Source of the DNA: Vitrella brassicaformis CCMP3155
Taxonomy: Eukaryota; Protista; Chromerida
Direction: 5' to 3'
Assembly: GCA_001179505.1 (NCBI GenBank)
Contig: CDMY01000352.1
Coordinates: 41,827 to 105,826, forward strand
Length of the DNA: 64,000 nt
Part shown: positions 1 through 64,000 of the stretch, piece after piece
How the letters are laid out: the number at the start of each line of letters is the position of its first letter
Position numbering within the stretch: the stretch's first letter is position 1
Position numbers and translations under genes: made by a program
The notes under the pieces: model-generated
What the model saw: only the letters and a program-made list of their open reading frames with translations
Database searches by the model: none
What the model was told of the DNA's origin: nothing

Positions 1-310
1 GATGGTGGAGATGGTCCATGGCAGGTTGAGCATGTTGACGGCCTTCTTGTTGTGGATGTTGTACCAGGTGTTGAGGAAGTACCACAGAGCCACCAGACCC
101 AATGTGATGAGCGTCTCCCTCATGTCGCTTGAGGCCGCCTTCTTCTCCTCCTGCGTCAATGAGTGAGAGAGGACAGGACGACGGACGACATCGACAAGAG
201 CGCATGATTGCCTGCCTGCCAGCCTGGCTGTGGCTGAGTGGCTGATGTATGTATACCTCCTTCTTCTCATTGTCCCTGAAGGTGCCGTACGCTGCGCCGC
301 GGGTCGTCAT
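1..310 (-). CDS. Plastid triose-phosphate/phosphate translocator (APT1/oTPT-like), 5' part; gene continues off the left edge
   Basis: Exon 310-257 (MTTRGAAYGTFRDNEKKE), GT-AG intron 256-151, exon 150-1 (EEKKAASSDMRETLITLGLVALWYFLNTWYNIHNKKAVNMLNLPWTISTI). WYxLNxWYNIxNKKxxN..LPW is the TM1 signature of TPT/PPT translocators. Confidence 0.9.
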   Translation of the reverse strand, partial: MTTRGAAYGTFRDNEKKEVYIHQPLSHSQAGRQAIMRSCRCRPSSCPLSLIDAGGEEGGLKRHEGDAHHIGSGGSVVLPQHLVQHPQQEGRQHAQPAMDHLHH

Positions 311-555
311 GGTGTGGGCTGCTCGGCTGCCTGGGAGATCTACCAGACAGGCAGACAGCACGTTCACACACGCCACATGCACATGCAGACAGGTTTTCGT
401 TGTCGTGGGGCAGATGTGGGTACCTGAGCGGTGCCTCGTTCGTTCGTCAACCTCACAGGGACCTTGCCTCAGAGCGACGTTCACCAAAGCTGATTGGTGG
501 GGTTTGGATCGCCTGCCCTAACCCTAAAACCCTGCGAGCAGCGGTGTGTAGATGG

Positions 556-1523
556 ATGTCGAGTGATTTGAGTCATTCGCCGGCGCCGCCGCCAATCAAA
601 CCGAGGAGTCACAAGACCGTGCTGCTCGGGTGAGCGAATGATGAGGTCACAGCACCAGGCAAGAAGCAGAAGCAGCGGCAAGCTGTTCTCGTTGCTGTCT
701 GCAGGGATGCGTCAGTTGGCAAGTCGAGCATAGTGATGCGGTTCGTCAAGAACGTCTTCTCGGACGCCATGGAGGCGACTGTAGGTATTGAGAGCATTCA
801 CACACATATTCTATTCCACATCAGCACACACACGGAGCCACGCACAGCAGCAGAGGGATGGATGCATGGTTGTTTGCAGAGAGCATTGCATACCGTTCTG
901 ATTGAGTGACTGACTGACTGAGTGTACCAGTGTCTGTCTGTCTGTGTGCGTCTATCTGTTCTGTTGATTCCTTTCGTGCAGGTGCGGCGTTTGCCACCCA
1001 GACGCTTGACGTGGACGGCAAGACAGTCAAGTTCGAGATATGGGACACCGCTGGTGAGTGGGTCAATAAGCATCGTGAGAGAGAGGGTACACCCATGGCA
1101 TGCGCTGGCTTATTGGTTGGCGTTCTCTTTCATCTCACGCATCAATCCATCAGGTCAGGAGCGGTTTTCGAGTCTGGCTCCGATGTACTACAGGGGCGCG
1201 TCAGCGGCCATTGTGGTCTATGACCAGAGCAACAGACAGTCTTTCGAGCGCGCACAGACATGGTACACACGTGGCTGTGTGTGTGTTTGGAGGGAGGCAC
1301 TGCACACCACACCTGGATGGGATGTGTGTGGGGTGCATGTGTGGTTTGTGTTTTGATGTATCAGGGTGAAGCAGCTGCAGCTGTCGGGCAACCCCAACAT
1401 CGTGATTGCGCTGGCTGGTGGGTCCACACAAACACACACCACACAGAGAGAGAAGCGTGGGACTGACTGCCATGACATCGACATGGTCGGTGTCGTGTGT
1501 GTGTGTGTGTTTGTGTGTGTTTT

Positions 1524-1563
<40 letters not shown>

Positions 1564-2125
1564 TGTGTGTTGCCGCGTCCGTCCGTCAGCCAACAAGATG
1601 GATTTGCCTGAGAGGGCAACTTCCCTTGAGCAGGCCAGGCAATACGCTGGTCGGTGAGCTCAGCTCGGTGGGCTGGCTACAAGCACGCCATCCATCCATC
1701 CATCCATCCATCTATCCAATGTACTTATTGATTGGCTCAGATGACAACGGCTTGTTGTTTATCGAGACATCCGCCAAGACGGGGCAGAACATACAGCAGC
1801 TCTTCAGCATGCTCGGTCCGTCGACAAAGAAATAAGGAGACACTCGCTCACGGTCCGTCTGTGACCTGATTGATCATTGCAGCACGGCGGTTGCCTGAAC
1901 AGCCAGTGCAGCAAGCTGCGGCAGGTCAGACAGAGAGAGAAAGAGAGAGCGCCAGTGGGGCGAGGCGGCGACGATGCATGCATCATTTCGTTCGGTGCTT
2001 GGTGTGTCGTGTGGTGTGTGTCGTCGTGTCTGTCATTGTCAGGTGCGTTGCGTTTGGATGCGACCCCCAACACGGCCTCGGCCAAGCCAGCCACGCTGTC
2101 ATCGCGGTGCTGCTCGAGTGCGTGA
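556..2125 (+). CDS. RAB5: Rab5-family small GTPase (multi-exon)
   Basis: Spliced motifs: KTVLLG|[27 protein letters not shown]|[30 protein letters not shown]-terminal CCSSA prenylation signal. Confidence 0.93.
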
Positions 2126-2822
2126 GAGCCGACAGACAGACAGACAGACAGGCTGCCTAAGTGTGCGTGCGAGGTGATGGAACAGACAGGGCGGACCGAC
2201 CGGCGGGGCGGGATGGATACGTTTCGTTTTTTGACGACGCTGACTGACTGACTTGGCAGACCTCTGTGTTTGTTGTACATGTGTGTGTATGGGTGTTTTT
2301 GGGTAAGAATGTGTTGGTATAACGCACACACACACACATCATGGGTTCAAACCCTCCCCCTCGTGCTACCTACCTAACTCTGTCGGCTCTCGGCCGTGTC
2401 AGTCAGTCATGTGTTGATTGATGGATACATGTCACGACGGGGCTGAGGCCTGCAGACCAGCAAAAGACTGCTCGCTAGGGCTGGCCACCTCCAGGCTGCG
2501 AACGACACGTGCCCCCGCGGCCGGCCACACGTGACGGACCAGACAGACTTGTCAATGGGATACATGGCCAGGCAGACCATTCTATCTGTCCCATCCCCAC
2601 AGAAGCATCCATGGCATTAGACACACGAATCACGCCATCCCCCCACGCCCGCTCAGCCCGTCACGAGGGCCTATCCTTCCCACACACTCATTCCCTCTGT
2701 CAGTCAGTATGTCTATGTCTGTCAGTCTGTCTGTCTGCAGACGAACACACGCCAGCCGGACCTATGCTTCAAAACCCGCTCCTAGGCACATCACTCACTC
2801 ACTCACTCAGCCAACAACTCAT

Positions 2823-5800
2823 TCACCACTCATCCTCCTCGTTGTCATCGGTGGCACCACCGCCGGCCCCACCACCACCGCCCGCGACAGGTGCGGGTGC
2901 AGGCATCACCCACCTGCGGACCTCGCCACGCTGCTCGTCTGCTGCTTGCTCCTCGGTGGGCTCGGTGCTGCTGCTGGCCATGCTGGCACTGTGGCCGTGG
3001 GAGGGGGTGGGGCCAGGCGCCTTGGGCACATAACGCTGCATACACACATATGCACAGAGAGACGCGGGGGTGGATGGATGGATGGATGGATCGGTGCCTC
3101 TTTGTTCGTGTGTATGTGGTGCATGTGGGGTGGTGTGGTGTTTGTTCACCTGGCTGCCCCCTCTGCCACCCGGTGCGGGTGGCGGCATTCCTCCGCCCCA
3201 TGAGCCGCCCCCTCCTCCTCCCCCTCCCCTGTCGCTGCTATTCCTACGGTGTCTACCGGGCCCCTTGATGTGTCTGCGATTCTGGCCCTGGCCCTCTCCA
3301 CCACCACCCTGCTGCTGGTGCTGCTGTTGTTGACCTTCCGAGCCCGCCTCGTCATACATGGCGCGCTTCCACCCTTTGCCCCCTCCCCCGCCACCTCGTG
3401 TGCTCTGGTTCTGCCGCCCCCCTCCGATGAGATTGTCCTTAGCCGCCGCCTTGCGCTTCCACACCGTCTTGTGGTTGCCGCCTTGACCCTGGGCCTCACT
3501 GCCTGGCGACAATTGCTGCTGCTGCTGCTGCTGCTGCTTGGAGCCGTTCTCGTGCTGGTGCCGGAGTTGGGAAGTGGTGGGCTGGCTGTGTCTCTCTGTT
3601 GTTGTGTGGCGTGTGTTGGCCGGGAATGGAGCAGCTGCTGGGGCAGGTGCAGGTGCAGGTGCAGAGGCAGGGGATGGGCCTGGGGTGTCTCTGCTGCTGG
3701 TGCTGCTGGTGCTGGGGATGGCGTGACGCGAGGCGGGCGAGCTCGAAGGCGAGTTCGCGTTGATGACGACCTTCATGGCCGACCTAAACACCGCACCGGG
3801 CCTCTCGCGCGACGATCTTCCTCTCCCCCTGTCATCCCCACCACCACCACCACCGCGCCTCTCCTCTCTCTCTATGGGGGATGAGCGCCCCTGCAGAATG
3901 GACAGCAGCTCTTTGCCCGCTTCAACGCCCTTGAGTCTGGCTCCCGTGGATGACGCCTGTGTGCTGTCGGCTGTTGTGCTGTCGTGTTGTTGCTGTTGCT
4001 GATGTTGCTGATGTTGCTGATGTTGCTGATGTTGCTGATGTGGCTGTGCGATGGGGTGTGGGGCGTTCTTTAGTGTGTCGAAGAGGCTGGGCGGGGAGAC
4101 GATTGTCGGCGTGGTGTGGGAGAAGGGGATGGGCGGGATGGTCGCGCGAGAAGAATGCTGCACCCACATGACAATGAACATGACAATGTCATGTATATGT
4201 CAAGAGAGCTGTGAGGCCTCTTCCCGTGCACACTTACCATTCCGTTGTCCCTGTCAGTGTGCCCATTCCTCCCCCCGCCCTCTTCCCCCACCCCCACCTG
4301 CTGCTCCTGCCCACGGCCCCCACCATTGCCCGCACCCTGGGCAAGTCCAGAAGTCTCACGCAACCGCTCAAGCACAAAACTGATCCCATCGTCACCACCA
4401 TGATGGTTTTCGCTTCTGGCCGCCACACCGCTCTCCTGCCCCTGGGCCTGCTGCTGCTGTGCTTGTGGGGGGAACAACGCTGCCAATGATGGGGGCAGCT
4501 GCGCGCCGGGCGGTCGCGGCGGGGGTGCAGTCACGAGTGGCACCGTCATGGGGGCAGGGTGTGTTCGCGAGGGAATCGACGAGCCGCTGGCCGACTGGCT
4601 GGGCGATGGGCGAGAGGAGGGGTGGGAGTGCAGGGCTGCGAAGGGGTCGTGATGGTGCGGCTGGGTGCTGGGATGGATGTGGGCGGTGTGGGTCTCGCTG
4701 TGGTTGCGCCCCCAGGGAGGAGCATGCGTGTGGGTGTGAGTGTGCGGCCAGCCGGGCTGCGACGCGCTCGAAGAGACCGCTCTGAGGTCCCGATGGTTGT
4801 GGCCGTGGCTGCCGTCACCCCGCCCTGCCCCTCCGCTTTTGGCCATTTCCTGTGAGATGAGGTACTGGAGCATCTCGCGGCCATTCTCGTCGAGCTGGTT
4901 CAGGTGCTGCAGCAGCTGATTGTGGCTCATGTGCTGATACTGCTGATACTGCTGGTCCTGCAACTGCTGCAGGTGCTGCTGCTGCTGCTGATGCGCTTCA
5001 TGGTGGCCATGGTGGGAGGGGTAGCCGTACGCCGACGAGGGCGAGTCTGGTGAGCCGGGTCGCCAGTCGATGGGTGGGGGGTGTGTCGGGGGCGGCGGGT
5101 ACATGTATGGCTGCATCGCCGGGGGGCCGGCAGGGGCAGGAGGGTGGGGGTGGGGAAAGATCCCTCTCCCTGCTGCTGCTGCGGGTGCTGGAGGGGGCTG
5201 GTAGCTACTCGATGGGGGCGGGCGAGACAGCGCATCAACCTGAGGAAGGAACAGAATTAGTAGGACACACAGAGAGGGCCCGGCGCACTGTGTCTTGGGG
5301 GCGGCGCGCTGACTTTGGCTTTGAGTGCAGCGTCGGGTGTGTATCCCGCCTCCTCCATCTCACGAACGTACGCACGAGACAGTCCTTCGTCGCCACAACT
5401 GCACACGCGCACCGCGGGGCACCCCATAGACACAACAGACGATTCCTTTGCCTCGTGTATGTGTGTGTGTGTGTGGCTGACTTGACGGCGGTAGTGAGTA
5501 AGAGGTTGTATGTCTGTGGCGCGATGGGGATGTTGGAGGCATTGAGGTCGTCCATCACCTGCACCGCCACATCCAACTGCTGATGACGCGCCGCCCTGAG
5601 AGCATTCACAAGGACACACATGCCCATGGTCATCCAAGCAAAGCATCTTAGGACTTCTCTCTGTCTGCACTGCATATTGTGTTGTCGGGTACTCACTCCT
5701 TGAGTATTTTGACGGCCTCCTTGTTGCCGTCGATGAACCGCCGATGGTGGTCCAGATTCGCACCCGATAACGGGGGCGTGCCCGCATCAGCACGACCCGA

Positions 5801-7139
5801 CACACCCGCACCCCTGACACCACCGTCTGCCGCTACCGCTCCCTCCTCTCTCTGCGTGGCGAGGGTGGTGCTGTCACCCGTCACACGCGGCTGCTTCTTC
5901 TCCTCCTTGTTGTGTATGCGGTGCACGGCCTCTCGCACCAGAGCCATCAGCACACGCTCCATCAAACTCCCGCCCTCCTCTGCTACCGGAACCTCTGCGC
6001 TTTCCACCCCAACACCAGCACCAGTATCGACCGTGGCCGTGGCTGTGGCTGCTGCAGTAGGTGGTGGGGGTGGGGGTGGGGGAGGTATGGCGTCGGCGAC
6101 TCCGTGCTGCTGCTGCTGCTGCTGCTGTGGCGGTGGGGGCGGCAGTTGTGTGACGGGTTTGCCGACGTTGTGTACTTTGCGTAGGGTGGACCGGGAAGGG
6201 GACCCTGCCAGAGGGATGGGCGGCGGGGGCTGGGTGGGCAGTGCCGGCAGGGCACCCAGAAACTGACATACATGAGGAGGACAAGAGAAGAAAGAAACGT
6301 ATGAGAGAGAGAAAGGGTCTCTGTGTGCTGTGCTGTGCTGTGTTGTGTTGCGTACCTCTGATGGAATGACTTGTGGCTGTGGCGACCCGACAGACGGTGC
6401 CGTCCGTGACTCCAACATCGCCTCTACGCTGTCCTCCCCCTCAATATGCAGATGACGCCCCTTAGAAACACCAGCAGCAGGCGCAAGACTTGCCGCGGCC
6501 GCCTCCAGCGGCCCCCTGACGTCCAAACCGCCCATCCTCTCCATAATCGCATCCACCCCAGCAACGCCACCGATCCCAACACCCTCATCATGGCCACCAT
6601 CCAAGGGCGTCGCGTGTGTGAGCACCGATGTGCTATCAGCAGCCACGAGAGGGGGCTGCGTATGCACCACGGGCAACGGCAATGGCGCCAGTGGTGCAGG
6701 CGCTGCCGTTGCTTGTGTGGGTGATTGAGTGTCGACTGGAGGTGCCGGTGCCGGTGCCGGTGCTGGCGGGGGTGGGGGAGGAGGGGGCGGCGGGTGTGCG
6801 GGGCACGGAACCGGGGATATCACCGACGGCGGGGCCGCCGAGGGCATCCCGAACTGGTGCGCCTGCATCACCGGCAGCCAACCTTGCTGCTGAATTAATT
6901 GCACAGACACACCACACACCACCCACAGATTCACAGATTGATTCACAAGTTCCATGCGTTTGTGGTTATGGGTACCTTACCTCCATGGCTGGTTTGGTGT
7001 TCTGTTTGGTGGTCTGTTTGGCGGATCGGTCGTTGCGGCGAGAGGGCCTGGCGCCACGGGTGGCGGGAGAGCCTGGACCTGCCGCATTGGGGGCCGAGGG
7101 CGAGAAGGGATGCCGACCCTCATAACTGACATGGGCATA

Positions 7140-7174
<35 letters not shown>

Positions 7175-8216
7175 GGATACCCAACGCGCACAAGACAAGA
7201 TTCTCCCCTCCCCCTGTTTGTTTGTTTGTGGATGGATTGCGTTGCGTGTGTTGTGTACCCCACCCTCTCTGTTGCTCGGCGAGTCTTCGCATCCCTGCCC
7301 GGGCCGGATCAAAGACGAGCTTGATGCCGTCGGCGCCAGGCGGCCGCTCGCCAGACAATTCACCCAGCTATAAACGCGCGGCGCACACACATAGCATACA
7401 AGGAGGGGATCACCCATTCACCCACCTACTTACCATGCTCCTCCGCACCCGCAGCATGGTGTGCACAGAGTAGCGGCATTCCCTCTCCCTCTCCCGCCCC
7501 ATCACGGCCGTCCGTGAGGGCGGCAGCAGCCCGTACGCCGTCGGCGGCCGACTGGGAGGCAACGGCATCCCCCTCCCAGCCCCCATCGGAGGACGCGCCA
7601 CCGAATGCGTCGTATGTGTGGGGGGCCGGCGGGGCGGCATTTGGGCAGCGGCAAGAGGGAGGGTGGGCGTGCCGCCACGGGGTGAGATGAAGGCCGGGTC
7701 GGCGGTATGATGCTGTTGCTGCTGCTGATGCTGCTGATGGTGCTGTCTGGGGTGGTGGTCACGGTGAGGGTCTTCTCGGCGGCTGGCGTGGTTGTTATCT
7801 TTCTTGGTCTTCTTCTCTTTGCCACTGGCGCGTTGCGAGGCTCTGTCAGATTGTCGCTGCTGCCGCGGCCGGCCCGACACCACAAACCACACCAACGCGC
7901 ATATCTGCAGCCAGACGAACAAACGCCGACAAGACAACACACCACACCATACCAGCGAAGAAGCCTGGACAGATCTCTCCATCCATCTCTGCATCCTATC
8001 CATGAGTGTGTGCGCATCTTCCACCCACATGGATGAGCGAGTGGATGAGCTGAGTATTGCTTTGCTTACCAGCGGCACGGCGATTCGGATGACCCATACG
8101 ATGATGTTCATGACCTGCATCGTCTGGCTGCTGTGTGTGTGGCCGCCGCCGTCCTCCGTTGCCACGGCGCCATCGCCCGGTCCGCCTGGCGCAAAGTATG
8201 AAGAACCCCCATCCAT
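2823..8216 (-). CDS. Large low-complexity (Q/P/G/H-rich) protein with two tandem PPR-like motifs
   Basis: A series of long same-strand ORFs (8216-7410, 6955-5693, 5238-4070, 4181-2823) is separated by microsatellite introns. The spliced central part reads KEAVKILKEAARHQQLDVAVQVMDDLNASNIPIAPQTYNLLLTTAVNCGDEGLSRAYVREMEEAGYTPDAALKAKVDAL. The exact exon chain is uncertain and this could be more than one gene. Confidence 0.6.
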
Positions 8217-8342
8217 TTCCTCCACAAACGACACGCAGCCGTCCGTCACAACACCGTAACGACTTGGCGCAGAATGGAACGCACTTTCTCGGATCTTCGA
8301 AGAAATTTACGGGGGTGAAGGGGGTTCGTGAGGTGTATCGGG

Positions 8343-8410
8343 ATTGGTTAATTCACTTTTTTTCCCATAATTGGTTAATTCACTTTTTTTCCCATAATTG
8401 GTTAATTCAC
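8343..8410. repeat. AT-rich 27-bp tandem repeat, ~2.5 copies (ttggttaattcactttttttcccataa)
   Basis: Direct reading. The ORF track shows the 9-aa periodicity DWLIHFFSH-NWLIHFFSH-NWLIH. Confidence 0.9.
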
Positions 8411-9808
8411 TGAATTAGTGGTCACATTTGTCCGGGCAGCACGCACGCCACGCCACGCCATGCCGTGTACGCCAAGTCATGCCATGCCATGCCGACTCGG
8501 GAAGATTAAACCCTCCACACAGCCTCCACAGCGCAGGCACACAGACATGCGCACCACACCACACCACACCATGATACGGCAGCACGACAGAGAGAGAGGG
8601 AGAGAGAGAGAGAGAGAGAGTGCGCTGGGTGGGGTCGGTGGGTGGGCGGGGGCAGGAAGGCAGCTGTGCCAGCAGGCAGCCTCTCTTCTGCGGCTCTCTC
8701 TGGAGCCACGAGCCACTGTGCGCTGCCTGCCTGCCTGTCTATCATATGCCCCACCATGGGGTGGGGGTTGCTAGGCTAGATCAAGTCGTTCGCCCGGCGC
8801 GCGTGTGATCCACTGATGAATGATGAACAGATGGATGTAACGGATGCGTTAGGCATTGGATGGAAAAACCTCACGGAGGCAGACAGACAGACAGACAGAT
8901 GTCACCCATCCCAAAAGCAAATGCAAACAAACGGTTTGTCTGTCTGTGTTTGTCTGTGCGGCTCCCAGACCACCCTTCCCCCCCGGCCTCCATCTCTCCT
9001 CCCGTCGTCTCAGCTGCCTGGCTGCCATCCTATCATATCTTTCTCTGGCCGGGCCGGCACTGGCAATGACATAGGCAACAAGGGAGAGAGGGAGGGAGGG
9101 AGGGAGGGAGGGAGAGCATAGCGATGTGGGAAAAACACCATAGACGTAACAGACAGATAGATGGATGGATGCAGTGGCCTTGTGTGTCTGCTGGTGTGTC
9201 GTTCATAACCACAATCAGTCAGTCAATCGACAGTACATCATCCCATCCACTGCCAGTCAGTCAGTCAGTCAGTCTTGAGTCAGTCATCCCATCCTGTAGC
9301 TCAGTGGGCAGTGCGGTGGGGGTGTGTGGGGGTCACTCGAGAACAGGATGGTAGGTACGAGGCTGCTGGGTAGCTGTACACTCGTCAAGACAGACAGGCA
9401 GAGAGGATCTGGCAGACAGACAGACAGGGAGAGGGAGGAAGACAGGCAAGCACCGGTCCGTTCATTCGTATGCAAATTAGATAGATAGATGTGTGTCGGT
9501 AGGTATGCAAAACCATCCTCTTGGCCAGGCCATGTAGTGGTTGGTCACACAGACAGAAAATGCGCTGCGCTGCGTTGCCTTCACAACAACAAGGAGTGGC
9601 GGGTGATGTGGCGAGGCAGTGTGTGTGTGATGGTGCCCCCGTGTATGTGTTGCCCATGTGGCTCTACAGGTGCCCATCCCATCCCATCCCCCCACCCATC
9701 CCGCACCCACAGGCACTAAGCTACAAAGGAAGGAAGAGACCAGTATGCAGCCGGCCATCCATCCATCCATCCAGCTGAGCCTCCCCGCAGCCAGCCATTC
9801 ACACACAT

Positions 9809-10107
9809 NNNNNNNNNNNNNNNNNNNNNNNNNNNNNNNNNNNNNNNNNNNNNNNNNNNNNNNNNNNNNNNNNNNNNNNNNNNNNNNNNNNNNNNNNNNN
9901 NNNNNNNNNNNNNNNNNNNNNNNNNNNNNNNNNNNNNNNNNNNNNNNNNNNNNNNNNNNNNNNNNNNNNNNNNNNNNNNNNNNNNNNNNNNNNNNNNNNN
10001 NNNNNNNNNNNNNNNNNNNNNNNNNNNNNNNNNNNNNNNNNNNNNNNNNNNNNNNNNNNNNNNNNNNNNNNNNNNNNNNNNNNNNNNNNNNNNNNNNNNN
10101 NNNNNNN
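9809..10107. other. Assembly gap (N run)
   Basis: ~300 consecutive N. Confidence 1.
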
Positions 10108-10202
10108 NGGGGTGGGGGAGGAGGGGAGGGCGAGTAACCGTCGACGGTGCAGACTGATGGATGGCCTGGGGCGCATCTCGCCGCACCTGGTCACTCACTC
10201 CT

Positions 10203-12586
10203 TCAGGCTTTATTGGACGAGACTGGGGGATTCAGATAAATAACCTGTACGCAGCCCAGCCACACCGCCGGCAGACAGACAGACAGACAGACGATGAGAT
10301 GTCGCGGAAGGACCAGACCAGTGGAGTGGGGGTGGGGGGTGGGGTGAGTGCGGTGCCTTTCGCTCACTTGCACGGTTATGTCGTCGACCACGTTGCCCTC
10401 CTCCGCCACCCACCTGTCAAACGAACGCCACACAACACAACACAAGACAAGACAAGACAAGATGCAAGAGCAGCTAGATTAGATAGATGTGTGATAAGGT
10501 GTGTGTGTTGTGTTGTTTCACAAACCGTTTCCATGACTCTCCGGCGAGTGTCTCGGCGGCCTCCTGGACGTTCTTGATGGGCCTGCTGGCGACCATGTCG
10601 ACGGCCTCCTGGGAGGAAATGAACTCCCACACGCCGTCGCTGCACATGATGATGAACTGGTCCTTGGAAGGGTCAAGATTGTACACTGATTGATGGACGC
10701 ACCCACATCATGTCATGTGGTGTGGTGGATTGGATTGGATTGTGCGAATGGTCTGGTCCGTGTGTGTGTGTGATCTGTTCTCTTCTGTTCTGTACATGTG
10801 ATCTCTGGTTCGGCGATGACCCCTGCTGATGAGCCGACAGTGTCACCCAACGCTCTGATATACACACACAGACAGACAGAGAGAGAGGGAGACACACATA
10901 TGAGACACACAGGGGAATGCAATGCGTGTGTTGTGTTGTGTTGTCGGGTCGGTGGGGCCGGGGCAGGGAGGGGAGGGGAGGTGCCCACCTAGACATGGCG
11001 AGTCCGGGGTAGAGTTTGCCCTTGACGAACACGCGATACGGAATGTCGCCCTCCAACCGGCGAACCTGACCACCTGCACACAAAAACAGAGACACAGACA
11101 CGCACGGGCGTCGTTCTGGGGCATTCTAGTCAGAGGTGTGTGTGTGTGTGTGTACCTGATGCGACGATTCTTTTCTTCTCAGCCTCCAGGTTGGGCTTGT
11201 GGTCGTTGGTCAGATCCACAGCCCACACGCGACGAGCTGAAGCAACAAACACACACACACACACATACACACACACACTCCTTATTAGAGCCAGGCTACC
11301 CACAGCCAGCACGCACACACACACCTGTGAAATGGTTGTCACCTTTTTGGTCTACTTTGCCGAGTACGCATCTGGAGTCGCCGACGTGGGCCACCCACAG
11401 CTTGTGCTCACTCATGCGGTGCAGCGCCACAGTGGCGGTGCTCCCGCTCAACGTGCAGTCGAACCGACCCGTCGCAGCCGTCTGCTCCAACAACTTGTGC
11501 ACCTGCAAAACCAAACACACACACACACACACACGTCGCCACACGTGAAAGAGGGGGAGGGGGGGGCACGGGGCGTGTGTGTTGTGTGTGTATGATGGGA
11601 TGGATGGTAGGGAGCGACCTGTAGGAATGCGTATCTGAGTGCGGCTTTAGGGTCTGTCTGGAAGTTGGAGTGGCCGCAGACGAGCTTGGGGATGTGCTGC
11701 TGCACGAAATGCGACACGTCATGGCCGTACGGGCCGTGACCTACACACACACACACACACACACGATCACACACACATGTGAGCACAGGGCGGGGCGGGC
11801 ATGCACATAATCCAGTGTCCATCGACTTGACTGTCTGTCTGACTGTCTGTCTGCCTGTCTGTCTGTCTGGCTGACCGTCAAACACGCCATACAAGGCCCA
11901 GTCCCCCATCCTGACACACACACAGACAGACACGGCAAGGCAAGACCAGGAAAAGATATGTCGTCCCATCCATCCCACATCTCAGCTGTCTGTCTGTCTG
12001 TCTATGTGAACGAGCCGAGCCCTACAACCGACCTGTAGATGAAGAAGTCGTCCTGGTTGGGCGACTCGGGTTTGAGCCCCTTCCTGCAGGCGTACCCCAC
12101 ACCCACGTCGCCAAACGACATACCGTCACCGCGCAGCTCCTGCATCTTGTTCTGATGAGATGAGATAGATGAACCAAACACATAGCAACACATACCAACA
12201 AACACACCGTCAAATCATCAACCAACCCACACCTCCCTCTCTCTGCTCACATCGAATCCCCTCTGGACTCCATTGGACGGCGCGCCCGAGACGGAGAGGC
12301 GTCTGCCCGTGTTGGCGAACTGGCCCATCCAGTTCTGGTCGCCCACCTTGTCGGGCGCCGGTGTGGCCTCGGTCTGGTGGTTGCTGGAGGCCATGGTGCT
12401 GCCATTGCCCTCGAGTGGCGGCAGCTGCGTCCCCACCGAACCGCGAGGCTCCTCTTCGTCAGACGAGACGGGCCGCGCCTCGCTGGACTGGCTCACCGAC
12501 AGCCGCCGTCTGCGGTCGGCAATGCGCTTGCCGGCGGCGTCATCGGTGACGTCGTCCGTGGCGCTCTTGCTGCCGCAACTACCCAT
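10203..12586 (-). CDS. PP2C/PPM-family protein phosphatase with predicted N-myristoylation/palmitoylation
   Basis: N-terminus MGSCGS. Spliced motifs: KGLKPESPNQDDFF, LYGVFDG|HGPYGHDVS, SGSTAT, VAHVGDSR, DLTNDHKP, GLAMSR|ALGD, CSDGVWEF, VDDITV. Confidence 0.95.
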
Positions 12587-12936
12587 ACTAGCACCCAGGG
12601 TCCCTGAAGCCGGTGGTGCCGCACCGCCGACGGTCTTCCGCTTGGGTTTGGCCCGTGCTGGCGTCTGCACGGGAAGATGCGATAGGGTCCTCTTCTTCAA
12701 CTGCCGATGAGACAAAATCTTGAACGACGGGGGAAGGGACGCAACGCGGCTGAGCAGGCCGCGTGACGACCTCACAGCAGCACGGCAGGGGGCGGGAGAG
12801 CCGAGCCTCACTGGAAATGTGCCAAACGACTGCCTCCGAACCCTCTACGCCAAAATCGCAACCATCGCCACTCGAGCTCGCAGATTTAAATGGTTTCGCC
12901 CACGCCCTAAGAACCCTGAGCAGAGGAGGCCCATGC

Positions 12937-14370
12937 ATGGCAGGAGCGGGTGAGCCCAACACCAAGAAGGTGTCGGCATGGATGAGCCGATACAAGAAAA
13001 ACAATGCCGTGCTGGACACCCTCACTGAGCAGGTGGAGAGGCTCCGTACCCAGGTCCACAAGATGGAGCGGGAGGTGCTGGCAGGCGAAACAGAATACGG
13101 CAGAGAGGTAAGGGTGAGGGAGGGGAGGAAAAGACAACAAATGCGACAAATAAATGGGCGAGGAGTGCCGTGCCTGCTGGATTTCGTGTCCAGGTGAATC
13201 TCATCCTGCAAGACCTCAAGCGGCGCTCAGAGGAGGCACGGGTACGCTCCTTGACTTAGAGACGCTCCTTGGTCATTCGGCCGCGCAGGCTGTTCTCTCT
13301 GCGTGTGCATGTGTGTGTTAGGAGCAGCTGCAAATAGAGAAGGAGAAGAACACGGCCGTGGCGCGTCAGGTGGCCGAGGGCCGCAAGGCCAAGCTCTCAT
13401 TGCAGAAGCAGTGGGAGTCGCTCGAAGTCGACTATGCCAAGAAGCGCGGCCTGTACGAGAAGCGTGTGCAGGAGAAGGAGGCCCTGGACAAGCAGATAGA
13501 GGCCCTCAGCCACAAGCTCGAGAACCTGGCGCTGCAGAAGGCCAAGTGCCAGGCCGAGTTGGCACAGCTGCGCGAAGACAGACAGCTGGAACAGTCATTC
13601 CTCGGTCGGTGAACAAACACGGATGCACCGCTTTAAGCTGCATCAATCACTTGTGTGGATGAATGGTGTCGTGTGTGTGGATCGGATCACCAGATGTGCG
13701 CAACACGGAGATTCGTCTGTTGTCGGATACCCTGACGTCCACCCAGCACGCATCGACCCTCCACAACGTGCGCCACCCGCTACACCTCGACCCCGCCCTC
13801 ACAGACGCCTACGAGCACAACATGCACCTCCCACCACCCGCCTCGCACCACCACCAGCAGGGCGATGACCACATCGATCCCGAGCACATCGACCTGGACG
13901 ACGAGAGTGCGTGTGATGATGACGATCATGACTCGGGCATCCCCCACGCCGTCGGTGCGCCCAGCGGGCCTCTCGACACCATCCCAGAACTTAGCGAGGA
14001 TCCTTCCAACACGGTCACACCCGCCCGGCACACCCCGGCAGATCGCCTGTTGCTGCCCCCTGCCGGCTCGCTCTCACTCATGCGTCAACAGGGTGTTGGG
14101 CAAGACATGGCGGCCGTCGGCACCCCACCGGCCCCCGTGTTGATGATGTGTGAGGGTGGTGTTGGCTGCTCGGGCAGCAACGAGGTCGAGGACGGCAGCA
14201 ACGAGGCTGTGCAGGGTGAGTCGCCCGAGTGTGTTGATTTGGGTTCGCCTGTGCCGCCGGAGGTGTCGGCGATGCCCACACACATGCCGGGCGAGATGGC
14301 GATTGGAGCACAGCAGGCAGGAGGCGTGGGAGGCGGCCAGGGGGCGCGGCGAGAGGTGCAGATGCAGTGA
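12937..14370 (+). CDS. Hypothetical protein: N-terminal coiled coil plus acidic/disordered C-terminus
   Basis: Exons MAGAGEPNTKKVSAW...TEYGRE | ...KAKLSLQKQWESLEVDYAKKRGLYEKRVQEKEALDKQIEALSHKLENL... | long ORF 13663-14370. Heptad-like E/K/L pattern; GT-AG boundaries present. Confidence 0.7.
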
Positions 14371-15717
14371 CGCAGGGTGGATAGAAGGGAGTAGATGGAT
14401 GGATGGACGGACGGATGTAAAGGATAGAGAGAGAGATTGAGAGAGATTCCCGTGTGTGTGCAAATCCATCGCATGTGTGTGTGTGCGTGTGTGTGTGGTG
14501 GGTGAGTGACTCACTAACGTAGCTGCTAATGTTCAGACAGCATTGACTGACTTGACAGCGACGCAACTGCAGGATGTGGTTGTCTTGTTTTGACGCGTTG
14601 TTTGCCTGTGGATTGCGCTGCTTATAAGACTGCACACACAATAGTCAGCCCTGATCACCGTCATCACGGCCATCGATCAGGCTCGCCGTCGTGTGTGTCG
14701 TCTCATGAGCCGCACAAGACCAGGACCGCCGATATGACTACTTGTACCTGTTCGGGTGTGCAGAAAGACAGAGAGATGAGGGGGAACGACTTGGGTGTGT
14801 AGATATATATGTGTCACAGCGCTGAGTGACTCGACTTGCTGGCGACTTGCCTTTGCTTACTGTATCTTGTCGACTGTGCTGCTCGTGTGCCGACGCGTGC
14901 GACGGCAAATCGGATTGGGCACCTCAAACAACGGTGCTCGATCAGGTTCGTTGTCGGGTGCATCGTGCATGATCGGTGCAGGCCTGGCCAAGACAGCTTA
15001 CTGGAATACTTGATGCGTGTGTATATTGGCACACACAGTGGAATGTCCGCTTCGTTAAGATGACCAGTCAGTCGGCTGATGCAAACCAAACCATGCAAGT
15101 CGCGTCGCTTCCCGCGACAGGAAAGGAGCATGTCTCACTCATCCAGTCCACCACATCAGTCTATCTCACGCAGCCACCAATCAGACCAAAACACAAAAAT
15201 ACCCCCTCGTGTGTGTGTGCAGTGCGCAGAGGGTCCCAGAGAGAGGAAAGGTTCGATCGTTTGTATGTACAAGCAGCCCAACCAGCAGTCAGCTTAGCGG
15301 CAACCTATACAGACACCACGGACGGCAGGCAGTGTACTGCACACAGTACTTGAAACCAGCCAACCATTCACTCACTCACTCACACTCTCGGATGCAGCCA
15401 TCGTCATTCAAATGTAATTGATTGCGCGCGTCACGTATGGTGACGAGTACGCACACACGAGCTCCGTTACGCAGACCACCAGTTGGCCCACCACACGCAG
15501 CAGCTCAGCCTGGCTGGCTGGCTGGCTGGCTGCTTGTCTGCCTTGGTGCGTGTGGGGACACCTCATCTCATTGACACACTCAGTCACTCACTCAAGAAAC
15601 TCTCTGCAGCGTAAAGCTACACTCCTTTATATGCTGTCCACGTCACGTCACTCACGTCCGTCATGAGAATACCCTCCCCATCATCTCTGTCAGAGACGCC
15701 AAAACTGTTATGCCCTG

Positions 15718-17268
15718 TCAGACATACACAACACAAACCCACCCGACACACGGAAGACGTCCATCCCTGTCTGCCTTTCTGTCGCCGAGTGCTTCGCTTT
15801 GCCACCCAGGTACCTGTTTAGAGAGTGCCTCGAGGAAGGTGTTGCCGGCGAAGAGCAGAAAGACTACTCCCCCTGCCAGCGCTGCCGCACGCTCAGACAC
15901 ATAAGACGTCAGAAGCGAACCTGACATCACATCACGCCACACCACACCACACCACACACACAGAGGCAGATCAGATGCACTCATGTGTGGGGATTGATTG
16001 GCAGGGATGGCAAAGGCTTCTCCTGACCTCCGACGACGGCGATGAAAGTGGCGATCATGTGTCCGACTGATCCGCCCACGACGACTCCCCATGGGTTCTT
16101 GGCCGCACCCAACGCTATCGTGCTGATCATCGACTTGTCGCCCCACTCAGCCACAAAGATCAACGAAAACGTCTCTACGTAGACACACACAAACACCGCG
16201 ATGAAGAACAGACAGACGCACCTCCCACAACATAAGCCTTCCCACTCACTGACCAACAAGAATGGCCCATTGTGTGGGAGAGAGACCGAATCGTGTCTGC
16301 TGTTTCTCGACCTCCTGCTGGGCCTCTTCGAACTCCTCATTCTCCTCGCCCTCCTTGCCCTCCTCCAGCCCCGCCTTGATGTTCTGCACGCCGAATAACA
16401 CCAGCAGGGCGGCGGCGGCGTAGTCGTCGAAGGGGACGGTGGTGGTGAAGGGCAGCGCGTGGAACACCTGACCTATCAACACCGATATTGCCGTCATCAG
16501 TATCAACGCACCAGTCGTCCCTAATGGCACACACACACACACAGCCACACAGCCACACAGCCACACAGCCACACACACGCAGATCCCATTGGTGGCTGGC
16601 AGGCAGGCAGGCAGGCAGACAGGCGTACCGATGAAGACGAGCCGCCTCGAGTACTTGAGCGAGAGCAGGGCCGAGATAAAGAAGGTCTTGTCGCCGATCT
16701 CAGACAAAAAGATGAGCGAGAAGCCAGCAATCAGCGCCGAATAGAACTCAGGCACGGCAGTCTGCAGGAAGGGCAGCGTGGGCAGCGTCAGGGCCGCTGG
16801 CGGGAAGGGCGGCACCGACGGCAACGGCGGGCTGGGAATCGCCACCGACGCAACAGCGGGAATCACGCTGCTGATCAGGGGCATCAGTGCCACCGCCACA
16901 GCAGTTACACCCGCAACCATCTTCCGCAACCTCTTCGGGTTGGCCCTCATTCTTGCAAGCCAGCTGTCCATGTGCGCATGGTCGTCCTCGAGAGGGCTGA
17001 AAGACGGTGGGACTGGGACTGGTCGTCGTAGTGGTGACACCACCTCAGGACCATCATCGCGATCAGCGGGTGGGTCCAGATCAGTCACCCGCCTAGACAG
17101 CAGCGGCGTGTGGCGGATCTCTGTCAGCGGCTGTTGCCTGCGTGATGCATCTACAGGGATGGCTGTGCGTCGGAGGGCAGCGGGACGAGCAGGTCTGAAT
17201 GCCGCGATGGGTGCCGCCAGCGACAAAAGCAATGACAGCGCGGATAGAGGCACCACTGATGCTCTCAT
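15718..17268 (-). CDS. GDT1/UPF0016 (TMEM165; PAM71/CMT1-like) Ca2+/Mn2+ transporter with bipartite plastid leader; 3' end uncertain
   Basis: Two UPF0016 motifs, [11 protein letters not shown] and [11 protein letters not shown], separated by an acidic loop ([18 protein letters not shown]). Signal peptide [23 protein letters not shown] followed by FRP. Confidence 0.92.
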
Positions 17269-17438
17269 CGTGGCGTAGCCTGGCGGTGATTAAGGGGAGC
17301 TCTCCAAGCTTACTAGCTCGCACGGAGCAGAAAGATTTCTGTGTTCTCCTTCTCCTTGGGCGTTCCCAACGTTCCTACCTATCGGCGAGGCGAGAGCGAC
17401 GTTTGAATTCTCCCCACCGGAGTGGGAGCGGTGTTTTC

Positions 17439-19341
17439 ATGACCGTCGACGATGGCTGCAGCGCCAGCGAGGCAGTGGCATCCCCTGCCACCTTCCTCGC
17501 CACACACACACCAGCGCCGCCGCACAAATCCAGCAGCCCTCGCGTCAATTTCAGCTCACCTGATGATGGTGCGTACCGACCTGCAGCCACCTGTCTGGGA
17601 CGGAAGCACGATGAGGCTGATGATGTTGACGACAGCACACCCCAGTTCGAGTGGACGGCGACGGCGCAGTCGACGGGCTCGACGCTGTCGCTGCCCGATA
17701 GCCCCACACACACCGACACGGCGAGTCCAGGGGCCCTCCACTCCCTCTTTGGCAGACCCCTGTATGCCAAGCTGGGGACTGCAGACGACTCGCCGGCACG
17801 CAGACAGCAGCAGCACCAGCATCATCAAGACGCAGACGTCCTGGAGGTCACGAAGCTGACAGTCAGTGTCGACAGTAACAGCGATGCTGCTGTGGCTGTG
17901 GGTGTGGGTGTGGCGGCCCCACCACGGAAGCGGGGCAGATTGGAGGCTTCCCTCGGCCTCATCTTATGCGGCGCCTCCGCATTCTTTTTCGCCTTGGCGT
18001 GTAAGCAGAGGCAGAGCAGAGCACCACACATGGATATCGACCCACAAAGCAGTCCTCATCACACGACAAACAAACCTTTGTCGTGTGTGTGTTTCCTGCG
18101 TGCAGCGATGTTTGTGAAGATTGCGAGCAAGGAGGTCCCCGTCGCCTACATCATCTTCTCGCGCGGCTTCTTGCAGACGGTCTTGGCGGTGGCCAGTATG
18201 CTGCTGCAGGGGGTGATGGAGGGGCGGTGGGTCAACTTGCTGGGCCAGCGGGGCATCAGGCATCTGCTCTTCTGCCGCGGCCTGTTTGGGGCTTTCGCTG
18301 TGGGCTTGTTCTTCTTCACTGTCACGCAGCTGCCGCTTGGGGACGCGTCGGCCGTCTTTTTCACCTCACCTATTGTTACGGTACAGCAGCACACCGACAC
18401 CGACACAGAGAGACGGAAAGGCAGACAGACATGTGTTTTGTCTGTGTGTGTGTTTCGCCGTTTCCGCCACTCCACAGGCGTTGCTAGCGTACCTGGTTCT
18501 GGGCGAGGCGTGGGCCGCATCCAACTGGATCATCGCTTTCGTGTCCTTCTGCGGTGTGATGCTCATCGCCCGCCCATCTGCGCTCTTCCCCCCCTCCCTC
18601 CTTCCCCCCGACCCATGCGCTGCTGGCGGCCACCGGCTGCTGTCAGACCACGAGCTGTACCCCCTGCACGCCGCCCTCGACTGCTCTCACCGTGCCTCGC
18701 CGCCACACCTGGTGCCTCGGACAGGGGCCGTGTGTCTCGCCTTCGTCGGCGCTATCAGCGGTATTAGGGTGGGGGAGAGATGCGCATGGCATGTGGTCCA
18801 ACGTATTCATCATGTGCTGTTCTGTGCTGTCACACGTCACACAGGAGCCGTTGCGCTGTGTTTTGTGCGTTTGATCGGCAAGCGGACGGAGCCTTTGGTG
18901 CTCGTCAACTACTTTGGCCTGTGCACGTCAGCGGTGTCTTTGGCGCTGGTGATGGCCTTCACTCCGCCGCAGACAGTTGACTTCGCCTCGGTGTCGATGG
19001 GCTCGTGGCTGGCCACTGTCGGTGTGGGCTTCCTGGGCTTCTCGGCACAGTGGTGCCTCAACAAGGGTCTCCAGCTGGAGAAGGCAGGACCGGCAGGTAC
19101 GGTACCCAGAAAATACACAACCACACCCAGAGTGCTCTCAATCACTCGTCGTCTGTTCTGTGTGTCCGTGGGTGTGGGCGTGTGCGCAGCGTTCATGCGG
19201 AATTTGGACGTGGCCTTGGCCTTCATTTTCCAGGTGTGCATACTGGGGGTCCCCCTGGACCCGCTGTCCGTCACCGGCGCGGGCCTTGTAGTGGGCTCTG
19301 CCTCGGTGATGGTGCTGCGCAAGTGCGTGAGTGGCCAATAG
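17439..19341 (+). CDS. EamA/DMT-family (SLC35G-like) membrane transporter
   Basis: Spliced: YIIFSRGFLQ, LLFCRGLFGAFA, TQLPLGDASAVFFTSPIVT|ALLAYLVLGE, GVMLIARP, QWCLNKGLQLEKAGPA|AFMRNLDVALAFIFQ. About 10 TM helices after a long disordered N-terminus. Confidence 0.9.
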
Positions 19342-20389
19342 GGGAGGAGGGCAGAGAGGGCGGCGTGACGCGACGCATGATACGTGCGTGTTGGTTGTGC
19401 AGACAGACAGACAGAGAGGGACGTACACACACATTTTCAGTATGTATCCATTTTCATCACGCAAGGTGTGGTGTGGGTGGACGAGCGAAGCTCTTGCGTG
19501 ACGTGCATCTGTGGCTTTGTTGGTTGATGCGTCTGTCAGTGGGCCTCACGCGGCCCTTGTTGGTTTGGTAGAAGGAAGGCAGATAGGGAGCTTTCTCTGT
19601 GCACGGCCAGGCCAGCGTGTGTGTGTGGGTAGTCAGTGCGATGACACGAACACAGGGATGGACCTGAAGGTGGGTGGGAGGGATTCCTTCTGTTTATGTG
19701 TGACCTGACCCTATCGTGTGTGTTGTCTGTCTTGATTCGTTTGGAGAGGGTTGAATGGATAATTGACAATTTGAGCTGTTGAACCCCATCCCTCCCCTTA
19801 CAGCCTCACAACATCTCAACACTGGCTCTCTGATGTCCTGCAGTGGTCCATTTCATCCATCACCTAGAGCTGGACAACAGACGCGATGGATACCTTGAGT
19901 GTACCACCAAGTCTGTAGCGCAGCTGGAGGTGACGGATGAACAAGACCACAGTTGCGAGGCGACATCACATCATCAGGTCATGGAAACCCCCCGCCCCAT
20001 CTCATTTCAGTCCACCCAGCGAGATGTACACCACCGCCGCCACAGATGCCGCCAACGCTCTTCGCCCATGTCCGCAGCAATGAAACAGATCTGATGGATG
20101 CTCTGCGTGCATCATCAGGTCTGTGTAATGGCTGTGGACACGGCAGAACGAGACACTGACCACATCAAGTGGGCGCAACAACTGACAGAAACTGGGCAGC
20201 CGACACCCTGCTCTGCTCACTACTCAGGAAAATGCGTCATTGACCGGCTGGCTGGCCGACTGGCTGTTGGCAAAATGAGAGCTTCAAAACTGTAGGAAAC
20301 GCTATGCACATCACACAACCATCTCCCTCCCTCCCTGCCTCCTCTACACACACTCACATACATGCACTGCACACCATCGGTTGGTCGGG

Positions 20390-20445
20390 TCAGCCTCCCT
20401 TCTCGACCGACGCCTCATCCAGTGCACGGCGCCAATCCTTTGCCA

Positions 20446-20480
<35 letters not shown>

Positions 20481-21396
20481 GCATTCAGGCAGGGCGACAG
20501 AGAGAGAGAGAGATGCACACCACCAGTTGGGCGTGTTCTCGCGCCCACACTCACCTCACCTGCCATTTGTCGATTCTGGGTCGGTCGTCGAATCGCTTGT
20601 TGTACGGCTGTGTGAAGAAGACGTGTCGCCAGATGGGCTCCATGAGGCCGTCCACCACCGTGGGTTTGTCGTCGAACAGAATGTCGCCCCGGATGAGCGT
20701 CTTGTCTCTGGTGAGTATGAGGCGCTGCTTCCACTCGACGCCCAGCTGGTCCACAACCCACTGCACCTTCTCGTACGCGCACAGGTCCGTGCAGTTGGGA
20801 TCTACACATACAACATGGCCGTCCGGCCGATCAGTGCACTGCACCCCTATATGCCTTCACATACCTACCGGGTGCAGACACGAGGAAGACGTCATGCCCC
20901 TCGCTGAGCATCTCCTTGACGGCCTCGATGCCGTAGTCGTTGGGCCTCATGGTCCGCCAGAACCCCGCCACCCCTGTGATGGCCTCGACGGTGTCGAAGT
21001 GCTCAGGCGGAAAGTCCTTGGCGTGGTGCCACTGCTGCCGCTGGTGGGGCTGCAGCAGGGGCACCTCGGGGTGGTGGATCTTCATGTGGCGGTTGAAGCT
21101 GCGGAACACAACACACACGTGCCCATGCGTGAAGACGCCAGTGATCACTTGTGTGATTGTAAGGATCTTCCCACGCACCTTTCCTCCCAATCGACGAGGG
21201 TGTTGTCCATGTCCACCAGAATGGTCTTCTTCGTCCTCGTCGACGCAGCGCCGCCGTTCATCAGACCAGTAAGCGGCAATGCAGCAAAAGCCGCCCGGAT
21301 GCACAGAGTGTCAGCAGATCCAGATAGTATCGCTGGAATGCAGCTGCATGCACTCACCAAGACCCAGAGAATGCTCATCCAACTCTCCCACCGCAT
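20390..21396 (-). CDS. 5'(3')-deoxyribonucleotidase (NT5C/NT5M-type HAD hydrolase) with N-terminal leader
   Basis: HAD motif I ILVDMDNTLVDW, then GFWRTMRP..GIEAVKEM, VFLVSAP, YEKVQWV, RLILTRDKTLIRGDILFDDKP, FTQPYNK. Confidence 0.88.
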
Positions 21397-21595
21397 GCGA
21401 GCTTGTAGCCAGAAATTCTAAGCTCGCACTTGTCGACGCTAGTCTAGCTGCTGTTCGACAGCACACAAGCCGCCTGTGAATGGCTTGTTACAGCGTATCG
21501 ACTTTCTGAAGAGGAACGAGGTGTATGATCGCTGCGGCACCCTTGACGCCTGTCTGTCTGTCGGCATTCCCTTTTTTCTATCGCTGATTGATTAG

Positions 21596-26014
<4,419 letters not shown>

Positions 26015-26510
26015 GAGGGGAGGGAGGGGGGGAAGGGCCGGTTAGGGTGGGGTGTGGGCACTTCCTGTGTCGGTGTGCGTCCGTGCGTATCCGTGTGGTT
26101 GGTGCATTGCAACAACGTTATTTCTTATCTACTGGTATGGGTGCTGCTGGTTGGTTCATGGCGGCGCGGCGTAGTCCACTACGAGATGAACACGGGAGGG
26201 CGGACACAGTGGGTGTTTCAAGCACGGCCCAGCCAATCATGTCATGTCATGAACACATTGACTGACGGTTCCACAAGCAACCGCAACTGTCGCTCCAAGT
26301 TGCGATGTCAAAAAACTTTAGCCACCATGGCATGGATCATCCTTACACAGGTCGGTCAGCTGAGTAGGGCGGGGCGGGGCGGGCCACAAAAGGCAGGCAA
26401 CCCAGCCCCGCCCGCACAGGAATACATACCGTCCAGATGCACCGCACCCACACCGACCGAATGCACACATCGCGTCAGTCAATGAGTCAGTGAGTCAGTG
26501 AGTCAGTGCG

Positions 26511-27418
26511 TCAGAAGTGCCCATTTCGCCACCATACGTAGCTGGTGAGGTGGTTGTACTTCATCGACTCCTCCTGCAGCTGCTTGAACAGCTGCGTGAC
26601 CTCCCTGACGCGCTCCTCGGCCGCCCCCCGCTCAGTCGCAGAGGGCAGCGCCGGCACCAGGTCTTTGATCCCACACGCACTGTAGAACCGGGTCTCACCT
26701 GACAGACACGACACACAGAGAGAGCGAGAGGCACACAGATGAGATGGATATATGTGGCTTGACGGATGCACCACCTATCATGAGCTCATCAGCACTGACT
26801 GCCTCACGTGGCGGTCTGTCGCAGTCGAAGAGCTGTTTGGTGAGGTCAAGGTCGTGTGGGACGTCGAACTGGTCGCGGGAGTCATAGTAGTCGAAGAAGT
26901 AGTAGATGGTCTTGAAGCCGCACCAGATCAGACACGACAGGCACATGGAGCACGGCTCGTGGCTGCTCACAAACACACAGTCGTGGGGGTGCGGCCGCCC
27001 CTCTGCTGGCAGCGCAAAGAAGTCGATGCACGTCTGGGTCTCGCCTGAATGCATTGCACACACCACACGGCCGACACAGTAGTAAGTACGCACACAAGCC
27101 AAGCCATGCATGGCCTCGCTTCCACTCCACCTCTTTGCTGGGCTGACCGTGATAGATGGGCCCATTGTAGTCCTTGTTTGAGCCGACAATCACTGTGCTG
27201 AGGTCGCTCTTGCGCAGCACCGCCCCTCCGAATATCCTCCCGCCCTCGGCTGTGTGCTTGTGCAGCTCGGGCAGCATCTCCTTCTCCAGCAGAGATGTGA
27301 ACCGCTCAAACAGCACAGAGGGCTCCGCAGGATGCACCTCGTCTGCTGCTGCTGCCTTTGCTGCTGCCTTTGCTGCTGCGTCTTCTGCAGTCGCTGGAGT
27401 GGCAGTGCCTGTGGCCAT
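26511..27418 (-). CDS. Zn-dependent cytidine/deoxycytidylate-deaminase-fold protein (nucleoside/nucleobase deaminase)
   Basis: Three exons. HGE is created across a splice junction (PIYHG|ETQTC); SHEPCSMC; FGGAVLRKSDLS. Confidence 0.88.
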
Positions 27419-27625
27419 CTCGATGAGTCGAGTTTTGTCCAGATCTAACAGCTGACCTCTGCAGACCTGGCAATGCCTTCAACCTCGTGCTTCAACCTCC
27501 TGCTGGGCAAGGGGCGATCTCCCCAGCTAAGCTCGCAGATGGGAAGGGGACGCTTCGAAGGCTGATACAAGGCAGGTGGAGGCGAGCAGTGTGCCCCTGC
27601 TGAATGAAGCGACGTCCTGGATCTC

Positions 27626-29128
27626 ATGTCCATCTCCGCTATGATTGGTGAAGCTGTGCTCTTCTCTGTCATCTCTGCACTGCTGGGAGCAGCCGGCGGT
27701 CATGCAGTGCTTCAGCGGATGCCGAGAGACCTGCGGCATACAGCTTTCGTGCCCCAAATCAGACCAGCTCGTCAGACGGTGTCGCGGAGGCGGACGTTGA
27801 TGAGTGCCGGCGTCCCCGACATCCCGCCAGAGGCGTCGCAGATCCAAGAACAGGCAGCCAAAGATCTCTTGGAAGACATCCGTGGCGTCACGCTGACCGT
27901 GCCGCCATCCATCTGCCCGCAGCAGACCCTGCAGGCCACCTATGTGCAGCTGCATGGTGACGATGATGACAAGCAGGAGAGGAGAGATCCGCCAGTGGTG
28001 CTGCTGCATGGGTTCGATTCATCGGTCTTGGAGTTCCGTCGGTTTGTCCCTTTTCTGAGAGAGGCGGGTGTCCGGGGCTGGATTGTTGATATCCATGGCT
28101 GGGGGTTCGGGCAGCTGGACGGCGGCTGTGACTTCAGCGCCGAGTCGAAGCGGCTCATGCTCTATGAGTTTTGGCGACAGGTACTGTACGCCCATCTAGA
28201 GGCACACACAGAGTGGTGGCGAGTTGGTCTCTGCAAGGGTGTTTGTTGTGCTGTTCCAACAGGTTGTTGGTGAGAGGGCGGTGTTTGTGGGAAGCAGTCT
28301 TGGCGGTTCGATAGCGCTGGACGTTGCCGCTGAACACCCCGAATGTGTGGATAAGCTGCTGCTGATCGCACCACAGGTGGGTAGCTGCTGTGAATGATCG
28401 ATGGTTGGCACACGAGCCAAGTGTCTGATTTTCCCTCAATGTCACATGGATGCAGGCGACAATGGAGGGTTTGGGTCCGCTGTCGTCGCTGCCGGACATC
28501 ATTGGCCGGCTGGGCATCAGGGTCCTCGGCAGTGTGCCACTGCGACAATTCGCAAACCAGCTGGCATACTACGACAAGGTGAGTAAGCTACCCTCCCCGC
28601 AGAACACCAGACCTCATGTGTCTGTGTTGATATCCGCAGGAGCGATTGGCGACGACTGATGCGATGCGTGTGGGCCGGCTGCACACGCTGCGGAGGGGAT
28701 GGGAGGACGCTTCTCTGTCCTTCCAGAAGAGCGGCGGATTCGCTGTTAAGGCCAAACTCAGTCGGGTCAACTGCGATGTCCAGCTGGTGTGGGGGGCCAA
28801 CGACCAGATCCTGCCGCCAGAGAGTGCACATGACGTCTTGGAAGCGCTTCAGCCACACACAAGGTGGGCGGGTGCATGAGGGAGGAACACAACCACAACT
28901 GTCTTGCTCTCGTGTGCCGTTTGTGCACCGTGCATCAGGTCTGCGCGTCTGGCCTTCATCGATCAGTGCGGTCATCTTCCACATCTCGAGAAGCCCCACG
29001 TGCTGATAGACCATTTCAGGGACTTCCTGAGGCCGCGGCAGATCAATGGCGATAGGAGGAGGGGGGCAAGGCAAGACAAAGACCAAGTGAAGACGACCTC
29101 AGTCGAGGGCTCGCGTGTTGTGGGATGA
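27626..29128 (+). CDS. Alpha/beta-fold hydrolase, probable plastid-targeted
   Basis: PVVLLHGFDSS, DIHGWGF, nucleophile elbow GSSLGG, LVWGANDQIL (acid), CGHLPHLEKP (His). Hydrophobic leader followed by TAFVP. Confidence 0.9.
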
Positions 29129-29325
29129 GATAGCTTTTGACGATAGACACACGCGCAGACATGAGACATTAGTTTAGAGATGAAGCCAAATCAACCATTG
29201 CGCTCTTCTTCTTTTGTTTGGTGTCGGAAACACGCAATCAGACGGAACATGCTACCTTGGTCTCGCATCACACACAGCGCTGCTACAATACTCAAAGGTG
29301 TCTCACGCACACGATAGTGAGCTAG

Positions 29326-31670
29326 CTACTGGAAGATGTCATTGGTCGTGCCTCCGCCGCGGCCGAGCTGGTGCCACTTCTGGATGTCTTCGATCTTGTG
29401 TGTGTCCACCTGCTGGACTGTGTCCTCCACTATGGTCATCATGTCCTCCATACACACCTGAATACACACATATATTGCAAACACCTGTATTGATTGTCGA
29501 TTTAATGCAGTGTGGAGGGGCGTACCTGTTGGTCCCAGGGGCATCCAGCAAAATGTTTGATGAAGTCCCCCTTCTGCCAGCCATACCCATGCCACGCCTC
29601 CCCAACAGAAGGCAGATACGCATTCAAATGAGACTGAACCACGCACACACAGACAGAGAAAGACAGAGACCACTCTCCTTGCAGACAGACAGCGACCTGT
29701 CTCTGTCACTCACTCACCTGGTGGACGAACCGCACTTGTGTTGGTAATTCGCTGTCCAGGTCGCGTGTGTGGTGCGCCTCGGCGACCTTGGACACGTTCA
29801 TGAGCAGTGCGGGGGGCCCCACGATCTCCCACAGCATCATCGACTGGTCCCACGCAATGTCATGGGGGTTCATTATCACACGCTGCAATGCATCCATCCC
29901 ATCCAACACACACATAGAAATAAACGCCACCAATGAAAGCCGGCGGGGCGGGCGAATGGATGGGAGCAGACCTGGAGGAATTCTAGCGTCCAGTTAGACT
30001 GCTGGAAAATCATGACACCCGTGTTGATGCCTGAGGGCTCCTCTGCAACAAAAACCTCGCCACGGCCGTCCACACCGGGCCCAAGCATCTTCTCTCCGTA
30101 AGAGTACACGATGGCCTGGCGGACACAATTACATATACGTCCCCATTCAATGGCGGCGCTTCCTTCCTTGTCAGGCGGAACATCTCCCTACCTCCACTGG
30201 GAGTATGAGGTCAGTGAAGAAGGCGTCGCAGTCAATCCACAGCAGGATGTCGGGTGGAGGAGCCGCCGGAGTCTCATGAGTGGACAAACCTGCAGGCAGA
30301 GGAGATTGCCGTCCATCACGCGTGCATCATGCATGGCCGCTGTGTGTGTGTGTGTGAGACCGGCGAGTCTTCTGTAGGAGAGAACCAGCTTGCTGAAGTG
30401 AGCATCACGGTCTGCAGCGGAGAAAAGTACACACAAGATGAGATGGCGGTATGTAGGCAAAGAGGGAGGGTGTCACTCACCTTCCACTGGCAGTCTTTTG
30501 TGGTGAAAGTACTGATACCCATGGATGTCCGCATACAGCTACACACATACGGCAGAACACAAGTCGAAGTACCCGTCACAGCGGCACAACGTGTGTAAGC
30601 GTCCCTGCCCACCTTATGATTGGTTGTGGCTAGCTGTGGCAGGGGCGCCCCAGGGGGATAGACACAAAGGTCATGCACCTACAGACACGCACACACAGCC
30701 CACACTACCACACAATATATATACGCACACTGAAGCAGGCAGGCACATGGGTCTCCATCTCCCTACCTCTACAGTTGCGTGGGCGAGTCGGTGTGTGGTT
30801 GGCGGCGGCTCGAGATCAGGAGGGACCAGCCCCAGCTTCGTGTGCAGGGACACCAACGCGCTGCTGTAATGCACCTGCTGGTAGGGGTTGTATCGCCGTT
30901 CGTATCGGTTCTCAGGCACGCCGATGCACAGGTCTGTCTTGTTGACCTCCTGACCCTCAGACGAAAGGCAGTTGTACCAGCGACTCATGGCCTGAAGAAA
31001 GGAAAAACACAGCCAACAATGATGGAACAAGCTTTGCGCTCTGTCTGAGATACTCACCCGAATATGGAATAAGTTGCCGAGCCGCGCGAGCCCCTGACCT
31101 CTATGGTACTGCTCCAGAGAGGCGGCCAGGTCCGATGCACGGGAGAACCACTCAGCTGCCAATTGAGGGCAGGCGCGAGGGAGGGCAGGCTCGCTGGACA
31201 TCACTGCTAGGCTGATCAGCATGGCCTGAAGGAACACAAAAGAAGAAATACCCTTGTGGATGGATGGATGAATGCCTTACCTGGAGCGATTCGAGAGGAT
31301 GGGATACGTAGGTCATGGCGTGAGCCCTAAGCAGTCCTGCCATGACGACCGTCCAGTCCTGCGCTACAGCATCTTCCAGCCGAGGACAGTCCTCCTCGAG
31401 GATCTGTGTCGCCACCATCGAAAAGGCGCCTGGATCTGGCGCGCGCACAGCTGCCTCAGCGTCCTCCACCGGAGGGATCTCTTGCTGCTGGACGGGCTCC
31501 TGTGGCTCATCTTTGGCGTCATGGCTCTCCAGGATGGATCCCAGATCAGCTCTGAAGGGCTGCAGTTTCGGGATCTGGCCAGGGCGATGTGCCGCACCGG
31601 GGATTGCGAAGGACGACAGCTGAGGACGGACAGCAGGGAGGAAGCACAGGAACGTGAGAAAATGGCTCAT
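29326..31670 (-). CDS. GT34 (GMA12/MNN10-like) glycosyltransferase with long N-terminal extension
   Basis: Spliced C-terminal half: AHFSKLVL, LLWIDCDAFFTD (DxD), GINTGVMIFQQSNWTLEFL, WDQSMM, HLNAY, WQKGDFIKHFAGC. N-terminal hydrophobic leader. Confidence 0.8.
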
Positions 31671-31788
31671 CGCGCGACTTGGCTCTTGGCTGTTTACGGT
31701 TGTAAATTATTCTGTCTTCGGAATGGCGGCATTTTGGGCTGCATTCGCCTTGTTTGTGGCTTCTGTCGCCGCTCTGCGTCAGCAGCGA

Positions 31789-33546
31789 ATGGAACGGTAA
31801 GCGCGAGATCTGACGAACGACGAGATCTGAAGCAATCTGAAGCCAAAAGCGGTCCTCCCTCTCTTTCAGGACGTTGGAGAGTCCCGATGTCATCGTCGGC
31901 ACACTAAAGAACATGCGCAGAACATTCTTTGACAAGGTGCGCATGATTCGAATGGATTGGATTGTGTTGATGTTTCCCTGCCTTTTCCCGCGCGCAGTTG
32001 CGTGAGGCGGAGAGAGGCGACGAAAGAAGAGAACTTCAAGGGGATCACGGAAAGTGCAGGCGATGACGCCGACCTCCAGGCATCTGCACTCGCACAGGTA
32101 CAGGTGACCCACAGGAACGTCCCTTACTCATCGTGCAGTTATCATCGTGTGCGTGTGTCGAAAACCTGTGCAGTGGCAGAAGGAACGGGACACACTCGAT
32201 GATGAGATTGCTGACACGAAGTCATACATTGAGGCAATGGAGCAGGCTTTGGATCACCTCACATTCGGTGCCTGGCGCAATGACCTGACGGACGGGGACG
32301 AGCAGCCCATCACTGCACCGAAGACAGAAAGCGTAGGCGAGAGAAGAAAACTGCAGATTGACACCGTAGCTAGACATGCGGATGTGTGTCTGTGTCATGT
32401 GTGCAGTACATGTACGAGGCCTTGGTCCAGGCTGAGTCAGTGATAGAGAGGGGCAAGAAGAGGCTCTCCCGCTCGTGAGCGAAATGATGTAGATAGGTGT
32501 GTGTCACTAAAGCGTATAGAGCATGGACTGATACCGATACAGATGTACATGTATCCGCTCAATCGATATCGATCGCATGTCTGTACACGTTGCAGCTGAC
32601 CAGGGAAAATCATTCAGCCACAACCAAACAAGCTTAAGGGCAACCAAAGCAGACAGACTTGAGCACGCCGCCATGCGATTTCTGTTGGTGTTGATCGCCT
32701 TGGAGGCTCTCATGATGCCCGACATTGTGTCATCCCGCCACGCCTCCCACAGCCTCCCACAGTCACAAGCAGACAGCACTCGCCCTCCCAAGCGACCAAA
32801 GTGAGGAGGCGACCAATCACGAGGAGAAAGAGGATAACGAAGAGGAACAGTGAGTCTGAGACACATGTGAGAGACACACACATGCACGACCATCAGTGGC
32901 TGTCTGTCTGTCTTGCCTATGTGTCTGTGTGTCAGCGGCAGCGGTGAGTCAGTGGCTGATGTGTTGAAACAGGTGGAGGAGGAAGAAGCCAAAGAAGAAG
33001 AGTCAGCCATGAAAACACACACACACACACGATGACACATACTCACACCACATCAAATGCATCAACAGGAAGGAGTTGGCGTCTGAGAGAGAGCATCAGG
33101 AGGAGATCGCCGCCGAGCGCGAGAGTGAGGCCGACAGACAGCAAGAGGAGGAGAACGAACTCGCACAACAGCAACAACAGCCAGAGTAACCACACGACAC
33201 ACGTCACACCATTGCATCTTCACCAATGTCTCTCTAGCTCTGTCTTTGTGTGTCAGGCCTGTGCTGCCACCTGCTGCTCCTGTTGGTGCTGGTGTGCATA
33301 AAGAGAAGCCGTGCGAAGCCGCCAAACACCTCCGAAGACTCAAGAAAGAACACACCGAGGTACACATCCATCAAGAACACGCACACGTCTGTCATGTGAT
33401 TGGATGCACTTGTGTCTCTGTGTGTGCGTTTCATCGACCAGCACGTGCACGACGCAATCAAAGACATCATCGGCAGTATCATCAGCAAGGCGAGCGACGT
33501 GTCGCTGCTCTCGCAGGACGCGCTCGCCAAACCGGGCCAGCCATGA
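31789..33546 (+). CDS. Hypothetical Glu-rich/coiled-coil protein (exon chain not fully resolved)
   Basis: Exon-like blocks: MER|TLESPDVIVGTLKNMRRTFFDK, WQKERDTLDDEIADTKSYIEAMEQALDHL, YMYEALVQAESVIERGKKRL, VADVLKQVEEEEAKEEE, ELASEREHQEEIAAERESE, HVHDAIKDIIGSIISKAS. One junction near 31945-31998 is out of phase. Confidence 0.45.
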
Positions 33547-33894
33547 ACGAGTGACATAAGTGCGATGCATCGATGGGTGGACGCAAGTGCGTGAGTGGAC
33601 GACAATCGTGACGACAAGAGAGAGACACGCATGTTGAATGGATGAGTGAATGAGTGTCACACGAGCGATTGTACCGGTGTAGATGAGTCGCCACATCAAA
33701 ATGCACCACATCACCACCCTCCTCTGGCGATGGATCCAACATCAGTGGCCGCAACCTGAAGCAACAGAGTAATTCCACTATTGCTGACGATATGTGAGCT
33801 GCTCACTTGATGGTCAATCAGTTGATGGTCAATCAGCTCTGCCGACCGATGGGATAGATAAGCGACGGTTATGGGATGCGTTATAAGCCTTCAC

Positions 33895-34285
33895 ATAACC
33901 GTCGCTATTCATTCTGTTCTCTGGTCGTTGTGGCACCTGGCGGGCAGATGGCCAGCAACGAAGCGCCAGAATGGACGGGTGAAGGTCCCTTCTGTTGCTC
34001 TGCCGCCGCCCACCAACCGCCCGCCAGACGCCACAACACCATGACACACACCGAGACAGTGAGAGAGAAATGGACAGCCACACACACATCACACAAATGT
34101 CAATCGACCAATCGCCGCCGGCAAGCACGGCCCTGGCTGCCCGTTTGTCTCTGACTGTCTCCGTCAAGGAGGCAATGCAACACCGAGAGTGTGTGGTTCG
34201 TTACACATTTCTCGTGTCGCCTGGCCCCGCCGACGCCGACAGCACAGAGACCAACAGACACACTCGCAATAGGTGAGGGGACAAA
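33895..34285 (+). repeat. Dispersed ~390-bp repeat, copy A
   Basis: Near-identical blocks (e.g. gaatggacgggtgaaggtcccttctgttgctctgccgccgcccaccaaccgcccgccagacgccacaacaccatgacacacaccgagaca) are shared with 44918-45315 (direct) and 37400-37772 (inverted). Confidence 0.9.
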
Positions 34286-34391
34286 CACTCTTTCTGTACT
34301 GTACACCCCTTCCCCCCCAAATCATCGACAACACGCACACGACCCTCTGCTTTCCCTCTCTCTCTGCCCGCACCACTCTACATGTGTCTGC

Positions 34392-35048
34392 CTATCTCGG
34401 CACTGGTTTCTTCTCCTTGCCCGCCTTGGGCCACCAGTCCGACCATGGCCACTTGATGAGGCCGTAGAAGTCGCGCAGCATCTCCAGCTGGTAAGGGGTG
34501 TAGGGGAACTGAGGCATGGGCTTGTCCATGATCTTGGGGTAGTAGGGGTGCCGCCGCACGCAGTCTTCCTTCTGCGGCAGACGCAGCCGCTCCATCAGCC
34601 ACTCAACCTCCACATCATCGCTCACCGCCCTCTGTGCCACGCACACACACACACACACAGCAGACAGGCATTTTAATCAATGAGTGCCTGCTCTCTGTGC
34701 AGACCTGTTTGTGTGTTGACTCTCCTCTCTCACCTTCAGTTCAGAGCTGCTGAGGACCGGTGTTGGGATGATGTGGGGGTCTGTGTCGGGCTCCCTCGGG
34801 TTGTTGGTGACGTTGACCTCTGCCCATTTGGTCAGTACAGGCAGGAAGGACCTCTTGCGGATGACGCGGCACTCCATGTGCCCCACCGACAGGTACCTGT
34901 CCAGCAGCCGCTCCTTGAGCTTGTTGCGGCATTGCAGCACCACCAGATCTCTGTGAACCTTTGACCGGAAGAACGCCCGCCTGCTGCCAGATGGCGTCCT
35001 CACCACGACAGATCTGGCCGTGTCAGCAAGCGCGGAAGACGTGCTCAT
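34392..35048 (-). CDS. Small basic hypothetical protein (2 exons, ~180 aa), possibly mitochondrial
   Basis: Exon 1 MSTSSALADTARSVVVRTPSGSRRAFFRSKVHRDL...SSSELK; exon 2 RAVSDDVEVEWLMERLRLPQKEDCVRRHPYYPKIMDK...KEKKPVPR*. GC3-biased codons; Ser/Arg-rich N-terminus. Confidence 0.65.
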
Positions 35049-35065
35049 GGTTGAGGCGCCTTCTG

Positions 35066-35100
35066 CTTAGGGTTCAGGATTGACAGTTTAGGGTTCAGGG
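35066..35100. promoter_or_regulatory. Degenerate telomere-like 7-mer array inside an 84-bp bidirectional promoter
   Basis: cttaggg-ttcagga-ttgacag-tttaggg-ttcaggg lies between the divergent ATGs at 35048 and 35133. A regulatory role is inferred. Confidence 0.45.
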
Positions 35101-35132
35101 TTCCTATTAAACCGGAATCATGTCCGAGATGA

Positions 35133-37136
35133 ATGGAGGAGGAAAATGGCAGCAGACGAATAAGCGCGTGGGTGCGGCTCGATTCTCTTGATCACGACAA
35201 CTCACAACCTAGCTCACAACAGACAGCCCAACCCGAATCCACGCCTTTCGTCCCACCGGGTACCTCTGCCGAGCCTGCTGCTGCTGTTGCTGCTGCTGCC
35301 CCTTCTGCTGACATGACGACCAACACCGTGCCTTCATCGAATGCACAAGGCGAGGGCAAGACCGCCGCTGTTGCCGGGCCCATCTTCTGGGGCTTGATGC
35401 TCGTATGGGCACTCGCCATCATCATTCTCGGAGTAACCGGGGCAAGTGTAAGTGGAATGCCAAGATCCACGCCGTGGCGTGCATCCACTGACCGCATGGC
35501 ATATGTGCGTATTGTGGTTTGCATCTATCGGTTTGTGTTGTCAGGTGGGCCAGGACTGGTTGATCGGGCCCATCAATTTCATCTCCATCAACGCTATAAT
35601 CGCGGCGTACCTGTTTCTGCCGGCCTTCCGCAGGCACTTCAACACGCTGGACCTGCAGCTGCTCTCGTCCATACACATATGGAGGTCAGCCCAGCCAAAC
35701 TTATACTACACGCACTTACACGTCAGGAATGCAGGCACGGGACGGGCGCGCCTCTCTCTCTGTCTGTGTGTCTTCAGGATCATCCCAGGTGTCCTGTTTT
35801 TCTACTACGGCTTCGTCAAGGGCTCCCTGCCGCACTTCTTTACATGGGCCGCAGGCACCGGCGACATCCTGGTGTGTACACATGTGCGTGTGTGTGCGAT
35901 GCATGAATCTGGCATTGCTCTGCTGCTGTGCTTTCTTCAGGTCGGTGTGGTGGCGCTGCCGATCGCCCTGATGCCCCTGTCATCGGCCGACCGCCTCACG
36001 GCCACCGAGCGCCGCCAGCGGCGTAGCTTCCTGCTGACCTTCACGGTGTTTGCGCTGTGCGACTGGGTGGTGGCTGTGGGCAGCGGCATCGGCTCCAACA
36101 TCCTCACAGTGCCCAAGATCGAGACCCTCACGACCTTCCCTCTGTTCTTCGTGCCGGCCTTCCAGGCGCCCTTCAATGGCGCCATCACCATCCTCACTCT
36201 CATCCGACTCATCCGTGGTGTCGAGGAGGTGACCGTCAGCAAGAGAGCGGCCGAGGACAGAGAGAGGGAGGGGGAGACCAGGCCGGCTGCTGTCACGACG
36301 GCATCGGTCGTCGGCATAGTCTTCTTTACCTTCTGGTCGATGTGGGCAATGGCTGCCTGGGTGCTGGCGTCCACCGGCGTGACGGCGATGCTCCACACGG
36401 GAGCGACGCCGGCTGTGGTGGCGAGCTTCTCTATTGTCCAGACGCTCGTGTATTTCTGTGGGTGGTTTGGCTTCCGTGAGTTCGTGCACTCGCTCAACCT
36501 GCAGGCCGTTGCTGCATACAATATGTGGAGGTGGGAGAGCCGCACGGGCAAATCGTTGACGATGCCTCATCCATTTGGTATGTCGGTGTGTGTTGGTCTT
36601 CAGGTTGCCAGCGGGGATAAGTTTCCTGTATTACGGCCTCGTGTCGTCCAAGTCGACACTGCCAGTCATGTTTGGGTGGAACGCGGGCATCGGCGACGTG
36701 GTGCACGGCCTCTGGGCATTCGTCATGGCCTTCATACCGCACCCACAGGTAGGTAGATCAACACACAGCATAGCCAGACAACCACACACATGCCGTGGAT
36801 TGGATGTCTGCGCGCCTCCTTTGGTTTCTTCAGGACGTCGGTCTGGTGCTGTCGCCTCCGGGTGCATCGTCGGCCGCTGGCAAGAAGGATGGCTACGACA
36901 CTCTGGCACTGTGGTGCCACCGTGCTCACGTCGCCTTCCACATTGCGGGTTTAGCCGAGTTCGTGCTGCCGATGATGACAGGCATGCTGAGCTGGCAGCT
37001 CGGCAACCCGCTGGCCAACCACCTGATGCATTTCCCAATTGTTTTGATCCCCTGGGTGGGCGTGGCCTCCACACTGCCGCAGCACGTATATGTGTTGCAC
37101 CGGCTGCTGACCAAGACATTCGCAGCGGAGGCGTAG
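35133..37136 (+). CDS. Polytopic membrane protein of two tandem homologous repeats (bacterial-type uncharacterised family)
   Basis: Repeat 1: FRRHFNTLDLQLLSSIHIWR|IIPGVLFFYYG..LPHFFTWAAGTGDIL...TFPLFFVPAF. Repeat 2: FREFVHSLNLQAVAAYNMWR|LPAGISFLYYG..LPVMFGWNAGIGDVV...HFPIVLIPWV. Confidence 0.8.
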
Positions 37137-37399
37137 ACACGTGTGAGGGGGAAACAGGAAGGGCAGGCAAGGGAGGTAGGGGGTCGCTTGTACGTTGTGC
37201 ATATGCGCCAGTGCAGGGCGTGGCGTGGGGCTACGGTATCGGTGTGCAGATACCTGTGGAAGCTTTTCGCGTGTGTTAAAAGTGCGTGTCTGAGCGTGTG
37301 TGCAGCTGTGCAGTTTTGTGGGATGTGGTTGACTGACTAGTACTAGCTAAGTGGGTGTACCGCTGTTGTTTTTGAAAGCCGTTAATTGGCTTCTTGAGC

Positions 37400-37772
37400 A
37401 CTGTTTTGCCCTCACCTGTTGCGAGTGTGTCTGTTGGTCTCTGTGCTGTCGGCGTCGGCGGGGCCAGGCGACACGAGAAATGTGTGAACAGCCACACACT
37501 CTCGGTGTTACCTGACTCCCTCGACTCCGACAGTCAGAGACAAACGGGCAGCCATGGCCGTGGTTGCCGGCGACGACTGGTCGATTGGCATTTGTGTGGC
37601 TGTCCATCTCTCTCTCTCTCTTGTTGTCTCGGTGTGTGTCATGGTGTTGTGGCGTCTGGTGGGCGGTTGGTGGGCGGCGGCAGAGCAACAGAAGGGACCT
37701 TCACACGTCCATTCTGACGCTGTGACGCCATCCGTAGCTGCCCGCCAGGTGTCACAGCGACCAGAGAACAGA
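37400..37772 (-). repeat. Dispersed ~390-bp repeat, copy B (inverted)
   Basis: Its reverse complement matches copies A and C, from ctgttctctggtcgc to aggtgagggcaaaac. Confidence 0.9.
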
Positions 37773-37989
37773 GTAAAAAGCGATCCGATGGTCTCATCGG
37801 CCTTTTGATGGTCTGTCATTGACGCAAGTGAACGATGTCTGAGTGTCCGAAACACGCACACACTCTTCTCTCTCAATCGTCAGTGAAGATGCGATAGCCT
37901 GCAACCGCACGTCAGACACACACCACGCACCATCCCAGACGGCCAAGTAGGCAACCATTATACTCACTCACGCACATACATACCAGCGG

Positions 37990-38772
37990 TAAGATTGTGG
38001 TTTCTTGTGAGGTCGCAGCAGTTCAGGTAGGCAGGCGAGTCGATGCCCTTGCCATGCTTCTGCACCTGATCACCCTCTGATCACCCACACCACACCCAAA
38101 CACACGCACACACGCACGCAGAGGAGAAAAGACGGACCTGCATGGCATGTGCCCAACGAAGAGTGAGCGACAGAATCACCTCCGAGAAGCAGTGATGTCT
38201 CGTTGTCAACCGGGGGGGCCGGCTGGGCCTTTTTGCCCTTCTGTGCAGAGCACACAACACATGCACTCCCTGCCTCTAGTTGCGGTGTGGGTAGATCATT
38301 TGTGTCGTCTAGTGCACCGCATAGAACTGCAGCGCAGCATCAGGCGACGGCGCCCACGCCTTCTGCACAGCGGTGGTCTGCGAGGGGTCCATCCCCTCTT
38401 TGTAGTTCTCGGCCACGAGTTTCACCTCCTTGGCGCGAGTGGCCTTGTGGAACTCCGTCATCGACGACATGCCAGCACTGTACGGTACGTGTCGCATCGC
38501 ATCGCATCGCATCAATCAACAAGTGTGGGTGCATTCATTTTGCTACGCAGAGAGAGGTGATGGGATGGCGGCTCCTACATACTTTGTTTTCATCGTGACT
38601 GGGTCGGCTTTCTCCGTCTTCTTCACCCACGAGTAGCCGGCAGGGGAGCCGAAACGGACGCGACTCTCGGTGTCGAAATACCTTGCGCGTGAGACAGATG
38701 GATGGCCCATGTATATCAATTGCACGGTATACGTCTCCTGCAGCCTAGGTACCTACATCTTCTCGTGTGCAT
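37990..38772 (-). CDS. Small multi-exon orphan protein; 3' end uncertain
   Basis: In-phase GT-AG joins: MHTRRCR|YFDTESRVRFGSPAGYSWVKKTEKADPVTMKTN|AGMSSMTEFHKATRAKEVKLVAENYKEG...ALQFYA|KGKKAQPAPPVDNETSLLLG. Confidence 0.55.
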
Positions 38773-39832
38773 CGTCGTGATGATCAATGAGCGCCCCAAA
38801 GCCACGCGGAGGGCCACCGACAGGCCGTCTGCCCGGCAAGAGGCAGAGAGATACAGACACGGACGGCTGCTTCCTTCTCATCTGCTGTCAGTCAGTCACC
38901 TCGATTCGTCGCAGACTTCGAGGATGTTTCTGGGCTGGATCATGCGGGCAGGGAGAGGGGGGTCGGCCACAAACTCGGGATGGGCGGCCCTTCCTGTCCA
39001 TCAAAAGAGAGAGACGTCTCAAAGGCAACTCTCTTGGTCTGCTCGTCTGCCTGGCCGCTTGCTCCTCTATCGCTCACTTTGGAAGTCGGCTCTGTGCGTC
39101 GTCTGCATCTCGCGGTAGCCAAAATCTGAGCCAGCCAGACGGCAGACACACGACTTTCTCTCTCTCCCCCCTCTCGGTGAGTGTCCCGCCTGCTTGGCTC
39201 ACCCGCGACGGCCCATGATCTGTGGTGCGGAATCCGTGCAGTTCTGTGCAGGATGGCATCCTTGGTCTGCGGCCCTAAAGAGGCCACGATGTAGCTCTCC
39301 TGGGGGCGCAGCTGCGCAGCAAGGCACAAGACAGGCAGGCAGGCGGGAAGACAGAAGGTGTGTGTCGGCGACGGGTGAGTGCTCGCAGTCTCACTGTCTT
39401 GTTGTCCCTGAAGTCTTTGCTCGGCTGCTCCAGAGCAAACCGCTCCTCAAACCTGACCAAACATGTCCACGGCACAGCACCGGTGTGCATGACCTCTTTG
39501 CACTGAGGGAGCAGTCACTCGGCCTTGGCTCACCAGTTGGCTTGCAGTGTTTTCAGCCCATACGTGCCGCGATGCATCTTGACAACAGGAGAAGCGCGGA
39601 GGAGCCTTTTTCAGCTGATGAGGCGAGCTCAGTCTTCGAGAATTGCGAGCTCAAAGCGATCTTGACGCCAAAGTTGTCAAAAGGAGACGAGCAGACACCG
39701 TATCACCGTCTGTTGGTCACCTCTAAAGACCAGTAGTGTGTTTGGATCCCTTTCTTTTTTTTGGAGCATCGTCAGAGCGGCGTCTGGCATTGGCGTGACG
39801 CGTGTGTGGTATCGTAGCTTGAGTGGGTGAGT

Positions 39833-40840
39833 ATGATCAAGATCTACGGCGTGGGGAGGGGACGGGGGAAGGAGGGGGAGAACAAGCCTGCCGCGCCGAA
39901 GCGACAGCCGGGAGAGATTCGGATACAGAAAGGTGAGGCCAACACGACACACACGGGCTAGGGAGGGACACGAATGCACTTGTGTGTGGCGCACGCACAG
40001 CCAGAAGCCACGAGAAACACCAGATTCCTGTTGTGCCTTTCTTTCTGTGTGTGTGCTGTCCTGTCGTTGCTCTCTGCCTGTGGTCAGAGTTGGATGAGTT
40101 GGAGCTTCCGCCGCACACGAGCATCGCCGTGCCGGACAAGAACAACCTGATGGCCTTCCACATCACCATCGCACCCGACGAGGGCTTCTGGAAGGGCGCC
40201 ACCTACAAGTTCGTGTTCAACGTGCCCGGCGCATACCCACACGAACCGCCCAAAGTCAAATGCGAAACCAAGGTGCGCATTTGCGTCGGCGGAGGGGAGG
40301 GAGGGGGATGGTGTGCTTGTGTGGGGGTGGGTGGGCGGGTGATGGATTTGTTGTGGTTGTGCTGTGTGTGTCAACCAGATATATCACCCGAACATCGATT
40401 TGCAGGGCAACGTGTGTTTGAACATCTTGAGGGAAGACTGGAAGCCCGTCCTCAGCATCAACACCATCGTATATGGACTGCTGTACCTATTCCTCGTACG
40501 CACAGCACACACTCCACAGACATGAATGACATGCCCTCTCACACACGCGTAACTGTTTCCATGTGGGTGGTGGATGCCCTAATGTGTGATTGTCATCAGG
40601 AGCCCAACCCAGGCGACCCATTGAACCACGGTAGGGTAGGACACACCTGGGGTGGCGTGACCAACACACACAGAGAGGGAAGCAGAGACCCATGCTGTGC
40701 TGTGTGCAATCGTGTGTGTGTGTGTGTGTGCAGAGGCTGCTGATGCGCTGCGGACCGACCGGGTGAACTTCGCACGTCTGGTCGGGCGGTCGCTCAAGGG
40801 CGGGGTCGTGGCGGGCGAGTCGTTCCCTAAGCTCACATGA
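39833..40840 (+). CDS. UBC12: NEDD8-conjugating enzyme Ubc12/UBE2M
   Basis: MIKIYGVG...PGEIRIQK|ELDELELP...[22 protein letters not shown]|[28 protein letters not shown]...|[10 protein letters not shown]|EAA...GRSLKGG. Confidence 0.95.
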
Positions 40841-41591
40841 CCCGCCCACACGCGTACACCACATACATACGCACCCTACCTACCCTACTCTTTTGCCTTC
40901 TCTATACGCCAGTCAGTCTACCTTGCCTGCCTCCCTCCCTCTCTCCCCCTCTCCCTCCGTCGGTATACCCATGCTATTCTTTGTATGTATGAGGAGATTT
41001 TGCTATGTCTTGGGTGCAAACCGCCGGCCCGTGTTGGTATACTTTGACGGCGGGCGTCGCGCCGCGTGTGATGGATGAATGGCGTGAAGGACAGAGGCGG
41101 GCGGATGGACGGTCTGTCGTTTTGGCCCGCCTCACTTCATTCATCGGATCGTTGACACGTGTGTGTGTGTGTGCGTGCGTGCGTGTGTGTGTGTACCATA
41201 CATTGATTGAGCTGCCGTGTGTGTGTGTATACATGTCCTCGGACGGACGGACGGACGGACGGATGGATGGGCAATGAGACAGCGAATGAATTCAGTACAA
41301 GCGAGGGGAGCGGTCGACTGCCTGCCTGCCTGCCTTTTGTGACCTACACCTTCCTGGTCTGCTTGCCTGCCTGCCTACCTGCCTCTCTCTCCCTCGTGTA
41401 CCATACCAACCCACGATGCCGTCCACTCACTCCAGTCAGTGTGTGTGTGTGTGTCTTTTTTCCCACTGCTTTGTTTCCTTGCCTTGGTGCGTGCGGCTGT
41501 GCATCCATCGATCGCACTGTCTTCTTCTCCTTCGCTCGCCCGAGGTCCTTGTGAAGCATCGTACCTCATTCGAATGTGCGTGACGGCTTCA

Positions 41592-41691
41592 GCGTTTTCC
41601 GGCTCTGGCGAGGAGTTTGTTGGTCCCTGCCGACTGCCCTCGGACGGCAGTCGGCAGGCTCCAACACCTCCTCGCTGTGGCCGCTAAACGC
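41592..41691 (+). ncRNA. Putative structured RNA or palindromic element: 100-nt imperfect hairpin
   Basis: Core cctgccgactgcc/ggcagtcggcagg (13 bp perfect) is flanked by tgttgg/ccaaca, gcgaggag/ctcctcgc and gcgttt..ccgg/gccg..aaacgc pairings. Function unknown. Confidence 0.4.
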
Positions 41692-42679
41692 GAGGCTCTG
41701 GTGCCAGCCATGCACACAATCCAACACGCCGGTTTTCTCTTTGTTTCTTCGCCCCACCCTTCCTCCCTCCTCTCCTGTACATAGATAGAGTCAGGTGACC
41801 GATCGAGCAGACAGACAGTCGTCGGGCGAGTATGAGTATTTTTGAAGACAGGCCAGGCCTCCTTCCCTCGTTTTCCTTCCTGAGTGAGTGCCACGGACGT
41901 ACGCGGATCTGTGTGGTGTGTGGTGTGCGTGGGGGCGATCCAGTCCATTCCGACTGGCCGGCTATGCTGCTGCCCCCTTGCTGCCCACACACACACACAT
42001 ACACACACATGGATGCGTTGGATGCGTCGAACCTCGGTGCGCTACGCTGACTCTGTCTCAGCTACTTGCTACTTGCTGCTGCTGCTGGTGTATTGTGTTG
42101 TGTGCCGTGCATCACCCATCCCGTCCGTACATCCCGTCCGTCCATTCCATGAGTGAGTGTTGGTGTTGTGCAGTGCAGACCAACCAACAATACTTGCCTG
42201 TGTGGTCTGCACTGATTGCGCGAGTGTCTGAGTGAGTGTCTGACATCAATCACTATCTATCTACTATCTGTCTCCTTGATCCATTCATCCATCGCTCATC
42301 ACATACAGAGAGATGCACAGATGGGTCCGTCAACACAGACACACATTTCACGCAACGAACGAGAAATGCCGCCCTCTCTCTGCCGGCTGACGGGTCTGGT
42401 CTGCTCATCACACCGTCGCATCAGATTCGCCGCCCTAGCTGTGCTTCCTGGTCACTCACTCCTCAGTGTAGCCGAGCCACCTGAGGCAGCGATGCTGCAA
42501 GGAGCAGAAACCGGGCGACTAACACCCACATGACTCCAACCAGACACACTCCAATCCAAGACGCATCCGATCTGACTGCTACATGGATGGCCAAAAAACT
42601 CTCAGTGCCTGCCTGGCTGGCTGGCTGGCTCTTGACACACGCAGCATAAGATGACATGGATGCAGCAGCGCACACCCAG

Positions 42680-44298
42680 TCACGAGTGCTTGGACAGGTA
42701 GTCGGCCACACCCTCAGCCTGACGCACAGACAGACAGACAGACATGCACGTGGATTGGCCACACGTGTGTGTGTGTGTGTGTGTCTAGCTTGTGTCTCAC
42801 CGATGCCTTCATTGCAGGTGCACCCTTCGTCCAGTTCGCCGGGCACACCTAGGCACACGCACACACGCACACACAGGTACGTACGAAAAGACCGAGATTG
42901 AGGCCGCCACTCTATCCAGCTGCGTGGCTGTTTGTGTGGACAATAAGTACCTCGCCGTGTTTCTCGGTGTACTGCAGGGCATCGATGATGCGCAGACACT
43001 GGAAAGGCGACAGACAGACAGACAGACAGACACACAAGTTCGGATGATGGCTGGCCAGCTGGCTGTCCGCCTGTCAGCCCCCCCGCCCCCCCCCCCGGCA
43101 CCTCGTCGACGGATCTGCCGAGTGGCAGGTCGTTGACGAGCATGTGGCGGACCACCCCCTCCTTGTCGATGAGGAAGAGACCGCGGAGGGCCACGCCGCC
43201 ATCAAGCAGCACCTGCACACACCACACAGGGAAGTAGAGCTCAGCTACATGGCATGGCGACCATCCCATCCCTCCGTGTGTGCGGATGGCCTGCGAGTGA
43301 GTGGCGTGCGGTGCGTACGCCGTAGTTCCTTGAGATGGACTTGGTGACGTCGGCAACCAGGGGCATCTTGACGCTACCGATGCCGCCCTGCACCCAACAC
43401 CGATTTATTGCATCGCACCGAACTGCACTGCACACTGCACTGCGCGGCATACCTTGTCGAGCGGCGTCATTTTCCATCCATAGTGGCAGAACTGAGAGTC
43501 GATGGACACACCCAACACCTGCACACACACACACACACACACCGCTGTGCGTGTGTTTCTGCCTGTGTGGCCTGCATGGCCTTCGTGTCAGTGCTCGCCT
43601 CGGCGTTTCTCTCGTGGAACTGCGGCAGCGCCTTGTCGAAGGCGATGATCTGAATGGAATGCACCAGACAAGACACACCACACCACACCACACCACACCA
43701 CACCAAGGACGTGATAAATGCGGCGCGGCAGGCCATCCATCACTTCATGATGAGTGTTGCAGTGCACTGATCTGATCCACCTCACCTCGGACGGGCAGAC
43801 AAAGGTGAAGTCAAGAGGGTAGAACAGCAGCCTGACAGGCACCAAAGCAGACAGACACAGAGGCACACATCACATCGACTAGACTACCTCCTCCACACGT
43901 CTGTCTGTCTGTCGGTGTGCTCACACAACGTATTTGCCTTTGAGGTCCGCCAGGCTGAGCTTCTTGATGGAATTGTCGGCAAACACAGTGTCAGCAGTGA
44001 ACCCTGCACCACACACACCCACACACACACACACACACGCCACGCGCACATACATGCAGATCAGATCTTCAATGCCGTGAGTGCATCGCCTCGTTGGCCT
44101 CTCATCTGCCCATCTACTGTACTGTACGGTACCCGGGGCAGGTTTCTGCACGAGGCACTGGTAGTGGTGCGTGCCGGTGGAGAAGACGCGATGCGCTCCG
44201 ACACATGCTGCCGCCGCCCGGCTGCTGGCGAGGCTGCTGCTGGAGCAGATCGCGGTGCGCGAGATGGTGCTGGCCAGAGGGCGCATCAGGGACTGCAT
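42680..44298 (-). CDS. Typical 2-Cys peroxiredoxin (AhpC/TSA) with mitochondrial-type presequence
   Basis: [13 protein letters not shown] (peroxidatic Cys), [49 protein letters not shown]|VCPANW (resolving Cys). Ser/Arg/Ala-rich N-terminus. Confidence 0.96.
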
Positions 44299-44917
44299 TG
44301 CTGCCGATTTGAGAGTTGCGTGGTTGCGCGGGGGCGAGCTGAACACGAGATGGGTACGAGAGGGGCGAGAATCGCGATGAGCCGAGACGGTTCCCCCTTG
44401 TGCTCCTTCATTCATCATTCACTCCATCGACTAGTCAACATGCAGCGCTGTGTTGTCCCCCCACCTAGATCACATCACATGGCATCTTACATAACCCACT
44501 AGACATTTCCATAGAGTGTGCGGTGTGCAAAGGTAGCAACAGTCAGAGCCTCCTGGTGTGCCTTGCAACGGTGCATGGTGTATTGGTGAGTCCAAAAGGT
44601 CAAAACCGACGCACCACGCGGCGTTATTGTGCACACGTGTGCGCCAACCCACCAGCAGGAAGCAAGGTCGTACTCGTATCAACACGGGGGGGGGGGGAGG
44701 GGGGACCATCCATGCAATGCATCCTCTGGCTGCCCTTCTTCCTTCGTCCATTCCCTTTGGACACACAGAAACTTCCAGGAAAGCAGCTAGCTACATGTTT
44801 CTCTCGGTGGTTCCGGAACAACTCAGGCCTGACCATCTCCTTCCCAAGTGCTCTGTGGCAGAGTCGCCACGCCTGTGCACTGGGGCGGGGGACTGACAGG
44901 CATGAGCGGTGCCACTC

Positions 44918-45315
44918 ACCAACCGTCGCCACGGCATTCATTCCATTCTCTGGTCGCTGTGGCACCTGGCGGGGGGATGGAGAGCGTCAAAAGAGCGCCA
45001 GAATGGACGGGTGAAGGTCCCTTCTGTTGCTCTGCCGCCGCCCACCAACCGCCCGCCAGACGCCACAACACCATGACACACACCGAGACAACGAGAGAGA
45101 GAGATGGACAGCCACACACACATCACACAGATGCCAATCGACCAGTCGCCGACAAGCACGGCCCTGGCTGCCCGTTCGTCCCTGACTCTCGAAGTCGAGC
45201 AAGCCAACACACCCCGAGAGTGTGTGGTTCATCACACATTTCTCGTGTCGCCTGGCCCCGCCGACCCGACAGCACAGAGACTAACAGACACACTCGCAAT
45301 AGGTGAGGGCAAAAC
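44918..45315 (+). repeat. Dispersed ~390-bp repeat, copy C
   Basis: Matches copy A along its whole length, with scattered substitutions and small indels. Confidence 0.9.
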
Positions 45316-46108
45316 GAACACATTCGTGTCGGTCGGGGAGTTCATTTCGACAACACGCCAGCTCAGGCAGTGTGCTGTTCTTACAAGCCGTTCCATTCCA
45401 TTCCATTCACTACAGCACAAGAGGCCCGCCCAGCCTCTACAATCTCACGGCCCACATGCAGAGCGATAGGTAGATACATACACACGAAGAGAAACTTGTC
45501 TGCTCTGTGTGCCCGCCCCGGCTGCCACACACAAGACAACGAACGGCCAATTCATCAACAGGGAGGGGCTCGATGGCGATGGCGATGGGTGGGTGTATTG
45601 CGTGCGTCTGATAGATATAAGAAGGAGGGCCCCGGCCAAAACTTCCCTGGCCAAAACCTCCAGTCAGTCGAGATCACTCCTCTCCTTCAACAAATGCGTG
45701 TATGCCATGTCTCTCTACAGCACAGCGCAGCACAGGTAATCGAAGGGCCCTTGGTTGATCGAGGAGAAAACCCATGTAGGCGGCAAGGAGGGAGGGAGGG
45801 AGGCCCACACAGGCATACTTTTACACAGATAGGCAGTTACACACGAGTGAGACACATACAACACGCATACGTGATGGGAAGTGCGCAGCAAAATTGCGAC
45901 TGAATAAGGACTGAAGAAGGCCTTCCTGTACACTTGGGTGGGTCGGACGGTGTGTGTGGGTGGGTGGGTGGGTGTTTGGTGCGCTCGCCAGCCCAGTGAG
46001 GTCAGTCGCTCGTCCCCTCCCTCCCTCCCCCGCCCATCCATTCAGACAGCCAGACGGCCAGCCACACAAACACACGTCTTCATGTGCACACAGGCAGGAC
46101 AGACAGAC

Positions 46109-46408
46109 NNNNNNNNNNNNNNNNNNNNNNNNNNNNNNNNNNNNNNNNNNNNNNNNNNNNNNNNNNNNNNNNNNNNNNNNNNNNNNNNNNNNNNNNNNNN
46201 NNNNNNNNNNNNNNNNNNNNNNNNNNNNNNNNNNNNNNNNNNNNNNNNNNNNNNNNNNNNNNNNNNNNNNNNNNNNNNNNNNNNNNNNNNNNNNNNNNNN
46301 NNNNNNNNNNNNNNNNNNNNNNNNNNNNNNNNNNNNNNNNNNNNNNNNNNNNNNNNNNNNNNNNNNNNNNNNNNNNNNNNNNNNNNNNNNNNNNNNNNNN
46401 NNNNNNNN
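46109..46408. other. Assembly gap (N run)
   Basis: ~300 consecutive N. Confidence 1.
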
Positions 46409-46539
46409 CGCAAGTACGTATTCATGGCGAAACAGAACAGAACAGAATCCGATGCACAAACTATCTATATCTCTCTGTATTTCTCATCGGCCATTGTGTT
46501 GTTGTCTCTGCCTGTCTGTCTGTCTCTGCTCTCATTGAG

Positions 46540-48590
46540 TTAGGCCTTCATGGTCACGTCCTGTGGAGCACTGGCACTGGCGGGTGGGTGGCTGATGGGA
46601 AGTCTGTATGTTTTGTTGAGGGCCACGTTGGGCTCGACAAACGACGACGCGATGCCGCTCACGGCCATCATACCCTGCACACACACCCACACCAGACCAG
46701 CCCGGAAAGACAAGAAACCACCACAGAGACGCCTAAGATGTGTCGATGTGTGTGGTGTGGTGTGTGCGGTGCGTGCCTTGAGGTTGGGTGCGGTGGTGCT
46801 GCGTCGAATGGTGACGAAGCCGCCCTTCATGGCGATCTTGGAGAGGTACTCCGCATCGCCAAAGATGCTCTCGAGCACTAGCCAGGCACCGCGGTACTGC
46901 CCTTGGGTGTAATAGTAGGTCGTGCAGCCTGTCAACGTCTGCACACACCACACACAAAGAGGAGATGCCCGTGCCATCTATCCATGCCTCTGTGGGAACG
47001 ACTGAGGGGGAGGGACGTACCTCGCAGACCACACGTGTGAGTGCCTCCAGCTTCCGCTGCTTGTCGGCCAGCGCCTCGATGCCCCCTGCCGTCGGGGAGG
47101 CCTCGCCATCTTCAGACACAGCCATCGATGCGGTTGACGGCGTGCCCTCGGACACAGCCGACACCTCAGCCGTCACCACATCGATCACCTGAAGAACGGC
47201 ATACACACACACAGTCATGTGTGGGCGAGGGAGGGAGGTAGGCGTGAGAGTGGTGCGCGCAACGTAGTACCTGTTGGATGCCCTTGTTGATGAGCTCGAC
47301 TCCCTTGAGGGCGGCCCGGTCGCTGTGTGATGGTGTGGCGTCGGCCATGGCGCCGCCGCTGCTGCCCTCAAAGATGCGGATGATGTTGAGCTCGCTCGGC
47401 ACGCCGCGCACGTAGTTCAGCACATCCTCCAGCAAACTGGCAGCCTGGGCCGCACCCTGATGGGATGGCAGATAGACACACACACACACACACTGCAACG
47501 GGGTGGTGGGGTGTTTGTGCTGTGTGTACCGACCGGCAGAACGGCCTGGAAGATGGGCTCCTTGATGTATGTGAGGGGGCTGTCGGTAAGGCCCAGCGCA
47601 TCAGCCCGCAGCACCAACGCAACAGTGGTCGCATACTTGTACTTGCTGCACGCACAACACAACGAACAAATACACCCACACGTGGCACACACTCACCCAC
47701 ACACATCGGCCCGGCCCCCTCCCCTTGTGCGTCCCTCCCTGTTGTGTGTCTCTCTCTTCTCTGCGTCCTCCGCACCGCACCGCACCCACCTGTGGTTCGC
47801 GCGCCACGCGCAGTAGGTCTCGGTGGACGTCATGTCGCACGCCGCCATGCGGCCGTCCACGTGGTTGAGGGACTGCTGCAGCACTATGGGGTACGCCTCT
47901 CCCGGCAGATGCAGCTCGTCCAGCAACGCCCGCGTCTTGGCCATCAGCCGGAACAGCCCGTACAGGAACACCTCCTCGGCCGTCACCTCCTGAACGCCCC
48001 CGTCCACACCCACGCCGATGACGTCGGTGAAGGTCTTGCTGCCCGTCCAGGCAGCCGTCAAGATGTCCTTGACCTTCTGCGCGCTGATTTGCTGCACCGT
48101 GGCCGAATCGACGAGGATGTCGAAAAGGTGGAGCGTGAGCGTCCAGCAGGCGAAGGCGCGCAGCTTGTCCTGGAAGCGCCGCTTGGTGTCGCTGCCCTGC
48201 CGCAGGACGCTGGCCGAGTAGGCTATGGCCATCTCCGCCCACTCGTGGCGTCGGCCCTTACGAGGTGAGCCCTCGAGGATGTCCAAATCTTCCAGCACCT
48301 GGTGTATGTCTGCGCGGACCTTGTCGAAGGACGAGCCCAGCAGAAAGTAATTCGTCTTGGGCCGCTGCCGAAAGTTGTCACTGCACATGCACACAGACAG
48401 GCAGACAGACAGACAGGCAGGCAGGCAGAGAGCGAAGGAGGAACACAGACACGATGGGTGCCTGCTCGTGTGTCTGCCCATGGCCCGCAGGCCCTCTGTG
48501 TGTGTCTGCCTGCCCGCCCCCCTGCACACACACAACTCACCTGTCGAGTATCCAAAGGTTGATTTCGCTCAGCACGTCGTCGATGCCCAT
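46540..48590 (-). CDS. Class I isoprenoid/terpene-synthase-fold protein with degenerate metal-binding motifs
   Basis: Spliced ~470-aa helical protein with these motifs in the expected order: LRAFACWTLTLHLFDILVD (DDxxD position), STETYCAWRANH (YxxxR sensor), IKEPIFQAVL..AAQAASLLEDVLNYVRGVPSELNII (NSE/DTE position), ETLTGCTTYYYTQGQYRG (G-x-x-x-W...RY position). Gene existence is high confidence; the fold call is moderate. Confidence 0.65.
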
Positions 48591-48843
48591 CGTGAAAGAA
48601 CAAGATGCGCAAAGTGCTCAAGCTACTGACTGAGCGGGGTGGGAGAGAAAAGGAGGGAAGGAAAAACGCCGCCCAGTGAGCTCGAGCAGTTTCACGAATG
48701 TCCTAGGCTGTCGCATTTGCGAGCTAAGCCTGCAGCCTTAAAAGGGAGAAGGAAGCTGGAGGAATGAGGGTAGCAGAGGGCAGCCACTGCGGCCACACAA
48801 GATCAGCTGACTGACCAGCCACATCACATAGATCGGCTGGCTG

Positions 48844-51800
48844 ATGGGTTTCTTTCGCAAGACTCTGATCTATGGCGGCGGGCTGGGCAGCGCCTGTGCT
48901 GCAGGTACAGTACATGCCCGCATACAGACGAATTTTTTTCATTTGCTATCCCTTTGTGTGTGTGTTGATGTGTGTTGAATGTTGTCTGGCTGTCCGCACT
49001 GCACTGGCTGCGTTGCTTTCTGCAGGTGGTTATGCGGCTCTGCACTACAACCATCAGCAGGGGATGATAGGCCATGCCAACTACTCGTATGCGCCGCCGC
49101 CGAAGCGAGAGGACAACATAGAGAGGATGAAGAAGGAACACTTCGACCTCATTGTTATCGGCGGAGGCGCCACAGGTGACCAATCATGAGATGATATGCA
49201 GAGCAGACGGACAGGCAGCCATGGCTCTTGGGGATGGATGGATGGATGTGTGCAGGGAGCGGTGTTGCAGTGGATGGCGCGAGTCGTGGGCTCAACTGTG
49301 CCTTGGTAGAGTATGACGACTTTGCCTCAGGCACCTCCAGCAGGTCCACCAAGCTCCTGCATGGCGGGGTGAGGTACCTCGAGGCCGCATTCAAGAACCT
49401 TGATATCGGCCAGTAAGAATTATGGTGCAGTGCATCGGAAAGAGAGGCCCGCACGGCACCGAGATTATGGTGGTGGTGGTTGTGGTTGTGTCCCTCACTC
49501 AGGTTGTATTTGGTGTGGGAGGCGTTGGAGGAGCGTGCGCACATGATGAAGAGCGCGCCGTTCATGTCCAAGCCGCTGCCCATCGTCATGCCCATCTACA
49601 ACTGGTGGCAGGTGCCTTACTTCTACGCGGGCATCAAGGCCTACGACTGGCTCGCCAAGCTCGTCTGCTGCTTCGACACAGGTGCGCAGCGCACGCAACG
49701 CAAGCCCCCCTCCCTCCCTCCCTCCCTCCCTCCCTCCCAATACCCATCCATCCAACCAACCACCGATGCTTAGTCCTTTTTGTTGTCTGCCTGTCCATTC
49801 CATTCCCTTCAGGCCTCCCCGAGTGCTTCTACACCAGCCGAGCCAACACCCTCTTTCTGTTCCCCCTCCTCAAGTCGGAAGGCCTTAAGGGCGCCCTTGT
49901 GTATTACGACGGCCAGCACAACGACAGCCGCATGAACATCCAGCTGGCGCTGACGGCATCGATGGACGGCTACGTGGAGGGCATGAAGGGCGCGGCGGTT
50001 GCGAACCACTGCCAGGTGATCGGCGTCATCAAGGACAGTGACGGCCTCGTGGTGAGCTGAGTTGCAACGCAGAGCAGACACACACAAAAAGCGGCGGGGG
50101 CAATGTCATTGCCTATCGGTGTGTTGTGTGATGTGGCATGTGTAGAACGGGATAAAGGTTCGCGACACGGTCAAGAAGGAAGAGTTTGACATTCACGGCA
50201 AAGTGGTCGTCAACTGCACCGGTCAGTGAGAGAGGGAGGGGGCACGCAGCACCCCACATCATAGCCCCACCCACACAGCTGTCCTTGTCATCCTCCATTC
50301 CATTCTGGCCCCCATGCCATGGATGTCATGTCAGGTCCCTTTGCTGACCAAATCCGCGAGATGGCCGACCCCAACTGCCGCAAACTCGTCGCCCCAGCCG
50401 CAGGTACGCCCCGTCCACCCACACAGGACGACCGCATCCACATCCCCGTTTGGAATCGAATTACAGGTGTCCATGTGGTGCTGCCCAAGTGGTACTCGCC
50501 GCCCAACTTCGGCATGATCATCCCGGAGACCACCGACGGGCGAGTGCTGTTCTATCTGCCGTGGGAGGACAATACGATCGCCGGCACGACCGACGCCAAG
50601 TCGGTGCTCACACACCTGCCCAAGCCAACCAGCGAGGAGGTCGACTTCATCGTCAGGGAGTCGGCACGATACCTCTCCCTTGATGAGGCGCAAATAAGGT
50701 GGGTGCGGGTGTGGGTGTGGGCGGGGGATGGATGGGTGGGGAGAAGGTGTATGGGGATTGTGGATGGATGGATGGATGTGTGTGTGTGTGCAGGCAGGAC
50801 ATCAAGGCGTCATGGTCTGGCCTGAGGCCGCTCGTCAAAGACCCCAAGGTGAGCAAGGGAACACTTGTGTGATGTCTTTGTCCCTCTTTCGCTTATCAGT
50901 CAGCAGATGAGGGCAGCACTGCCAAGCTGTCCCGAAGCCACGAGATTGTTGTCGATCCGTCGGGTCTCGTGTCAGTAATGGGCGGCAAGTGGACCACCTA
51001 CCGAAGAATGGCACAGGTAAAGACCGACCGACCGACCGACCGACAGACAGACAGAGAGGGCGGGAGAGGTCATGTGTGATCTTGATGTGTTTGCTGGCAG
51101 GATGCGGTTGACAAGATTCTGGAGGTCCATCGCGATAAGATCAGGACGAGGGCGCCATGCAGGTTATTTACACATACCTTCACCCACCTGGCCACGTGGC
51201 GCCATGCATGTCACTTGCTTGCTGCCGTGTTGGTTGTGTCGTTGCAGAACCAAGAATCTGCTGATCATGGGATCGCACGACCACACGGGCAACTTCCAGC
51301 CAAAGGTAAGTCAGTCGGCACGGCTGGAGAGGCACCCGACCAACACAGAGACCCATCTGCAGATGCGATGCTGCGTGTGATGGATGCGTGTGTCCCTCCC
51401 ATCCCACTGGCCAGGAGGTGAGCGTGTTGGGCGGCAAGCTGCCTCTCCATCTCACCAAACAGTACAACCTCAAACTGCCTACGGTATACACACACACTTC
51501 CAGCACAGCACCCACTACCCAACATGGGGGGCCCACCACATCTACGCAGGCGGAGTATTTGGTGCGGAGTTACGGCTTCCGTGCGCTCGACGTGTGTGAG
51601 CTGGGCAAGAAGGAGGGGCTGCTCGACCCACTTGTGCCGAACCAACCTTTCATCAGAGCCGAAGTCGTCTATGCTGTCAGGTGGGTGCACCGTGGCCATG
51701 TCTGTCTGTGTGGGCGGCGGACATGTGTGTCTGTGTCCGTGTCCGTTTTGTGTGGTCCACCGTGTCTGCAGACATGAGATGGGGTGCACCATCCCCGACG

Positions 51801-52079
51801 TGTTGGGTCGGAGGATCCGGCTGGCATTCGTGGACGCAGATGAGGCGTCACGAATCGCACACGACGTACGCTACGCTACGCTCGCCACCCACATCCACAC
51901 ACATGCGCACAGAGTACGGTGATGTCTCCCTCCCTCTGTGTGGTGACTATGTGTCTGTCGATCAGACTGTTCGTCTGATGGCCCGTGAGCTCAAGTGGCA
52001 CTTTTCGCAGATCAGCGAGGCTGAGAAGGAGGCCAAGGCGTTCCTCCACACCATGACCTACAAGAATCCAGCAGAATGA
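48844..52079 (+). CDS. GPD2: Mitochondrial FAD-dependent glycerol-3-phosphate dehydrogenase
   Basis: [12 protein letters not shown]|[76 protein letters not shown]|[13 protein letters not shown]. Start [12 protein letters not shown]. Confidence 0.97.
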
Positions 52080-52764
52080 ATGAGTGAATCTTCCTGTAGA
52101 TTGGTGCATGCACACATGCGTGTCTGTGTCGGTGAGCACCACCACTGGTGTGTGCTTTGGCCGTGAGCCTGCCTGTAGAAGTGTTGTGGGCTGTCTGTGT
52201 GTGCGTGTGCGTGTGCGTGTGTGTGTGTGCCTGCCAAGAGGCACGTGTGTGTGTGTGCGTGTGTCTTGTGCGTCCTTCGGTCCATCGAGATCCATCGACC
52301 CATTCATTCTGAGATTTCTTGTCGAGTGTACAGGCTTTGTAGCACAGCAGGGTGTGGGTACGAGCAAGGGGACTGTTTTGTTTGTGTTTTGTCGGAGGGG
52401 CTGTGGTGTGTGTGCATGTCGACGGGAGGGAGGAAGGGAGGGAGGGAAGTGAAGTCGCTGAATTCGTGCACGTCTAGCCATCTATATAGACTGCATGCCG
52501 GACACAAGGAGGCGCTTTATGCGTTGAGGAATCGATGAATGGACACGAGAGGGGGCAGCAGGCAGGCAGGCTTTCATCGAATAGAACGTCACACACGCGT
52601 GCGCACAACATGCATCCCTCAGTCCGCCCAACCAACTACACAAATCCTGTCCGTCCACCTCGCAGACCCGCCCACCCATACCGCCCAAAAAGCTACAAAC
52701 ATACGTGCTGCCTCCCTCGCACGATTCGATTCACCACGAAACCGTCGGCAGCCTAGCCTCTTGA

Positions 52765-54845
52765 CTACACCACAGGGATGCACTTGCGCCTCTTGACAGA
52801 TGGCTCCGCCTCCTCAGCCTCTGCCTCCCACGCCATGTCCACATCAGAGTCGTCGCCGTCTGTGTCTGAGTCGATGTCTCCCTCGGCGTCGGTGCTGTGG
52901 CGTCTGTTGTCTGGCGTCTCGGGGTAGTGCTTGGGCGTCACGGCGTTGCGCCTCTTCCTGCGGTTGGAGCTGCTGCTGGGGGTGGTGCTGCTGTCCTCCT
53001 CGTGTGTGTCCTCCTTGTGTGTGTCCTCCTGAGTGACGCCCTGACACCACAGAGACACACACATCCATCCATCCATCCATCCATGTCCCCGCTCAGCTCA
53101 GCTTGGCTGACCTGCCCTGGAGCGTTGCTGGTGTCTTGTGTCTCCTCTTGGCTGTCAGCGCGCGACTGCTGCGGCTGCTCGGGCTCCTTGGTCATGATCA
53201 AACCCTGACACACATGTTGAAAGAATGATGCCAGTTTTTTCAGCGCATCCCATGGATGGATGGATGGATGGATACGTGCGTACCGCCTGCTCGAGCGCCG
53301 TTGCGAGGTCATCCTTGTGGTATGAGTCCACGATGGGATGCCGCCGTCCTTGCGGTTTGCCGTACTCGTCTAGGCTGGTGGAATGAGGCCACATAGACAG
53401 ACAAACAGACAGACAGACCTTGATCCACTCGCTCAGCATGGATCAGCGGGGCTGCATTAATAACGGTGTCTCACGTACCACATGATGATGATGCCGATCC
53501 GGCGTCTGATGTCGGCATACACCGACGGCTGCGGCACGGCGAACGGCAGCTCATCGACGTGTTGTAGCAGCGACTTCAGACGCGGGTAGATCTCCTTTCC
53601 CATCTCGCCTGCACATCAACCACAGCCAAACCACGGCAGGTCACTACAAGTGACCTTTTTGTCTGTCTGTGGCTGGCGCACCCACACACGCCCCCACCTA
53701 CCCGGCAGCATCTCCTTGATCTGCAGTAGCGCCTTCTGCTCCATCTTCTCGCGGGCGTACAGGAACTGCACGCCGGTCTTCTGGCGGTCGTTGCCCTCCC
53801 TGGTCCGCCTCTGGAGTGAGACCATGGTGGGGTCGGTGTGCATTGCCGCCGCGGTGACCATGTGTATGGTGAGCCTCACAGCCGCCGACAGGTCCTCCCT
53901 GAACCAATGAATGAACAAATGACTTTCCACCTCTCTCTCCCAGCTCCCCTCCACGTGTGCCTCCTTCCCTGCGTGATTCCTTGCCTCATTCACCCACCTG
54001 CCGCAAGGAAGGTCGCCCCGAAGCGTGTGTGGGCTGGCGAACAGGGGAGCCCCCCTCAGCCCTCCTCGGCTCTGCTGGCCATTGCTGCTCATCAGCCGGT
54101 CCAGCAGCGGGCGGTTCTGGAAGGCCTTGATGGCCTTGATGTCCAGGTCCGCCGAGCGAGTGGCGTCGATGAGCTTGGCTGCCGGCGGGGAAGTCGCGGT
54201 GAACATGGTGTTGCCGGGGTTGATGTCCTCGTGCGACTTGCCCGCGCGGCAGAACTGCTCCAGCCCCACCACCTGTATTTCGCATTCACACACAATACAT
54301 ACAGACAGGCAAGGGATTCTCAACATGGCTGATGGTTTGATGAATGACAATGCATCACGCCGTACCATCTCGCTGCAGGTCTGCAGAGCGGCCTTGAGGG
54401 GCAGCGGCCGCTGCATCTTGGCCTGATAGGCCCTAAGCAGGTCGTTCACATCGCACTGCAGCCGCTCCATGATGATGATGGGCATCTTGCGGCCGCCCTC
54501 AACCTCCACCCATGCCACCCCCACCACCCTCGGCACCCTGGGACCCCCCTCATCCCCCGCCTCCTCGGCCCTTCGCCACACTGCCGTCAGGCTGGCCGCT
54601 TCCGCCAGGATGGCGGCGTCGTTGCTGGCGTCGTGGGCCGATTTGCCGACGCATCTGTGCACCAGCGGCAGGTTGCCGCTCGTGGGGGCCAGCAACGTTG
54701 TTGCCCCGTCGGCGCCCTTACTAATCAGCTTCTCCACCGTCAACTCGACCACTTTTCTCTCCCCGCCGCCGTCATCGGCGAGGAGCAGCGAAATCTTGGC
54801 GCCGGGAGAGGGATATAATGGCGGAGGGCCGGCCGCGGTTGACAT
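52765..54845 (-). CDS. Divergent protein kinase (CK1/TTBK/VRK-like) with acidic disordered tail
   Basis: ISKGADG (Gly loop), CVGKS (beta3 Lys), LAEA (alphaC Glu), IIIMERL, HEDINPGN (catalytic loop), LIDAT (DFG position), GAPLFASP, REDLSA. Confidence 0.8.
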
Positions 54846-55512
54846 GATGGGAGATGCAGGAAATGGGGGGATGGGAGATCGTCACAAATGGCAGCTGGGA
54901 TGCAGCTGACGTTAAAGAGCTCTCGCAAAGGGCGCGGAGAACTCAGATGGCTCGCCTTGCAAGCCGCTTTTGCATGCATGCGCGACCGAAAACAGTGGGC
55001 GGATGTGAGACGCCCACATCTTTTTCGGCCCGCTTCTTCGTGCACTGTGCCTTTATCTCGAGAACGACGGCGTGTACGCATCTGAGATGGGGATACAAGC
55101 ATGCAGGGGGTGGGCGGATGGACGGTGTGCACAGTACAAAGATCCACATCACCATAGTAGACACCCTGTGTCCGTCAAACATGCTAGGCTGCTCAGAGAG
55201 ATAGATGCGAGGTGATCCGCACGCACAAGCACTGCTGTCACGCCACCATCCTGTACACTGCCGTAGACTGCCTTAATGTCACTGAGTAGAGTGGATGAAA
55301 AGGCAAGGGCCCCCTCTGAAGACGCGTGTTCCATTCACTCTACTCACACATAAGGCTTGCGTGCGTGCGCGAGTTTCAGACCCCCGTCTGCCAGCTCCCA
55401 TGCACCCGCATTCGCTTACATCAACCAACGTCACAAGACTGTACAACCAGCATCCATCGCACCTCCAGACACGACGAGAGCCAGGCAGGCGCCGCGCCCT
55501 GCAGCACTAGAG

Positions 55513-55658
55513 TCATGCGAAGCTGTCCAGGTCGAGCCGCCAGTTGGTGGTGGTGCGTCTGCTCCTGTCACTCGGCAGCAGCAGACCCCCGCCCTCGGGC
55601 ACCGGCGGCAGCTCCGAGCTGTTGGTGCGACTCGCCTCGATCTTCTGAACCTACACAA

Positions 55659-55696
<38 letters not shown>

Positions 55697-56154
55697 GCAC
55701 AGACAGTGGTCTGTTCTCTCCTCGTCTGTCTGTTCCTGTGTGGGCATTGCATTGGTCGCTGCTCACGTCAGGGTCGATGGTTTCCCTCGGTCCCATCTGT
55801 GCGCGCATCTCGATGGCCGCTCGGACATCCGACACGTCGAGCTTGGCCTTCTTCTGGCCGTCGTGCTTGCGGGACAGCTCCTCGGCGATGCCCAACACAC
55901 TCCTCACCTCACCTGACACACACACACCACACACACACACACACACGGCCAGCCATCCAATGGCAATGGTATGCTGCCATGCCATCCACATGTGTGCGCA
56001 GCTCACGGTGCATGATCTCCACGAGCTGGTCCAGCACGGCCTCATCGTACTCGAGTACGTTCAGCTCACGCAGCAGGCCGCGCACAGCCTGCCGGGCGTC
56101 GGCCTTCTCAGGCCTCTTCGCGCTTGATGGGCCAGAAGGGCCAGAAGCCTCCAT
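55513..56154 (-). CDS. TAF9: TFIID/SAGA subunit TAF9 (histone-fold)
   Basis: ARQAVRGLLRELNVLEYDEAVLDQLVEIMHR|EVRSVLGIAEELSRKH...LDVSDVRAAIEMR...|NSSELPPVPEGGGLLLPSDR...TNWRL. Matches the TAF9 histone fold plus the conserved LP..GxxLP.DR...NxRL region. Confidence 0.8.
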
Positions 56155-56418
56155 TTTGGCTCAGTAAGCAAGATTATCTATACCTCAGATATTCTCACAA
56201 CATGTGCTCTCCCCTTCCTGCAGCAGCGGTTTCAGGAAGCACCCTAGGCGGTCTGAAGGAAAAACAGCACTACCAACACCCAACACACACCACGCAGAGA
56301 GAGGGCAGATGCAGCAAACTCCGCAGATCTCGAAGCGCTGCGTGTGGAGCCTGCGTGGGTGATTCCTGCTGCGTGAAGACACTGGACCAGGCTTTCAGAC
56401 CAGGCTCTCCCGTTGATC

Positions 56419-56855
56419 ATGGGTGGATTTCTAAGCAGGATAGCGGACAAGATAGACTCATGTCCGCGGGAATGCCCGGTGTTCTATCGGAGCATGAATC
56501 TGCCCTTCCCCTTCTCGGCTCGGGGGCCGCCTGGCAGCCCCGCAGCCGGCAGCAGGAGCCCGGCGATGGGCAGCACAGCCGCTGGTGAAAGCGCGGAGAA
56601 GATGAGATGCTGATAGATGCAATGAACGAATGAATGGCTGCCGTGGGTAGTGTGTTGATGCAATCCATGGATTTGGCGTGTACTGTATGTCAGACGCAGT
56701 ATTTCCCGCAGAAGGGAGATAGAGGTGAGGTGCACGAGGGAAGGAATGGACACACACACATGTGCTCCATCGTGTCCGCATGCAGTGTACGATGTGTCTG
56801 TAAAGACTGGCGACAGCGACGCAGAGGAGTCCCTCGTGCTTGTATTCTCCTCTGA
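56419..56855 (+). CDS. Possible small protein with myristoylation-like N-terminus (MGGFLS); unresolved
   Basis: ATG lies 264 bp from the TAF9 start in divergent orientation, with a plausible GT donor at ~56584. Downstream exons are ambiguous. Confidence 0.22.
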
Positions 56856-57169
56856 AGCGGCAATCAAGCTGCTCAACAACAGACACGATGTGAGCCACCA
56901 CCAGAAGAATCTGGTTGATTGTGCTGGGTGGATGGACGGCTGCCTGTGAATGTGTTGTGTTGATTGAGTGTGCAGATGACGGTGTGCAGATCTTTCCATG
57001 CCCTGTCTGTGCGTTATTGTTCGATAGAGGGCCCCGGTGCTGCGGTGACCCTCACCCTCCTCACACCATCCACAAACCTGCTCACACTGACATTCGATAG
57101 CCACACGGTGGGTGAGGTCAGAGGGACTGACACATGAATGACAGAAACACACTTCAGTGTCTGGACCAC

Positions 57170-57856
57170 TCACCGATTTGGTGACAGAATCGGGATGAGT
57201 TCATCTCTGCGCTGCGGTCCACCCCGGGCATCTCCCTCGACCCAAGGGGCAGCAACGAAAGTGAGCACGCAGCCATAGATGTCTGAGAGCACTGAGGCAG
57301 GCAGGCAGGCAGGCCACAAAGCCGCTAAGCCTCGTGTGCATGTCTGTGTGTTCAGGTTACGTGACGGCCGTGTCGAGCTATCCCCCGGATGAGTCGGCGA
57401 ATTTGTCATCGAGGGCGGCTGCATCGCCATCGCCAAGCCAGCCGTTGGTGCAGCCGGGGGCGTAGAGCGCACAGCCAGGGGTCGACTGCCTGACTGACTG
57501 ACCTGAATAAGGTCGTGTCTGTACAAAGATCGGATGATGGATGGATGCATCTGTCCGTGCGTCGAGATAGAGAGCTTGCCTCCCATCGAGGATCGGTCTG
57601 GGTAGACGGCTGTCTTTGTATTCATTGCACGCACCGTCAGCGGCATGTGTTGCCTGTAAGGGTTTGCGTAGGGTGCTTTGCTTGCTCGTCAACGGTCCGA
57701 AGAAAGGCTGGTTGAGTTGACACAGACACAGGAATGCACTTACATTAAAACATCTCGACACATCTTCGTCACGCACGCACACACGCACCTGCATGGCATG
57801 CCCCTACGTGGCATGCCGCATACGTTAGTGAGGCCTGCGGGCCGGGCCCCTTCCAT
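57170..57856 (-). CDS. Possible small multi-exon orphan gene
   Basis: MEGARPAGLTN|PFFGPLTSKQSTLRKPLQ... and a terminal block VLTFVAAPWVEGDARGG...ILSPNR*. Intermediate phases were not resolved. Confidence 0.25.
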
Positions 57857-58316
57857 CCTTGCTTCCATCGTCTGCTGTCTTCTACCCTACCAGCGTGTGC
57901 ATGATAAGATGGCCTACCGAATCATCCACACACGACGCCTCAGCTCTCCTGGCCTCGCCTCGCCTATCTAGCCACTCTTGCATCATGCACTCAGAGGCAA
58001 CTCGGCAGCCATCCTCTAGCTGTCCATGCCGTGTCGGCTCGTACAAATATCAAATTGCTGGTCTCGCTGGCTGCGCCGCACACTCACACACGCATACACA
58101 AACACGCGCACATGCCCGCCCGCCAGATGATAGAAAAACGACCTTGTCCCCATACATACACATCAGTTAAACCGATGGATGGATGCCGGTGGGCTGTGGC
58201 TGGCTGGCTGGCTGGCTGTCTGGCTGGCTGGTCGTGCGCATGAGTGAGACAGAGAGAAGGGGAGAGAGATATGGGGAGGGGGAGGGGGAGGGGCGAATGG
58301 GTACAGCACACGACTA

Positions 58317-61300
58317 CTATGAGCCGACTCCATTGTTGAGAGTGCTCGTCGACAGCTTATCCAGGTCAAGCTCTACACACAGAATAAACCCATACACACG
58401 GACAAATATATGCTCTCTCGCTGGCCGGGTGCCCGGCAGGGCAGGGCAGGGCAGCGCTTGCCTGCGTATTTGGCGTCAGGTGGTAGCTGCGCCTTCTTCT
58501 TCTTGAGGTAGTTGAGCGTCGCGTTGAAGTTCTTTCGAGGCTCCGTCATCGAATCTGGGCAGACCACACCACACCACACCACACACGGGACACGCACACA
58601 CGTGGGCAAAGGCTTCGCATAGGCCATGCATGGACGCATCTACCCTCATCAGCGTAGGTGACTTGTTCGTTGCAGAGCTCCATCAGGTGAGAGATGTAAG
58701 ACACCGTTATCTGCACCAACGATAGATGGGATGACACAACAGAGAGAGAAAGAGAGAGAGAGAGAGACGTCCATCCAGGTGTCCAAGGGCCCTTGCTGCC
58801 GCTCACGTGGTGGTTTTCCTGCTCGTAGTAGTAAATGTACTTGTCGAGAATCTCCACAAACAGCGCCACGTGCGCCGGGGAGGACTGAATCGCCACATCT
58901 GATCGAATCGACACACACCGACAGTGTTTCTCTAAATGTGTTGAGTTGTGTGTGTCCAGCCTGCCTGTCGACCTGCGATTTTCAGGGCCTTCTGCAGGCA
59001 CTCGAGCACTCTCTGGGGGTTGCGCCTTAGTGGCTGCACAGACGCACACACGCACCCGCACAGACAGGGGGTGTATTTCTTCTGGCTGAGTGGGGGTGCG
59101 TTACGTTGTTCCAGAAGAGGTGTGAGCAGACGAGAATGGCTCTGCACTGGTCGGGCTTCTTGAGCAGCTTGGCGCCGTGCTGAGTGATGTTGGCCGCCTG
59201 ATGGATGGATGGATCAACACACACATATGAGGTGTTGGTGTGTGTGTGTGGGTTGACCCTGACTGACCAGTGTGTCGTAGTTGTCGGGCTCGAGGCACGT
59301 GACGTGGCTCGACAGAGTGCCAACCATCATCAGGATGCCTGTGGGTGGCACACAGTGAGTGACCTCCACCTCGACCGACCCACCCGTGCGTGTGTGCATA
59401 CCTTGGAACTGTGCCCTGCTGTCGGACAGCTCCTCCTCGTAGCACACCAACGCTTGTGTCACGAACTGGCCCATCCATCCGATGCATAACACATAACACA
59501 ATGAACTGTCAACTGCCCATCTTACCTCGTAGCAGATGGGCTCGAAGCTGCCTGGGTTGATAGCGTCGCACTTGTTGGCCATCACCGCCGCTTGCAGGAA
59601 CAGACGGAGGGCTACCTCGGGCGCACACGACACCAGCTCCGTGCAGGTCTGATGGAGGACAGATGTAGATGTCAGATGGAGACATGTGTGGTGCACTGCA
59701 CACCACACCACACCACATGCCAGCCTCTGGCACGCTCACCCTGTGGACGAACTGGAAGACCTTCTTGAGTGTGTATGAGGGGGGGGCCACACCCTGACAG
59801 ACAGACACACAGACAGACAGACAGCGACAAAGGCAAGGCAAACACACGATGTGATGCTCTGTTTCCCGCCTGCCTGTCACCTCCCTCCCCACGCACCACA
59901 CCGACCTCGATGCCGCTGGCGGCGTCGATCTCCCTCTGTTGTATCCGTGGGATGAGCTGGAGAGCAGCCGCCACAGTGGGGGGGAGGGTGTGCACCATAC
60001 GACGGGGACCGCCCTTGCCTAATCAATGAATGAATACCATCCATACATCCACACACCAACACACCCGGCTGGCTGGCTGGCCTCGTGTGCGCGGCGCTGG
60101 CTCAGCTCACCGAATGCGTTTCTGGCAGTGGTGTACATGGCGAAGACCTGGTCGGTGTCGTCATGTCGGATGGCATGTATCAGCCGGCACACCTGCTGCT
60201 GCTCAGACGCAAACTCCTCGGCGTCGACCTCCTCGTCCAACGGGCTGTCCTGCACACACAACAGATACATACAGACCATCACGTGTACCACGTCGTGGGG
60301 CACGGCGTGTGGTGTCGGTGACCTCTTCGTCTCTGATGAGTGGTGTGATGAAGCTGAAAAATCGCTGCACGGCGTCCGGCTCGTCGAGGGGCGTCCCCGC
60401 AGCCAGCACCGTCCGCACCATCGATATCGCAACTGCATCAAGCAAACAAACACACAACAAACACACACACACACACATGGACCCCCTCTGCACACCACAC
60501 CACACCGCACACTGACCCTGTTTCCTGGTACGGAAGTTGAGGAATTTCATGAGGTTGGTGTAGTGGTCCATTTCCAGGATCGACAGCGACAGCGACTTGA
60601 GCGGTGTGGCCAGGAGCTCCACCACGCTGTCCACGCCCTTGCCCTCCAGCTTGCGCTTGGGGCCGCCCTCACCCCCACCTCCCGACGCCTCCTTGTCCTT
60701 GCCGTTGGTCGCCACCCCTGGCCCAGACGGGCTGCCGTAGATGCGCGACAGCAGCGTCACGGTCGAGCCGAGAATGAGATCCACATAGTCCACCTGAGAA
60801 GGACACAGACAGACAGACGGTGGGTGGATGGTGTACGTCTGGTCGTGGTGGTGGGTGTTGGTGTTGGTGTGTGTGTTGCACTCACTCGTTCGGGGTAGAG
60901 TGTGAGTGTGAAGGTGAGAAAGGCCACCTGCAGCTCTAACAGACCTGACGGGTCCACCTGAGAACCTGATCATGCCACACCAACCAGCCAGCACATTGCA
61001 GTGATGGATTCCTTCTAGTGCGGTGTGGCGTACCCCTGTCAGTGGGTCCGTTGATGGCTGTGGCGCCTGGTGCTGTGGCTGGTGGTGGCGCGGGGACGGG
61101 GCGGTCGATGAGCTCGTTGAGGTGGCGGCGAAACAAACCGAAGATGTCCACACCCTCGGGCACAGCCTGACGGATGGGATGCGACACACACACGCCATAA
61201 GTGTGGCAATGAAGGGGTGTGTGTGTGTGTGTGTGGCTGCGTACGTCCGGGTTAGCCGAGACGAAGTTGGCAAGCCTCTTCATCAAATTCACCAAAATCG

Positions 61301-62724
61301 GCTTCAAATCAACTGACATAAAGAGAGAGAAAGGCACACAGCACAGCACAGCTCAGCATAGCGAGAAGTGAACAGCCGGCAAGGAGAGTGGTCTCTCCCC
61401 TCGTCTGGTCTGACCCACCTGAGGGCAGGACCCTCATGCACGCGCTCAGGAACTGGTCCAGCGTGCGAAGATGGCACTCATCGCTGAACACTGACAAACA
61501 CACACACCACACACAGCCACTCGTCAACAGACCGGTCTCCCCCCTCCCCCCCCCCTCTCCCCTCTCCCCTCTCCCCTCTGTGTGCAAGCAATGGTCAGTC
61601 AGTCACCTTGTATGATGCAGTCGAGCAGGTACTGCTGCGCCATGGTGTCCTTGGTGCTCGCCATCTCCTCCAGTATCTTGGGGAGCGCCACATCAGCATA
61701 AAAGTCGCGTGTCATGCCCTCGAGCTGCGACAGCCGCACCAGGTTGGCCCCCACCAGCACGCGCAGGTCGTGCCTCTCCCTCTCCCGCCGCTGCCGCTCC
61801 TTGGCCGAGCCGCTGTGCTGGATGCGCGCCCACAGCCGGGTGGCCTCGGTGAAATTCGTCAGCAGGAAGTCGAAGGCGTCATTCACCGATCCACCCTCCT
61901 CACTGTATGTACAGTGGGTGACACCCACACCCACAGAGAGAGAGAGAGAGAGGGGTTTCGTGTGTGTGTGTGTGTAGGGAGGGAGGGAGGGAGGGAGGGA
62001 GGAGGAGGGTGCTTTGCTTTGCTTACGATTCGTATTCGCTGCCGGTGTCCGGTAGTTTGTCCTTGCACATTTGCGTGAGGTAGTACCTGAGAAAGAGCCC
62101 CCTCATTGGGTGCTGGACGCCCTTGCACAGCTCGGTCATGTCCTTGAGGATGTCCTTTGCCGGCGCCTCCTTGCTCTTGATGTAGCTGGCCCCCACAGTG
62201 ATGAGCAGGTACAGACGCGGCAGGATGTTGCCCGCGTGCTGAACCGACTCGTACAGATCAGACATCTTGCGGCTGTGCCTCTGACGTTCCGTAAAAAAGC
62301 CAGCCAGGTGCTGCAGCTCCTGAAACACCTGCATGTCTGCAGCCAGCAGACAGACACACGACAGACACGTGGAGAGAGAGGGGGAGAGGGGATGTGTGTT
62401 GGCCTGTGTGGCCTGTGTTGTGTGTGTCGGATGGCGCACAGAGGTCATAGTAGTTCTTGGGCGACAGCAGTGACGTCCGCAGTTCGCATATCATGTTGGA
62501 GGCATGCTTCAAAGCGTCACGAATGTTCTCATTGTCCTGACAACCACACAGACACACACACACACACACGCCCACGGCAACACACACACACAGAGAGAGA
62601 TCAGATCTGCCGTCATGTCCGCTGTTGGTTGTGTGCTTACGATAGCGCGTTTCATGTAGAATGCCTGCTCCTTGACCACCGCAGTGGCCTCATCCAGGAG
62701 CCTCTCCTGCTCCTGCTCCATCAT
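58317..62724 (-). CDS. VPS35: Retromer subunit VPS35
   Basis: [24 protein letters not shown]|[32 protein letters not shown]|[70 protein letters not shown]|[41 protein letters not shown]. Confidence 0.98.
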
Positions 62725-63238
62725 CACACGACAGACGGACAGATGGATGCCAGATCAGCTCACTGATCCGCCCGGCTGATCGGTTCGCCTGATGCTTGCG
62801 CCCTTCCTCTGAGGCAGCGGGACTTGGAAGGAGCGAGCTTGCGCAGATCTTTATGGGCTTGTTGTCTGTCTTATCAGCCTGTTGACGTCAGTGCTTCTGC
62901 CCTTTGTGTGCTGCTGTGTGCCTGTTGCATGTTAAGGTGCACTGCTACACCCATGGGTCAGGCCACTTAGGGTACTCCGTAAAACAGGTTGCGAGCTGTA
63001 CGGAAACCCTAAAAGGAAGACGACAAGCTTAGCGGCTCCCGTGCCCGTGTTTGCTTTTTTTCCACCCTTTCCTGCCGGTGATAGCTCCTCGTTTGCTTGA
63101 GAGCGGCCGGTTTTCTCCCATAAACTTTCCGCGCAAAGTCCGCACGAGAGCCCTCGCCCTCGGCCTCACAGCCGGCTGGACTTGCCCAGCTCCTTTCCCG
63201 AGCCTACTTTCTTTGGTTTGGCAGAAGAAGGAGCCAAG

Positions 63239-64000
63239 ATGCCCGCCGCCAACGTTTCTGTTTCTCCGGTAGGAAGGAAAGGAAGGAGAGGCGAGATCTG
63301 CCTCGTGACGAGCGCTCGCTGATCTCTCGTGTGTGTGTTGTTCTCTCTCTCTCTGTGTGTGTGTGTTCAGTTTCTGAAGCCCCTTTCTCCCAGAGGTGAG
63401 GAGGATCTCACTATTCGCAGCGATTCAACCACACACGTGATGACTCGTGCTTCTGATCTTTTCCGTTCAGACACCCCGGATGTGCATTTCGAGGATAGCC
63501 CGATGTGCCTGCCCTTGAGCAGCAGCAGCAGCAAGAGGGTCTCGTGCGACACCATCAGCACCTCCCAGTTCTTCACCCCCCGCGAGTCCCCCATCGTCTC
63601 CCCCCGCTCAGCCACACCCACCGCATCCACCACAGACTCGGCTGACGACGCCGATGTGCCCACCCAGCCCACCGCAGCACCCACCAGCAGCGCCATTGTC
63701 GTGGCGCCCAAGCAGCCCCTCTTCAGCTTCACCGACAGGCCCGACCTCCTGCCCACTGAGGCGGTGCTCAGGCGGATCAGGGACGCACTCGCAGCAAAGG
63801 TGAGGACATGAAGGAGGGATGGGGAGGGAGGGAACGGGGCCATGCTCATTCATGTGTGTGTGGTGTATGTTGTGATCCCCGTCCTCCCCTGACAGAAAGA
63901 GGCGGCTGTAGCTGAGTTCCTGCGGCATGCCAAGGGCATGAACGGCTGGATCGACTGCGGCACGATCAAGGGCGCCCGCGTGCAGCGTCGGGAGTTCCAC
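63239..64000 (+). CDS. 5' part of a gene with Ser/Thr/Pro-rich N-terminus, possibly entering a START-like domain; runs off the right edge
   Basis: MPAANVSVSP|FLKPLSPRGEED...LRRIRDALAAK|KEAAVAEFLRHAKGMNGWIDCGTIKGARVQRREFH. In-phase GT-AG joins. The START-like call rests only on the W-x5-KG-x-x-V-x-RR pattern. Confidence 0.6.

Follow-up and report, generated by a model that had tools for sequence, protein, structure and literature searches.

A transcribed Vitrella brassicaformis gene for a putative, highly divergent class I terpene synthase whose metal-binding motifs are altered

The described systems closest to P0001, the Vitrella brassicaformis protein reported here, are the microbial-type class I terpene synthases (Terpene_syn_C_2 and TRI5), namely, 4okm, 3v1x, SmTS1 (29mu), Copu9 (7ofl), pentalenene synthase (1ps1), and epi-isozizaene synthase (3kb9). 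Of these structures, 4okm is a selinadiene synthase, 3v1x a 2-methylisoborneol synthase, and 29mu a sesterterpene synthase. The terpene synthase fold is common to enzymes of varied chemistry. P0001 is predicted to share with the microbial-type enzymes a single alpha-domain helical barrel, with Z scores of 16.5 to 20 over 274 to 296 residues, i.e., nearly whole enzymes. Further points of likeness are an acidic motif ending helix D, a second motif ending helix H, an arginine that precedes both the helix-G break and, by ∼50 residues, the second motif, and a tyrosine in a G-x3-aromatic-x5-x-Y element near the C terminus. In contrast to these enzymes, P0001 has no detectable sequence-family membership, is longer (467 versus ∼300 to 350 residues), and carries a ∼70-residue variable insertion at residues 280 to 350 and a conserved C-terminal extension at residues 411 to 423. 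Where the canonical motifs would stand, P0001 and its one relative, P0002, read D-[I/N]-L-V-D, E-D-V-L-N-Y-V-R-G, and [Q/H]-Y-[R/K]. To our knowledge, no class I terpene cyclase has been characterized from chromerids or apicomplexans, and none of the non-canonical families (classes IB to IF, TriDTC, and PhmA) has been reported from chromerids.

These non-canonical families comprise active class I-type synthases with unrecognizable sequences and altered motifs, described as classes IB to IF (PMC11234867) and as TriDTC and PhmA (PMC12370890). Class IB is represented by BalTS/YtpB, class IC by AsR6, and classes ID to IF by PeuTPS and others (PMC11234867). P0001 resembles them in being invisible to family models while having a class I-like predicted structure and in placing acidic or polar residues at sterically equivalent positions; like that of PeuTPS, its gene lies outside a biosynthetic cluster. 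PhmA (8kih), whose PDB title includes "without NST/DTE motif," was among the structural matches of the P0001 model. In the motif given for class IB in PMC11234867, DYLDNLxD, the D-N-L-x-D part resembles D-[I/N]-L-V-D, a likeness taken as a lead only. Neither phmmer (1.84 billion proteins) nor Pfam comparison revealed homology between P0001 and classes IB to IF or TriDTC. Unlike most of the non-canonical classes, P0001 keeps the canonical register, D262, Y266, R268, and the sensor arginine. The retention of the register, the non-ligand residues of the NSE helix, and the sensor arginine suggests that P0001 derives from a canonical synthase and did not arise independently.

Gene structure and transcription

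The window analyzed was a 64,000-nucleotide stretch of V. brassicaformis CCMP3155 (contig CDMY01000352.1, positions 41,827 to 105,826), and all coordinates given here refer to it. The sequence-only reading had correctly placed this DNA in a probable alveolate. Modeling from the raw sequence yielded a minus-strand gene of seven exons with a CDS at 46540 to 48590, totaling 1404 nt (467 codons plus the stop). Its product is identical to the database protein P0001 (467 amino acids, V. brassicaformis, annotated as "uncharacterized"), and to that of a transcript in the MMETSP transcriptomes. Transcript data bear out both the expression of the gene and its modeled splicing. Spliced contigs of ∼1.6 kb from four public runs belonging to three studies (X1, X2, X7, and X8) agreed with the model exon for exon and had identical junctions, with blocks at 46440 to 46673, 46776 to 46938, 47021 to 47186, 47269 to 47455, 47533 to 47645, 47790 to 48380, and 48541 to 48667 or 48678. 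The exon frames proposed by the sequence-only reading are exactly those used by these transcripts. At a minimum, the transcribed unit spans 46440 to 48678 on the minus strand, its 5′ end lying at 48678 or higher and its 3′ end at or beyond 46440; a 300-nt run of N begins at 46408.

The coding part of exon 1 (48541 to 48590) provides M1 to D16 and two bases of S17, as given by the sequence, P0001, and the contig junction. Its ATG is at 48588 to 48590. Because an in-frame TGA precedes the ATG by 30 nt, the protein lacks both an N-terminal extension and a targeting peptide. As a presequence is absent, a cytosolic location is expected, and the putative enzyme is probably cytosolic. Exon 2 (47790 to 48380) encodes residues 17 to 214, which include the N-terminal helices, W96, D104-x3-D108, and R210. 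Exon 3 (47534 to 47645) encodes residues 214 to 251, with a conserved K215-x-K217-Y218 just past the predicted helix-G break, and exon 4 (47271 to 47456) encodes residues 252 to 313, in which E261-D-V-L-N265-Y-V-R-G269 takes the place of the NSE/DTE triad. Residues 314 to 369, from exon 5 (47021 to 47188), belong mostly to a variable insertion, modeled with low confidence, that separates the triad helix from the C-terminal helices.

Exon 6 (46777 to 46938) encodes residues 370 to 423 and holds both G373-x3-Y377-x5-Q383-Y384-R385 and the conserved V411-T-I-R...A-P-N-L-K423 (46777 to 46815). The last intron (46675 to 46776; 102 nt) has non-canonical GC-AG, not GT-AG, borders. Contigs of all four runs skip these 102 nt, and P0001 passes there from ...APNLK directly into GMMAVSG. 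The coding part of exon 7 (46540 to 46674; stop TAA at 46540 to 46542) adds residues 424 to 467, a weakly conserved tail with predicted disorder.

Relatives and motif register

Pfam searches using each exon and the full P0001 and P0002 proteins identified no credible family and no terpene synthase model at E values up to 10. DUF374 (Pfam, sub-threshold; E value, 0.08 to 0.14) and XpsI, the sole NCBIfam match (E value, 0.07), were judged to be noise. Searching PDB sequences with P0001 returned only PdxS, at an E value of 0.085 or weaker, and the profile A1 had no PDB match. The sequence-only reading had named a confident match to an unrelated family as grounds against its assignment, and none appeared in the profile searches of Pfam, NCBIfam, and PDB. 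As to the families in question, a sequence-family match to PF19086, PF03936, or PF06330 was lacking (Pfam null at E ≤ 10; hhalign P of about 0.01). The trans-isoprenyl diphosphate synthases (PF00348) likewise gave no Pfam match; P0001 has a single acidic D-x3-D motif where these enzymes carry two DDxxD motifs, and chain-elongating synthases were absent from the best 50 structural matches of 48,161 PDB representatives.

HMMER (phmmer) over 1.84 billion protein representatives identified P0002 as the sole relative of P0001, and a word-index protein search, using exon 2 and the alignment as queries, returned P0001 and P0002 only. No paralog was found in the V. brassicaformis genome. Searches of this genome also lacked canonical terpene synthase Pfam families; the PF19086 genome search was validated on five bacterial genomes, where it worked. 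The gene is single-copy, and the family has two detectable members. The description of the protein as an orphan was nearly right, P0002 being its single homolog.

P0002 is a 472-amino-acid protein translated from a 1653-nt intronless contig (L009) in the RNA assembly of public run ERR11260140. It shares 32 to 35% identity with P0001 across residues 14 to 426 and is like it in motif residues, length, and architecture, with a complete N terminus and no presequence. The two differ in the variable insertion, which is unlike in both sequence and length, and in the C-terminal tail, which is shorter in P0002. The first motif of P0002 reads D-N-L-V-D and its RY equivalent reads H-Y-K. The most conserved stretch is the triad helix, A256 to G269 (47403 to 47444), at 87% identity compared with 32% overall, and the sensor region shares 67% identity. 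D104, D108, R210, E261, D262, N265, and Y384 are invariant in the pair, although a comparison of two sequences is of little help in telling essential residues from others.

The two-sequence profile was aligned with bacterial terpene synthase domains using hhalign. The signal was weak (scores, 26 to 27; P of about 0.01; probability, 3%), with a score of 26.1 exceeding those of all 100 column-shuffled controls (maximum, 21.1). In the resulting register, D104, I105, and D108 fall on D1, D2, and D5 of DDxxD; R210 on the conserved arginine located 46 residues upstream of the triad in the bacterial profile; and E261, D262, N265, and G269 on the N, D, S, and E of NDxxSxxxE. This weak, above-null alignment reproduces the equivalences drawn in the sequence-only reading for DDxxD, the sensor arginine, and NDxxSxxxE. 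The RY region was not found by hhalign on the C-terminal 86 residues, and geosmin-synthase N- or C-domains alone gave short N-terminal alignments only.

All four motifs claimed by the sequence-only reading are present in the minus-strand gene at the places it gave. The first, W96...L-F-D104-I-L-V-D108, occupies 48107 to 48145, with D104-x3-D108 at 48107 to 48121 and W96 at 48143 to 48145; it had been written W-x7-FDILVD, and the motif stands while the spacing does not, as six rather than seven residues separate W96 from F103. Compared with the DDxx(D/E) of helix D, positions 1 and 5 of D-[I/N]-L-V-D are invariant and position 2 is not an aspartate. E204-T-Y-C-A-W-R210 (47801 to 47821) carries the diphosphate-sensor arginine R210 (47801 to 47803), 51 residues before E261, and a helix-G break is predicted at residues 213 to 214, as in class I enzymes. 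L-L-E261-D-V-L-N265-Y-V-R-G269 (47403 to 47435), followed by E-L-N-I-I, departs in both proteins from the (N/D)Dxx(S/T)xxxE triad of helix H; metal could be bound by the residues at ligand positions one and two, whereas the third position is a glycine.

The fourth motif, L371...Q383-Y384-R385-G (46888 to 46935), contains G373-x3-Y377-x5-Q383-Y384-R385 (46891 to 46929), with the same spacing as the G-x3-W-x5-R-Y of 21 of 24 bacterial domains. This correspondence was mapped by eye and rests on spacing, because the structural model is mostly below a pLDDT of 60 past residue 262. Of the C-terminal RY pair, the tyrosine (Y384) is kept, with a basic residue directly after it, and the arginine is replaced by Q or H. 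Profile alignment together with spacing recovered the proposed substitutions of DxxxD for DDxxD, EDxxNxxxG for NDxxSxxxE, and QY for RY.

Predicted fold, proposed metal site, and alternative readings

An AlphaFold2 (AF2) model was built from the alignment of P0001 and P0002 only, with neither templates nor any terpene synthase as input. Its confidence was modest (pTM, 0.60; mean pLDDT, 53.6), with residues 35 to 260 mostly above a pLDDT of 60 and those after residue 262 mostly below it. Using Foldseek against the PDB, the best 50 matches were all class I terpene synthases (top E value, 4e−4; TM score by target, ≤0.63). A Foldseek-independent VIA scan of 48,161 PDB representatives likewise placed only terpene synthases in its best 50 (Z, 15.3 to 19.9; 250 to 298 residues), and just 107 chains in the entire scan reached a Z of ≥8. 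VIA-align superimposed the model on SmTS1, Copu9, 2-methylisoborneol synthase, and selinadiene synthase with Z scores of 19 to 20 and an rmsd of ∼4 Å over 274 to 287 residues. Predicted helices end or break at the motifs, with helix 83 to 108, helices 203 to 212 and 215 to 226 flanking the break at 213 to 214, and helix 244 to 268. The ESM Atlas holds its own ESMFold model of P0001 (pTM, 0.74), which matched a bacterial Terpene_syn_C_2 cluster with a TM score by target of 0.80 over 275 residues, and language-model features placed P0001 and P0002 at 0.91 to 0.92 with Terpene_syn_C_2/TRI5 clusters. An all-helical class I terpene synthase fold is thus well supported by modeling, and the alpha-domain anticipated from the motifs is present in both the AF2 model, by Foldseek and VIA, and the ESM Atlas model.

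The chance that P0001 is a non-canonical, highly divergent class I terpene synthase, catalytic through a rewired metal site, is estimated at about even (roughly 0.5). The prenyl diphosphate used as substrate would most likely be FPP or GGPP from the polyprenyl synthases of the cell, and its diphosphate group would sit at the entrance to the helical barrel. Two Mg2+ ions would be held by D104 and D108 (DDxxD positions 1 and 5; helix D) and a third by E261 and N265 (triad positions N and S; end of helix H), at a site with one protein ligand fewer, given G269 in place of the usual glutamate. Contacts to the diphosphate would come from Y384, R/K385, and R210, the last at the sensor position ahead of the helix-G break. 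Ionization would then generate an allylic cation, which could be shaped by the conserved W96, F103, W128, Y206, W209, Y266, and Y378, and the end product would be a hydrocarbon or an alcohol. Counting against this reading, both members have changes at the second aspartate of DDxxD (I/N), the Mg-B glutamate (Gly), and the RY arginine (Q/H). In a fuller and more tentative form of this proposal, P0001 and P0002 would be the founding pair of a new subclass of class I terpene synthases that are active, with the signature D-x-L-V-D plus E-D-V-L-N-Y-V-R-G and an Mg-B site minus one ligand, and P0001 would be the first terpene cyclase of the chromerid-apicomplexan lineage, forming a cytosolic sesqui- or diterpenoid for signaling or defense.

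The resemblance could instead be an artefact of modeling a helical protein from two sequences, the family being an unrelated helical one, such as the cyanobacterial CO2-hydration protein ChpXY. The low mean pLDDT is in keeping with this, as are the failure of any sequence method to reach significance and an ESM Atlas shape search with the two-sequence model that gave no meaningful row (all TM scores, <0.3). Single-sequence AF2 produced a poor model (pLDDT, 39), for which VIA listed mixed helical matches (Z, 6 to 8), yet over its confident part, residues 86 to 206, even this model matched terpene synthases, and only there. ChpXY clusters scored 0.89 to 0.91 by language-model features for both proteins; a ChpXY-like identity was rejected because no such chain occurs among the structural matches. 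An artefact is made very unlikely by the convergence of ESMFold (Atlas) and AF2 on the same fold with no terpene synthase input, by Z scores of 15 to 20 over ∼280 residues and nearly whole target chains, which exceed the Z of 14 quoted by the tool as a typical best for mostly helical models with no clear Foldseek match, by the lack of any non-terpene-synthase chain in the best 50 of 48,161, and by a sequence alignment register that falls independently on the catalytic motifs.

Two further readings accept the fold and differ over its use. P0001 could be a non-catalytic terpene synthase descendant, in which the barrel binds a prenyl diphosphate, isoprenoid, or lipid as a sensor, carrier, or regulator, with no ionization. 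Loss of the third Mg-B ligand to glycine, of the RY arginine, and of the second aspartate in both members fits such a binder, as does a tiny, single-copy family, and the 70-residue variable insertion and conserved C-terminal element (411 to 423) could serve partner binding. The invariance of D104, D108, E261, N265, R210, and Y384, with the triad helix best conserved, is more to be expected of a metal and diphosphate site, though a binder would conserve these too, and active synthases with no NSE/DTE or RY motif exist (8kih; PMC12370890; PMC11234867); a non-catalytic role is considered unlikely. It is similarly doubtful that the same site performs other chemistry, such as transfer of a prenyl group onto an acceptor, hydrolysis of the diphosphate, or conversion of a methylated or irregular prenyl diphosphate. 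The fold does host varied chemistries, and substitution at all three ligand positions of the triad, alongside retention of the non-ligand D262, Y266, and R268, suggests a remodeled rather than a decayed site; invariant basic residues also lie outside the canonical set (K83, R85, K89, K215, K217, R414, and K423). However, the best 50 structural neighbors are all cyclizing or ionizing class I synthases, with no prenyl-elongating and no squalene or phytoene synthases among them, and nothing points to an acceptor site.

Lineage and genomic context

If P0001 is an active terpene synthase, its gene may encode the first terpene-forming enzyme of the chromerid-apicomplexan lineage. Activity would open a new isoprenoid branch in the closest photosynthetic relatives of the malaria and Toxoplasma parasites and would offer a natural experiment in the extent to which the trinuclear metal site of a terpene synthase tolerates rewiring. 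P0001 is also a clean case of a protein missed by family models and recognized by predicted structure. For now, its value is limited by a function that we infer and by a family of two known members. In the literature searched, the only paper pairing terpene synthases with Vitrella or Chromera was PMC7073580, where antiSMASH "terpene" hits were counted and nearly all of those across algae were reported to be carotenoid-related enzymes.

A biosynthetic cluster was looked for among the neighboring genes. Only two were recognized, an FAD-dependent oxidoreductase (glycerol-3-phosphate dehydrogenase-like) and a ubiquitin-conjugating enzyme exon, and neither belongs to terpenoid metabolism. In favor of the synthase reading, substrate could be supplied by at least three polyprenyl diphosphate synthase loci of the V. 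brassicaformis genome, all located elsewhere than the P0001 gene.

Gene structure and transcription of P0001

The gene lies on the minus strand (46540 to 48590) and contains introns. Sequence reading and translation of candidate exons divided it into seven exons: the coding part of E1 (48541 to 48590), E2 (47790 to 48380), E3 (47534 to 47645), E4 (47271 to 47456), E5 (47021 to 47188), E6 (46777 to 46938), and E7 (46540 to 46674). The spliced CDS of 1,404 nt comprises 467 codons and a TAA stop codon. Five of the introns are GT-AG, while the last (46675 to 46776) is GC-AG and was supported by 4/4 spliced contigs; as it remains in frame if read through, it would escape detection by ORF scanning alone. 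An in-frame TGA located 30 nt upstream of the ATG indicates that the N terminus is complete and lacks a presequence. Low-complexity repeats, (CTGY)n and (TG)n, make up most of introns 1 and 3 (48385 to 48441 and 47463 to 47502).

A word-index protein search using the open frame around exon 2, with scoring limited to the exon part, identified P0001, a 467-amino-acid "unnamed protein product, Vitrella brassicaformis CCMP3155," with an exact match to the spliced seven-exon model. The protein is also present as an MMETSP transcript flagged complete. All six junctions were identified in contigs of four public runs from three studies, as single pieces of ∼1.6 kb with zero differences, and these runs contained ∼63% of the locus words, as expected of spliced mRNA. 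Thus, the spliced reading frame proposed in the sequence-only reading is real and expressed. Transcript contigs run on past 46440, to which the 3′ UTR at least extends, and an assembly gap of 300 N (46109 to 46408) starts 32 nt beyond this position, so that the transcript may actually end within the gap or on its far side.

Sequence relatives and predicted fold

No credible Pfam match was identified for the exons, P0001, or its homolog P0002, NCBIfam likewise gave no credible match, and PDB sequence and profile searches returned nothing at any meaningful level. HMMER, run exhaustively against 1.84 billion cluster representatives, identified two proteins, P0001 itself and the 472-amino-acid P0002 (E value, 3e−50). 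A repeat word search with the profile of both found no further members, no paralog was present in the 72.7-Mb Vitrella genome, and no Chromera velia homolog was found in the library searched, which included public proteomes. By sequence comparison, P0001 and P0002 are a two-member family, making the earlier description of an orphan protein almost literally correct. P0002 derives from a 1,653-nt contig (L009:1-1653; run ERR11260140) that is intronless with UTRs at both ends and is thus an mRNA. This contig terminates in a (TG)n tract resembling those in Vitrella introns and UTRs.

A single-sequence AlphaFold2 model of P0001 was poor (pLDDT, 39). A second model, built from the P0001 and P0002 alignment alone without templates or terpene synthase sequences, had a pTM of 0.60 and a mean pLDDT of 53.6, with residues 35 to 260 mostly confident. 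In a Foldseek comparison of this model with the PDB, each of the 50 best matches was a class I terpene synthase (maximum TM by target, 0.63); among them were BcBOT2, pentalenene synthase, epi-isozizaene synthase, and the N-domain of geosmin synthase. VIA-align gave Z scores of 19 to 20 (rmsd, ∼4 Å; 274 to 287 aligned residues), spanning model residues ∼9 to 392 and nearly complete target chains. In a Foldseek-independent scan of 48,161 PDB representatives, the top 50 were again all terpene synthases (Z, 15.3 to 19.9), from bacteria, fungi, plants, a coral, and a giant virus, and only 107 chains reached a Z of ≥8. Mostly helical test models without a clear Foldseek match typically peak at a Z of ∼14 with this tool; the values for P0001 were well above this and covered whole domains. 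The P0001 sequence is in the ESM Atlas, whose ESMFold model of it (pTM, 0.74) had a bacterial Terpene_syn_C_2 cluster as its sole meaningful structural neighbor (TM by target, 0.80; 275 residues). Language-model features of both proteins had Terpene_syn_C_2/TRI5 clusters as nearest neighbors (0.91 to 0.92). The structural comparisons thus agree with the terpene synthase fold proposed previously, and P0001 very probably adopts the class I fold, a well-supported prediction.

Motif register and conservation

For a reference set, actinomycete and myxobacterial genomes were located with a degenerate DNA pattern matching the triad of geosmin synthase (the NSE/DTE metal-binding motif NDxxSxxxE), and a search of five of these with Pfam PF19086 yielded 30 loci, from which 24 synthase domains were cut out. 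Using hhalign, the profile of P0001 and P0002 aligned to these domains over residues 33 to 276 with a weak signal (score, 26.1; P = 0.014). All 100 column-shuffled profiles scored lower (maximum, 21.1; median, 14.1), as did the reversed profile (13.5), and eleven non-geosmin synthases alone gave 26.7 (P = 0.011) with the register unchanged. W96 aligned to a conserved Trp, F103 to the residue preceding DDxxD, and D104, I105, and D108 to D1, D2, and D5 of that motif. Y206 and R210 aligned to the Y...R of the diphosphate-sensor segment, and E261, D262, N265, Y266, R268, and G269 to N, D, S, Y/F, R/K, and E of NDxxSxxxE, with N275 at the conserved Asn downstream. From the sensor Arg to the triad there are 46 residues in the template, and 51 from R210 to E261. 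Helix limits in the AlphaFold2 model fell where expected (83 to 108, a break at 213 to 214, and 244 to 268). Despite the weak sequence signal, this register exactly matches that of the sequence-only reading.

The C-terminal element equivalent to the Arg-Tyr (RY) pair was not aligned by hhalign. In P0001, G373-x3-Y377-x5-Q383-Y384-R385 is spaced like the G-x3-W-x5-R-Y present in 21 of the 24 bacterial domains, and the P0002 counterpart is G-x3-H-x5-H-Y-K. The VIA-align end points against selinadiene synthase pair model residue 392 with chain residue 319, which would put Y384 at the position we take to be its RY tyrosine, if the intervening stretch is gap-free.

Overall identity between P0001 and P0002 was 32%, rising to 67% in the sensor segment (204 to 218) and 87% in the triad helix (256 to 270), the most conserved 15-residue window. 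D104, D108, R210, E261, D262, N265, and Y384 do not vary between the two proteins, with R or K at position 385. Each of the triad's three metal ligands departs from the canon (N to E, S to N, and E to G), and the D, Y, and R of that helix, which are not ligands, are canonical. By this pattern, the site looks remodelled under selection rather than decayed. Both proteins also share V-T-I-R-x5-A-P-N-L-K (P0001 residues 411 to 423; 46777 to 46815), which follows the terpene synthase core and is absent from canonical synthases; it has no confident structure in the AlphaFold2 model and could be a lid or an additional diphosphate contact.

Proposed activity and genome context

In class I synthases, DDxxD carries Mg-A and Mg-C on its first and last acidic residues, Mg-B sits in the triad, and diphosphate is bound by the sensor Arg together with the RY pair. 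Based on these roles, D104 and D108 of P0001 would hold two metals, and the third would sit on E261 and N265 and have one ligand less than usual. The diphosphate would be gripped by R210, Y384, and R/K385, and ionization within a cavity whose walls carry invariant aromatic residues would form the carbocation. The enzyme should be cytosolic, judging from the missing presequence. Several polyprenyl diphosphate synthase loci in the Vitrella genome are candidates for substrate supply.

Active synthases with absent or changed motifs are on record as classes IB to IF (PMC11234867), and the D-N-L-x-D portion of the class IB motif DYLDNLxD resembles D-N-L-V-D of P0002 (PMC11234867). TriDTC is a further example, and RY pairs are reported missing from PhmA (both PMC12370890). 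PDB 8kih, titled "type I diterpene synthase without NST/DTE motif," was among the structural matches to the P0001 model (Z, 16). By its models, P0001 is a predicted non-canonical protein with the class I terpene synthase fold, and its lineage has no described example.

We put the probability that P0001 is an active terpene synthase at about one-half. A non-catalytic binder is unlikely, and other chemistry on the same fold is no more probable. A wrong fold prediction is more improbable still; an ESM Atlas shape search with the two-sequence model returned only noise, which counts against the terpene synthase fold, and the PDB comparisons speak for it. The observation made in the sequence-only reading is confirmed, and its interpretation is supported within the reach of computation, the catalytic role being predicted.

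Pfam searches identified no canonical terpene synthase families in the Vitrella genome (positive control, PF19086 in five bacterial genomes), and the literature searched held no description of a chromerid enzyme of this type. An antiSMASH survey counted three "terpene" loci in Vitrella, and nearly all such matches over the surveyed algal genomes were carotenoid-related enzymes (PMC7073580). None of the genes neighboring P0001 is terpenoid related. The head-to-head neighbor (48739 to 50825, plus strand) is an FAD-dependent glycerol-3-phosphate-dehydrogenase-like gene, in which a GGGATG dinucleotide-binding motif lies near 49150 and frame 50322 to 50825 matches Pfam DAO. Transcript contigs of this gene start at 48739 or further upstream, and the P0001 transcript reaches at least 48678. 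No more than ∼60 bp thus separates the two 5′ ends, suggesting a compact bidirectional promoter. Elsewhere in the window, an open frame at 39985 to 40743 (plus strand) matched ubiquitin-conjugating enzyme (UQ_con; E value, 9e−11) and presumably represents a single exon of an E2 gene.
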